From the NCBI GenBank assembly GCA_000708835.1, contig DF237136.1, positions 94,956 to 158,955 of the forward strand: a DNA stretch of 64,000 nt, written 5' to 3'. The position numbers and the translations under genes are program-made. Below are positions 1 to 64,000 of the stretch, one piece after another. Position 1 is the stretch's first letter. Each line of letters starts with the position of its first letter. The notes beneath the pieces are model-generated. The model was not told where the DNA came from. It ran no database searches and saw nothing but the letters and a program-made list of their open reading frames with translations. The DNA comes from Klebsormidium nitens (taxonomy: Eukaryota > Plantae > Klebsormidiophyceae).

Positions 1-15
1 ACTCTTGAACTGTAG

Positions 16-449
16 CAAGTTGCAATGGAGGAGCATCTGAAGGGGAAATCACCAGAGGAGCGGTTGGCCTTCATCCAAAATGTGAGTTGCTTAGCTTCAT
101 CGGGACGTCAAGCTTGGACGTCAGTTCCGGATTGCTTGGCGCCTCGCAAATTGGGGGTGCCTGTAAGCAACATGGGCCCTCGATCTTGATTGAGACGAGT
201 CGATTGCACCCAGTGCTGAGTGGAAATTGTTGAGCTTTTTTAAGACACGTCCTCTTTCTACAGATGCAACGACAAATGCAACAAAGCAAGACGCAAACCG
301 GGGTAGGAGGGAACAATGTTGTAAGCCCTCAAGAGCAACTGCATTTCTTCCAACAGCAGTATGCACAGTCAGGGCCCTCTCAACCAAGCAGAGCAGCTTC
401 CTCTAGTGATAGGGCTCAGAACACAAGCAACGTGGTACAAAGACGGTAA
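16..449 (+). CDS. 3' end of an unidentified gene (last two exons, Gln-rich C-terminus); partial
   Basis: Exon 16-81 (QVAMEEHLKGKSPEERLAFIQN) follows a TGTAG acceptor. A phase-0 GT..AG intron at 82-263 joins it to 264-449 (MQRQMQQSK...VVQRR*). Confidence 0.6.
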
Positions 450-1725
450 CATGAGCATCGGGCTTTCAGTAGCGTCATGATCAGTCCGGAGTGTAAATAG
501 ACGTCAACTCGTTTTCGCCTGGAGCGGGTGTTAGATCCCGGGACCAACTTAAGTATCCATGCATGTTCACCCGGCAGTATGTAAATACTGACAGGTTCGC
601 GGGCTCGTCCCTGCCTATTACATGCAGGCGTGCTTCAGGTTGACCTAGAAATTGCGGATGTGGAACTTGGCATGGTGCTTATAGCGCATGATCTCCAAGT
701 AAAGGTAAGTTATAACCACGAATCTGCAGCTCGCAATACACATTATACATATATCAAATTTCCAGCTTTGTGATCGCGATATACTCAAGCTACTAAGGCT
801 CGTACATTGCACATGTTGGATTGCGTTGGCCGCCTGCATGATCGGTGCCATGTGCACCGCGAGCTTAGTGCGGCACTGAGCTCGGTGGCCCGCGCGTTCA
901 TCTGAAGTTGCAGCCGCCATGCCAGGGCCCTATATATATTGATGCAATTTGATCGGACTGTTAAGGCTCATATGCATCCATAAATTGAAAGGCATGTCAT
1001 GTGCAATACATGTGTCTTAGTAGGATTCTATTATAAGTAAGCCCATTCTCACTGTAGGATGCATGACTCGTAACTTGAAAACGGAAGTATAACACCGAAA
1101 ACGTGAATGGACCCACCTATACCGTATATGTGGGTATGATACCTGCTTTGCACCCATGTGCCGGCCCACTAAACCCCCTTGATTACTGACCTCACCCGTT
1201 CTGCCAGGTATATTCTGATGTCGTAAGCTTATACCTTCTAGCTAACCACTGACGAAGTGACCATTGCATGGCTACCATTGCCAAAGCTGTAGTAAGGTCC
1301 ATAGCTGACTCGAGATACATGGCAACATCAATACCGATGATTTACGAAGATCCGGTGTCTCACAATGAACCAATGCGACTCGCCAAAATTGGAATGAGGT
1401 CCCTAAGTTTGATACGAGTGGCAACATTGTACTGTCCCGCTGATTTTGATTGATAAGGTGTCTCTCATGTCTAATCGTGTTAGGTATGATACAATCGAGT
1501 CTCTAACCAAAGCCAAGTGGCCTTTAGCCTGGCGGTCATTGAGACTCTTTCAATCAGCCACTCGGACTACTTCCTCGACAAAAGTACCAATTTGCAAATC
1601 GAGTACAAAAGCGCGCATGACCGAGTTTAAGACCTCCACGTCAAGCAACGGACCAAGCATTCAACACAGGGGGATAAGCCAACTTCAGCTGTTTTCTTCC
1701 AGATAATTGGAGCACCAATTGTTAG

Positions 1726-4350
1726 CTACCTCCATGTTGGTGGGTACGGCGAGTACATGAGCAACTTCCTGGATCCAGGTGGGGTAAGCCCGGGGATTGG
1801 CCGGATGTTCTTGTTATTAGGATTCACAACCTGCAAAAACGTCTCCTTAGTTCAGCTTTAAGACCCTTAAAAGGGACCGCAAATCGAGGCTCAAAATCAA
1901 TGGGTCCAACAATACCGCCCTACACCACGACAACAGGACCAGGTGCTTTGATCACTTTGGCTAAGACCCGTAGACAAAACAGACCGTCAGCCAAGAGGAT
2001 ACAGCACAGTCTACAGTAGCCCTGAACTTAGTAGCAACCTGTATCTGCCCTTCTAACATCTACTAGAACCACCATCAACAGGCAGGGAAAAGTAACACAG
2101 TTGGCGGGTGGTATCCTACCTTGACTATGATGATAGCGATCACTCCAAGAAAGATGATGAAGAGGAAGAACATGATGCACCTGTCGGTTGCAATCTGCAA
2201 AAGTAGCATGAGGTTGAGAACGTGATTTACCCACATGCATCCAATATTTGACCACCTGTATTCCAATCATGTGAAGGAGCAAGGGCCAAAAGCTGAAGAA
2301 ACATCTGATGCAAAGTCAAAGACTGCACGCTCACCTTCGTCCATCCAGGGATGCAAGAAGACATCAAAACCTCGGCTCATTTGTTTGCTTTGTAGTCTCA
2401 CAAACATCAACCACGGTGCGACACAGCTCAAGTTTCAACATAAAGTTAACACTCTGATTCCTCAACATACCTTTTCCGGACAATGAACAGACCTTTGAGA
2501 AATTTTATGACTTACCTGTCTGCTGATTTCTTTCAAAAGATTGGCAGCCTTCTTTATAGAGAAGTGGATGGTGTCGAGATCATTGACTATTCGGCCCATT
2601 TGCTCTGTTTGGCCCTTCAATGTGACACCTGTCTGTGCACCGATGTTGATTGTGTCTTCCACGATCTGCAAGACAACCAAGTTGTCAAAGGAGCAACTAA
2701 GCCGCAGTGACTGGAGTACCCATCACTACATGGTGCGCTCACATCGCCGCACACTTACTGTAAACATTCTGGCCGCTGCAAGCATGCCAATAGACGCATT
2801 CAAATACACCGGCGGCGAAATACATCAACTCACTCTTCTTCCCCGGTCAATGGCTCTGTCAGTCTCGTCCATAGTTGCGTTCCCCCGCTCTATCAGCTCC
2901 TGATTGCTCATAGCTGCACAAAAAACTTACAACCTTACTTCAGCATGCCTTTGAATGAGAATCACCTTCAAAATGATGCTGTGGGCTCAGATCAAGGCAT
3001 CTCCCCATGGCATCTTCCCCATTGCAGCTCTCCACAAGCTATTAGCTTCAAACGACCTCCCCTGAAAATGTGTAGATTGCGTATCTGCATAAGGAGATGG
3101 TGCCCAAACAAAGCAGTATGCTTGTACAATCAAGCAGAACAACACATCTCCGTTTCCAACTTGAAAAGTGGAGAGCTCAATCATGCGAAATCATCTACGA
3201 AACCAAACCAGCTGCAAAAGGCATACCCATTGTTGTAGACTAGGTCAGGACAGGATGTTCCACCATTTAGTGAACACGAACCACCACAACTTTCAAGGGA
3301 ACAATGGAAAAGTAATTGGTTTCCCACTCGATGCTTTCTGAGGGCCATCGTCGGGTCCACCGTCCACTCCTCCTGCCCCATCAAGAAGCGCCGCTTTATT
3401 GTTGATTGTACCGGTGTACGTTTTCCTCAGGGCCACATAGGAGTTCAATTCCTTGATCTGCAGCACCGAAGCAACTGTGATAAGTGAAGCCCCTGAGAAG
3501 AGGGATGCTTCTTGTCTGCCACAAGCCAAATAGGAGAAGATCCCTCTGATGATGGGAACAGCAAAAATCTTGAAAGATACAGTGCCAATGAGGGCAGCAA
3601 GTCAAGTACGTGCAGACTCTGAATGATAGCTCCCAGTACGTGCGCAATTTTGGATGGTCCTCCCGCCAAAACAACCCGGTGTCTTCAATCTGGTCCTTAC
3701 CAGGGCTTGCTTTCGATCGTTCAAGGCCTTCGTCACACTCTCCGGATTGTTGGCCTCTTCCAGCTTAATCTCCCTATCGAAGTCTTTGATTAACCTGTCG
3801 GCGGATTGAGGGACACCATCAGTGCAAGGCCAACGACAGATCATATACTTCCGTTTCGTTCCACAATTCCTTAGGAACCAATTGCACCGCTAACCCTTCA
3901 TTCTATTAGCATAGTGCATCTCACATGCTTGGCACGATGTGCAAGAAGATAGACTTGTTTGACTGGAAATAATCACTGCAAACCAAACGGAAGAGAATCA
4001 CGTTGCACTGCACTGAGTGTGCATGGTGGCATCTTACCGTTTGCACTCACGCATCTTGGAGGTAAGATCTTCCAGCTGCTTGGCTTGTTTTCCAGGATCC
4101 TTTGTCTTGTCAAGCTTTTGGAAGCCAGTGCTGCAATCACAAAGTAAGGTGGGATCCTCTCCTTAAACTCCGAACCATTTTCATGACTTCAGTAGCAATA
4201 AGAAGCAACGTATGCACAGGACCTCAAATGCATCAAAACAAGCCTCATCAATCGACGCAGGAACACATACCTGAGAGCCTTGAAAAGCTGCTGCAGCTGC
4301 TTCTCCTGCTGCGACATCTCTTCTGTCTGTGCGCCCTCAGCCTGCGCCAT
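1726..4350 (-). CDS. NPSN: Novel plant SNARE (NPSN11/12/13 family, Qb-SNARE), multi-exon
   Basis: Spliced exons give MAQAEG..QLFKALS/TGFQKLDKTKD..LTSKMRECKR/LIKDFDREIK..NDRKQ/IKELNSYVALRK/MSNQELIERG/..QTEQMGRIVNDLDTIHFSIKKA/ATDRCIMFFLFIIFLGVIAIIIVK (TM)/VVNPNNKNIRPIPGL..*. This is collinear with Arabidopsis NPSN as I recall it. ATG at 4350, TAG at 1726-1728. Confidence 0.93.
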
Positions 4351-6179
4351 AAGTTCTGATTGCTTCCGCTGAGGGGATGCCAATAACCCCACCTGCACCA
4401 ATCACTGAGTGATTAGGACCTGATCGGGCGACAAGGTGCATTGCTACACCAACCCTGTAGCTCCATATATTTGGCTGTAGTGATCCTGACTTGACGGAGT
4501 ATCAACAGAGCCTTCCAAGACCTGCAAAAAACCGAAACCCATGTGTCGAAGAGAAAATGCACCCCATCTTATACAGAAAACAAAGGAGCCTTTGGTGGCT
4601 CGCTGCCCGCCAGAGAGACAGAAGCCACCCATTATTCCTTTGTAGCCTCACCTTTGTGGGGGATGGTACTGGGGGAGCCAGATTGTCTGTGGATGCTTTG
4701 CCACGGGTTCTAGGTGTCAGAAGTGCCTGGCCTTAGCAAAGGCCCAGATTGCGCAGGAGAAGCCTGGAAGCAGAGGTACCGGTATCCTGAAAGCGCCCTG
4801 GCTTCGTCTGTGCAGTGCTCCGAATTCGTGAAGACCAAGGACGAGGCTCTGAGTCTGAGTCCGAGTCTTCTTAATCTGAGCAAGCAAGCTTGACTAAGGC
4901 GACTCTGAAACATATGCGCGCGCGTCCGTTTGAAAGTATACGGTTTGATATGATTCGCAGTATCGCAGCCGTCCGTTGCACACGTCCATCCAATATGTGC
5001 TGTAAACGCTTTGAATCGTAAGAATCATTTATGATTCTGTACTAAATATTCTTATCTGCATGGAGTGTATTTTAAGGCCGCGAAGTAAGCCATATCATGC
5101 TACTATTAGGTGGCCGCGAGCTTCTACCTACCCGCGCTGTCTTGGCCCTGGGTAGATTGGCCGCGGCACGTGACTCATGGATTTCAAAGCTTGCGTACCA
5201 CAATGGTTGGTAAAACCGTCAGCACAAAGTCGCATCATATCAATGCGTATTAGTGTCATCCGACATTGATCGCGGATTAAAAGCGAGACGTGCGCATAGA
5301 AAAGCACAGGGCGGGCCCGCCATGCGCAGTCGCCACACGATGTCACGGTCACATGTACATATGAATGTGGACGCCTACAGAACTATACTTCCGGATCGAC
5401 TAGCTATAATAGTCGATTGTCACTCGCTTGAACCGACTCAAGGCCGCCTAAAGTTGTTCGCATGGTCTGTAGCTGATGAAATGATTGTTGAACTAAGTGA
5501 TCAAGGCGGCCAATCCTTTGCCTTGGCCGCCGTCCTAAGTCTCAGCTTCAACGGTCACACACAAGGTATTTCAGTCGGAGCTCCATGGAATTGCATGGAG
5601 TTCCAATACATGCTCGCAAATGATGGCCGTTCCAATATAACTATGACCAAAACTGTATACTTGAAGTGCCAATGGTGCCATGATGACGCGGCATGGCTGA
5701 TGCAAGCCCGAATGCAAGGAAAGGCTTCATCAACCCTTTGCAACTGACGCACTCTGGCTTTCCTTTCGGTGTAAGTTCCTTAAGCCGTCTAGAAGGTGAC
5801 TAGGTTCCACCCCTTCGAGAAACGCTCTATGACCCTCTGCCTTCGCCTACGCTCGCCAAACACGAAGATACTCAACATGGCTGTTGCATGACGGCAGCCC
5901 CCAAGACTGCATCAGACTGTCGACGCCGCGATCAGTGTACCACCACATGCTGGGCCAGAAGCGGCGTAAGCAGGAGCGGAAAGCCACGCACACCAATGAG
6001 AACGACACTGGCCACTACCTGCAAGCGGAGCAGCGATGACATGAAGTGATTGCAAGCTTTTTCCACAAACCTCTTAGCCAACCTCTTTTAAAGTTCGTTC
6101 AGAAGCAGAATGTGGACGAGCACAGAGTGCGCCTTCAGTAAGGCAGGTCGCACTTTCGCGTACGAAACATGCCTACCTC

Positions 6180-9100
6180 TCATCGTTGACTAAGTGGAGC
6201 GGCAGTGAAGATGGCAGCCGGACTTCCGGGGGTGGCGGCAGCGACCCGTGCCTTTTCTTGAGGCGTGACGGACGACAGAACACTCTCGTCGGAGGCGGGA
6301 TAGAAGTACACCTCCTCCAGGCCGACAGTTCGCTGCAGCCACGCAGGCAGGGACGTCAACTCTGCAACTCGTCGAAAGCAGCCAGGGGGATCATTGTACG
6401 GAACGTTCCTGAAGTCGCCGGTGATATCAGCCGATGTATTGAGATGGCAACCAAGACCCTTTGGAAACACTCCTGCTGCCAGTCAGAATGCAAACTGTGA
6501 CGTTAACATGACGTCATGCAAATTGTTCAGCTATCGTAATGCCAATCCCAATCAATTAGAACGTTTGTGGTTTGCTAGCAGCAACCAGGGTCTTCATCCG
6601 ACAAAAAGCTGTCAGAACAATGGGAGCCCTCCCATCCTGCAAGAATGAGCCTGCAACAAGGCGCCCGGGCAGGAGTTGGCTTTGGCGGCGGTCACCTTGA
6701 TGAGCTCCTGGTTGTCCTGCAGCACGGCGGCCTCGTCGAAGGGCAGCTTGGACTCGAGCACCTGCGGCCCGATGCGCACCGCCTCGGCCTGCTTGAACTT
6801 GAGGAACGGCATGCACTGCTTCATCACCGCCTTGAAGTCCGCGCGCTGCCCCACCTCGCTGCCCTTCACGGCCGCCATCAGCTCGGCGTCGCCCGGGAAC
6901 GTCTTGCTGCCCGGGTCGAACTTGGAGGCCAGGATGGTCAGGCACGTCTCCTGCAGCGGAAAGGGAAACTGAGGCTCGGGACACCTCTCAAAGCAGCGAG
7001 CCGACTCGTGGTGCCCATACGTGATAGACGGCCGTGACAGACAACAAAAGAGGCGGCTCGCTCCTCGGTCGAATCAGCTTGTGCAATGAGAGGTGATGCC
7101 CGTTTTCATTCGGCGTGGCCTCTTTAGCACAAAGCGGTTGCCCGAAGCGTTCGCAGCAGCCGTGCATACAGCAGTGGCTCAGAGGCCGCTGGAGTCTGAT
7201 CAATGACGCACCTGCCAGCCACCAAACTTCTCGGCGATGAAGATGCTCCCCACAGTGAACTTCACCGGGGCTGCCGGGGGCTCGGCCCCCTTCTTGGGCG
7301 CCTTTTTGGGCGGCGCGAGGTGCTTGGCGAGCAGCTTGCGCAGGTCGACAATGACCTCCTGCAGGTACGCGTTGGCTCGCTGCAGCGTCACGTCCGGCGG
7401 GGACGCCGCGGGCCAGCCCGCCACCAGCACCGACCCGGGCTTGTGGAGGAGCGTGCGCCACACGTGGTCCGCAAAGTGGGGGCAGAACTGGGCACGAGCA
7501 ATACAGAACGGGTGAGCGGAATAGAGGACAAACAAGGAACGTTGGCGTCTTCGAAGGCCGTGCATCATTTACACGGGCGACTTGGTGTCTTCACTCGGGT
7601 TCAAATAACAGCTACACTCGCACCGTAACGAAGCTGCGTAGGCGATGTCTGGAGAATGCAGAGCCAACGATCTCTCAGCGAGAACATATTCCAGTATGCA
7701 CGCTAATTCAGGGGTAGTCCGCGTCGTTCTGCTGACTACAAGGCTGTGCACAGTGACTGCCGTTCTCCTGGAGCGTCCGCTACTTACTGGGGTGATGAGC
7801 AGGGTCTGCATCTCGATGAAGCGCCGCGCGAGGTCGGCGTGCATGCCGGCGGCCCCGCAGCTGACGCGGTACTCGTCGCGCGCGTTCTGCGGGTCGTACC
7901 AGCCAGACTTGAGCGCCTCCCGGAACATGAGCGCCTCGTAGTGCCGCTCCGTCTCGGTGACCGCCACGTCCATCTCGTTGCTGAATACGCGGTCCGCAAA
8001 CGCGAAAGGACCCGACCGCAGCGCGCCCTGCGACAGTGCGGCCAGCGTCTCCTCCATCCACGCCAGTTCCCTGGGAAACAGGAGAAGAAGGAGTGAATCG
8101 TTAGGGGGCGAAGAGACAGCCGCGGGTTCGCATGTACGACGCATGCTCGGGCTGACTTCAGAAAGGCGCCCTCTTTGGTGCTTGGAACAAGATCGACAGG
8201 GGAAACCCTACTGCTTTTGAAATAAGCAAACTGAAGCACAGATCGGCGCACTCATCCCAGCAAGTGGCGCGGCTGCGCAGTGGGCCTCACTTGGTAAGGC
8301 TAAGAATCGCTGCGTTGGCGGTGTTCTCCACAAAGTTGGCGTCGTCCATGGTGTCGCCCGCGTCCGCCAGGGCGAAGCGGGTGCCGTCGGCGGAGTACTC
8401 CTCTGCCACAACGCAGCAATGGCACGATCAGCAACGGGGATCAGGGGCGCCTCAATTCAACAAGAGGACACGAGAAGGCGCTGCCGAGACACGGTACCTG
8501 TTTGCGATCCACGCAGACTGATTAGCAAAAAGCATTCTTACGATCTTCTCTTCTTTACGGGTGCCTCCTTCATACAGTCACTTGGTACAGCATTTGAGCA
8601 AGACGTGAGCGAGACGTACCGACGGCCTCTTTGAGGGTCTTGAAGTTGCCGGTGGACTTGGACATCTTCTCCGAGTTGAGCATCAGGTGGCCGTTGCTGC
8701 GGAAGCCGAGGGGCCACTTGTCCTGCGACGCCGGGCAAACACGCGTCAAGGCAAAGGCTCTTCCCCTGGCGGCTGGAAACCTGGCCTGGAAGCAGACAGA
8801 GCTCGCCAAACCATAGGGGTCACACAAGACGTGATCGTCGAAGCGACAGAAGGGCCAGACCAACCCAGTAAAGAAACCAAACAAGCCAGCATCCGTAGAT
8901 AGAACTGACAGTAGATCCAACATTTAAGCGCGGAGAGCACAAGGCCGTGTATCCTGGTGCTGCCCACGTGAGTGACACGCGGCTTTAAGCGGCCGCCGGG
9001 CTGACCTCGGGAAAGATGGCGGTGTGGTTGTAGAGCGCGAAGGTGAGATGATTCTGGATGAGGTCCTTGCCCGACACTCGCAGGTTGAAGGGGTACCAAA

Positions 9101-12100
9101 ACTGGAACTCCTGCCGCATAGCCTGCACCCGCGCACGGCCGACAGTGAGAAGCATGGCAGGCAAAGTGCCGCAACAGTAGTGACGGCCTGGCGACGAGAC
9201 AGGCACGGCCCTGCCAGCTTTCAGGAGGTGTCCAGCAGAGTTCGAATTCGACTTCAAGCGCGGCGCTTTCTCAAAAGAGCCGATTCAAACGAGCAGAGCA
9301 CCAAAAAACCCAACGCCGTGCTTCCTCGAAACACTGGAGCGTCATCCGACTCGTTTGGCCCGGACCTTGAGGAGCGCGGGGTCGATGTCCGCCTGCGGCT
9401 GCGGCCCGTCCAGGAAGATGAAGTCCCACACCGCGTCCGTCATCTGGTCCGCGCGCACTGCGCCCTTGCCCCGCCCGTAGATATCACCGTCCTGGACAGA
9501 CCGCCAACGCTTGAGGACGAGGCAGGCTTCCAGACAGCGGACATTAAAACCTGACGTTCGCTCCGGCTGGTCTACAAAAGCAAGCCGCTTCTTCTACATT
9601 ACGAAGCCGCATCCAAATCCTCCCTTGGCAGCTTGCAACGAGTACAGGCAGTCGTATCCCCGGACAAAATTATGTCCAGTCCAGCAAGAGAGTGCAAGAA
9701 CGCCAAGTGTGCGCATGACTGTCGCCGCACCGGCCAGGCTGGGGGCGCGTACCTGCAGGAAGTGTGCTACGGTGTAGTAGGCCATGTAGATGGTGGAGTC
9801 GGAGAGCGACTCAATGAGGTACTCGGGGTCCCATGGCAGGCGGCTGCCCAGCCCGAAGGAGCGCGAGCACGCCCACTGGTTCAGCCAGCTCAGCGTGTGC
9901 TCGAACGAGTGGCGCGCCTCGTCGCTGAACAGATTCATGCGCGCCAGGCACCGCTCCACGCGCGCCCGCCACTCAGGCTCGCCGTACGTCAGGTACCTGC
10001 ACCGAAAGCAGACCGAGCGCATTCTTCTTGAGGACTTCTTGAGGACGAATGAACATCACAGGGGATCCCCTGCGAGAAATACTGGTCCCCAGGAGATTCA
10101 AAGTACTAAGCTTGATAGTGGGGGTCTGCACTTTCGTGATCGAAGTAAGTTTTTGATTTCAAGTGCACGCTCGCTCTGGCGTTTCCAGGAACGAAGGCCG
10201 CCTGCAATACCTACTTGCAGCCTGTCATCTTGCTGACACCACACTCCCGCAACACGTGCCACAGAGTAGCCAACGATTCAGTCCTGAGTTGGGAAGCTAA
10301 GAAAATCGACACGAGAGGACGGCGATAACCAATGCACGAAAGATAGGAGCTTAAGGAAAGTTCCGCGGGTCTGCCGTTTGCGCGTGCCTCACCACTGGTC
10401 GGTGAGCGCGACAACGCACTCGTCCCCGGACCGCGAGACGACCTTCTTCTCGGGCTCGCTGTACAGGATGGCCCGCCCCGTCTCCACCAGCTCCTTCCGG
10501 ATCAGCGGCTTCGCGTCCTGCACGCGCGCGCCGGCGTGCGGGCCCACCAGCAGCGTGCCCTCCGTGAAACCCTGGCCACCGCGAGATGGACAGAGGCATC
10601 AGGCATGGTTCGAGCATGAACCCTGTCGTTGATCCATTGTGGACTAGCATTTGTATACGACTTGATAATCGGAACACCTGAATTTTGTAAACGCCCTCTC
10701 TCAAAGAGCTGGCTGTACACAAACAACGAGAGAAAGTGAACGACACAACCCGGGGCTAGCCCTCTTTCTCCACGCATGAGCACATCAAGAATGGTTCCGT
10801 GGCAGGTCGCGGTGGCCTCCCTGGCTGGGCCTGACCTTGAGGTAGGTGAGCCGCTTGGCCTCGGCGAGCTTGTCCTTGTCGTTCTGGGACTGGATCTTGA
10901 GCTGCTTGCACACGGCCTCGGCGGACTTGTCGCCGAACTCGGGGATGTTGATGATGGGCACCACCTCAAACGGCAGCACCCACTCGTCGCGCACGCCGTA
11001 CTTCTCACGCAGGGCTGCCGGTAAAAACACAGCCCAAATCGGGGTAAGCACCGGTCCAGAGTCATGCCAACGATCCATCTGAGAATCGCCCAAGATTTAT
11101 CCGAGGCTGCTCTTTGCTTCGCTGTAGTTCCGGCGGTCATAAGACAGTATTTGAGAACAGCTCGGAAACTTCATCGCACAGCCTCCAAGGGCGCTCTGCC
11201 TGACAAACGTCACATTACTCCCATCCAATCTGAAGTTCTCGAATCAAGAGCGATGTTCACTCAAGGTATGACAGCGCAAATTGCAGACACACACCGTTTT
11301 CTCGGACTGTCGCGCTCACGTTTCTTCTTCTTGAGGTCTTCCAGCGTGGCGTAGTCGTCGGGGGAGTCGCTGGGCACGGACGTGACGACGCCGGTGCCCT
11401 TGTCCATGAGGATGGTCAGCATGGGCAGGCAGTAGATCACCTCGTTCACCGCCAGCGGCGACCGCAGCGCCGTGCCAATCAGCTCCGTCCCCGTCACCGA
11501 CACCAGCTGCCGCGGCTCCCCGCGCACCTGGTGACAAGAAGGCGGGTCAGCCCGGGCCGATCAAAGACCGGCGCAAGCGGGCGGGAGCGTTGCCAGGTCG
11601 AAAGCGAGAGACGTGTGACCTCCTCTCAAGTAAGGAGTTTACGGTTTACTGCCAATTTTGCAGAAGAAGGGCATTAGCAGCCCGGATCGCCAAATTCTCA
11701 AGACACAGAGCCCATTCTTTGACACATTCTTCTTGTGGTTTACACGAATTTGCGTCAGCAAGCTTCGCAAAATGGATTTAACACGCTGAAACGTCGCCTC
11801 GCATGACCCATGACTACATCGAGGCGACTTGTAACCAAATACGTTTACCCTATCTAATAAGCGCACTTCGAGCCGATCCGCCTGACCTTGGAGTAGTTCT
11901 GGTACGACAGGTTGAGCGCCGCCCTTTTCGCAACGACGAACACCTCCTCGTCGTTGATCTCGAATGCGCCGTACTCCCCGTCTGGCAGCACCCACGCGTT
12001 GGTCTGGCCATACATCGTCTCCGGCCGCAGGGTCGCGGCTGCCAGGTACACGCGCTTGCCCGCACAGGCAGCCAGCTTCCCTGACAGGAAGAGCCGACAC

Positions 12101-14577
12101 GTCACTATGAAAAAACTTCCCCAGCAAGGCTAGAGTAGTGCTTGCGTTCATGTACGGAGTCAATATTTTCCAGAGTCAATGAGCAGTAATATGAGGCCCC
12201 TCCCTGGACCCTGTCAACAAGCCCGTTGAGTGGGGGAAATTTCGGCAAACGAAAAACCCCTTTCCTTCTTGTCCTAGCCAGCTCTACGAGATCTGCTCCT
12301 TTCGAATTTCGCAAGATTGGCACGGCGTAAACATATGCTCGGACTTTCAGAAACCACAAAAAGTTATCGTGAGCCTGGCAATCTGCGTCAGCAGTGCAAG
12401 AAAATTTTCGCCAGGGGAAAATTTCCGTTCCGAACGGCCTAGCGCTTGTCTCTGCCGCTGACCTGAGAGGGGCGGGATGACCTCCATCTTGATGAGCGTG
12501 TACTCCTGCGGCTGCACGCCCTCCCCCGACGCACGGTCATGGTCCGCGCAGGGCTGCTTGTCGAGCGGAGAAAAGATGGCGTACCGGTTGTCCTTGACCA
12601 CCCGGCCCTGCTTGTACAGCGTCGTCAGGTGCCACCGCACAAACGAGTCATAGTACGGGTTCACGTCTGTGGTGATAAACGAACGCCGCCAGTCCACGCC
12701 CAGCCCAAATGCCTTCAGGTCGTCCTACAAAAGCCAACCGGGAGGACCGCTGAGTTTGTTAAGGCGGATCATTTTCTGGGGACCAACGACAACCCACACT
12801 AGGGTGAAGGGCATTTGCAGGCGGATCGTCGCCCCGAAAGGGCCGACCCCTGCTGGTGGAGCCAGACATTTTGATCACAAGGATTCCTGTCCCACCAACA
12901 CACACCGTCCTCTGTATGAACAGTATTCAATTTCACAAGTGGAATCGCAAAACTTGGCTCGAAGCAAAGGGGATGCTGGTGCCATCACAAGAGAAGCCTT
13001 TGGCACTATCGAATGCTGCTCGTAGGTATATCCTGGTCTAGCCAGTGTTCGTTAGACTTACGATGGCCAGTGGCGGAAAGTACTCGAGCCAGAAGTTGGC
13101 GTCCCGGAAGCGTGCAATCTCGTCGTCCTTGAGCCCCAGCGATTGCATAATCTGCCATTGGTACTTGGCGGTCCCGCTCTTGGCCGCAGCCTTGGACTGC
13201 ACATGACGAGGTGGACCCGAAGATAAGAGGAGGCTGGCTGGCGACACAACTCAAATTGTCTCTTCCCAGGTCGTTTTCACACTTCAAGGCCATCCTTAAA
13301 AAGTTCGCACAGAATCCGAGGTTAGAAACTTCGTTCCACCCGGTGCTCCGATGTCGACCCCTCCTGCAAACTGGCATGGCATGGTCGTTCACCTTCTTGG
13401 TCTTGAACTTGGTGGGGTCCGCCGTGCTCTCCTGCGCCTGCTTGTTTGCAGCCTCTGTCTTGGCGGCCTCCTCCTCTGCTTGCTCCTGCTCTGTAGGGAA
13501 CTGGGGGGGCAGCCCAAATATGGTGATCTCGCGCTCCAGCTTGTCCGCACATGCCTGCACTCCGAGTCAACCAGCTATGATGGAAATATGTCACTGCCTT
13601 TCATTAACGACACCCCTCCAACATAAAACACTCCTCGAATAGGTGCTGCACCAGCAAACGCTCCAACCACTGTCGAACCCAAAGGCAGGGCACAGCATAC
13701 AAGTGGATTTCAAGTCCAAGGAAGGCATCGGACACATACCATGTCGGTAGCACGAGCGTTTCGGAAGAGATAAAGCAGGGAACCAGAGGTCATGTGGGCC
13801 TGATCCTCACCTTGATTGGCATGCCCGTGCAGTGAAATCCAAACGGAAACAGCACTTTCTTCCCACGCAGGCGGTGGTAGGCAGTGGCAAACTCAGCCTG
13901 AGGGCACAAACACTTAATCAGGTAGGTAGAGCAATCGGAAGTACACTAGACATATTTTCACTCCGTACATATGACGCTTGCAAGGACCAACTGGATCATA
14001 AGACAGCATTGAACTGTCTCCCGATGAAATCTTTCAACAGAAAGGGAGCCAACCACTTATGCGAAGCACTGCATTTCATAGATTTTCAACCGCACCACCG
14101 TTTTATGACAAGCACCACTGATTGTGAGTGGGGCGCTTACTTTGGAGATGGTGAAAGCATGCCCCAGATGGAGCAGGCCATTCATGTAAGGATATGGGAA
14201 GTTCGCAAAGTACTTGTTTTCGGGGTCTGCCTCCTCCGGCGCAGTCTCCTCGAATGCTTTCTCTTGTTCCCATCGAGCCTGCGCCTCTGCCTGGATCTTC
14301 ACCAGCGTGTCGCGGCGCACTCGAGATCCCTGGAAAGAGAGACGAAACTGGAACGAATGATGTTCCAACTTTCAATAACAACGCACTCATTCCTCATCAC
14401 TGTCCGCCACAACATTGCATAGTAGTATCCGGACAGTAAAACTGAAGCTCGATATACTATGACAAAAGCGCAGGACACACTTTTCGCCATGCTCTTATCG
14501 TGATGTCAGGTCGACAACTGCATTTGCGCTGGCATGATTGCCAATCTTACCCCCTTTTCGCCCGCCTTTTCCGCCAT
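6180..14577 (-). CDS. LARS1: Cytosolic (eukaryote-type) leucyl-tRNA synthetase, multi-exon
   Basis: Class Ia motifs [14 protein letters not shown] (~14150) and [12 protein letters not shown] (~8650), plus [10 protein letters not shown] and the editing-domain motifs [12 protein letters not shown] and [16 protein letters not shown]. First exon MAEKAGEKG starts at 14577; TGA at 6180-6182. Confidence 0.97.
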
Positions 14578-15035
14578 CGTGCTGCTTCACAACACACAAC
14601 CAACTCTTAATCTTGCAGCCTCTGCCACAGGGCCCTTAGGCTTTTGTTCTGCAGCAACCGCTGCTCCAAAATTTTCAGGAGTATCTACTAAGACTTTAAC
14701 GTGCTCAATGCGGTCGAGGGCTTGCAGCCGCCGTTGGCTGCTGGCACCCGTGCCGGAGGGACTGCCTTCAACGGACGCAGGTCTGTACGTTTTACGGCTC
14801 TGGCCCCTGGGTAGTACGAGCATCCATTATCGTAACTTTACGCCTTTACCGCCTGAAACTGCACCGCACTAGTTGCCAGCTCATTGCAGGTCCTGGGCAG
14901 AGCTAGACCCTTCAAGTTCTCTATCCGCATTTGGTATGGTTCAGGACGCTATTTGAGGCTCACAACACATTTGCCTTGTCGTCTTTCTTAGTCTGCATGA
15001 TTACAAGTTACTTCATTCAGCAGCTGATTGGCCAC

Positions 15036-18000
15036 ATGACTGAAGCAATGACAGCTGATGGCGGCGTCGACGACGTAGATGATTTCCTCTTCATCATCAA
15101 CCCCAAAGGTGAGCGCTGACTTATCCGTGTCTAATTTCTGCATATGCATCCTGAATTGCTCGAGCCTAAAGATTGCAAGATCTGACCGTAACAATCTTTC
15201 AAGTTATGAGGCTGGGCGGAGGGTCCCTGTATGTACAGATCTGCTAGCCCCCTTCCTTGCAGGGGGCAATGGCCAAACGTTGAAGAGGTGGCGTCAATTA
15301 GCCCCTGAGCTTGAAGCTACTTTCAAAGATTTCAAGGTAAGCACTGCCACCAGACCTTGGGACTTTGCCGCCATGGTTTCTGGATCCACTTTCTCATGAA
15401 GGCTGGTCAAAGAACAGGTGCCCATGACATCCAGGTGACAAGTACCTGCTGTTGTTGCTTGCAGGTGGGGCAAGCACTAACGACTGGACCAGCCCATGCG
15501 ACCACTCTAGCCCGGGACGCATGCAAGAAGGGGGTGCTCGGGGTTATTGCAGTTGGGGGGGATGGGACTATTCACGAGGTGCGAAGTAGTGAAGGCGATT
15601 GTCGCTTGACCACTTGCGCTGGAAATGCACTTGGTAAAACTATCACGTGTGCATATGCCTCTCCTTGGCATTGGGTAAGCGACTTTACAGAGCTATGTTT
15701 TCTCAAATTGAACCAAGCGAATGATGAAAAGGGAGGCCTTGATGCAGGTTGTGAACGGCTTTTTTGAAGAGGACACTGCCAAAGTCGTCTCCAGCCGGCG
15801 AGGCAAGCGCACAGCATTGGGGGTGGGCTAGCTTTCTCATACACACAATGAGCTTGCTGTAGATATAGGCCGGTGAGCCCTTGTTTCACGTTACTATAAG
15901 AGATTCGACCGATGATGGTCTGCAACGATGCAGTGCGTATAGGTGCTGTACTACAATCTCCAAAAAGCAGAGCCCCTTGCTGCGAGCACAATCTCCATAC
16001 TTGTTCAGGTCCCCTTCAAAGCCATACGACTTCCATGATTCTTAAGATGGTGGTTGCAAAGGGCTTCACTCCACCCTTTGCAGATTGTCCCTGCTGGCAC
16101 TGGAAGCGACTTCATCCGAAGTTTTGGCTGGTAAGTGTGCGCATACCTTCACTTGCGTTCTCAAGCGCCACTAGCGGCAGGGATCGATACAATCCTAGAA
16201 TGAGCTTCTATCTAAAAGCTCATTTGCACTCGCTTCTTGTGAGACGCCAAAATATCCTTGCAACCAGATTCAAAGCACAGACATTGCAAGCTCGGCCAAT
16301 CTCAGAAGCTCTGCCGGCTTAGGCTCGCCTGACCCCAGCTGTGATTAGACACTCATAGCTCACTGATTGAAAATAAGTCTCGCTTCTTCATTGTCCAGGA
16401 AGGCCGACTCCCGGGCGGCGTTAGCGCGGCTTGTCCGAGGTCAGCGGAAAGCTATTGACGTGGGCAGAGTGACGTGTTGGGACAATGGCAAGATGAAGAG
16501 CCGCTTCTTCATCAACGAAGCAGACCTAGGCTTGTGAGTTGTGCGTCAAGTGTCTAGTGGCAGCCCAGGTCCGAAGCCATCAAAAACATGCCTAATGTAA
16601 TGAAACAGGAACATGGTGATTGGAAAACATGGTGTTCTGACGCGTTCTCATTTGTTGCTTACATCTTAGGCGCCTGGGCTTCCGCTCGGCCTTAGCTGCG
16701 AAGGCCGTGTTTGCAGGACGGCCCTCGTGGGGCGCGGCGTCCCCCCCTGGAAGTGGCTGGGCGGGCTCAGCTACTCGGCAGCCACCGTGCAGGCCTTCTT
16801 CTCACACGTCAACACCGACCTGCGGATGAAGGTCAGGACGGCGTTTCAAACGAAAACAGAAGCGGTGCAGAAATCCGAAAGCACTGCCCTCGTCTGCTCT
16901 GGGGGTTGAAGAAGGCTAAGCTGGCCGAGGCAATCAATCGTTGGGGGAGCCATAGCCTTGAGGCTCCTCCTAGTCGCTGCGAGTGATGCGTGATCTTCTC
17001 TGCGCTGGCCGCAGGTGGACGGCGGCCCGTGGCAGGCGGTGCCCCAGAACACGGGGACCATCGTCGCCAACGCGCAGTACTTTGGGGGCGGCATGAAAAT
17101 TGCGCCAAAAGCCGACCCGGCAGACGGCCAGCTGGATGTGAGTGCCCCGGGAGACGCAGAAGCGATGGCGAAATCAGTAATAACAATCTGCTGGACACGG
17201 CGGTTGAGATCCTCTCCGTGATTTTGTCTTCTATCACTGGGCCAACCTGCTCCTGAAAGTCGAGCAGTGGCACTAGTCGGGGTCTGACCTAGGTAAATCG
17301 TGCGAAGAGAAATGCAGTTGACATGCAAGGTTCAGAAATTGCCTTCGCAGGCCCTTCAATTCAGAGGGCGCAACGACAGATTTGTATCTTTCCTGTTCAC
17401 GCGACACGTCACAGGCCCCACGCTCCAGCCTGAGCGAAGGCCCGCACCTTTTCTTTTACAGAGGTATGAGCAGATTGAGCAGATTGGCCAGCGACGCTCG
17501 GCTCTGCCGTGGGGTAGCTGTTGACTTTGTTCCCTCCCCTCTGTGCTACTCAGGTGCTCGCCATGAGCCACTTCCGCTGGTACGACTTTCTCCGGAGCAG
17601 TCCTCGCCTGTTTGCCGGCACCCACATCGACCTCAAAGGCGTCACAGCCCTCAGGTGATGTCGCCTGGCCTTTCCTGCAACTTCTGCTTTTGGCCCCACG
17701 AAACTCTAATTGGACATGAGCAAAAACCTCAGGGGGCTCGCCCACCGTCTGCTCTTTGAGAGTGGCGGCTGACAGATTATCTGCACACAACAAAACTGTG
17801 TGGGCAATAAGAGACAAACAATTGCGCGGATTGTGTGAAATCGCCGCTCGGCCCCTTTTGGCTGAGAAGGGCTGTCTTTGCGCTCTGACGTGGGTCTGTT
17901 CTTCAGTCAGTGTGGGTGTCTCAGCCATCCGCGCCTCCTCCCGAAGATTGCAGTGCTTGCTGACGCTGCACCCATTTGTCGGCAGGGTCAAGACCCTCGA

Positions 18001-18133
18001 GATCGAGGCCGCTCTGGAGGGCGACAAGGTCCCCGGCCGGCAGCCGTTTCTGGTTCAGGCGGACGGAGAGCCGCTGGGCACGCTGCCAGCGTCCTTCTCC
18101 ATCCTGCCAGGAGCAATTGACTTGTTAGTATGA
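15036..18133 (+). CDS. LCBK2: Diacylglycerol-kinase-family lipid kinase (YegS/BmrU-like; sphingoid long-chain base kinase 2-like)
   Basis: Spliced exons FIINPKGANG, VIAVGGDGTIHEVVNG, IVPAGTGSDFIRSFGW, FFINEADLG, VANAQYFGGGMKIAP and VQADGEPLG..LPGAIDLLV*. The true start could lie further upstream. Confidence 0.88.
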
Positions 18134-19078
18134 CTCTAGAGGTCGCGTTTTCACGAGACCAAATTGCGTCCAGCAGTTACTAGTGGCCGCCGGCTCAACA
18201 AACAAGGCCGACGGTTTCTTTTTTATTACAAATACCGTTGCAGATTGTCGAAGGGCGTCCGATGCTATCATCATGCCTTCGCAAGCAGAAAAGTCAGGAC
18301 CGTGCACGCTGAGCAGAATCTGGAGATCCGTGAACTCTAGGGCCTGAGTGTACATGCTCCAAGATGGTTGTCACGAGTTGCACAAGATTTGAAGATCAAT
18401 CAAGGTTGAACATTTGGTCTGAATATCTTTGACCGACCTCTGTAAGCAGGGCTGCCCGCCGGGCTCATTGCAGACAGTGCAGCAGATCTATGTTGACTCT
18501 GTCCTCCTTCGTGCTTAATCACGGGTGCCAATATTTACAATCACTTCACTCAGTAGTTTCAAGTTGCTGCTGGCAACCAATCAAAAGCAGATTCAAAGCG
18601 ATCCTGTCCTGCATTTCCTGATCCTGTCTTGAATAGTAGCTTCCGTTCAAACGTCTGCAACGCAAATGGTCACCTGTCGAGCCCCGTGCCGCGCCTTCAA
18701 ACTCCCTGCCTTCTGGCCTTCACGTGGTGCGGTCCCACGTGACCGAGCGTGACCCACTCAGAAATTCACGCTGCAAATGCCATGCCCGTACATGGACGCG
18801 CATGGCATATGCAGCGCGATACCGTACGGAATAACTCAGCACGGGGGATCCCTCAACGGTATAGCAACCATGTGCTCATTGTGCTGCCAGCCGGGCCTGC
18901 AATGACCCGGCCCTGCATTGGCTGGAGCGGCATCCAAATTAAATATAGCTACCGGTCGGTGTTCGGCGCACGCCGGCTTTGATTTTTGCATGATGCAGAA
19001 CGAAGGTCCCGGACCCTGAGGCTGCAGCTAGGAGCTGCGCTGCGCGGGATTGGCAATCCTTTCGCTGAAGCACCTCTC

Positions 19079-22000
19079 ATGCAATTGCTGCAGATAATGG
19101 CCGCCATGAGAGCCGTCCTCTGTGTCTGGCTGGTGCTGCTGCGCCTGGGCATGACTGGCGCCCAGGCAGTGTACCCCACCAACCTGTGTGGCTTCCCTGG
19201 CCCCGATGAATTTTTCCCCCTCCAGTGCTTCTATGACGACGACCTTACCAGCGCAAGCGGCTACGCCTGCTGCCCAGTAAAGTATGGGTGCTGTGGGAGT
19301 AAGTGACGCCGCTGCTCACAGCTTCTAGATTCTCAAGGCACAGCAAGAGGTGCGACAGGCTTTCATCAGAATGGTGCTCCTTATTGGAGTTTCCTGGCAG
19401 TCCACAGGGGTGAATGTGAAGCTCATGGATTACCGGGGTAGTCTGCATATGCTGCATAATGCAGCCGAGACCTTATTTGGCACTCAGAAGCTCAGTAGAA
19501 AGTGCCTTCCGCTTCCAAAGCTGGAACATCTGTTGGCATGATCAGCTGGTGATGATGATGTCAAACCTCCTTCTCGATTCTAGACTCCGCAGACAAGCAG
19601 TCTAAGTTGCATAAACTTCTGAATGCATGTGACAAATTTCTCTGAATCTTCATCAGTATCTGGAACACATGTGCCTCCGCGGATGCAGGTGTTGGATGCT
19701 GCCCCTACAGTGGTATAGCCAGACCCGCTCCCGAAGGTGAGCACGCAGCCCTGCATTCTGATTGGTTGGAAACCAATGTGCGAGTGTAACATGTGCTGAG
19801 AAAGAGCGCATCGTAAGATGGTCGGCTTGAGCTCGCCAAGTAGCACGGAGCGCCGCGAGGCCCAATGCACAATCTGCTTGACTACCTGCCTGCCATCACA
19901 GTTCGCAGGAGGGCCGTCTGGCGATTCTTCAAGAGCTATGCCCTTTTAGGTTTGCAGGGCAGTTCTGTGCCTTCTCTGCGCATCCCTCACTCATTCTTCC
20001 AATTTGGAGCCTTCGCCATGATGCTGACTTGGATTCTACTCGGTTAGCCCCCTGCTTCACCTTCAGAGAGAATCTGTGCCATTGCCAATGGGCCGGTCTT
20101 GTGTCTGCACAGGTTACTGTGGGACTGGTGCTGCCACTGACTTCCCCACCCAGTGCTACTTCAACAACGACCCTCTGCACCGCTATGTCTGTTGCGACGC
20201 AGCCGGCTGCGACGGTGAGGGCTCCACTAACAACTCTACCCAAGGAACTCAACCCGCAAAGTGGTACTCGTCAAAAGCAAGGCATACAGCGAGTGGTATG
20301 CAAGTGTAAATAAGTCAACACTTGGTCCACAGCAAAGCTTTGCCCTCACAAGCTTGCACGTAAAGTTCCGGGGTTCTTGGTGCGGCTCAAGATGCCGTCC
20401 GACACCGTCCCTTTGCAAGGGAGCAATCTGTCGCACAATGCAACCATTTAAGTTTTCCCCCCCCTTGAATGCTGATTATGATGGGCGGTATGGCAGGTTT
20501 CAACGCCGACAAGCTGACCCCGCACTGCAAGAACAACGGCTACATTCCGCCCGGCTTTGGGCTGACACCGCCTGCACCCCCTCCCACGCTGCCGCCCCCG
20601 GCAAAGGGAACCCACGGCAAGCTGATGGGCATCAACCGGCATGGCAGTCGAACTCTTACTATGCGCGGGAATCCCTGCTTCTATCCAAGACTCCGACCTC
20701 CCTCTGGACTTCAAGTTCCCGTCGAGCTTGACGAGATGATTGAGCAATTGCATAGAAGATGACATATTTAAGCACTGCCACAACAGGACGCACTGGCAGA
20801 AGCATTGTGGCAGGCATTGCAATGGTTGCCACGTGCCAAGGCTCTAGCTACTCTCTTCAGGGGTGTGTGGCACGCCAGGCGTGGCGGCATCCTTCCCTTT
20901 TCGGTGCTACTTCAACAACGACCCCGCTGGCCGGTACATCTGCTGTGATGCAGCTGGCTGCAACGGTGAGAGCATGTGGAATTTGCCGCCGAGGCTCGGA
21001 AACCTCTTGGACGGTATCGCCCGGCATTGTGGGACTTTCCGGAGTTGAGTCCAAGATTCTGACAACAGTGGTTTCGCAAGGGGCCAGGCGTAAAAGCTCT
21101 TGCTAGTAACTGTCAGGTTTTGCAAGATGCCTCCTTCGCATCTCTACTCAAGGCTTGCGTTAAGAAGCCGGCGGCTGTGCTATCGACGCAGCAAACTCCC
21201 AAGCCTCTGGGCTTCCACCACCACTCTAATCAGGAGGCGCTCAACCTCGAATGAGGAGCTCCGTCATCAATTCTCACAGCCGGTTGCGTTGCAACCATCT
21301 GATCGCATCCCCTGCGCCCGCACGTTGTTGCTGCAGGCTTCAGCTTCCTCGACGACTTCTACCCCAACTGCGCCGGCAGCTTCTACCTGAAAGAGAAACT
21401 TCGGAGCGGAAGCTCCCCCCTCATCCCCGCCAGCCACTACCCCTAGTCCCTCCAGCACCGGGCCGCCTAGCGGGCCGCAAGGCAAGCCGGCCTTTTGGGT
21501 CGTCCTTTCTCCCAGACGTTCAAGTTGCGTTGTTAGGCTGCATCTCGATTGGTAGCCACCACACGAACATAACGTTGTCTGACACCTCAGGTATTGCACA
21601 TTTGAAAACAACCTCGTGCCTTCTCCACAAGCCGTTGTGCAGGCGTTCCGCTGCGGTGAACGAAGAGAGCATGCTCAGTGTCAGCTTGAGCATTTGTTCT
21701 TCCGAGCCGTTAAAGCACAATGAGCTTTGGCTCATCACGTTACGAAGTAAGTGAATCCTGTCCTCTTTGCATCAATGATTTGGTGCTTTCTGTTGACCAC
21801 TCACACGTAGTCGGTGGCACAGGGGTTTGTGGGACGGGTGCTGCGGCCGCCTTCCCGGTGCGCTGCTACTACAACTCGGACCCGCAGGGCCGCTACGTCT
21901 GCTGCGACGCGAACGGCTGTGACGGTAAAGCCCGAGTGCACCCTCGCCGCCGCGCACCTTTCTCTCGATCCGTTCGTTTACGGCAGCACCGCGAGGAGTC

Positions 22001-22341
22001 TTATAGGTGCTCTGAGAATGTTTGGTGTGGAAGTTACTTTTTTTCGAGTGAGAATAAGTTAGCATTAGGCGTTGATCAGCACTTCGTCGATGGGCGGAGT
22101 CTGAGTGACCTTGTCCACACTCTGGGCACCTCCTGGGGCGATCGCTGTGATTCAAGCGAACCGAAGATGCATGCTCCTGCAGTCCTGCTCACCATCTCTA
22201 GAATCGAAGCAGAGGTGCTAGCGATTGCCGCGCTTGTGACTCCAGAGCTGACCAGAAAACCGTGTGTGTGCAGGGTTCAACCCTCCGGACAACTTGTTCC
22301 CCCACTGCAAGAAGAACGGCTACGTGCCCACCAGCTTGTGA
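19079..22341 (+). CDS. Secreted protein with signal peptide, four related Cys-rich modules and Pro/Ser/Thr linkers; family not recognised; contains one apparent 1-nt frameshift
   Basis: Exons 19079-19298, 19689-19736, 20113-20214, 20497-20616, 20861-20965, 21337-21481, 21823-21924 and 22274-22341 all join in phase 1. Repeated motif CGxxxxxxFPxxCY[FY]NxDPxxRYxCCDAxGCxG-FxxxDxxxPxC. Confidence 0.8.
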
Positions 22342-23777
22342 CTGGAGGTACATGCGGCCTTTGAGAATTTAAGCCGTCTAAACTTGAACTTTTTGACCTA
22401 TGATTGCTTTCTTCGTCGCCGAAAGGGCGATGTATCAGAAGTCGATTTTCGGTCGTCACAGATGCAGGATGTCAAGAGCAGATCTAGTTTTGAATTATGC
22501 TGGCAGGCAGATTTGAGAAACTTGCCAAGTGGTTTTCTCGGCCTAGAGTTGACTCGTGTGTAGGCAACGAGTTGCATTTGAATTGAGCTGGCGTTGCTGA
22601 ATCCAGATGACAGCTAGTGGTGAAAATCTGATTGGCCGGCCGAACATTCTCTTGAATAAAGTTAGCCTTAAGGCACGAAAACTTGACATGATCGTCCTCG
22701 AATCGTCAATCAAGCTCGTACCCATTTTCTGCAAAGATCTTCGACATTGAAAGATTCATGTGGCCGCACGCGGACAAAATTAGAACCACTTCAATCATGC
22801 ACCATGAAGGCTTATACGCAGCATGCTGCACTGCACGGTTGATTACCGTCCCATGTTGTCCGGCCGGCGCGGCATATAGTCGGAAGCGAGTGCATGATCA
22901 TTTAACGTGGATCCGGTCTCTTTGATGGAAAAAGAAAACAACTTAGCTCGATCCAATTGCACATACAATATCATTGGCACTGATGAGCCGATCGGGCCAC
23001 CGTATTCAACATAGCACATAGCATATGCAACGCGTCCCATTTGCTCATCAAGGATGTGACACGATACTATAAAGGTCGATCTGATTTCGAAGTGGATCAA
23101 TTAACAAGTCCAAATATCACACGAGCTATATGATTCATGATTGTCTTGTGACTTGATTGCAACTTATCTCTGTGGGACGGCGTCTGCATGATGCATATTT
23201 TTGGACCTATATTTCAAATCCAATATGAAGATATCGAAGACTTTGTTTTCCGACCCAACTGAATACGAGTGTACAGCGGGCGCGCACATTCACTGGGTGC
23301 GTGCTATCAAGCTGCATATCCTTCTACCTAACTTCAGCCTCTTGTGTTGTACGTTCATATCTAGGCGGTCTTTATGAGATGACTAGCTGATCAAGCAATG
23401 CTGGCCATGCAAGAAAGGCACCCGCAAGCGCAGATCCGTCTGGAGGGGCCTTAGGTATGCTGTAGGTCTGTATGTCTGCATGCAGATTATTTCTGAGATT
23501 CGGCTTGTCATACTATCATACCCTAGCTGCAGCTGGACTTCAATGATCGTTGATCGGGACAGGGCGTGCTTCGCCCCAGAGAGCTCGCAGCATAATGATC
23601 TAGCCCTGCCGGGCCTATATGTGAGGATTTTTTAAGGGACGAGAATCAAACAGTGCCTCCCTAAAACCCTAAAGTCAGCAGAACCTCCCCAATCTCGAGA
23701 TCAGTTTCTTAAGTGAGGAAACAGCACTGCTCGCGCGCACGGCTGAGCAGCTCGTCCGGTGGCCCGCCTGCAGCCCC

Positions 23778-26700
23778 TCATGCTTTCCAGGTGGTCGGCC
23801 TCAGTGAGCTGCCCACGACAGACCTCCGAGGCGTGCTCGTCCCCGAGTTCACCTGCGACCGCTGCAACACGAGAAAGAAATCGATCAGTCCCTCCGATGA
23901 GAGCGATCCGCAGCAGAACATAGAAGAGAGACAGCGCCCGACGTCCCGGGCCTCTTGCCCATCATTTTCAGCGGAAAGCCGTATCTCATATTTCGTTCCC
24001 AACGAGTATCCTTTCTGGGTATGAGACGGCACCCGCTAGATCGAACGTTGCAGCCTTGCGAGGCAGCCGCCAGAGCAACGAAGAGTGTGAACCTGCCGCT
24101 GGCGGGCGGGGCGGTCCGTGACCGTCCAATTGATGCGATTGAATGCAGTCACTGGCAAAAGTCTATCATGTTGACCATGGTACGTTTAAGGAGCGGCGCT
24201 CACCAGCTTGTCGACCTCGCTGAGCACCGTCTTGAGCTCCATCATCTGGTCCGTCGAGGCCTTGCTCTCGAGCGCCACGCGCACGCTCTGCAGCTGCACA
24301 CCCACCCACGAGCGCTGAGTCAGCCAACTGTGGGGCTCTGAGTCACTTGTCGTCCTATTCTGGAGTCGCGGGCTCAAAAACTTTGAGCGGTTGGCCAACA
24401 TGCGCTTGTTGACAGGGATATAAGTCGAACCAGATGCAAAAACATTCCTACCACAGTTCGTTTGTCTCTTGAAGGGCGGCTTTCTGCAGTCCTTGTTAGT
24501 GGCACCAGGTTCAGAGAAGGAAGACTTTGAGGCCGGGATGCCCACCTCTTGGCGGCAGAGCCGTTGGATGCTCTCCATTTGGCCGGTGAGCTTGAGCAGC
24601 ACGGGCTCCATCTGCTTGGCCTGCTCCTCCAGCTTCGTCGCCTGCTCCGCCGCGCGCGCGCGGCAGTTGCCCGCCAGTTCCTGGCACCGGTGGTCGATCT
24701 GCTCCTGCAGCCCCTCCCGCACGCCCGCCACCTGCGCAAACAAACCAGCAGGGTGAAGTGTCGGCAAGCCGTGTTTCAAAGCCAGGGCGTGCCTTTGAGA
24801 AGTTGGTTTCGCAACGACAAGATATGAAGGCCTAATTGAGCTTTCTCGAGATTACTTTATGAAAGGCAATCAGCAGAAAAGTACTGTAAAGCGCCTCGGG
24901 TGGCTCCTCTTTGGCGAACACAGGCGGTGGACTTTGGGAGGAAAATCAAATTTGAGTTTGTGGGCACCCTCCAGGCTGTCTGATACTGGAAGAGACGAGT
25001 CGAGTCTCGTATTGGAAAACCCACGTTTTGTCCATCCAGCGGCCCAAAAAGAAATGGTAAGAACTCTTCCTTACCTCAGTCGATATCTTCGCTGTCAGGT
25101 CGGTCAACTGCAGAAACGGGGGATGGCTCAGCAAGACGCCTTGAGGAGCAATACTTCGCGGCCCATAAAAGAACTGCTCGTGATCCCATACCACGAAGTT
25201 TGAACTAACACGAAGAGCTTTGCGTGGATTCGACTACTGGCAAGCCTGCAGGAGTTGGGCCTCAGTATGTAACATCTACTGGATCGGCGGATACGTAGCC
25301 GTTGCGAGGACGTGGCCGCAGCATGCTTGGAGCACCCAGTGTGGCATCTTCTCTCGTTCCGCTCCTCACTTGTTGCCGCAGCGCGCCCACTTGCGCGTCG
25401 ACCAGCTCGGCGGCCTGCTTCTCGCTCGCGCTCTGCGCGGCGGACACGCGCGTATCCAGCGTCTCCAGAGACTCCTTCCGCGCCGCCTCCAGCTGCCAAC
25501 ACGACGCACGGCGGGTCGGTGAGGTGTGGGAGCGACAATGCAAACTGTCTCTCATGACTGGATGTACCTTGACGTCTAGCCTTCCTTGTCAAAATCCAAT
25601 CTCTTGCGAAGAGCTTTCGACCCGCACTACGGAGTCCAATGCAGACGAAGCAGGCTTGCAAGTCGATCGGAAGGATAGCATTTGGATAGTGCAGGCACCT
25701 TTTGTGACAGCTCCTGGGCGAACGGTACAAGGTTGTGAAAAATCGCGAAAACGCAGGAGCGCGGTAAGAATGCCCCACCGCGGAACGTCGCTTTCGTCTC
25801 ACCTTGCCCTCCAGCGTTCCCAGGCGCCGCGTGAGGTCGGCCGAGCCAGCGCGCTCCGTCTCGAGCTCCTGCAGCGACGGGCCGTCAGCAGTGAATGGAA
25901 CGGACAAATACCCAGACCATTGCGACGCTCGAGACCGCGACAGTCGTGCTTGCGCCCGAAGTATTGAAAAGAGGCAAGCAACCCGCTGAGCGAGATTGTT
26001 TACACAGCCGTCTCAAGAGCTGCACCCGGGTGGCCGGCTCACCTTGTTCAGAGCGGCGGTCGCCTTGCCGAGAGCCGCCTCCAGGGTTGCGGCCGTCACC
26101 GCCCCCGCCACACCCGTCTGTACCCACCCACGAAACAGGCCCTCAGGGACAGCAAACTCTTGGCTGCTTACTAGGAGGGAGGCATGGAAACTGAAGCATG
26201 GACCTGCCTTTTACCTGACCAAGCTCAGGCTTGTTTTCCCTCCTACCAGGAGCACACGTGACAGAGAGTTTCCGCGCTCAACGATCTTCCGTTAAGGACC
26301 AGTAAGCAGACATGAAGATCAAAGGTTTTTGAAAATCCTCCGGGCGCTGTTGCATTATGCGTGCTGACCTTGAGCTGGTCCCCGTCCTGGCGCAGCTGCA
26401 GCAGTTGCTGTTGCAGCCTGGCCTCCACGTCCGACACGCGCTGGGCGACCACGGCCGACGCCGCGCGCTCCTGCTGCAGCTCCTGCACAAACCAAGCCAA
26501 GAGCAGCAGGTAAGAGCGCGCGCACATTTGTGAGCTGCAGCCATGCTTGATTGAAGCGTCGTGTACGTAGAATCCAGATTTATGCCTTTCTTAAACGATA
26601 GAAAAGTACGACGTGCAGTACACAGATGACCTTAGAAGATTCGAGCACACAACGGTCCGGACCATAAGGACCCATCGAGTGACTGCCAAGTGCGCCACTG

Positions 26701-29700
26701 AGCACATGCGCGTCTGCCGCAGACATGGTGGCAACGAAGACCTTCCAGCAACGTGAGGACGCAAGGCCTGCGCCAGCAACAACTCGACCGGCAGAGGAGC
26801 TCAAACATTCGTCGTTTACACTAGCCGACAACAAGTCAACTATGAAAAATAAGCTTGAACAAGTGGAGATGATGTCCCTGAGATATTTCCCCTGCCATTC
26901 GGCAACCGAGGCTTAGCCCCAACTTTATCAGGGACCCAGGCTTAGCTCTTACCTTATTCAAGGGACCAGACACGCCAGCCAACGCGGCATCAAGAGCGGC
27001 GGGAGTGACGGCCATCGCCAGCCCAGCCTAAAAGACACAGTGTGAAAACTTTATAGATTTCAGAAAGCCTTGGGAGTCGTCGCTGCTTTTAGCAGCCTGC
27101 CTCGGGAGACAGGGCAAAAACGTCGTGCTGTAGAACGTTGTGCTGAGGCGATTGAACATGTACCGGCGCCTGAGTGGAATGTGCGAGCACACAGCACATG
27201 CGAGGAGCTGAAATTCTAGTCCTGTCAGCTGTGCAACTTGGATTTAATCTGACAGCACTTGTTTTTAGCGAACACACAGCTAGCGGAGTCGCAGATGTCT
27301 AACGAGCATCGAAAGACAACGAGTTGCAGGCGGCCGCTGATTGGCGCACCTTGAGTTGGTCCGCCACTTTTTGCAGCGCGTCGCATTGGGCCTGCAGCTG
27401 GCGCAGCTCCGCGTCTCGTCGGGTCCCGTCCGCCTGCGCCGCATCCTGCGCTGCGCGCCAGCCCGCCGCCAGCTGCTCGCCCTGGTCAGCCAGTAAGCGC
27501 TCCACCTGCAAGCCCGACCACACCGGTTACCGCACGGACCAACAGCCGCATCCTTGCCCACCAGCTGCTCTTGCGGCCATTGGTGCTCTCCGAGCAGAGA
27601 CTTGAAATGGAATGAAGAAGCCCTCCACGGAAACAATGACAAGGTCAGCCCAGGGGGCAGGCCAAGATCGCAAGATTTGGTTAAGACAGATACTGCCACG
27701 CAGGGCGTTGGCGGTAGGTCCCCTTGGCAAATGTGAACGAGGTTTGTACCACCGAAGAGACCGCCACGTTACTTCAACTCAGTCAGCCAATGGAGAGATG
27801 GGGAATGTGGGGCCTTAATTAGGTGTGATAGACCCAACGCGCCCAGGTTTAGGTGAATGGCAGCACGACACTACCAAAACGTTTTTGCAGAGGGTCGTTA
27901 TGTCTAAAAACAGGCCCCGGTATCCGTCGCTTCGAAGCTCGTGATTGGCAGACTGGTCCGAGCCAAGCAGACTCGAGTTGAGACTGTCAAGCTACCCTGC
28001 AGGCTTACAATATCAGAAGGCAATTCTTGTGGTCGCCGTTGAGGGGACGGAAGGAAGCAAAGGCTTACGTGGGTTGTGGTGGGCACGTGCGCCATCTGCT
28101 CCGCCACGGCCGTGTGCACGCTCAGAGTCTGCACCACACACAGCCCAGCGCAGAGTGAGGGACAAAGTTTGCAAAAGATTTCGCTGCGGATTGCTCGACC
28201 GCCCGAGGGGCCCTTGTATCTGGCTTAAGGATCTGCGGACTGCTTACATGAAGCAGGACCTCAAGTAGCAGCAACTTTTCGTCTTTGTTCCAGTCCAAGG
28301 CAGCTCATGCGAGATGCCAACAATCATCAATGATTCACGCGTACAAACGAGCCGAACGTTTGTGGTTGGAGGCTGCGGGCCTCACCAGCTTGTGCTGCTT
28401 TTCTTCGAGCATGTCCAGCCGACCCTTCGCCTCTTCCGCCTGCATCACGATTGAAGGAGTTCCGTCTCGAGGAAAGCGGAAGGCACAACAACGACCGTTA
28501 CAAGAGCGACATCAGTCACCACTCGATGCAGGATGTTGAACCAGCAGCTCTGCTCTCGTCGCGACGCACGTTTCACGCTGTCTTTAGGACGCCAGCCAGC
28601 AGGCGACGCAAGAACGGCTCACCTTTTGTTCGACGCCTTCGACCTGCCGTGTCAGTTGCGTGAAGGTTGCAGCCATCCCCGTAATGGCCGTCTGGTTCTG
28701 CGAGGCGGCCCCCATCGCCTCCCGGGCCTTGTCATCAGCTCGGCCCGCCCGGCTCGCCGCCTCTTCGGCAGCCCGCCCCAGGCTGCTCACTTGCGCAACG
28801 AGGCCTGCCACAGCCGCCCTGCACAAAACGGCGCGTGCTTACCTCAGCATTGTTGTAAAAGTAGCCGCTGACGTACTAGGGGGAGCAAGTTGAACGAAAA
28901 GCCAGGACCTCCAGGAGACTTAGGATCAGAAAAAGCTTTCTGACCATATGAAAGCAAAGGTTGTGTTTGTGGTGGTTAACAGAGCAAGCTGGTTGACAGC
29001 GATGAGAGCACTTGAGAAGACGCGAGAGATTTGGCACCTTTACAGACGTTGACAAGACAAGGTGCTGGCGTCGGCAAGCACTTACTCGTTCGCATCCTGG
29101 ATGAGGCGAGGGGTTGCCGAGACACTAGCTTCGAGTACGTTGAGACGCGCAGCCTGCAAACAGGGGTTGTGGGTTAGCTTGTGGTCGTCATCCCCAGCCT
29201 TCTCATGGCTACGCGTTGAGACAACAAGGGTCCTTCTTCAACTTCGACTTGACTCAAGAGGCAATTCCTGGCAGCTTTTGCTGGGTTTGCAGATCTCCAA
29301 CGGCTACCATGGAAATAGAAGTCAGCGCAGCCCAGGCTCGGTTTGAAGAGAGAGCGTATTGTCCAAGGACGAGGCACCACAACATAGCATGAAGTCGCCC
29401 CAGACTCAGGACCGGAAAGTGGACAACGGAATCACCCACGAAACATCAGATTACTTGCAGTGCTCGTTCGCAAATCATGGAAACAACCAAGCAGATATAG
29501 GTGACTTTTCCACCTGCTTGTCTATGTCTTTGGCCGTCTTGCTTTCCAGTGTTTGCAAGTGCCCCCTGAGCTCGTCTCCTGCCGCTCCCCTTTCTGCTGC
29601 CGCGTCCTCCTGAGCCCGCTCAAGCCCCGCAACTCGAACCCTCAGATCTTCAAGCCCTTTCACCCCTTTCTCCAACCTTTCCTGCCCTGCGCGCGCCTCC

Positions 29701-31310
29701 TTTTCGAATCGCTCCTGCCCCGCCCGGACTTGCTTCTCCAGTCTCTCCTGCCCCGCCCGTAGTTCCCTCTCTAGCCGTTCCTGTCCCGCTGCGAATGCCC
29801 CTAGCTTGTCTTCGAGCCGATGCTCCCCTTGGTCAATTCCGGCCGTGCGGGCTTCGACAGCCTCCAAGCGGGCGGTGGTAGAGGTGGTAGCCTGGCGCAC
29901 CTGCTCCTCCGTGCTCGTGGCCAGCTGGTCCAGCCGCTGCCGCAGCGCCGCATGCTCCCGCGACGCAGCGTCCCACTGCCGCCCCACCTCCACCACACAC
30001 GCCTGCGCAGAACTCACCGCGTCGCTGGTGCGCAGAGCAGCCTCCTGCAGACATGATCAACAAGCTCAAATAACTCAGGGCAGCAGCCACTCTGCGCGCA
30101 CATGTGTAGATAAGTAATCTGAAAGGACAGCATGTCTCCGCAGAGTCGTCCAAATGCGCAATTCCCTTCAATTGCCACAAGAAAGGAGCTCCAGCTATCT
30201 CTTGAGAGTAAGACCATGAAGCGATCGGTTGCATCCCACCAAGGCCTCACCTCCGCCCCGGCCATCCTTGCTTGCAGGTTTTCAACTGCCAGCTCACTGG
30301 CACCAATGTGCTTCTGATGTTTGGCCAGCCGCAACACCACCTTCTGCATAGGGAGGAGGAAAGATGTTTGAAGCAGTCCAGGGGGACATTCTGGGCACAA
30401 CAAGGTCTTATGGCATTGAAACGATGATAAGAACCTGGTTTGCACATTTTGGATTCAGTGTACGTCAGGTACCATTGATGATGATGACAATCTAGAAGAC
30501 ATGGAAATGATCGCCAGCGGAACACTGCTCGGAGCCCTGCTTTTCAAATTTCAAGGTGGCTCTGCTGGCGCACCTTTTGCTGTGCGTCCAGCGCGTCCAG
30601 GCGCACACACAGCTGTGCGGTGTGCTGGCTGTCTGCGGTGAGCTGCTCCTGGAGGGGCCCCACCGTGGCGGCCAGGCCCTCACTCACAATGTGCTCCACT
30701 CTGTCCCGCACTGCCTGGATGCACCCCTCCAGCTCATCTAGGGGTACCTGCGCGGCGCACATATGCATGTGAGATGGTGAAGGATGCAGTTCCCAGCATG
30801 ATAGTTGCCACCTACAAGGGTTTGCAGCTGAGATTGGCTACCACTAGCAGACTGATGATGCCTATAAGGTGTCCTGGTGGGCCAACTATTGGTGTTAACC
30901 ATGATCTTCATGACCGAGTCATGTTGGGTGCCAGTAATGGGCTGCGGTGCTGCGCGTTGCTCACCTTGGCTTGGGCTGCCTTGAAGAGGCGCTTCTCGAC
31001 GTGGTGCACGCAGGCGTCCAGCTGGCCCTGCACCGTGGCCTCCAGCGCGGCCTGCGAGTGCTCCGTGCTGCCCACCTGGAGGCGCAGGCGAGCCAGCTCC
31101 GACTCCACACGCTGCACGCAGCAAACAACGGCATTGCGTGGGACACGAATCTCTTGGGCAGATGGCCCGACATTCAGCTGCTTATGCCGTAAGCTTGCGA
31201 ACTCCGACTGACTTGCTGAACTCTTCTCAAGGCAAGACAGGTGATAAGCAGAGGCTGCAGACCGTTCGGGAGGTCAGATGGAAGGGCCGGCTGACCTGCA
31301 TGCCCGCCAT
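23778..31310 (-). CDS. Long multi-exon coiled-coil protein of unknown function
   Basis: GC3-rich exons with GT/AG ends encode heptad-rich helices (MAGMQ/RVESELARLRLQVG.., LDELEGCIQAVRDRVEHI, ELQQERAASAVVAQRVSDVEARLQ, LQSVRVALESKASTDQMMELK). Last exon RSQVNSG..TTWKA*. The start codon is uncertain. Confidence 0.75.
29659..29790 (-). repeat. Four 33-bp coding tandem repeats (11-aa AGQER[LF]E[KR]xxR)
   Basis: AGQERLERELR/AGQERLEKQVR/AGQERFEKEAR/AGQERLEKGVK within ORF 29475-30017. Confidence 0.85.
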
Positions 31311-32280
31311 CTGTTCATGGAGCGTTTCGCACAGCAATGTGATCGCATGGCGAATGGGGGCAGCCACATCATGCCTGGACAGAGCAAACAGAACACCTTA
31401 GGCCTCAAAGAGGGTAAGCAAATGAAGCATGCGGGCCTGCAGGAGCACTTAAGAAAGCTTCTAGCAAGCTTAAAGCAATCCACCTGAAGCTCAGAATCGT
31501 ATGGCTCCTCCGTATTAGGGATCAACTACGGAACCCTAATTTGCAGATTGAACGCCATCCGCTAAGATACGCACAAAGAGGAGAGACAAGCTATCACTAC
31601 AACCCACCAATCGCTTTTGTGGTGGTTGACGCTTTTCGATAGACCCAAGAGATGACTACTACGACAAGCAGCTTCGGTGGCCATCAGGAGATGAAGTATA
31701 GGCAACCAGCAGCCCCTTTGCGGCCCCTGCGATCAGCATGCCCCTTCCCAACTCTGACAAACCCTACAGCCTACAGGAGAAACAGTCCATTGCGCGTCAA
31801 AAAAGCGGATTAGGCAGATCGCTACCACCTCTAGCGAATCAGACAGCCATGGCGAAATCTGCAGTGCTTGCACATGAATGATCTACCGTATCACATTCCT
31901 ACTTTCTCTAGGTTTACATGGCGAGGTCTCATCTGTCAGATGCAAGTACCGTAGCCTAGCCGGATTCACATGGTTTCCGACACAAGGGCGGCCGGCGGCA
32001 CTAGCAAGTACGTACCGCGTTACTGTCGTTGACGATTGACGTCAGCCTACGCCTGCAAAGGAGCCCAATTCATAATCGCCAAAGGCTAGAGATTTGAGAC
32101 ATGTAACGCCGGCCCCTGGTATGTACCCTGTGCAAAGGTTGACGGCCCAGCGGCCGCGCGGCTCAAATCTCACGGTTCAAAGCAAATTCAGTGTAGACAA
32201 GCTATACCCAGGGCCAGATTCCCTGATTTCTTCCTCCCTCCGAATCTCATTCTGAAAGGCTGCTTCAGCATTTTCTAGCC

Positions 32281-35200
32281 ATGGCCGCCAGCAGCCGTGT
32301 CTTGTCCTTGTCTCCTACGGCAGCTACTTTTCGCCAGGCCAGCTCGGGCCCCACCTCCAGCAGCATCCCTCAGAACACGCACTTTGTGGTGACTGTTCCC
32401 AGGCGCACACGAAACATCCAGTCGTCTGTTCACCTTTTGCCAGGATCCCTGCCCGTTGGCATTGCAACCAAGTTTGGGTTGCAAAGGCAGACAATGATTT
32501 CTGGCCGCAGCGCACGACGAACTGGAGGGGGCGCTCAGGCGGCCCTCATTACACCAGATGGCGGGGCCCTCGTAGATCTGATTGTTCCGGAGAAGGACAG
32601 GCCAGCCAAACGGCAGGAGGCAGGCGAGCTGCCGGCGGTGACGCTGAAGGCCATTGACCTGGAATGGGTCCATGTGCTGAGCGAGGGTTGGGCCAGCCCG
32701 CTCACAGGATTCATGCGCCAGGCGCAGTATCTGCAGACCCTCCACTTCAATGCCATTAGATCTGAGGATGGGCAAATCTTCAATCAGAGCGTCCCCATTG
32801 TTCTGGCCATTGACGACGAACAGAAGGGTGCCATTGGGGAGAGCAAGGCAGTGGCACTGAAGGATCCGCAAGGAGAGCTGGTGGCCATCCTGCGCAAGTG
32901 AGGGCCTTTACCACAGACGGTTCGCACTGTTGGTCTCAGTGCATTGTGGGGCCCACTCTGCTGCATTGGGACCTACACAGGCTTGAGGATTGCACGATGG
33001 CTGGCGCTACATTTAACCCTCAGGATGTTTATACAGAACTTCAGCAGATTTGTGAAATGATGGGATTGGCGTTAGGATCTTCGTACGACTGGGACGTTTT
33101 AGCAGAATATCTGGTGAGGTCTTTGCATTGTACACGTACCTTGATGAGTGCCATGTTCTGTCCACATTACTTTTGCACAATCTCTAGTGTGCTGATAGAC
33201 AGAGGTGGCATAACGTCGGGCTTCCCAGTCAAGTCGCCGCGAGTCCAAATACACAAAGCAGGAGTAAGTCATGAGCACATGAGGTGAAGATTCCGCACAC
33301 CGCGCTTGCAGCCCTGAGATCTACAAGCACAACAAGGAGGAGCGCATTGCCCGCACCTGGGGCTGCACCGCCCCCGGCCTGCCCTATGTGGACGAGCACA
33401 TTGCTCCCTCGGGCAACTGGCTCTTGGGAGGCGACTTGGAGGTGCTGCAGAAGGTCAAGTACAACGATGGACTGGACCACTACAGGTAGGCCACCAGGAG
33501 GGAGTGCCAAGAAGCAGCTTCCAGGCTTCAAAAGTGATCTGTCATCATTCGCTGCCCCACTACTCGCAGTACTTGTGGCCACAGGCCATGATGGTCATGG
33601 TTTCTTCTGCATATGGTCAAGTTCTTTAGGAAGTTCATCACTTGGAGTGGGCAGACCTCAAACTGCCCAACTCAGCCCAAATGAAGGTCTAACAGGAGAG
33701 GGTGCAAGAATTTCACTTAGTCTCTGCGTACCTTAATCTCTGCATACAATGCCTTAAAGCAACGGTGCTGGCGATCAAGCAACAATGTACAATCCATACG
33801 ACGCTCGAGCACGTCAGCATGGTTGGAGATGGTAAGATAGTGTGACACGCTGAAATCTGCAACTGGAGTGACCACCTTCAATGGTCACATCATGCCAAGA
33901 TGAAAACTTGCTCAGCCACCCCGGCGGCTGACTCCAGCCATTCCATCCAGGCTGTCCCCTGCGGAGCTGCGTGCTGAGTTTGAGCGGCGGCAGGCGGACG
34001 CGGTGTTTGCGTTCCAGCTGCGGAATCCTGTGCACAACGGCCACGCGCTGCTAATGACGGACACGCGGCAGCGCCTGCTGGACATGGGCTTCAAGAACCC
34101 GGTGCTGCTGCTGCACCCGTTGGGGGGCTGGGTCAAGGCTGACGATGTGCCCCTGGACACACGCATGAAGCAGCACGACAAGGTAAGCTTCGCACACGCC
34201 GCTGGAGGAGGGGCGCTCGGGTAACCTCAGGAAAGAAGTGCCACTGGAAGCGATGTCAAACATGAGTACCTCCACTAGAATCATGAACACTGGTGGTTTC
34301 GTCTTCGAGTGAATATCTGGGAGTGTCCACTTGGCAGCTGATTTTGTGCGCCTAAATTGACAAAGTGCATTGAAAGCACTGTTTTATGTGGGTGCCGGCT
34401 TTGTGAGGACTTTATGGTTCTGTGCACCAGTGACCCCATGATTGAAAATGTGAAGCCTTTGAGTTCCTGTGCAACTGAGCAGCTTTGCAGGCTGAGGAAA
34501 GTGTCTCCCATAAGTGCCACATGCATCTGCTCAAATTTTATCTTGAAGGCATCTCGCGAGAAAAGTTGCGCATCTCTACTAGCCCTTGAAGCCACGCTGG
34601 TTTGCATACTGGCACATGATCAGCACAAATGTATGTGTGCTTCGAAATCTGATTCCTAAGGTGGCCAATTTGTGACCCGATCTGACACTGGCCAAGATCT
34701 CAATTTGGTTCCTCAGCTGCCTCGTGAGCTGCTCAAGCAGTATACGATCAAGCAGCATGATCAGGCAGGGGTCCACCAAGTCTGAAACACCGATAAAACC
34801 TCTCAATTTCTCAAGGCACGAGATCAAAGGCCAGGTTTATTAGTTTTCAAGACGCGTCAAGCCTGTCTCTGGTGTGCCAAATGATGTCTTGGACGAGTTC
34901 CGTTGACTGCGCCCATTCAGGGTGGAACCAACTGCTCACCATGGTGGCTGCCCCTCTTGCGCGCAGGTGTTGGAGGAGGGCGTGCTGGACCCCGCGACCA
35001 CGGTGGTGGCCATCTTCCCGAGCCCCATGCTGTACGCTGGCCCCACCGAGGTGCAGTGGCACGCCAAGGCGCGCATCAACGCGGGCGCCGACTTCTACAT
35101 CGTGGGCAGAGACCCCGCCGGCATGGGCCACCCCACCGAGGACCGCGACCTGTACGACGCCGACCATGGCAAGATGGTGCTCTCCATGGCGCCCGGCCTC

Positions 35201-36045
35201 GAGCGGCTCAACATCCTGCCCTTCAGGGTGAGCTGCCCGACCGATCATCCAGCTCCTCCAGTGATTCTGGCATCTGTGCTTGCTTGCGCTTGAGGGATGG
35301 TATAACCGTCTTGCTTGTATCGCAAGCCATCGAGCCATCCAGAAAAAGCAGCTTTTAGGAAACCAACAACGAGCCTAATGCATACTTGGTTGGAGCATGA
35401 TCGGAGGATCATGCGCAAGCGGAGCCGTCCTTTTGACCACGGTTGGCGGGCTCATTAGTCAAGCTTCACAAACGTGGCATGTCCATCAGTAGGCTCCTGC
35501 ACGATGCTGGTGTGGCTTCCATTGAAGCATCTGAGGCGGAGAGAATTTAAGAAGGCGTTCTCAACACAGCATTCGTCACACTCGGGAATGAAGCCTGAGC
35601 CCCCATGAATGAAGCATTCGTCGCCCTCGCCGCAGGTGGCTGCTTACGACAAGAGTGTGGGCAAGATGGCCTTCTTCGACCCCTCACGAAAAGAAGACTT
35701 CCTCTTCATCTCTGGCACCAAGGTAGGCTGGCAGCCAAGCAAAGGGACCCAGAAAGTCGTTCCCAGCGATGCTTTTGGTTGCAATGGACAGGGTGGAGAG
35801 GCGACTTGCCCGTGCTCAAGGTGCTTCTCAAGCACCTTGCTCAAGTTGGAAGCGTTCTTGCTTACGTTTACTGCTTACCCAGCTCTTGACGGGCTTGCCT
35901 TGATACCGAGCTTGATGTCGCTGCGCAGATGCGAGGATTCGCCAAGAGTGGAGAGCTGCCACCCCAAGGGTTCATGTGCCCCGGTGGCTGGCAGGTACTG
36001 GTCGACTACTACCAGGCAAAAGCAAAGGAGACAGTCGCAGCTTGA
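32281..36045 (+). CDS. APS: ATP sulfurylase, plant type, with plastid-transit-like N-terminus
   Basis: Ser/Arg-rich leader, then [67 protein letters not shown] and [17 protein letters not shown] at 36043-36045. Confidence 0.97.
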
Positions 36046-37641
36046 TTCTACTAGGATACACACAGATTTATATTGACCGTGGTACAGACTGCTGACAGGC
36101 ATCACGAGGCTACAGCATAAGCCTGCAGAGCTTACTGTAGGAACACGTGCTTAGCTGCAGCGTGTACTACTTACTGGAAGGGTGTCCAAAAGCACAAACT
36201 CTAAGAGGTAAGCTTCGGTCTTCGTGCAAATATAATCCTGAAACTGGTTGCAAGATTGCCTCGTGTAATCAGGTTGTAGCGGAAAAACACGGTTTGTGAC
36301 GTGGACACCGTCTACATTGATTCCTAAGTTCCTGAACGGCAACTTGGGACTGTACTCGCCAATTGGAGATGGTCAAATAGTGCATCCAATACCGCGGTCA
36401 AGCTTTTACAGAAGTACCCATTCAAATCGTTGTCCTCGCTGCGAGTGAAGCCGCATTTACTAGCGCCCCAGTTGTATTTTTGCCAAGACGACGGTCCAAT
36501 CTGCAACACGTACTCCAACCCAGTCTTCTGAGTAGTTCGGAATGAGCCTGTATGGGTGCAGGATCCTCGGCCTAACGATGTAGAAGTGTGTGAGTCAGGC
36601 AAAAGCTCGTGAATGCAAGCCCCGCCAGGCCGGTGTGGATTGATTGAAAGACAAAGCCTGGAAATAAATTGCGCAGCACTTAATCTATGCTTCAAGCGGT
36701 GAGCTGGCAATGTAAATCGGTGAGCGAAAACTTAACGAGCTGCCAGTCACTAAAGAAAACTTCCCGCCAGGTGCATGATGGCATACTTGGCGGCCACTAC
36801 CTTGACCAGGCTCATTACCAATGTATGTGTGCAATCCAATGATCATTGCATCAGTGTGTGTACATCTGACGTATATGTTGAATTCCTTGCTAGCATTCGG
36901 ATGCTATAGCTAATGACAGCGGTCATGCAAATGCGCGCATGCTGCGCAAGCTTGACTGGTTAGCCTAGGTTAGTTGAGCCCGTACATGCAATCAATTCGG
37001 TCATGCTAGCTCGATCTTAATATGCAGCAGTGGATTAAATGACAGCTTGCAAGGCTCAGTGCGAACAAATTCCGACTGCGATCGACTGCACATGCACATG
37101 GCGAAGATATTTCTACGCGCCATTATATATATTGCTCGTTTTCACCCACAGATGCATACGCGTGACTAGATACTCCAGTGCTACTACACGTACTCGACTC
37201 TCATCAAGATTCTCTACCAACGACATTGGAAATCAAGTAGTGACCGCCACATGGCCTCAGGCCGGCCGGGCCGCGCGCAGGTCATTATATCACAAGCTCT
37301 GGTTGCACGGGCGGATGCACACGCTTCAGTAAGGGCGTGATTGACGAGCCTGAGATAGGCCTGCGCAGCTGCCGTGATTCAGGAACTACAAGCGCGTTCG
37401 ACTGTTTACGCTAGTTGAGTGTTCGATCCGCAGATAGTGCAATCGGACCGTCAGTCTTGAGACACGTCACAGTACACCAAATCATTGATTAGATGTACAG
37501 ATGCTTAATGCCCGAATTCGAATCGAGTATCGTATGCGCCTCGTGCCAGACCGCGAGCTCGATCTGGCCAAACGCAAGCGCTTGTGTGGCAAAGAATTTG
37601 CCAGCTACGTCATTGTTCAACTTAGCAAATTAACATGGAAT

Positions 37642-40600
37642 CTACTTTGGTAGTTTTCTTGGAAGTAGCAGTGCTGCGTACATGATCGGAACGAAAGCAT
37701 TGTCTGACTGAACGGTAAAGGCTTCTAGCAGGCTGGCCATCAGGGTAGCAAACACATCATATGCCTGCATAGGAAGGATGAAGCACTTCAATTTGAAGCA
37801 GTTCTTTTAAGCTTAGCAACAAGTACGTTGAGCAACAACTGGCATAGATCATTCAATTCCGCCAAGTGTGCACCACAGCCAATCGCATAGTGGCGCTCCG
37901 CTCCGACCTCACCTTGATCTCCATGCTTGTCGAGGCCCACTGCAGCGCGAGCAATCCGGCCAGCATGCCGAGAAAGCTCGCGACGGTGCCTTCCACCGTC
38001 TTTTCTGCGAAGGAGAAGATACACGCATTAGTCGAACACGTCTCTTGAGCATCCCCACACCATCGTAATTTTACAGCCAGGAAAGTTGGGCTCGGTGACC
38101 AGGCAGATGAAAGCAGGCAGGGTGAAAAGCAGAGGGCCCTGGCGGAAGCGACGACTTACTGCTGTCGGCGCACAGCCGCGTCCGGCCGTACTTGACTCCA
38201 ACCATAGACGCCTGCAGAGGCACCGGAAAGAAACCTTTTTTGTCAAGAGTGCGTCGTATGCACGCCCACGAGTGGATCAAAGCGGAGGACAAAAACCTGC
38301 CACAGGTCGAGAAAGGGGTGTGCTCGCACAATCGGGTGGTCGCATATGAACCCGTGTCGGATGCTCACGAGGGTGTCCCCGACGCCGATGCTGAGCACGC
38401 CCGCAAAGGACGCCAGGGAGGGGCCGCCCGAGGAGGGCGCCAGCCACAGGGGCAGCGCGCAGCCCAGCAGCAGCGAGAAATGACTGCACCGCATGGCACG
38501 TCCAAGTCAGCGCAACCGGGATGCGGGCGGTCGGGCGAGAACAAAGCGGGCAAGGGGACGGGGAATCATAGAGTGGGATGGAAGAGCAGCGTGTCAAGCA
38601 GCATGCCACGCAGCAATCCGGGCTCAACGTGTGACCCAGAAACTTTCTGGACCTAAGTTGTGCGACCGGAGAAAACCAGAGGCGGTGCTGACCTGAGTAT
38701 GAGCGGCCCGCTGTCACGCACATCTGTGAAGCGTTGCAGGAACTGGTGGAGGGGTTCGGCGAGGGGAGGGATGCGGTGGACGCGGATAATCTCCAGCAAG
38801 ACGAAACAGACAAGAGCGCCCCCAAAAGCTAGCCGGAGGAAGAGCGGCTGCAGGAGGAAGGACGTAACAGTTGGTTGGTGTCAGCATAAAAATCAGTGCT
38901 TCATCAAAAAACGATGGTCAGTGGACATAGACGCGGGTTTGTGGGACTGAGAGCATTGTTACCTCCAAGTACAGTCGAGTTGCACGAGTGGTGGGCTTTT
39001 CATGTCCCTTCGATCTGTGCAGTCTGCCTGCGGTGTGCTGCCATCGCAACGTTCTCGAAACGGAAATCTTGCCCTGCTCTGCTCTGCCCTTTGTCAGGTG
39101 TTTTAGAGAAGAAGAAGACGGAGTCATTAAGCCACGTTGCGCTCCTCAAGTGTGACATGCCACGTCAACAGTGAGGGCTGGCTGCCCACCTGGTGCAGCA
39201 GCGCGGGGGTGAACATAGCGACTGCCAGCACGTGGTACGCCTTCCTGACCAGGATGGCCGGCAGCGCGGGGAGGGCCGCCAGGCGGGGCACCGCGGCCAG
39301 CGCCGCAAGCAGTAGAAGCAACCAGTAGCAGCACAAGCCGAGCCGCCACCCGGGGGCCCGCGCCACGTGCTGCAAGATCCACACTGCGGGGTGCCGGGGC
39401 AGGCCCCCGACCGTGCACACCCAGAGAGGAGCCGCCCCGGCGACGGCGACAGCAAGCAGAGCATAGAATGCAAAGACCTGCCCGGAGGAGGGGGGCTCCT
39501 TGGTATCTCGCTGCTCTGCCGGCTTGATTGGGCGGCTGGCATGGGACTCATGAGAGCCTGTGGTTCCGTTTGGGGACGTTGTCTTGATGTCGCTTGGGAA
39601 GGGAGCCGGCTTGTGTGGTTGTGACGCAAGGGCTGGCTTGAGCGCGGAGTAAATTAGGGCAAGGAGGAGAAGGGCCACGAGCAGGCCCTGGATGATGCAC
39701 GCCACAGCGTCCACGTCGGTAGGGACGAGTGGGGTCCAGGTGGCCCTCTGCACAAAAACAAATTGCTCATCAAGTCATGGATATACCAGGAAAAGGGGTG
39801 TTTTGTTCCACATTCGTAAGACAGTGCCACCGGCATAAAGGCCACTTGTTTGACATGAATCGAAGGTCCCAAAGGGCCTCAAAAAAATTCAGTTCTGAAG
39901 AGTTTCTGGGCTTCACCTGGTCCGTTGCGTCCAGCTTTTGCCTCCCTCGCCATAACACCCCCAGTGGCAGCCAGGGCAGGTCCAGCCAAACAGCAGTGCG
40001 GAGAGCGACAGCGCCTGCTACCAGAGTGCAGCCTTGCGCGGCCAGGAGCGCCTCTCCTGAGATAAAACCAGAAGCAAGGAGTCAGCAGGAGTTGCTGCAG
40101 AAGCTGCAGGCATTCCGATTCTGACTTCGAGACTTGCACCAATCACAAAGGATGGAAGCATCGTTGTAATGAGGCATCTCACCGGCCGTAAAGCTCCTGG
40201 GGAAGCGCCTCATGATGGCTTGCCACGCACATAAAGAAGCGCCCGCCAACAGAACAAGGGGCAGCCCCAATTGCACGGCCCCTTGCAGCCCTGAAACAGG
40301 ACGAAAGTGTCAAGGTGAGACGGTGCGAAAAGGATAAACGAGGGAGCTCAACACGTTTTGGCACAGGGGAGACCAAAGAAACATTGGCATCTTCAGTTGA
40401 CAATACTCTCTTTAGTAGTATGATGTTCCGCATCTTCCAAATGAACCTGCATAGATCGACGGTACAAACCTGATGCACCAATGGACGCACCGCCCCAGAG
40501 AGCGCAGCATGCGATGCTTGCGCACACAAGTCCAATGTCCTGTCCTCCCCTCTTCCGGGTGAAAAGTACAGAGGCTACTGCCCCTGCCCCTGTTGCGATG

Positions 40601-41160
40601 GCGGTCCAAAAAGCCAAGCCGTCCCAGCCTTTGGCTGCAATAAAGGCAAAAGAAGAAGCATCAATCAGAAATCAACCGTCACGTCTGATGACGGATCATG
40701 CGGCAACAATGCTGGCATTGAGAGAGTGCCTACCAGATATCTTTCAATACGCACTGGCAACTGTATCAAAACCTCAGGGTAGTAATCATAAGATGAAAAC
40801 GGGACTCAGCAAGCACCTGCAACAGCATTGACATCTAAGGGTGTGCCTCTGATTTCGGCAATCAAGAGACAATACCCACTGAAAACATGTGTCACCTCCA
40901 TCCCCTAGGATCCTGGCACCATACAGCGCAGGCAGCGCCAGCACCCCCAGATTGATACCAGCTGTTGCTCCCGGTCGCTGGCGATAAGCGCGCAGGAAGG
41001 GAGCGCCGGCAGCATTCTTTTCTGCCAGCGTCCCTGCCACAGCAAGAAGGATGAGACTTGCGGCTTCATGGGCGCAACCAGCACCCGGAGCAAGAAGGTG
41101 CCCCGTCAGCCAGCCCGCCAGCAGCAGCAGGAGGACTGCCTCACAGACACTGCGCTGCAT
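37642..41160 (-). CDS. DOK1: Dolichol kinase (CTP-dependent, multi-TM)
   Basis: Hydrophobic exons with ILVRKAYHVLAVAMF, FAGVLSIGVGDTL, KKTVEGTVASF and LLEAFTVQSDNAFVP. The N-terminus MQRSVCEAVLLL..GATAGINLGVLALP resembles plant DOK. Confidence 0.93.
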
Positions 41161-42450
41161 GGAGGGGGGCAGGGGGGCACTCACAGGGACAGCATTGCAA
41201 TGGAAGTTGCCTGCTACTCTTGCATGGTGCTTGTCTCTAACCCCTCGAACATTCACATCTTGCAAATTGCAATGGGGATTTCGAGAGAGTGCATATGTAA
41301 GCACTTTTCGTGAGTTTTGTTCAGACGAGGAGCCCTGCTCCGCAGTGGTGGTGCCCACTTTCTGTTCAACTGCTTTCAAACAGCTGGGTTCAGTAGGACG
41401 TTGAGATACTCGTGGAAAGGTTTCCCACATGCGTCCAATACCACCACCACCACACTGAACCCACAAAACTTCAGCTTCTCGTACAGGAGTAAGACGTCGC
41501 CAAAGCAACCCACTCTTGTCCACAGTTCTAATTGCCGCTCGCATTGGTCAGCGTCATGACCACCACACCTATCTTGAGATTTGCAGCAGCCGCCTTCACA
41601 GGTACAGCTGATCAGAACGGCCCCCTCAACGATCCCGCTTAGTTCTCACCCGAACCTCCGCTTTTCATGCATGTGCGCTGGCGAAGTCCGACCTCTTCAG
41701 CCTCTAAGTTTGAGTTTAGGGTTGCTCGCAGGAGCAGTACGAGCACAGCAAGAGCGTTACCGTGCTGTTTACCTTTATTGCCCGAGCGGCATTAGGCGGT
41801 ACATAACTGTGAAACGTAACGCCCATGACACAAGCTGCATGCCATGATGGCCCGGGCCCGGGCCCGATCCGACTCACCTGCTCACTGTCAGGCTTGCTTT
41901 GAAAACAGCTTGCATGACGTGACAACGCATGATGATAGTACTAAAGGCTATATCCATATAGATCAGATCCGGTTGTTTGCAATACATGAGTCTTTGTATA
42001 ACAAAAGTGTAGCTAGATCGTTATGAGATTGAACTTCGGAGGTTGCAGTGCGTGCAATTGAGGTTAAAGATGATTGATACGATTTTTCGCTTGAAGGTAA
42101 ATGCAGGCTACCGCAGGCCAAATTCTGGCACAATCTAAGTACGCACGAAGGCCTGCACTAATCAACCTTTGCCATCAGATCAATGTTTCGTGGAGCAAAG
42201 CAACGCATGGTTCACATGGAGTGGACGCTTACTCACAATCGTTTAAATCAATCACCGTACATTTATGTCCCGATGTCCTGGACTAAAGAATCAACCTTAA
42301 GCCCAAGGCTTATGACGCCGAGATTGTTACTTAAGCAGACTATATCGCAAAGAGGACCGTATCAACTATCATGTTACAAATGTGTAACGCGTTGCAACAC
42401 TAGAGATTCAACCAGACCCCGCTGGTTCCTCAAGACTCAGCAGTTGTACC

Positions 42451-45400
42451 CTAAGCTTTTTCGTTGCCCCCAAATCTAGAGCTTCCCATGCGAAGAGGCG
42501 AAGTGGTTGGCTCCCTGTCTCTTTTTGGTGACCCATAGCGAGACGATGGGGCACTGAAGTCGCTGTCGTAAGCATCTGCACTCCTGATGGAGGAAGTGCG
42601 GGACAGGGGCTCACTGTCTTCACCCCTGGAATCACGGGCGAGAGCGCTTGCCTTCTTACGCCACACCGCGGCTGCATGTCGCGCAAACAGCCTGGCCAGC
42701 CGAGACTTTGATTCGTCATCCAGCCGTGTCAGTGCCGTGTCCACATGCTCCGCGTCAACATCAATTGCTGCACAAAACCAAATCAACTCATGAGCATAAG
42801 GAGACACACATCCAATACTTGCTCTACGTTACAAGCCGGACCTGGTTCGACTTGTTTTACAACTTTGCGTGCTGCGACTTGCTCGCCGGTGAATACCTGA
42901 GATAACGGCATGCATAACAGGGACTGCTGATTCCCCCTGAGCTCGTTAGATCCTCCCTTACCCCTGCGAGCTCAGCGGTCAAGCCCACATGAGAACTTCT
43001 TCTGCCCGGGCTCTTCGGCTGGCGTGCTCACCTCTGAGCTCCACCTGCGGCAGCGGCCCCAGCTCCGCTGTGAGCCAGGGGTGGCGGGCGGCCTCCTCTG
43101 CGGTGGCCCGCTCGCTGGGGTCCTTCTCCAGCAGCTTCCGAAGCAGGTCCTGCAGGGGGGGGGGCAGGTGCGCCGGAATGGCGGGCTCCTCATGGAGGAT
43201 CGCCTGGTATAGGTCCGCCAACGAGTGCGACTGCGCCAGGAACGGGTACTGGCCCGTCACAAACACGTACAGGGTCACCCCCAGGGCCCACATGTCAGCC
43301 GGCTTGCCGTGGTAGGGAACGCCCTGGCAACGAGGAAGAGGGGGATCAGCATTTCGGCATCACTCGATGAGAGGCCCGCTCATTGCAGCTTGTGGAGGGT
43401 TGCTGTTTACAGTTGCGCAAAGTACAGTCAAAGCTTCTGAGCAATGGAAATGAAAACGGCGCTATACGCCGCAAGATATACCGAACGGAGCTCACCATGC
43501 AACATTCAGGGGCGGTGAAAGCGGGTGTGCCGGGCGTTCTCCGCAGCTGGTCGTTCTCGTTCTCGAAGATGTGGCTAACGCCGAAGTCACCAATCTTGAT
43601 ACGGCCATCGGCCGACATCTTCAATAGGAAAGGAGATGCAAAAGCTTAGTGTCTCTCCTCCGCTATACAACGATGTTGGGGAATCTGAAGAGAGGACGCA
43701 GTAAGTGCATGGCCAGGACGCGATTGGGCACATCCAACGAAGAATCGTGAACCGATCGTCAAAGAATCGAAGACATCCAGGCTATCGTCCACACGTATCG
43801 GATTCCTCATAATGGATGTCCCTGCCAGACCGCCCAGCAACGACGCCCCAACGTTCGGTCGCTGCTTACCATCAGATTCTCGGGCTTGATGTCCCCATGC
43901 ACGATGTTGTGGTAATGCAGATACTGCAGGCCCGCAAGAACGTCCCGTGTGTACGCCCGTGCGCGCTCCTCCCCGACCCCTCCTTCCGGGCCAGTGCCCT
44001 CGAACACCGGACCCTTCTCTTCGTACTCTAGCACCATGTAGATCTTGTCATTGTCAGGATCGTCGATAACCTGCAAAACACATGAAAGTCAATGACAGTG
44101 ATACAATGCATATCTCATCACGTGAAACGGGATGGAAATTTAGGACAGCGGCATACGGATGGCGTACAGATGACGTTCTGGAGTATCAAAATCGTTTCAG
44201 GCATGAGACATTCGACTATGCAATCTTGTCCACCACCCAAGTACAGCCCAAGATCACTGATTCAACAAACTGGTGCATTTGGGAAGCTCGTTGGTTCAGC
44301 ACAAACCTCCGAATTGGCTGAAGAAGCTCACCTCTTGCAAGGTGACAAGGTTTGGATGGTCAAGCTGTTTCATGATGGCTATCTCCCGCAGCACGTCAGT
44401 CCAAGCTGTCTCCTCTCCTGAGATGTGAACGTGCATCAACCGAGACCTGCAGGTCACAGCTGTTTCAGTCAAACCCCGAGCAGGAAATGGGTTTCAGCCA
44501 GTGTAGGCTTGTCCCTAGTCAATTCAGCAAGCAGCCCCGATTTGGGCAGAGTAATTTTCCCTCAAGGCTGTTCCCGCATAGTCCACATCATCTCGACGGC
44601 CAAGGCCCTCCAGGATAGCAAAGCAGTCAGCAAGCTAAACCAAGAGGAACAATATAACCAAGGTGGACAACGAAGATGAAGCGAAGTGTCCAGGCATAGT
44701 CGACTGGTTGTGATGTTCTTCAGCACCCTCGACTGGGAACAAGACGCTAAAGACCCAACCATATCATTGCACACATGGAGATCCATCCGTAGATGTTAGG
44801 TTGGAGTTGCCACCTCACCGATGAAGGATCTTCATGGCGTACAGCTTGCCAGTGACGCTGTCTTTGTGCAGTACAACCTTGCCGTAGCTGCCAGTGCCAA
44901 GCCGTCTCAGCTTAACGTACTGATTTACTGTCTTGTGCCCCTCAACATCCTGCGCCACATATGTACGAAAACGGAAATGATTAGTATGTGGAAAGCAAAG
45001 CTCCACAGCTACTGCCAGCAGCAGACGTTGCCACAATGGATTAAAGCCAGAAACTCTCCGTTTGCACATAACGCTTCACACGATCGGTGGCAGGATATGC
45101 ATCAACTCTTCAGAAATACGACTTGCAGAAACTCTCCAAAGGAGAACAGCAACGAGTTAAATTAGACGCACATTGGTTCGAGTGGAACAACCCCACACAA
45201 TTGTAAAAAATAAAGAAACGTTCATCCTAGCACCAACCGAATGCTGAAAGGGCCGCAAACAGACCAGACCATGTAGAGACTAAATGCTTGGCTTACCTCC
45301 CCCTCCTTGATCTGGTGCGTTTCTTTGACTCGCTTAAGCGAATCCTCTGAGCGCAGTGAATCCGACCTTTGCAATTGCAAAGAGGCAGACCGCCTAGAAC

Positions 45401-46950
45401 TTCGCCCATATGCGGTGGCGCTCTGTGAGTTCATCAGCCCCAGCGGAGGGGACCTTTCAGAGCTTGTTATGAGGTCCCCCTGCAACAGCTCCGCTCGCAG
45501 AGTGTCCCCAGCCTTTGTATGCGTGCCTGGCGAAGTATTTGATCTAAAAAGATGCTCAGAGAAAGGCCCGGAACGGAGGCCGGCTGCCTCCGACCCGGGC
45601 GTGCTGAATGGGCTGCCAATAGAGATACCCCTCATGATGACAGGGGGCGCCTGCAGCTGAAACGAATTGCTGCGCCGCAGCTCCTCTTCAATCTCTGGCG
45701 TAAGGGGAATAGTATGAGGGGCGCCGAGCTTGGAGAGCAACGCCGCACCATCTGAAGTATCTAATCCCTCCTCAGGCTCGGCCCCCCTGGAGCAAGAACT
45801 CTCCAGGTTTTCACCATTCACCAGACCCATGTCTGTCTCATAGTCCCCTTGCCGTTCCCTTGACCTTGGGCTCGAAGCAGTGGTTGCTGCCATGGCCACA
45901 CCAATTTCACGAGACCCGAAACCATGACTCAATGCCTCAGGTGTTTCTCCCCGACCCTGCCAGTGCTCTCCCGGTGGCGGATTGACTGCACTATGGCCGT
46001 CAGCATGCGGACTCAAGTCAGGGCCGGCATCACTGTGGGGACTCAATTCAGGATGTACTTCTGAGAGTGACGGGCTAAGCGGCGCTGCCGGTGACGGGTG
46101 AAGTGGTCCTCCAGCTGACCGAGACTCAAAATGTTTGACTGCCTCTTGAGTTAGCTCCCCAGGCTGCTGCCAGACCTGCCACTTAACCCCGTTGGTTAAG
46201 CTAAACTCGTTGTCAAAGTCTGCCCCAAGGAAGCTTGTCCGGAAACTTGCAGGAACCGAGTTTTCTGGCCCAAAGCTCTCGACAATCTTAGCATATGGCT
46301 CGTCTTGAATTGTTGCAAAATCATCTTGAGGGACTTCTTGGGGCTGAGACAAGTGTTGTCTGAGGGCACCTATGTCGTCAGAGTCAGTGGAAGCTCTGGG
46401 TTTCTCCTCAGGGCCAGCTCCTACTATGCCAAAGCATGATAGAAAGCCCATCCCAAGGTACCTTGCCAGCTGCAAAAAGAATGAAAAAAAAACGTGAGGA
46501 CTTCGACGATGAAAGGAAGCGCTGTTCACATTATATTTTGAAAGAAGTTGGAAAAGGAAAAAGCCCTACATACAAGGTCTTGATGTACTCACACAGTTGG
46601 CATTAGGCACCTAGACTGATTGTGGCACTTCTTACACACTTGATGAACATTGTCACCTCAGTTCAGCACTTGGTAAAGTATGCCCCGAAGATGCAAGCTA
46701 GTAGGAAGTTCATGGCTCACTCACTGCATTGACGAAAGAAGTCCACTGAAAAGAACGGTCAAACTGCAACATTGTGCCAGCTTCTTCAACCTAGCAAACT
46801 GCTCATCATCCAAAGCCCTCACAACAAGTCCAAAAGCAAGCTGCTCACCAACTGACTGAAGCTTGACTTCCGCGGCAGCTCTGAATACGCTTCTTCACTT
46901 TCAGCGGTGTCGCTATGCCCGTCTTCATGGTTCAAAGCGGTTATAGCCAT
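42451..46950 (-). CDS. GRIK: GRIK/SnAK (SnRK1-activating, CaMKK-like) Ser/Thr kinase with long N-terminal extension
   Basis: VKETH..GHKTVNQY..LGTGSYGKVVL, DVLREIAIMK, VIDDPDNDKIYMVLEY, HGDIKPENL, KIGDFGVS, LRRTPGTPAFTAPECC and ADMWALGVTLY. Starts either at ATG 46950 (upstream exon 46849-46950) or at ATG 46451 (MGFLSCFG). Confidence 0.93.
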
Positions 46951-47670
46951 GGCATCCCATGGACTGTGCACCTTCAGAAAAACTTCAGAGATAACGCATC
47001 CTTCCAGGAAACATTAAAGAAGCTTTCAAACGACCGAGAGTGGTGTCGTCACAGAAAGCAAATCAAGAAGGGGCAATAACACCACTGCAGCTGCACCCCG
47101 CGACCTTGACACGAGTAGCCTTTGCTCTTCTAACCACCTCCTCGCGCTTTTGCACTGGTGCCAGCAGCCCCTGCTGCAGCTCTGATTTTGTTTGCATGGC
47201 CCCAACGCTGCCACTGCCAGGCGGCCTCCCACTCCAGGCTACGAGTTCCGTGACCTTTGAGGAGGACACACTGAATCTGATCCTGTCCGTCGATGCTCAC
47301 CTCAAACATGGGCCTGTCTATCTCTGACCGTCCGATGAGATTCAAGAAGCTTGCAGCTGGTAACCAGCTTTTGTCCTTGCTCTTGAAGTCGCTAGAAAGC
47401 GCTTTGTAAGTCTTATAATGGTGAATTAGCGACTCCCTCATGAACAGCAAGTCCAGTTTTCGCCTGCACCTTGGCAGCCTCCTCCGTTTTCAGAACTTCA
47501 AAGATTTTCTGAGCAGCAGGTGCCAACAGTGGCAGGAGAGGGGGTCGCCTGTCGCGAACTGGAAGCTCCTTCAAGAAGTTGGTGAGACCAATCTTCCTGA
47601 GCACTCACACTATATTAGCATAGCCGTGGGCATCGAGGCGCAGGGGATAGCTTCTTGAGTGCACACAGCC

Positions 47671-50600
47671 ATGCAGCAGCCGCAGCCGACCTACGGGTAT
47701 GCGACCCCGAGTTCGTATCACGGGGGAGCGCCAGGCTATGGTGAATCAGGGCACCCTGTAGGAGAGGGCGGACAGCCTTACGGAGGTGCATATGGAAGCA
47801 CTCCGGGTGAGGGGTATGCTTACGGGACCACCTCGCAGCCTCTTTCTCACCAAAGCCCCGAGTACGTCCCCAACTATCACTCCCCCAATGGGGTGTATCC
47901 TCAGGAGCCTAATCATGCTTTTGCTGGAGGAGCCCCAAGCTATGTCGCTCCGTCTGGACCGCCACTCGAGCCCCATGCAGCAGCAAACAACTATGATACT
48001 CCAGCCCCATATGTGAATGGTCCAGTGCCTCACGGCATTTCAAACCCTAATCCGCATGGATCTGACAGGCCTCCTCAAAATGAACCCCAAGGATCATATG
48101 GAGAACCAGCTCCTTCAAATTATGGGTACACGCAGTCGTACGGGAGTACCCAGCCCTCAGGATATGAAATAGCAGGAGGGTTGCATGGGACTGCACCAAG
48201 CAGTGTTCCGCCCAGCTATGCAGAGGGACCTTCGTCATTTGGAGCTGGGCCAGCAGCTTATGTTGGAGAACAGGCCAGCATGGGTGCAACCCATGGACAT
48301 TATGCACCTGGTCCAGCAGCTGCCCCCGCCGCTTATTCACACAGCGATACTGGCTATGGAGCTTTGTATGGGGCGCAAGCGGAACCAGCAGCCTATCCTG
48401 TCTATGAGTCATCGTATGGATCTGCGCAGCCAGCTCCCTACAGCCAGCAAGCTCCGCCCCCTGCCACTTCCTCCTACTCCAACCTGCATGCGCCGTCAGA
48501 CATTGGTGCCAAGCAGCCGTCATATCTCAGCACTCCACCCCAGTCAAGCAACCCTCCATATGATAGCATCCACGCAGGCCTCAGCTCTTTGAACCTGGGG
48601 AACCCGGTCTCTAGTGCCAAGCAGCCAAACTATCTGGACAGGGCAGACTCTGGGAGCAACAATCTGAATTCTTTTAAGAGCAGCTATGGAGGGACCATCC
48701 GCTACGAAGCGCCACGCACGAGCAGCCACAGTGCACCTCGGGCTGAGTCGAGTGGCCATGGCAGGAGCAGTGCGTCGTCAGAACTGATTGATATTGTGCA
48801 GGGGCCTGGTAGCGTAGGGGGCAGCAGCTACCGGTCTGGGCGCGCTCAGCCTGCTGATACTGTGGAAGGGGAGGGGGGAATCCAGCGGTACAAGGTTCGG
48901 CTTATGCCTGAGGACGGAAGCGCAGGGTCAGCTCAGCAGGTCCAATGCCAAGTGAGTCTTCTCTGCGGTTTGTTCATGATCACATCCGGAGTTGTTCAGG
49001 ATCGTGTCTGGAGGGGCACGGTGTTTTCTACTTGAAGCATTTAAACAAGCCGCTTGAGCTGCTTTGAGATTGTCCAGTGCTGGAGAGCAGTTTTGCGTCG
49101 AGCGAAGTGCCTCCCATTGTTTGAAATTTGTCAAAGAGGTCTGGCCAGATATAGTTGTTTAAGATGTCACTTCCAAATAATTGTCAATTCCGCCTTTGGA
49201 CCGGACCTGGACTAAAGGCTAAGATTAGGCACTTTCTTGACGCGCAATCAACGCCGCTACTCTTGGGTGCAGATTGCTCTGGACGGTGTTCGCTTGTTCA
49301 ACGCTGATGGGAAGACGACGCTGCGCATCTATCCCCTTGAAAGCATCACACGGTGGGCCGTCCAGCAGCCAACGGTGTTCACGTTCTGGGCTAAGACTGC
49401 GGTGGACGTGGAGCAGAGGGCGGTCAAGCTCGCATCCAACGAGGGGACAACCACCGCAATCCTGGACACGCTGACGGCGGCGTGCGTGCAGGTGAGCAAA
49501 GCATGTTAAATTGGCGTCGAACACCTACTGCACCTAACGGCGTTTCCTTCCTGGAACATGTGTGCGTGATGATATCTAAAGTGGAGACAGTGTGTCCAAG
49601 AACGAGTGGCTAAACCACCTTTCGGGCATCTGCCTGACGATTCTTTGTGCACGTCGCACTTGAAGATTGACTCCCGAACGAACGAGTTATCATCCTGAAA
49701 TATGTGCCGCAAGAGGGCCCACTAGCAGCTTGTTGAGATTGTTATGGTCTGGTTTTTTGCGTCCTTGTATGCAGATGCTCGAGGGAGTTTTTGATAGACT
49801 CTCATGACATGGTTGCCACTTTTGCAGGTGGGAGACTTGCGCGAAAAAACTTTGGGCGTGATTGAATGCAGATGCTTGAGGGAGTGTTTGATGGACTCTC
49901 ATGACGTGGTTGCCACTTCTGCAGGTGGGAGACTTGCTCGAAAAGGATTCGGGCGGCTCTCAGCACCTGACGGCCGCATCAGTGAGTGCGGCCAGCTCGG
50001 ATAGCGCCAAGCCCAAGGGAATGTCCATTCTGGAGTGGGTCGCCAAGAAGCCTGTGGTGGAAGAAAAGCAACACTGGGTGAGTCCCTCAGCAACCTAAAA
50101 CCTGCTGGAGCCCTGCACGCTTGCGACACCATGAGAGCTGGTTTGGCCGCAACTTCTTGCTCATGAGTCTCTGCTGTTTACTTACTTTATATTCCGGGTA
50201 TCTCTTATCATGTGAGCATACAACTGAGGAATGAAACATCTCATGATTGCAACACTCGAAACATATTGCGACTTCTCTCTGGTCTATCTTGTGAGTTAGT
50301 TTGTGTCTCTTAGTTGGTGTTTCTCAAGGGTTTCCTTCAAGTCAGACCAGGCAACGGAAAATGTGGTTATTCTGGTGCAGATTCCTGATGAGACTGTGAC
50401 CAAGTGCTCCAGTTGTGGGTCGACTTTCACCGCTTTCAACCGGCGCCACCACTGCCGCAACTGCGGGGAGGTCTTCTGTGACAGTTGCACAAAGGGCAGA
50501 ATAGCTCTAACCAGCGATGAGGGAGCGCCACCAGTGCGAGTCTGCGATAGGTCAGCCGCGAGGAAGCTCTATCTTGCTTGTTAGATAAACTTGCCCCTAA

Positions 50601-52241
50601 AGTCTCCTGGCGTATGCTGGGTCGGTTCTAAGTAAGAAGTATAGACTTCCTTTACAACGAAATTGTGCAGAAAGGCCCCAGCAAGCATGTCTGTTGCACT
50701 CATGTGATGCTTCTTGACAGGGCTCACCTCCACGTGATTGCCAATGACAACCTGGCATGTGAGGTCACCTTGTCGCTAGTCGTCGCTCTCCTTCTGCAGA
50801 TGTTGGGAGGACGCAAAATGGAGCACTCAGGGAGGCTTAAAGCAGCGGCTGAAAAAAGCTGCGTTAGTTGGTCATCCTGTTTGGCATTGTGTTGCAGGTG
50901 CTTCGCAGAAGTGACGCATCGGCTACAAAACGTGCAGCCTGCAAAAGCTAAAGCTACGCCGCATATCCGGGCGACTGAAGACTTGACCAAGAAGCTGCAG
51001 GTGAGTAGTATCGCCAAGGCTGAGCTACGAAGCAGTTGTGAAGCGTGGTTCATTGAAGAGCACGCTGTGGAGAGGTTTACTTTCTTTTCCTTCAGCAAAG
51101 GGGATAACTTAGATTTCATCCTTTAAACCTTCAACGCAAATTGGGCATTACCGTCCGTGCCTCAACGACTTGCGCCTCAACGACTTGCGAACTATCGAGG
51201 CATTGAGGAATTCAAACAGGCTTGGCTTGCTCTGGCGTTTCGTTTGCTTGCGTTATGCTTTCACGTCAGGTCTTGGAAGATCTGTAGTTGTTTAGGATCT
51301 GAAACGAAGTTGATTGAATCTTTATCAATGTTCCGATTCGTTACGAAGTATTACGAACTTCGAACGAGCTCATAAAAGATTTATAAGGCATTCCTCTAAG
51401 GTAAGTGAAGTATGTTCCGTAAGCGCTCGGTATATTGTACCATCTGATTTTGCTTATGATCTGTTGTAGGCTGAGCTGGACCGCAAGAGACCCAACCCAG
51501 CGCCGGCCTCGAATAGTGGCGGGGGCGGGGGCGGCCAGACGACGGTTCTGACGTGCAAGTCGTGCGGGAGCGTCAGCCTGAGCAGCGCCGGCAACACGCA
51601 CTGCAGTGCCTGCGGGGCGGATGCGAACAAGGCCCCAGCTACTTCCTCCTCCCGGTCGTCAGGAGGGGGCAACCGCCAGGCAGCGTGGAACACGGAGGGA
51701 CCCCCTCACCTGTGGGATCAGCAGCCAGCCAAGACAGGAGAGCGCACTCGCCAAGTGGCATGTCCCACATGCACCGTGCACCTGACTGTGAGTGCTCTAT
51801 CTGTTTATCAAGTTGCGCCTGCGCTCATGCATTAATTGGTGGAGATTAAAGTTACCGCGCTTTGATTTGTTCGGAGGCAACTCGACGACTGGAGTCTTGT
51901 GCTCAGGGGGACAATGATGGCGATGAGAGGTAAACGGCTCTTCGTATTGAAAGGCGAGGTTTGCAACCCCTTCGTGCAGTTTGACCACAATCTATTCTGT
52001 CACGTCACTGATCAGGTGGTCGTACTATAGACTAGATGTTTGGTTGCTTCAAGCAGCTCTGTCTTTCATCTATGTATCTTCAAGCTGACGCTTGTGATTG
52101 CTGTATTCATCAAAAGCACACACGACTTTGCCCGACAGCTTTTCCTCTTTCCCTTTCCCTTTGCAGGTGAAAGTTCCTAGTCAGGGTACTGAAACGGTTG
52201 AGTGTGGCGTTTGCCAACACCCCTTCTTGGTCGCGGCATGA
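47671..52241 (+). CDS. FREE1: FYVE domain protein required for endosomal sorting 1 (FREE1/FYVE1)
   Basis: Pro/Tyr/Gly-rich N-terminus, PH-like region (IALDGVRL..LRIYPLESITRW), FYVE (EEKQHW/IPDETVTKCSSC..FNRRHHCRNCGEVFCDSC..VRVCDRC), coiled coil, and terminal VACPTCTVHL/..ECGVCQHPFLVAA*. Confidence 0.95.
49771..49945 (+). repeat. Tandem duplication (97-bp period) spanning a FREE1 3' splice site
   Basis: GCAGATGCTyGAGGGAGT..CTCTCATGACrTGGTTGCCACTTyTGCAG|GTGGGAGACTTGC occurs at 49771 and again at 49868. Confidence 0.9.
51159..51188. repeat. 15-bp perfect tandem duplication in a FREE1 intron
   Basis: GCCTCAACGACTTGC x2. Confidence 0.85.
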
Positions 52242-53504
52242 TCTTTCTGGTCGCGGCATAAGTTTTTGCTTGTTTTTCAATTAGAGTGCTAATTAGTTGA
52301 CCCGCTTTTAAGACTTGGGACTACCCCTGTGAACCTGTTCGACGCTTCATTTGTAAATGTAGGTACCATCCTCAAAGGCGTCTTCTGATATTCGTGGCCA
52401 TTGCAAAGGATGTACATTGAACAAACGTCTCTCACCTCTGCGAAAAGTGCTTTACAGACGATAATCAATGCCATGAATGTGATCATCGACTTTCATGCCG
52501 TTGGCAGCTTTGTCCTAATTGCGGTTGTGGACATTGGGATTCGGTAGTAATCAACAAGCAATCTGACTCGCTCCGCAATAAGTCGCAGCACTTCGTGACC
52601 CTTAATTGGCAAGGGCGTACTTAGAGTTATATGTACTTGATTTTAGTATCATACGCTCAGTGCACATCAATCGCCTGGAGCTCCATAGCTCGACCAGTAC
52701 CACTTAATCACAAGCTTGTCACCGTTGCAAAATGTTGGGCTCCTAGTCCTTCAAGCAGCCCACATCCTATACGGCCAGGCGTAAACAATGCCCTGTGACC
52801 GGGTGACCAGCACATCTAGGCGGCTTAAAGAGGGCGTCAGACTATACATACCGTCCCGGCTCGAGTTTTCTTGGACCAACTCGGAAGCACGGTGACTCCT
52901 AGCACAGTTGGCAAGGGTGCTCGACCTTCGCCATGAATTCGACCGATCGAAACTCAGTCGGAGCAACTTTTCTCCTTTTTCCGCACGCCGCGCAGGTCGA
53001 ACTCACACCGGTTTTCAAATTTCACGTCACGCGGGCAGACTTTCCCTGCGATTAAAAATCACCGTACGCGGCTGACGTCAGGCGTTACGGGTCACAGGAC
53101 GCCGGCCCTCTTTAAATCAAAATGTCCATGCCAGTTGCCAAATCTGCATGAGGCAATGTGGTGAGCAAACTTACCATTGAATGTGGAAACGTGCATGCAT
53201 GTGTAGCTACTTAGCCTTGGATGGCGCCTATATAGCTCCCGTGAGTCCCCGAAAGCTTGCGCGCGGATCAAAACGCGCAACATTCAAGCCAGCAGACCGC
53301 GGCAAACCATATGAAGTTGGGCATAAAAATTTGGCGACTCACAGGGCGCCACGTCAGCCCCCTCGACCAGAAGGCTTGCAGGGCAGGCCGAACGGGGTCG
53401 AAAAGGCCTTGAGTGCCTGGTATTAGTCATATTAGGGCCTTTCCTATAGGCAGGCAGTGACTTAGGGCGGTAAAGGGTGGCCCATGCATCAAATCCAAGG
53501 TATA

Positions 53505-53796
53505 CATGTATTTGCTAATCTGCCTTCTCGCCAAAAAGTCGTACTACAAACGTAAATGGGTTTTCCTCTAAGTTACCAAAAAAGAATCGGAGGAAATTGT
53601 GCAAAGTTCTAGTAGTATACAATTCTTTGGATCTTCCTCGATCAGATAAGGAAATACATGTACACATAATTCCTTGAAACCAACCATAATATCATTAGTG
53701 GTATGGCCTTATGTATGCCATGTATTTGCTGATCTGCCTTGGATCTGAAGTTCTCCCAAAGAGTCGTATACTACAAATGCGAAAGGGTTTTCCTCT
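53505..53796. repeat. Diverged direct repeat pair (about 66-78 bp)
   Basis: CATGTATTTGCTrATCTGCCTT...AGTCGTA..CTACAAA..GGGTTTTCCTCT at 53505-53570 and 53719-53796. Confidence 0.7.
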
Positions 53797-54291
53797 TTAA
53801 CTCGAAATCTCTAGCCCAACTGTTATTCGACGGCTACTCGTGGCTGGTCTTAGCTATATGATCTCAGCTTTCGGCAAACAAACTGTGCACCGAAAGAGCC
53901 ATAAATAGCTAGATCTCTGACGAATATAAGCCATTTAGGTAGAAAACATGAAAATTAGCTGTATATAATAGCATTCTCACTTTCCATAGTGTGCCCCAAT
54001 GCTCCCCCAAGGGCCTGGGGGCTCTATAATGTGACTACACTAAGGGCGTTATCATACCAATCGGGAAGTTGCGATCGGAGTATCATGATATTGTGCGGCT
54101 TGTATTATATAAGCCCAATGTCAAGCTTCCAAGCTCAAGTTCCCCTCAAGCCCCAGCTCTAAGCCCTGTACAGATTCTGCACTCCACCGTTACCTTTTTC
54201 CCCTCTGAAACGAAACGATCCCCTAAGCTAAGTACGGGGCAGGGGTTTTTCCTAGGTTTTCTAACGGGCGGTGTACCTTGCATACATTTTA

Positions 54292-54540
54292 CCGTACCGC
54301 CAAGGGAATTCGCCACCTTTTGGTGCGAAAAGTTAATTTCGTTCGTTTTGAGGTTTCACCCGACGCGTTGAGAATTTATTTTACATTTCGCACAAAGGAT
54401 GCCTTGCAAAACAGGACTTTTCGCCATTTTGAGGTAATTCTTTAGTTTCGCCTTTTCGCAGTTAGGGTCCCATTTACTTTCTAACTTTTCGCACCGACCC
54501 CAAAATATTTATTTTCAGGCGATATCCCTTGGCAGTACGG
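54292..54540. mobile_element. MITE (249 bp), Tc1/mariner-like (TA target duplication)
   Basis: TA|CCGTACCGCCAAGGGAATTCGCC ... GGCGATATCCCTTGGCAGTACGG|TA. The 23-bp TIRs have 3 mismatches; the interior is AT-rich and non-coding. Confidence 0.8.
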
Positions 54541-57067
54541 TACTGGATGTTCACAGTCACACAGCACGGTCATTGTGACCCGGCCGGGTCAATTTCGACT
54601 CTTCTACGCCGACCGGCCATCCTTACAAACCGTTGTCTTTGTACAAATCCGTCCGATAAAAAAAAAAAACGGTCGTTTAGCTACAAACACCCTCGGTTAT
54701 GCTTTAGACAAGGCCCGAGCAGCGCTCGAATTGGCATCTCGTAAGCCTCGTGTTTGTAAGTGTGTCGGTATAGGCTCGGATTCGTCGTGAGTTAATAGAG
54801 AAGCAGACATCTTCAGAGGCAACAGGGAGGGGGCAGGGAGGCAACAATTGTATGCCATGAGAAGATGAGAAGCCTATGGCCACACTGGCTACTACGGCGG
54901 TACGAAAAGAGACCACATCATCCTTGTACTCGCCACGTACTCGCCGTATGCCACCAAATACTAGCCAACAGAGCGTTGTTGAAGAACCGCAGGAACCCGC
55001 CTCTATCTCCTTGCACCACATTGAAAGTTGAAAAAGATTCGCCCGCAGGATGAGGCAGTCAAATCCGTCGATATTTGCATCTACGGTGCGCGCAGCCCTC
55101 AGCCAATTTCAAGAGATTCGATGGTGTCAAGATTTAATCCTGCCCACCCTGTACAGAAATCGCGAGACAAGTACACTTTTATGTACACTTTCTGACCGCC
55201 GCACGCAGCAAATATCGAATATGTGACACATGGCGCGTGATAAAGTCCACACTTGTATCAGACTGGCAGAAAATATTGTCGGACCGTACGGTCGACCAAA
55301 TTTTACGGTATAACCTCTACGGTAAATGTTAGTTAAGCTCGCCGTTGCGCGCTGCAACGAAATTCCTACGCTGTACCTTGAAGAGGACTCCATCGATTCA
55401 AACTCGGTGGTGTACTCAAGCCTGCGAGTTGGGCGAAATCTGCTCGGCCGGTCAGGAATGGCGCGGTAAGTTACGGACCGGGAACAAACTGCAGCCTACG
55501 TGACGACTGTTATAGTGCCCGGTTTATTAGCCGGTAGCTAGATTAGGTCCCGGCATCCAAGAATGTTCGCTCAGCCGCCTTTCAACACCAAGGTTCCGAC
55601 CCAGGGCACCTGTCGCTCGCGCATTGGATCTTATCCTGCGATCGTATCTTGCCAAAAGTCTCCGATCACTTCTCCATCAAGCAACCGGGCACTTTTAGAG
55701 GCGGGTCTGTACGTGACATTCTTCAACAACGCTTGGCAAAGGCTTGTAGGTTGTCATGGCATACACACGTTTTTGTGTGGGTCCTTATAATCTGAATCGA
55801 CCCGAAATCGATTCAACGTCAATGAAGTCGACTATAAGGACAACAAATAAACACGTGTGTCTGCTGTGAGAAGCCTATAGCCTATCAATCCACGGTGAGT
55901 AAGAAATAAGATCATCATACAAGCGCGCAGCAACCCATAGCACGCCTCGAATTGACGGATGGAGAACAGCATGAAGAAAGCACAATTTCCACATATAATA
56001 GTCGCAAGGATATACAACTCGCATCCATGCAGCCTTGCATTTGCATTCAGTGAAGTCAAATCCACCATTGGGGCCTCGGAATCATCACGCTTTTAATCAA
56101 GGTTTAGCTAACTTCCGTCTCCCGGGCGTCTAGCCTAAGTGAAATGGCTCTTAAGTGAAATGGGAGTTACCAGAATCTTTGTGCACTCAGCAATCAGGCT
56201 TCTGGTCGAAGCCGTCCTAAGCGCCACTAACTCCTGTTTAAGATGGTCAGAAGCGATCAATCTCTTGCGTCTCTACTAATTAAGTTGTTAACGCCCCCAT
56301 AACGCTGTCTGAAGGCCAACAAGTGGCGCGCTTCGACGGCTTGGAACATCAAGTTACAAAGTTACAGGGACGGCGCTCAGGATCCAAAGGGCGATTAGCG
56401 GTACCGTTGCTTCCCTTCTGAGCAATATCGAATCGGAAAGGCGGGTGGCGCTTATGGTGCGAAGCGCATCAACGATTGTGGACAGCGAGCGAAACTGGTT
56501 CGGCTTTTCAGGGCTCCGATTGATTCCGTGACAGCCTAAGTAGGATTCCTCAACGCTATGTCATGGCAGGAAAGATTTTTTCCAAGCATCGAGACCTCTG
56601 TTCAGATAGATGTATTGTCTCAGGGGATGTACTAGCAGGTCCGATGAGTCGAGAGTGAAGAACGTCAGAGAGAAACGAGAGCAAGCCTACTATCCGGGTT
56701 AGTAGTCTCGTTTGCGCTCTTCGACGATTGCCAGCGGTTAGATGATAGCCCAACACTTGATACGTTTGCACGGCAACTCAGAGCACGCGAGCCAGCTTGA
56801 GCCATGTGCCAATTGAAAGCCTTCAGATTTGTTAAATCACGGGCCCCGGCCGCGCGATGTCATTAATGCATCATGCAGTGATCCATCACCACCCGGCCGG
56901 CGCGCGTTGCATGTGCTTGTGCCAATCCGTTATACTAGCCTAGACGATCAAGCAGAGTCCTAGGCTTTGGCAGTGCCACGGTGCCCGCATTCTGCGGGGC
57001 GGCCGGCCATACATATGCACTTACTCATGGTGGACGTGCCGCACCCTTTCGTGCAATCACACGAGGA

Positions 57068-57145
57068 CAGATCCGGTTATCCACGCTATCCAGATCCACG
57101 CTATCCACGCTATCCAGATCCACGCTATCCACGTTATCCAGATCC
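57068..57145. repeat. Minisatellite of about three 24-bp units built from ATCCACGCT and ATCCAG subunits
   Basis: ..CCACGCTATCCAGATCCACGCTATCCACGCTATCCAGATCCACGCTATCCACGTTATCCAGATCC.. Confidence 0.85.
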
Positions 57146-57554
57146 GGGGCCTGGCCGCGGCCCACTGCGCATAATCTACACATAAACTCATGTCCTGCCT
57201 GCGGGATTATGAGGGCGAATCAATTGCAGGATGGCAACCGGCAAGCGACAGATAAGTGACAGGCAACAATAAATTCAGAAGAGGGCCAGAACACGCGCAT
57301 CGACTTGCAACCTGCTGGGTAAGCCAATTGGCCTTGTCTTTACCAAAGCAAGCACAATTCATACAATGCTTCTTGGTCTAGCTCCCGGATACTAAAGCTC
57401 CATTCTTCAATGTCCAGCGTCATACTCGTTTGGATGTCTGAAGAAGATACAAGTCCATTGGAGCAACAAGCTTGTGTGGTATGCATCCAGAGTTGATTTG
57501 AACCTGGTTTGACGTGAACCTGCTCATCGACCTGACCCCAAGTTACTTGAGCAC

Positions 57555-59143
57555 CTACAGGCAGTCTAGGAATTCCAACAACATGCCAGACCCTCTCTCA
57601 GGCGAGAGCGTCCAACCTTCGAGGGAACTTGTCTGCTGGACGAGCTTGCCGTGACGTGAGTCTCCACTCGCAGCGCTTTCAATCAGCTCCCATCCGCACG
57701 ACACCGCCGCTGTCTTGTAGCCACTCTCGCCCCCCCCTTCTTCTGCCAGTCCCCCCTGCGCGGCAATAGCACTGAGCAATCGGATATGCTTTAGCGCGAG
57801 GCTCTCGCGCTGCCTCTCCTCTCGCCTTCTCTTCTGCTCCTCGGTCAGCACCACTCCCAGCTCGTCCGAGCTGCTTATGAATGACTCCTCGTCTTCCGAG
57901 AATTCCTCGCTTCCGCCATCCTCAACGCTGGTGGCAACTGACTCCACGTCCTCCTCCACTGACCACTCCTTCTTAGCAACCACGTTCCGGACGATTTCAT
58001 CGTCCTCGGCAACCGTCCCTGGCTTTCGTTTTCTGGCCCCCGTGCTTGACTGCTTGCCTTGCCCCCCCCCCGATGGTGCTTTGCGTGACCGCATCCAGTA
58101 GCAGCCGGGCTGGATTTCCGGTTCTTGGGCCTCGGGTGCAGACTCTGAGACTGTCGCAAGGTATCCCCCTGCTCCAGGAGGCGCGTTCGACGGGGGCTTC
58201 TTGGTTGACGGGGGGGGTTTGTTCGAAGCGCTCGACAAAGAGGCCCCTTTCCGTTTTTTGGAAGAGAACCGCCGCAGCCCCGTGAGGTCTCCTGCTGCTA
58301 GATCCTCCGGCACTTCCGCTTCCGCGTCGGTTGCGAGGAGTTTGCAGAAGGGCGCATACTTCTCTACCAACCCGGCGAGAGCTAAAATTGCTTCACTCGT
58401 CGGCCCTCTCTTCCTGCTCAACATCCTGAGACTCTTAAACCAGATGAGTTCCATCTCTTGGTGCTGCCCTACTGCTGCGTAAACTCGAAACCGTGATTGC
58501 GCTTGTATCAAGAGCAGCTCTCCCACGGTTTGGGTAAACTTTGCTGAGATTGCGTCAACGATCGACTTGTCGGGCAGCGGGGTGAAATGTACAAGCTCTA
58601 TAAGTGCGTATACATGCTGCAACATTGCAGTGCTGATGGACCTGCAAGAGAATGCGAGGATTACGTAAGAACAAGCCAAGAGCCTAGGACAGAATTGCTC
58701 AAAAGGGATGAAGCTAGCTGATTCCGGAGACATTGAATTCAGAAACCCTGAGCAACCACCTAGTCTGACTGCACGTTTAGATGCACTTGTCTGTGGTGCT
58801 GAACCATAAAACGGGAGCAACCATCTGAACTGACTGCATTTCTTTGTGCAGTGTGCGAAAGTTTTCCTAGATAGCAAAAGCAAGAGCTGCCGAGCTCATG
58901 GCCAAGCTTCACCTCTTGAGGTGGGACTTGACCATCTCCAATGATGCACTCCTAGCCATTGTCAGAAGGTACAGAGTTGGAGGACGCAGGAACTCACCCA
59001 ATGAATGATGGGCATACCACCATGTCGCAATTCCCAGTCACTCGCAGCGCCACCCCTAGCAGACGCAGGCCCCCGTCCCCCCCCGGTGTTCCGAACAGGT
59101 CACTGTTGTGCAGAGTCGCGCGGTCGGGGTTCAGATTTTGCAT
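57555..59143 (-). CDS. Hypothetical protein: helical N-terminal part, basic NLS-like patches and acidic tract; boundaries uncertain
   Basis: A 1.3-kb stop-free frame (57555-58883) has an internal acceptor TTGCAG|G at ~58641. It joins in phase to an upstream exon (..EMVKSHLKR|gt). The start is either ATG 58959 or, via a short 46-nt intron, ATG ~59143. A further small 3' exon near 57340-57440 is possible. Confidence 0.6.
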
Positions 59144-59234
59144 CGCGGTCGCGCGAGTCGCGCGCCGCGCGGCCTGGCGTACTCTTAACGGTATGCGAGG
59201 TTTAGACAGCTTCGCAATACATCCGTTACTTCTA

Positions 59235-59390
59235 TGATACAAGTTGGACTTGTGTCAAGGTCACAAGGGGTCCATGAAGGGCTGGAACGTTTAAGATATA
59301 ATCTTTACCGTTCATATGTCGGTTGCACATTCACATGATCCATGTGATTTATTAGCCAATGAAGCGCTAGTACTTCATGTGATCGTTTCA
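59235..59390 (+). repeat. Putative short 5' LTR (156 bp)
   Basis: Ends TTTCA one base before the PBS. The proposed start TGATAC matches the reverse complement of the end (TGAAAC) at 5/6. The 3' LTR is outside the window, so the left boundary is unconfirmed. Confidence 0.45.
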
Positions 59391-59391
59391 A

Positions 59392-59402
59392 TGGTATCAG
59401 AG
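59392..59402 (+). other. Primer-binding site complementary to the 3' end of tRNA-iMet
   Basis: TGGTATCAGAG immediately after CA+A; this is the standard plant LTR-element Met PBS. Confidence 0.88.
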
Positions 59403-59501
59403 GCAACACGTGTCTACGTGAAGCTTTCTTTCCCCAAGTGAGTAGTGGGCTCAAGAAAGAGTGGATTTTGTTCAGACTTGCTTTCCTCCGGATTTCAAGA
59501 C

Positions 59502-60725
59502 ATGATGGCGAGCAACTCAGCAGGGACAGTCAGGGAAAGGGATCAGATGCATCCGGATGACCAGCTCGCTGAAGCGATTCGCAGGTCTGCTGAGGAGCAA
59601 CGTCAGAAGATGCAGGAAGATTACCGGGAGGAATATGAGAGGGCTGAACAGGAAAGGCGTCAGCAATTGGAAGCCGAGGCAAAGGCCAAGGCTGACGCGG
59701 AAGCTAGGCTGCAGGCCTTGCCTGACCTGCCAGAGGCAGAACGCCTGGAAGCGGTACTGAAAGAGAATGTGGAGCTCCAAGGCTCAATGTCTCAGATGAG
59801 AGAGGAGCTGAATGCTTTGAAGCTGCAAGGTCAGCCTGTGACTGTGGAAAAGTCCACAGCCCCTACTCATAAGCCTCAGTATCAGTTCAAGAAGCCCACA
59901 GAGTTCTCTGGAGAGGGAAAGTCTGACATTCGGGCTTGGCTGAGAGGGCTGGACAGGTACCTAGATGGCACTAAGTGTCCTGACAATGAGCGTCTGGCTG
60001 TAGCTATCTCCTATCTCGATGGCAAGGCGCGCGAGTTTTGGGACAGCAGGGAGCAACTCCTCAAGATGAGTGAGCAGGTGAACGGTGGGCAGGAACCCAT
60101 TCTCACCATGGAGCACTTCAAGGTCTCTATGATTGCTGCGTTTGGTGGGGTTGACCCTATCACCCAGGCTTGGAATGAGTATGAGAATCTTAAGCAGGGC
60201 AAGCAGGGCAAGCAGTCTATGGAAGAGTACGTCAGGGCCACAGAGGCTTTGGTGGCTAAGCTTGGACCTCTGAACGGACCGTCCGAGATGGACAAGATCC
60301 AGAGGTTCAAAGCAGGTGTTCACTCAGACATGCGGACCAAGGTGGCCACACGTTTGGACGGATCTCGTTGGACCAGCTTTGCGGAGCTCGTCCAGTTCAG
60401 CGTCGGTGTGTGGCAGGCCATCAAGCAGGCTCCGTCCCCTCCGGAAGAGACTGGACACCCTCGCACGTTCAACAAGAAGCGCAAGCAGGGGGAGCGCTCT
60501 GATGACGTGGCAAGCGCAAGGAGCAACGGGACCAAGAAGCAGAAGGCCAAGTCTGGTGGTAGTGCAGGAGGTAGCAAGAACGGCAAGCCTCAGCATAACT
60601 ACCGTCAGATGTCGGATGAGCAGAAGAAGAAGTTGCAGACTGAGAAGAAGTGCTTCTTGTGCGAGAAGCTAGGGCACTTCGCTAGGGACTGCCCTACTGC
60701 AGAGAAGAAGAAGCAGGAAAACTAG
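59502..60725 (+). CDS. gag: Retrotransposon Gag with C-terminal CCHC zinc knuckle
   Basis: KKPTEFSGEG..IRAWL..YL..AISYLDGKAREFW capsid-like region, LKQGK..MEEY, and CFLCEKLGHFARDC. Confidence 0.93.
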   Translation: MMASNSAGTVRERDQMHPDDQLAEAIRRSAEEQRQKMQEDYREEYERAEQERRQQLEAEAKAKADAEARLQALPDLPEAERLEAVLKENVELQGSMSQMREELNALKLQGQPVTVEKSTAPTHKPQYQFKKPTEFSGEGKSDIRAWLRGLDRYLDGTKCPDNERLAVAISYLDGKAREFWDSREQLLKMSEQVNGGQEPILTMEHFKVSMIAAFGGVDPITQAWNEYENLKQGKQGKQSMEEYVRATEALVAKLGPLNGPSEMDKIQRFKAGVHSDMRTKVATRLDGSRWTSFAELVQFSVGVWQAIKQAPSPPEETGHPRTFNKKRKQGERSDDVASARSNGTKKQKAKSGGSAGGSKNGKPQHNYRQMSDEQKKKLQTEKKCFLCEKLGHFARDCPTAEKKKQEN

Positions 60726-60757
60726 ATGGTCTAAGTACAAGCGAACGGTGCTTAGAC
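60716..60757 (+). promoter_or_regulatory. Predicted programmed -1 ribosomal frameshift signal (slippery heptamer plus hairpin)
   Basis: G_GAA_AAC at 60716-60722 just before the gag TAG, a 6-nt spacer, then stem GTCTAAGTAC (60729-60738) / GTGCTTAGAC (60748-60757). Pol is in the -1 frame and open across the site. Confidence 0.8.
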
Positions 60758-63700
60758 GAGAAACGATCTGTAGAACTTGACCTTGTGAACACTGACTTTG
60801 TATTGCTGGAAAGGATTACTGGAAGGAAGTTTGACTTCGGTGTCCTGCATTCAAAGTCTGATGATTACATGGCCACAGATTGGAGTTCGCAAGAGTCTTT
60901 GCAAGATGTAAAGATTGAGGGCAAACATGTATGGCTGAATGCAAAGAATGCATCCACCTTAAGAATGCTTGCATCTCATGTTATGGAGGCACGAAGGCTT
61001 GCTCCTTTTTCTACTTCTGCTTGTTTGCTGTTGCCAAATGCTGGTTGGCTGCCACAGGGTTTTCCGCAGGGCTGGACTAGGATTCACGCCGTCAGAAAGG
61101 GACAGCTGATTGAGGACCTTGGGGCAAACGGTGAGACGGTAATGGTGCCGTCAAACAGGGTGGTGCAAGTGTATTACCTAGCTCCAACTGCCAATCCTCG
61201 CTCCGAGTTGTCTGAGAAGTTTGATGACTTCAGTCAGACTGTCCGCGTGCCATCTAGTGATGGTGAGACAAATCAAGAAACCGTCGCAGATTCCTCGGTG
61301 ATGCTCAGTGCAATTAGTCTGTCAGGCAGATTGGTCATGCAGATGGCTGGTCGGGTAGCTGGTGCTGATGCCAGTTGTCTTTTTGACAGTGGGTCTGAAG
61401 CAAACGTTATCAGCAAAACGTTTGCGGAAAGGCAAGGGGTGGTTATTCATCCGTCTGTAGGTTCGATTGAGCTTGGGGACAGTCATGTCACATCTCAATC
61501 AGGAACAGCTCAAGTGTTTGTACAGTTTGGAGCTTTTCACAAGTCCGTGCCATGTCTGGTCATCGATAAGTTGTTGGGAGGCGTTGACTTCATCGTGGGA
61601 GATGAATTTATGCGAGCTCAACACTGTATCTTGGACTATGGAAAGTGCAGGGTCACTTTTCAGAAAGGCAGGCGCAAGATTTCGGTGAATCAAGGCGCTC
61701 TAAAATGTGACAAGCTGTCTTCGAAGGTTTCGGAGTCAAAGGCGCCTAAGCTGTTGACGGCCATGCAGGTCAAGAGACGTGTGCGAAAGGGGCAGCACAT
61801 TATGCTTGGAGTTGTCTCAGAGTTTGAGGATCAAAAAGCTGATTCTACAGGACAGCCTGTTGACTCTGTTGATAAAATTTGGGTGAAGGATTTGCAAAGA
61901 GAATTTGCTGACGTCTTCGTCGACCCCCTTCCTCCAGGTTTGCCTCCAGAACGGGAGTATGGCCACACAATTCCAACGGAGGCCGGACATGTGCCACCAT
62001 TCAGGCCCATGTACAGGTTGAGTCCGTTAGAATTGAGAGAGACTAAAGAGCAGCTGGCCCGGTTCCTTGAGCAAGGGATCATCGAACCGAGTAAATCTCC
62101 CTATGGTGCCCCTATCCTATTTGTTCCGAAGCCTAACGGCAGAGGCTTGCGTTTGTGTGTTGATTTTCGTGCTTTGAACTCATTGACCATCAAGAACAGG
62201 TATCCAATTCCTAGGATCGATGATCTATTGGATGCCATCTCAGGAGCGAAGTTCTTTACAAGTATTGACCTGACCTCGGGATACCACCAGATCAGAATCA
62301 CAGAGGAGGATGCGCCAAAGACGGCTTTTCGGACACCTTTTGGTCATTATCAGTTCAAAGTATTGATTGAAGGACTAACAAACGCCCCTGCCACTTTTCA
62401 GACCGTGATGAACAACATCTTCAAGCCCTACCTGCGGGACTTTGTCGTCATTTATCTAGACGACATCTTGGTCTACTCCAAGACGGAAGCCGACCACCAC
62501 AAACATCTACGACTCGTTCTGGAGAAGCTGCGAGAAGAGAAGTTCTACGCATGCTTACAGAAATGTGAGTTTGCCAAACCCGAAATTAAGTTTCTTGGTC
62601 ACATAGTCGGGGCTGAGGGGATTAAGGTTAATCCGGCCAAGATTGCAGCAGTCAATGACTGGTCGCAACCGACCAATGTGCACCAAGTACGTTCTTTCTT
62701 GGGTCTTGCAAACTATTTCAGGAAGTTCATCCAAGATTATGCCAAGCTGGCAACACCGTTAACGGACTTGACTAAGGCAGTTAACCCGTTTATTTGGACA
62801 GCCCAGTGTCAAGACGCTTTTGACGCAATCAAGTGGGCTTTAACGCATGCACCAGTGCTTGCGTCACCTGACGAGTCGCAGAAATATGAAGTAGTGTCCG
62901 ATGCCTCTAGAATTGGTCTGGGAGCTGTTCTAATGCAGAACGGAAGGCCAATAGCGTATGAGAGTCGTAAACTCTCGGGGGCAGAAACTCGGTACACTAC
63001 AGGTGAGCAAGAATTGCTCGGAGTGGTGCACGCGCTGCAGACGTGGCGGTGTTACCTCGAAGGAATACATTTCGTACTCGTTACTGATCATAAACCAAAC
63101 ACCTTCTTTCAGACACAACCAATCTTGTCAAGGCGGCAGGCTCGATGGTCCGAACTGTTGCAGAGATTTGACTATCAGTGGGAATACCGAGCAGGTAGGA
63201 CCAACGTTGCTGATCCTCCCAGTCGTAATCCGGTTGGCCCTGCCTTGGCCACAATTCTTTGGAACTGCAACGGTGAGCCCTCCAGTGATCGGCCAATCAC
63301 AGGTAGGAAACTCTCCCACCATGCCTGCCAAGGAACGTTCACAGCAAACCGTGGAGTTAGACCCTGATCTAACCGACTCCCTGGTTTCTTTGTGTGCGTT
63401 TGATCCGTGGTTAAAGACCGGGTCAAGTCAGCTAACCAAGAATTGGCAAGGTTTGTGGTTTCGGGGTTCCCAGATTAATGTGCCGGACAGTAAGCTGCTA
63501 AAGAAGCAAACATTGAGGAGTTACACGACTCAAAGGTGTCAGGGCACTATGGGATCCACAAAACTCGCCGGTTAGTTGAACGTCTGTTTTGGTGGCCTCA
63601 TCTTCGAAGAGAAGTTGAGCAGTATGTCAGAAATTGTCCGGTATGTCAGTTTGACAAGGCGTCAAATCTGAAGCCTGCCGGCCTTTTACAACCTCTTCCG

Positions 63701-64000
63701 ATTCCACAAAGTCCTTGGGACAGTGTTTCCTTTGACTTTATCACAGGTCTTCCACGCTCAGAACGCGGGTTTGACGCAATTGTGGTATTCGTGGACAGGT
63801 TAACAAAGTTTGCGTACATTTACCCCTGCCACGGAACCATCACCGCGGAAGGATTCGCTGATGTCTGGTACGAGGTGGTGTACCGAAATGAAGGGGTGGG
63901 TCGGGAGTTCATCTCTGATAGGGACCCGAGATTCACTTTTAAGTTTTGGGAGGAAGCGTGCAAGCTTTTAGGAACGAAGCTCGCACGGTCGACTTGTAAC
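60716..64000 (+). pseudogene. pol: Retrotransposon Pol (MTase-like domain, protease, RT, RNase H, integrase), interrupted by two compensating 1-nt frameshifts; partial
   Basis: PR LFDSGSEAN (61385); RT LCVDFRALN, DLTSGYHQ and YLDD (62453-62464); RH SDASRIGLGAVL and TDHK; IN LHDSKVSGHYG..CPVC, SFDFITGLP and FISDRDPRF. The frame changes at ~63258 and returns at ~63511. Confidence 0.9.

Follow-up and report, generated by a model that had tools for sequence, protein, structure and literature searches.

An apparently unannotated Klebsormidium nitens gene with repeated six-cysteine modules of a Klebsormidium-specific type and a frame break in its assembled sequence

Background

The question raised by this locus is whether a series of short cysteine-rich reading frames in Klebsormidium nitens makes up one gene, and what kind of protein such a gene would encode. 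The locus lies at 19079-22341 (+) of the window, by which we mean the whole stretch of 64,000 nucleotides of contig DF237136.1 that was analysed. The 64-kb window has about 54% GC and is intron-containing, and this is the only locus in it that bears the module described below. A sequence-only reading of the window had described here an unrecognised secreted protein built from four copies of a Cys-rich module; all of the peptides that it quoted are present in the sequence where it had placed them.

Gene structure

Eight exons were reconstructed and joined in a single gene model. Read from splice sites and frame, the intron phase is 1 at all seven introns. All acceptors are AG and five of the donors are GT; the donors after exons 4 and 6 are GC and share the identical sequence GCAAGC. 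Searches were made exon by exon, and the protein P0001 of the sister species Klebsormidium subtile (224 aa, EukProt, from a Trinity transcript) was used in place of a spliced product of the window. P0001 was the sole protein found by a word search with the module of exon 7, for which the query was a natural 214-residue open reading frame covering exon 7, restricted to the module. Scores in bits below are those of a module profile made from 48 unique modules taken from other proteins of the family. The features of the gene are as follows.

19079/19097-19298, forward strand: exon 1, with start codon, signal-peptide-like segment and first part of divergent module 1; GTAAGT donor, phase 1
19097-19168, forward strand: signal-peptide-like segment, with hydrophobic core, ending A-Q-A before V-Y; judged by eye
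19689-19736, forward strand: predicted exon 2, second part of module 1 (two more Cys pairs) and short Pro-rich linker; GTGAGC donor, AG acceptor
20113-20214, forward strand: exon 3, first half of module 2 with Cys 1-5; 62.0 bits; aligns to P0001; repeat family D1
20497-20616, forward strand: exon 4, second half of module 2 (Cys 6) and Pro-rich linker 1; GC donor GCAAGC at 20617-20622
20861-20965, forward strand: exon 5, first half of module 3; 63.8 bits; 85% identical to P0001
21337-21481, forward strand: exon 6, second half of module 3 and Pro/Ser/Thr linker 2, in two different frames; GC donor GCAAGC at 21482-21487
21823-21924, forward strand: exon 7, first half of module 4; 70.2 bits; identity to P0001 97% (word search) or 92% (tblastn)
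22274-22341, forward strand: exon 8, second half of module 4 and stop codon TGA at 22339-22341; 28.9 bits; 87.5% identical to the C-terminus of P0001

When P0001 was aligned to the window by tblastn, all joins from exon 3 to exon 8 were reproduced, both GC-AG introns included, with identities of 79-92% per exon (97% for the exon 7 module by word search). P0001 aligned up to the exon 4 junction at 89%, and GT is absent within about 10 nt of it; because GT is absent nearby, the two junctions must be GC-AG. The position of the stop codon in P0001 is that of the exon 8 stop. Modules 2-4 share one mRNA in K. subtile. The N-terminal Met of P0001 is encoded within the last 40 nt of intron 2, as would be expected if that transcript had kept the intron or were read from an internal start. 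Since P0001 starts there, its evidence is confined to exons 3-8, and the joins between exons 1, 2 and 3 are predicted. The earlier claim that all of these exons belong to one gene is thus borne out by P0001 for exons 3-8, which carry modules 2-4 in one open reading frame, and stands as a prediction for exons 1 and 2.

Exon 1 has its own orthologue. P0040, a 76-residue open reading frame on a 12.8-kb Klebsormidium-like contig, is 77% identical to exon 1 and retains every one of its cysteines together with the A-Q-A/V-Y cleavage motif. Its first Met is the equivalent of ATG 19097, the likely start, which has A at -3 and G at +4 and a better Kozak context than the in-frame ATG 19079. Exon 1 scored 10.2 bits with the module profile, a value equalled in 1 of 500 shuffles, and P0040 scored 18.1 bits, equalled in none of 1000. 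A metagenome scan with exon 1 found nothing. Judged from the conservation in P0040, exon 1 is a conserved coding exon. Intron 1 was placed after G-C-x-G, a position equivalent to that of the intron inside modules 2-4, so that the predicted exon 2, which is in phase 1 at both ends, would be the expected second half of module 1.

Counted on the concatenated in-frame exon DNA, GC3 of the exons is 0.76, compared with an intron GC of 0.52. We conclude that the locus is a real multi-exon Klebsormidium gene.

Module sequence and selection

The canonical module has about 55 residues, with the cysteine order C-C-CC-C-C and the pattern G-V-C-G..F-P-x-R-C-[WY]-[FY]-N-x-D-P-x-G-R-Y-V-C-C-D-x-x-G-C-x-G-F..P-x-C..G-Y-V-P. 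The lengths of its Cys loops are 11, 11, 4 and 12. All 48 unique copies share, without exception, the six cysteines and the residues F, N, D, P, G, Y, F and P. Modules 2, 3 and 4 have all six cysteines in this order and all of F, N, D, P, Y, F and P; in module 2 the invariant G before R-Y is replaced by H, both here and in the orthologue from K. subtile. Each canonical module is split between two exons (3 and 4, 5 and 6, 7 and 8), and the divergent module 1, which has eight cysteines, is split across exons 1 and 2. In a model of a single module predicted by AlphaFold, the core has a pLDDT of 75-86 and four beta strands; the model of the whole orthologue is poor (pLDDT 52).

The first-half exons 3, 5 and 7 form a family of 110-nt direct repeats in three copies, with a 31-nt core in four copies, and this repetition is far beyond chance. 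With the module profile these three exons scored 62-70 bits, and the second-half exons 4 and 8 scored 23-29 bits. The first half of exon 6 scored 6.9 bits; the second half of module 3 is divergent, also in K. subtile. Between the canonical first-half exons pN is about 0.2 and pS is 0.55-0.74, with synonymous sites near saturation, and dN/dS between canonical modules is 0.07-0.25. All three canonical modules are under purifying selection. The near-saturated pS taken with the low dN/dS indicates that the module copies are old and that each of them has been kept by selection.

Frame break in exon 6

Two further features lie in exon 6.

21391-21396, forward strand: frame break, one base extra in an A-rich run compared with the K. 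subtile orthologue, located by three-frame translation and tblastn
21444-21446, forward strand: premature TAG after module 3, reached when the sequence is read as assembled

In the tblastn alignment the match to P0001 changes frame: its residues 121-140 follow the frame of 21339 and its residues 141-169 that of 21337, and the frame of linker 2 differs from that of the preceding half of module 3. Owing to the extra base near 21391-21396, the assembled window holds no single open frame for four modules, and module 4 is in frame only if the extra base is an assembly error. The four module copies of the sequence-only reading are therefore recognisable as such, but having all four in one protein requires reading through this frameshift.

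The chances of an assembly error and of a real mutation are near even. We give a little less than an even chance to the gene having been recently broken in this genome, with a real one-base insertion, truncation after module 3 and degradation of the transcript by nonsense-mediated decay (NMD). The break and the TAG at 21444-46 are, after all, present in the sequence, and the TAG is located 137 nt of mRNA upstream of the last exon junction, for which reason the transcript would be expected to be an NMD target if the break is real. The two codons before the break read K-E where K. subtile has P-P; this requires several changes in six bases and so fits a complex real mutation better than a simple homopolymer miscount. 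Furthermore, in searches covering proteins of up to 392 aa, no annotated K. nitens protein was found to match the locus. These points are opposed by module 4, which lies past the break and is nevertheless the best conserved part of the gene, with 92-97% identity to K. subtile, intact splice sites, the same stop and low dN/dS. Assemblies of 454 and Illumina reads made with Newbler are prone to single-base errors in runs of this A-rich kind, which also argues against a broken gene, yet a break may be very recent. For the published K. nitens assembly, 454 and Illumina reads were combined in Newbler (PMC4052687).

The product in this strain would accordingly be one of two: a four-module protein of about 297 residues, should the extra base be an assembly error, or a truncated and probably NMD-prone product, should it be a real mutation. 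A separate gene for module 4 was rejected, as a signal-peptide exon is absent from 21446-21823 and the one candidate there, a short open reading frame at 21720, does not end in the phase required. It is also very unlikely that ribosomes are programmed to shift frame at the break, where a recognisable slippery or stop-assisted site is absent.

Distribution of the module family

A family profile built from nine proteins was run with HMMER against 1.84 billion (1.84e9) representative proteins at E<=1e-3. The sequence-only reading had proposed a search of this kind as a check. There were 26 matching representatives, of which the named members are all from K. nitens or K. subtile; one match, a bacterial calcium-binding protein at 7e-4, is spurious. 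No enzyme bearing the module came up with this profile. The word search for the family gave 21 proteins. The module is carried by 11 annotated KFL genes (000010510, 000210210, 000240060, 000620300, 000620310, 001050120, 002300060, 002360050, 005790050, 006180020 and 008230020), and the other family matches are near-identical sequences from Logan or JGI contigs. Two of the JGI contigs are metatranscripts in spliced form, L001 and L002, in which a signal, an EGF-like region and modules are encoded. As far as these searches reach, the module family is undescribed and known only from Klebsormidium, with at least 11 annotated K. nitens genes.

Full-length relatives have signal-peptide-like N-termini, and EGF-like domains (PF00008) or a weak LDLa match precede their modules. 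EGF-like regions and the weakly matched LDLa are partners typical of extracellular proteins. More remote relatives keep the same Cys register: module 1 of this gene, the divergent module of P0007, P0022 and L002, and a 45-residue C-terminal module of P0016-19. In hhalign comparisons the canonical and divergent modules matched with 95% probability, and the C-terminal and divergent modules with 79%.

The K. nitens paralogues (KFL_000620300, KFL_000620310, KFL_000240060, KFL_002360050, KFL_005790050, KFL_006180020 and others) are hypothetical proteins, named "EGF-like domain-containing protein" in UniRef. They have one to three modules at the protein end with Pro-rich linkers between them, and share with this gene the module of about 55 residues and the identical invariant residues. 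In most of them the modules are preceded by a Cys-rich region of EGF-like type; in this gene the divergent eight-Cys module comes right after the signal-peptide-like segment. It also differs from them in being frame-broken in the assembly and in having no match among annotated K. nitens proteins (up to 392 aa). The locus is apparently an unannotated further member of this undescribed, Klebsormidium-specific module family.

Comparison with described families and folds

Pfam gave zero matches at E<=10 on every exon of the window and on P0001. On 16 further family proteins, searched at E<=0.1, the module region was never matched, all matches (EGF, weak LDLa and weak DUF7933) lying outside it. A sequence search of solved structures gave nothing significant, with best E values of 0.13 and 1.8. 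The first of these, the spider inhibitor-cystine-knot (ICK) toxin 2n9z, was rejected as a chance match, being lost when the PDB was searched with the family profile. No fold match came from Foldseek or from a full VIA scan of 48,161 chains, Foldseek with the whole-orthologue model (pLDDT 52) gave nothing, and a usable match was absent from the ESM Atlas. Our literature search found no paper on these gene ids or on the module.

With regard to particular families, hevein/CBM18 (PF00187) is disfavoured by the empty Pfam (E<=10) and PDB profile searches and by loops of 11, 11, 4 and 12. EGF-like PF00008 covers N-terminal regions in the paralogues and never the module, and is not found on the window exons. 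The linkers are short and lack the repeated Ser-Pro4 of canonical extensins, so that they are HRGP-like by composition only. On the evidence of these searches the module belongs to no described family, in agreement with the earlier view that it could not be assigned to one.

Putative role of the protein

The reading that we favour, by a modest margin over an even chance, is that a real Klebsormidium gene encodes here a secreted disulfide-rich glycoprotein of modular build, which would act multivalently in the cell wall or extracellular matrix. The putative signal peptide would take the protein into the secretory pathway, and we infer that it is secreted. One divergent eight-Cys module would be followed by three canonical modules, each probably with three disulfides around a small four-stranded beta core. 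The Pro/Ser/Thr-rich linkers, with the motifs T-P-P, P-P-P, S-S-P-P and T-P-S-P, would space the modules and are probably hydroxylated and O-glycosylated. Klebsormidium walls contain Hyp-arabinosides (PMC5371791), which makes it plausible that hydroxyprolines of the linkers are glycosylated. A putative role as multivalent binder or cross-linker of a wall component, which may be a polysaccharide or another wall glycoprotein, is suggested by the aromatic and Asn/Asp residues conserved at the surface and by the beads-on-a-string layout. As regards the type of protein, the sequence supports the earlier description, namely a secreted-type protein of repeated six-Cys modules with Pro-rich linkers between them. 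The functions which that description went on to suggest, in carbohydrate or chitin binding, adhesion or defence, are putative.

The nearest parallel in layout is found in the solanaceous lectins of potato and tomato and the chimeric hevein-extensin proteins, which are secreted and have small disulfide-rich modules alternating with Hyp/Pro-rich glycosylated stalks. Solanaceous lectins bind multivalently to wall or foreign polysaccharide. The protein studied here resembles them in the alternation of disulfide-rich modules with Pro-rich stalks, as predicted from its sequence. It differs from them in that Pfam, PDB and fold searches detect no homology, the Cys spacing is different, the linkers are short and not of the Ser-Hyp4 type, and binding is hypothetical. 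Neither Foldseek nor the VIA scan gave a structural neighbour in support of a lectin or carbohydrate-binding-module (CBM) role. A more specific version sees in the module a new, genus-restricted disulfide-rich fold that, in the manner of a CBM, would serve for anchoring or cross-linking in the wall of a streptophyte alga adapted early to land; it is put forward as tentative and, on balance, doubtful.

An alternative is that the gene encodes a polyprotein precursor cut in the linkers to release small knottin-like peptides for defence or signalling, and we consider this improbable. Multi-peptide antimicrobial precursors do exist in plants, the cysteine order C-C-CC-C-C is that of inhibitor-cystine-knot peptides, a conserved Q-G stands ahead of nearly every module, and there was the weak match to 2n9z (E 0.13), but that match falls short of significance and is lost when the family profile is used. 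The module shares with knottins a small beta-rich core, modelled in our case, but it is about twice as long, with loops far longer than those of knottins, and has no significant sequence or fold match to them. No dibasic site or other recognisable processing signal is present in the linkers, which resemble wall glycoproteins in being Pro-rich, and the fusion of paralogue modules to EGF-like and weak LDLa-like regions is an architecture of matrix proteins. Least probable of all, and in our view very unlikely, is that sequence methods have overlooked a divergent relationship of the module to a described family, such as hevein/CBM18, EGF, granulin or some other small Cys-rich domain. The first six cysteines of hevein also have the order C-C-CC-C-C, with C-C followed by a short loop and C-G, but the loop lengths do not fit hevein and the Pfam, PDB sequence and profile, Foldseek, VIA and ESM Atlas searches gave nothing usable for the module.

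Conclusions

Klebsormidium is a key model for the adaptation of green algae to land, and both filament adhesion and tolerance of desiccation depend centrally on wall proteins. A module that is confined to the genus, strongly conserved and undescribed in databases is present in at least 12 genes, which points to an unstudied part of the wall. Small repeat genes can escape annotation through frame errors and GC-AG introns, and the present locus had no counterpart among annotated K. nitens proteins of up to 392 aa. Should the module bind a wall polymer, it would represent a new binding fold that could serve as a probe. If the CBM-like reading is true, the module would be a wall-building device invented in Klebsormidium independently of the lectin and extensin systems of land plants.

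Introns of the six-Cys module gene and of its relatives

GC-AG introns make up two of the seven introns of the six-Cys module gene. Both have an identical donor sequence, GCAAGC, and the transcript protein P0001 of K. subtile pins down their junctions:

20617-20622 (+), GC donor GCAAGC, after linker exon e4
21482-21487 (+), GC donor GCAAGC, after linker exon e6

Because both introns lie directly 3' of linker exons belonging to duplicated module units, the rare GC donor was probably copied along with the exon pair in module duplication.

The first Met of P0001, a Trinity ORF, falls within the 3' end of intron 2 when compared with window positions 20076-20112, which suggests that the underlying transcript either keeps intron 2 or begins inside it. 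Although called 'complete', this ORF is without a signal peptide. In three read-through ORF calls of paralogues from Logan/JGI (P0032, P0033 and P0034), intron sequence runs into the module just ahead of G-R-Y-V-C-C and the reading is unbroken onward through C-x-G-F; judged from these sequences, some paralogues would therefore have their intra-module intron placed differently from that of the window's gene.

Neighbouring ORFs

Upstream of the six-Cys module gene lies an ORF that belongs to an adjoining, unrelated gene:

15357-15764 (+), exon-sized ORF, diacylglycerol kinase catalytic domain (PF00781, E 2e-08)

ORF pieces at 9594-13560 (-) are a tentative candidate for a class-I aminoacyl-tRNA synthetase of leucyl type; the three pieces tested gave no Pfam match.

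A second module type

Several family proteins (P0016-P0019, P0036 and the one encoded by the spliced metatranscript contig L002, module at 1455-1604) carry at their C-terminal end a second module of ~45 residues, with the pattern C-P-x-V..N-S-C-F..H-x-C-C-x-N-P-D-S-C-G..C..G-N-Y. In hhalign the 'divergent' type reached 95% probability against the 55-residue type and 79% against the ~45-residue type; through this intermediate, the ~45-residue module is remotely related to the 55-residue one.

Follow-up and report, generated by a model that had tools for sequence, protein, structure and literature searches.

The window, the whole stretch of 64,000 nt analysed here (Klebsormidium nitens contig DF237136.1, positions 94,956–158,955 of the forward strand), contains a Ty3/gypsy retrotransposon that hosts a Dam-like domain in its Pol. 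The element comprises the following features, in window coordinates:

59392–59403, + strand: TGGTATCAGAGG, just 5′ of gag at the inner edge of the 5′ LTR, a primer-binding-site-like sequence, putatively of the tRNA-iMet type
59445–60725, + strand: gag ORF, with first ATG at 59502 and stop codon TAG at 60723–60725
60651–60692, + strand: CCHC zinc knuckle of gag (zf-CCHC, E 1e-5)
60716–60722, + strand: candidate −1 slippery heptamer G GAA AAC, abutting the gag stop on its 5′ side
60773–61210, + strand: Dam-like domain of predicted methyltransferase fold at the Pol N-terminus (AF2 pLDDT 91.9, fold matches, transitive homology, hhalign 95%)
61211–61348, + strand: linker of low conservation, joining the Dam-like domain to the protease
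61349–61615, + strand: aspartic protease (PR; Pol aa 189–277), with FDSGS at 61382–61396
62123–62608, + strand: reverse transcriptase (RT; Pol aa 447–608; RVT_1, E 1e-35), with YLDD at 62453–62464
62795–63169, + strand: RNase H (Pol aa 671–795; RT_RNaseH, E 7.5e-31)
63365–64000, + strand: broken RNase H–integrase junction, then the start of the integrase (IN), which is cut by the window end

The gag ORF matches Retrotrans_gag (E 0.002), and the Pol frame lies at −1 relative to gag and is open from 60686. The −1 relation is kept in all six loci examined, among which the heptamers GGTAAAC, GGGTTTT and GGATTTT occur at the same place, and the element probably expresses Pol by −1 frameshifting at gag/pol. 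Pol has the PR–RT–RNase H–IN order of LTR retrotransposons, with the DAM-derived domain in the same ORF and only the start of the integrase in view, since position 64000, the last of the window, falls within it. The nearest relative (L006) and P0005–P0013 carry SH3_Tf2-1 and Chromo domains. The present copy is broken downstream of RNase H. Specifically, in-frame stops are present at 63365, 63401, 63476, and 63491, and the homologous residues shift to another frame (ORF 62958–63575) and then return. Searching the 64,000-nt window revealed no other copy of the element, and none of the RNA sequencing runs searched for this stretch contains it.

A first-pass annotation, made from the letters alone, had placed about 140 aa between the frame change and the protease and had read them as a degenerate Dam-type adenine methyltransferase. 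The peptide quoted there is the Pol-frame translation of 60716–61210. The interval is longer than claimed, about 185 aa, but it does hold an extra domain that is not linker: a folded domain of about 145 aa, followed by a linker of about 45 aa. Among the folded parts of Pol, the Dam-like domain is the least conserved, with 32% identity to relatives, as compared to 16% for the linker and 45–75% for the protease, RT, and RNase H. Three motifs stand out in the domain:

60830–60844, + strand: FDFGV, equivalent to the F-[TD]-L-D-A strand of the family (YDLDA in T1 Dam), with Asp replaced by Gly and Ala by Val
60926–60949, + strand: HVWLNAKN, motif IV, with NAKN (60938–60949) in place of NPP[FY]
61013–61024, + strand: TSAC, near-invariant family-wide, beginning the strand after the long helix and kept in this copy

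HVWLNAKN lies exactly where it had been annotated. The domain thus has N-A-K-N at the position of the motif IV consensus (D/N)PP(Y/F), and FDFGV at the position of the upstream F/Y-x-L-D-A strand.

When the window domain and the 14 relatives nearest to it were scanned against Pfam, PHROGs, and NCBIfam, no meaningful match resulted, and the Pfam Dam model (PF05869; gathering score 28.1 bits) matched neither the window domain nor any of the 14 relatives at E<=10. Because the window domain's own sequence has no direct database match, its family assignment is transitive. In particular, a profile built from the NA-x-x clade alone (the A2 profile, from the 14 nearest relatives), which yielded only noise in a sequence-profile search of the PDB, matched 139 proteins at E<=1e-3 in a search of 1.84 billion proteins. 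Motif IV is graded among these matches, running from GKHVWLNA(K/S/N)x by way of NAPF to NPPF/NPPY, and is preceded by FxLDA; both forms that the first-pass annotation had proposed to look for in related elements, NPPF and NAPF, are therefore present. In the same search the A2 profile matched NPPF-bearing domains at E 3e-7 to 1e-3, and nine of ten NPPF-bearing proteins match Pfam Dam (for instance P0249, 36.9 bits; P0227, 32.5 bits; P0237, 29.9 bits). Pfam Dam is matched by 29 of 84 family members (set A3), with a best E of 3e-10 and three scores above the gathering score, and the sole other family matched among members is PCIF1_WW. The Dam-matching domains, too, lie directly N-terminal of the protease, as in P0209, which reads Dam-PR-RT-RNaseH-IN-SH3-Chromo. 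In the reverse direction, the window domain scores 79.8 bits against a profile built only from the 56 rows outside the NA-x-x clade, as compared to a maximum of 3.6 bits among 200 shuffles.

Profile–profile comparison reaches the phage enzymes. Alignment of the family with T1-type Dam by hhalign gave a probability of 95.4% (E 2e-8, 78 columns), and alignment of the single window sequence with T1 Dam gave P 5e-4, a likeness greater than chance, for which the family-wide tests are much stronger evidence. The alignment pairs NAKN with NPPY and FDFGV with YDLDA of T1 Dam, bearing out the motif replacements proposed earlier. With the shallow A2 profile, local hhalign reached a probability of only 63%, and hmmsearch with this profile over 120 T1-like Dam proteins gave nothing significant. 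When T1 Dam was used to query a word-indexed protein collection, only close T1-like phage proteins came back, so that the Dam reference profile has little diversity. Protein language-model neighbours of the domain carry PF05869. By transitive and profile–profile sequence comparison, the domain qualifies as a homologue of bona fide PF05869 members.

The AF2 model of the domain, built on an alignment that includes NPPF-type members, has a pLDDT of 91.9 and a pTM of 0.86; a single-sequence AF2 model had a pLDDT of 41 and was set aside. The predicted fold is that of a class I SAM-dependent methyltransferase, with a Rossmann-like α/β core, a strand leading into motif IV, a long helix, and a further strand. 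All 50 of the top 50 VIA-align matches are class I SAM methyltransferases, among them KsgA/Dim1/Erm and METTL5; of the solved structures PCIF1 matches best (Z 7.3), and EcoDam (6.2), T4 Dam (5.9), and M.TaqI (5.7) are matched too, all solved-structure Z-scores being middling, below 8. Foldseek gave probabilities of 0.97–0.99 to methyltransferases, a BFVD search returned phage DNA N6-adenine methyltransferases at TMq 0.5–0.58, and a PF05869-carrying cluster ranks first in the ESM Atlas (TM 0.72 over 139 aa). The Dam-type adenine methyltransferase fold first proposed by eye was thus recovered by profile and structure searches alike (hhalign, AF2, Foldseek, VIA-align). The lack of a direct Pfam match and the PDB Z-scores below 8 would also be expected if the Dam likeness were convergent and the domain an unrelated small Rossmann-like fold. 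We regard this as hardly credible: an unbroken chain of significant matches leads to domains that are PF05869-positive and occupy the equivalent place in elements of this kind, and the KHVWLN hexapeptide and motif spacing are common to T1 Dam, at the hhalign E-value given above.

In a careful maximum-likelihood tree, which is unrooted, the window sits in a group of 28 rows split from the rest with support of 99/87; because the tree is unrooted, a single loss at the base of the clade requires a root on the NPPF side. None of the 28 clade rows retains either the motif IV PP-aromatic or the FxLDA Asp; the Asp is present in 72% of other rows, and Gly occupies its place in 88% of the clade. None of the 29 Dam-positive A3 members belongs to this clade. 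Residues of the scaffold are kept in the clade (F11, G19, F22, G52, H54, W56, N58, H71, and P80), as are TSAC at 83–86, K111-G112, and Y137, and the two positions that follow N-A are variable (K/S/N/Q/G/H and others). Net charge does not separate the NA-x-x and NPPF-type groups.

In amino-methyltransferases of the (D/N)PP(Y/F/W) type, the flipped adenine is held in place by the aromatic residue together with the backbone of the prolines, and both are required. Judged by its motifs, the domain has probably lost activity. The conservation of N58, H54, W56, and the overall fold, together with a low dN/dS (below), could instead reflect a still active adenine (or other) methyltransferase with a non-canonical active site, in which Asn58 is kept and the PP-aromatic is replaced. 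We consider such an enzyme highly improbable, since both prolines and the aromatic residue are missing throughout the clade and the conserved FxLDA Asp is gone too; variable positions after N-A, combined with the missing PP-aromatic, are unlike a re-invented catalytic loop.

The domain evolves under purifying selection. Its dN/dS is 0.12, 0.10, and 0.18 in sister-lineage pairs and 0.16 between the window and its nearest relative, a pair with dS near saturation; dS is 0.9–1.7 across the four domain comparisons, and the RT, for comparison, has a dN/dS of 0.02–0.07. The range of 0.10–0.18 agrees with the expectation, raised with the first reading, of a dN/dS below 1. Among near-identical copies from three other sequencing runs, the domain has 8 nonsynonymous and 5 synonymous differences, as compared to 5 and 21 elsewhere in Pol, which suggests weaker recent constraint on the domain; the recent differences are concentrated in a loop at aa 109–126. 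These recent variants, the low identity of the domain relative to PR, RT, and RNase H, and the downstream decay of the copy itself are what a functionless relic would display, drifting to loss and conserved merely through the youth of its copies. This reading is very unlikely in our estimation, because dN/dS is low at substantial dS in four comparisons, specific motifs persist although clade members are only about 30% identical, the adjoining linker diverges much faster (16%), and AF2 models the fold confidently.

We therefore conclude, from the loss of catalytic motifs in a domain that has the fold and is under purifying selection, that the domain is most likely a pseudo-methyltransferase in a non-catalytic role. 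With high confidence, we interpret the N-terminal ~145 aa of Pol as a diverged PF05869 descendant, most likely catalytically dead, that is kept by selection for a non-catalytic job. Its ancestor is the phage-type domain that Pfam calls Dam (PF05869), a DNA N6-adenine methyltransferase also present in DIRS elements and in DAM-LTR retrotransposons, and the residues that define the active site have been lost in the window's clade, NPP[FY] becoming NA-x-x and the Asp-Ala of the FxLDA strand becoming Gly-Val. Homology, fold, motif loss, clade structure, and purifying selection are shown by the results above; lost activity, −1 frameshifting, and the kind of function retained are inferred. The domain would be produced solely within the Gag-Pol frameshift product, where selection may maintain it for a non-catalytic job. 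The first-pass annotation had surmised retention for nucleic-acid or SAM binding; we consider the most plausible jobs to be binding of nucleic acid, cofactor, or host factor, or a function as scaffold or pro-domain beside the protease.

By analogy with retroviral p6*, the segment could mainly be a transframe pro-domain setting the moment at which the protease is activated or Gag-Pol assembles, its methyltransferase ancestry being incidental. The domain always lies between frameshift site and protease, in NPPF-type and NA-x-x lineages alike, but position alone is no proof of role, and we rate this proposal as unlikely, though worth keeping in mind. It is a sub-hypothesis on the retained function, compatible with the main explanation.

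A probable pseudo-methyltransferase at this position bears on work that appeared after the state of knowledge behind the first-pass annotation, which knew of no characterised adenine-methyltransferase-like module in a gypsy Pol. That statement is out of date: DAM-LTR retrotransposons, including chromoviruses, were described in May 2026 (bioRxiv 10.64898/2026.05.21.726589). The preprint screened with an HMM at E<=1e-5, reported a conserved Asn-Pro-Pro pocket, found no such elements in Streptophyta, observed that NPP-bearing eukaryotic DAMs were without activity in E. coli, and proposed that retrotransposon Dam domains deposit 6mA and thereby secure permissive chromatin (bioRxiv 10.64898/2026.05.21.726589). 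Since NPP-bearing eukaryotic DAMs were inactive in those assays, active against inactive may be the wrong comparison to draw. Like the DAM-LTR elements, the present element is a Ty3/gypsy element, probably of chromovirus type, and has a PF05869-derived Dam domain in Pol, and the NPPF-bearing relatives found here (e.g. P0209) have it at the same N-terminal position; unlike them, the window's clade is without NPP[FY] and the FxLDA Asp, is unseen by the Pfam HMM, and comes from a streptophyte alga. The window domain has neither an hmmsearch match at E<=1e-5 nor an Asn-Pro-Pro pocket, the two marks used in the preprint. DAM-carrying LTR elements as such are already known; what is new is the presumably inactive, hard-to-detect NA-x-x branch. 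It is conceivable, although we hold it at somewhat less than even odds, that DAM-LTR elements reach streptophyte algae as a diversified, HMM-invisible clade in which catalysis was lost once and the Dam domain has since been under purifying selection.

The persistence of the NA-x-x clade under selection (dN/dS about 0.1–0.2) at the same Pol position argues for a selectable role beyond catalysis. HMM-threshold screens undercount Dam-carrying elements, and one at E<=1e-5 would miss the NA-x-x clade. If this wider reading, of one loss of catalysis in a streptophyte clade, is correct, the selected function of the retrotransposon Dam module would be non-catalytic, at least here: the module would bind template, cDNA, or a host factor, or would regulate Gag-Pol. 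That would agree with a host lineage in which 6mA is said not to be abundant, and the NA-x-x clade would provide a natural loss-of-function contrast to NPPF-type elements.

Other known systems share parts of this picture. The methyltransferase domain of DIRS1-type retrotransposons, grouped with the PCIF1 clade, has been judged likely inactive, with RNA binding or PCIF1 mimicry suggested as its role (Iyer, Zhang & Aravind 2016, PMC4738411). It is likewise an N6-adenine-methyltransferase-like domain embedded in a transposable element, and PCIF1 is the best solved structural match of the window domain; DIRS elements, however, rely on a tyrosine recombinase and have the domain at another place in their ORFs, whereas here it opens the Pol of a gypsy element whose integrase is of the DDE type. 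Phage T1 Dam (PF05869; L002:39024-39734) has an identical KHVWLN strand at motif IV, a similar spacing to the upstream F/Y-D-x-D/G strand (31 vs 32 residues), and a helix and LLP strand after motif IV. It differs in being a stand-alone enzyme of 237 aa with NPPY and DLDAAA, and the overall similarity is not significant by HMM-to-sequence search. The Gypsy-DNMT3 elements of Klebsormidium carry an apparently intact C5 cytosine methyltransferase between protease and RT (de Mendoza et al. 2018, PMC5890265); they, too, are gypsy elements, reportedly of this alga, with a captured DNA methyltransferase, but represent a separate capture in another element family. Pseudo-methyltransferases such as METTL14, with which the homology is at the superfamily level only, offer a functional analogy, in that selection keeps the fold as a binder or scaffold although its catalytic motif has been lost (PMC4738411).

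Our analysis of the window reveals a single copy of a Ty3/gypsy retrotransposon, present as its 5′ part, with an N-terminal Pol domain upstream of the protease. The features of the element, and the gag-pol junctions of related loci, are as follows.

59392-64000, + strand: Ty3/gypsy retrotransposon, 5′ part
59392-59403, + strand: PBS-like sequence, TGGTATCAGAGG
59445/59502-60725, + strand: gag, with CCHC knuckle and Retrotrans_gag match
60686-60725: gag-pol junction
60716-60722, + strand: GGAAAAC heptamer
60773-61210: N-terminal domain of Pol
pol, −1 frame relative to gag: aspartic protease, aa 189-277; RT, aa 447-608; RNase H, aa 671-795
Gag-pol junctions in related loci: L001, 627-648; L003, 200-290; L004, 1338-1356; L005, 224-251; L006, 1270-1303

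About 185 Pol residues precede the protease, comprising a block of ~145 aa followed by a linker of ~45 aa; the first-pass annotation had placed about 140 aa before the protease. The peptide it quoted is encoded by 60716-61210, with HVWLNAKN exactly at 60926-60949. The window copy is not intact. In particular, the stretch 63365-63600 of Pol, between RNase H and integrase, has in-frame stops at 63365, 63401, 63476, and 63491, and homologous residues shift to another frame (ORF 62958-63575), implying that two or more frameshifting indels separate the two domains; beyond them, integrase is readable again until it is truncated by the window end (64000). The reading frames of the N-terminal domain, protease, RT, and RNase H are open. 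Upstream of the element, overlapping ORFs at 56967-57259 consist of a short tandem repeat (RYPRYPDP or LSTLSRST, depending on frame), low-complexity DNA that adjoins the presumed 5′ LTR. In the related run X5, 106 bases with GT..AG ends (window 62025-62132) are absent within the RT region, in a single contig whose shorter side is 20 letters.

Each of the six loci covered (the window, L001, and L003-L006) has pol shifted by −1 from the gag frame and a heptamer directly 5′ of the gag stop: GGAAAAC, GGTAAAC, GGGTTTT (two loci), or GGATTTT (two loci). In two loci, a TTT codon immediately precedes the stop codon. Judged by sequence, the heptamers resemble a conserved frameshift site that mixes canonical with non-canonical types and at which programmed −1 frameshifting would occur, in which case the N-terminal domain would be made at Gag-Pol stoichiometry, as originally proposed.

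Sequence-profile searches of Pfam, PHROGs, NCBIfam, and the PDB gave no meaningful match for the domain or its closest relatives, and a single-sequence AlphaFold model was poor (pLDDT 41). Word-indexed searches identified 14 metagenomic chromovirus Pols (P0001-P0014) having N-termini 28-36% identical to the domain and sharing with it GKHVWLNA, TSAC, VPKG, and RVLYLA; none of the 14 has NPP[FY], the catalytic motif IV of Dam-type adenine methyltransferases. P0010, recorded at NCBI as 'hypothetical protein AVDCRST_MAG94-1729 [uncultured Leptolyngbya sp.]', is a eukaryotic chromovirus Pol fragment of the same clade, and its filing under a cyanobacterial metagenome-assembled genome probably reflects algal contamination of the bin. 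L004, the contig of P0005, also carries, on the opposite strand and ~1.6 kb 3′ of the related chromovirus, a gene (7229-8248) with a helicase-type match to Herpes_ori_bp (PF02399).

An exhaustive hmmsearch of 1.84 billion proteins with a profile of these 14 relatives returned 139 proteins at E<=1e-3, among which motif IV is graded, from GKHVWLNA[KSNQ]x at the near end, through GKHIWLNAPF, GNHVWLNAPF, and GQHVWIDAPY, to GEHVWLNPPF, GKHVWINPPF, and GHHVWLNPPY at the far end. Some relatives thus keep NPPF or NAPF, and distant matches have F-[TD]-L-D-A at the position of FDFGV in the window. Nine of ten NPPF-bearing matches match Pfam Dam (PF05869), with P0249, P0227, and P0237 above the gathering score; in every PF05869-matching case the Dam domain is directly N-terminal of the aspartic protease, and P0209 is a complete chromovirus (Dam-PR-RT-RNaseH-IN-SH3-Chromo). 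In an 84-row family alignment, 29 rows match PF05869 at E<=0.01, the sole other family matched being PCIF1_WW; language-model neighbours of the domain likewise carry PF05869 and PCIF1. With a profile restricted to the 56 rows that do not belong to the window's clade, the window domain reaches 79.8 bits (best of 200 shuffles, 3.6 bits).

Phage T1 Dam (PF05869, E 1.7e-70) has YDLDAAAS, 32 aa, and KHVWLNPPYS; the window has FDFGVLHS, 31 aa, and KHVWLNAKNA. Alignment of the 84-row family with 120 T1-type Dam proteins by hhalign (95.4% probability, E 2e-8, 78 columns; 63% probability with the shallow 14-relative profile) pairs FDFGV with YDLDA and NAKN with NPPY, as well as the helix and LLP strand that come next. 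With the family alignment, AlphaFold2 yields a model (pLDDT 91.9, pTM 0.86) having an alpha/beta core; HVWLN forms one of its strands, after which come a long helix and the TSACLLLP strand. Foldseek matches in the PDB are methyltransferases (PCIF1, probability 0.99, TMq 0.50), matches in BFVD include several phage DNA N6-adenine methyltransferases (TMq 0.5-0.58), and the best ESM Atlas match (TM 0.72, 139 aa) belongs to a 928-aa cluster with PF05869. The best 50 matches in an exhaustive VIA-align search are all class I SAM methyltransferases, including PCIF1 (Z 7.3), KsgA/Dim1/Erm, METTL5, EcoDam (6.2), T4 Dam (5.9), and M.TaqI (5.7). Although the Z values are middling, the uniform structural matches together with the sequence evidence make the methyltransferase fold assignment secure, and profile search, hhalign, and structure all point to the Dam type originally claimed.

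A careful, unrooted ML tree of the family places the window beside P0142 (64% identity) and P0161, nested in a 26-row group (support 100/92) and in a 28-row group split from the other 56 rows (99/87). PP-aromatic is absent from all 28 rows. Column statistics indicate that the clade keeps the scaffold (F11, G19, F22, G52, H54, W56, N58, H71, P80, TSAC, K111-G112, and Y137), while Asp-Ala of FxLDA is replaced by Gly-Val, P59 by Ala, and P60 by variable residues. Given the known requirements of (D/N)PP(Y/F/W) amino-methyltransferases, loss of the motif IV residues and the FxLDA Asp-Ala predicts that catalysis is lost in this clade. The reading of a single loss presupposes a root on the NPPF side, the one whose motif is also found in prokaryotic Dam. 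Loss of the motif is seen again among the remaining 56 rows, which were picked by a profile favouring Ala at the motif position and some of which may be decayed copies.

Protein identity to relatives is 32% for the domain, 16% for the flanking linker, and 45-75% for PR/RT/RNase H. Nei-Gojobori dN/dS for the domain is below 1, at 0.12 (P0001/P0002), 0.10 (P0005/P0006), 0.18 (P0001/P0005), and, with dS near saturation, 0.16 (window/P0142); RT values are 0.02-0.07. Near-identical copies on contigs of three other runs have 8 nonsynonymous and 5 synonymous differences in the domain, and 5 and 21, almost only synonymous, in the rest of Pol. Six of the eight fall at aa 109-126, in the hairpin region (window 61111-61160); the changes clustered there are I>M, E>K, D>E, A>P, M>L, and V>L. 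Together, dN/dS, identity, and variant counts indicate that the domain is constrained, but less tightly than the Pol enzymes.

These results support identification of this N-terminal domain of a chromovirus Pol as a Dam-derived pseudo-methyltransferase. The literature searched contained no paper linking Klebsormidium with chromoviruses or Dam. Iyer, Zhang & Aravind (PMC4738411) assign the methyltransferase of DIRS1 to the PCIF1 clade, regard it as probably inactive, and suggest a binding or mimicry role. The kind of element is already described: a bioRxiv preprint (10.64898/2026.05.21.726589, May 2026) reports DAM-LTR retrotransposons, among them a DAM-chromovirus-like clade of Chlorophyta, with no activity in E. 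coli, and reports no elements of this kind in Streptophyta; its hmmsearch E<=1e-5 screen would miss the window's clade. Whereas the Asn-Pro-Pro pocket is conserved in the DAM-LTR elements of the preprint, motif IV is lost in the window's clade, and what is new is an HMM-invisible, selected DAM-LTR clade, putatively inactive, probably with a streptophyte alga as host.
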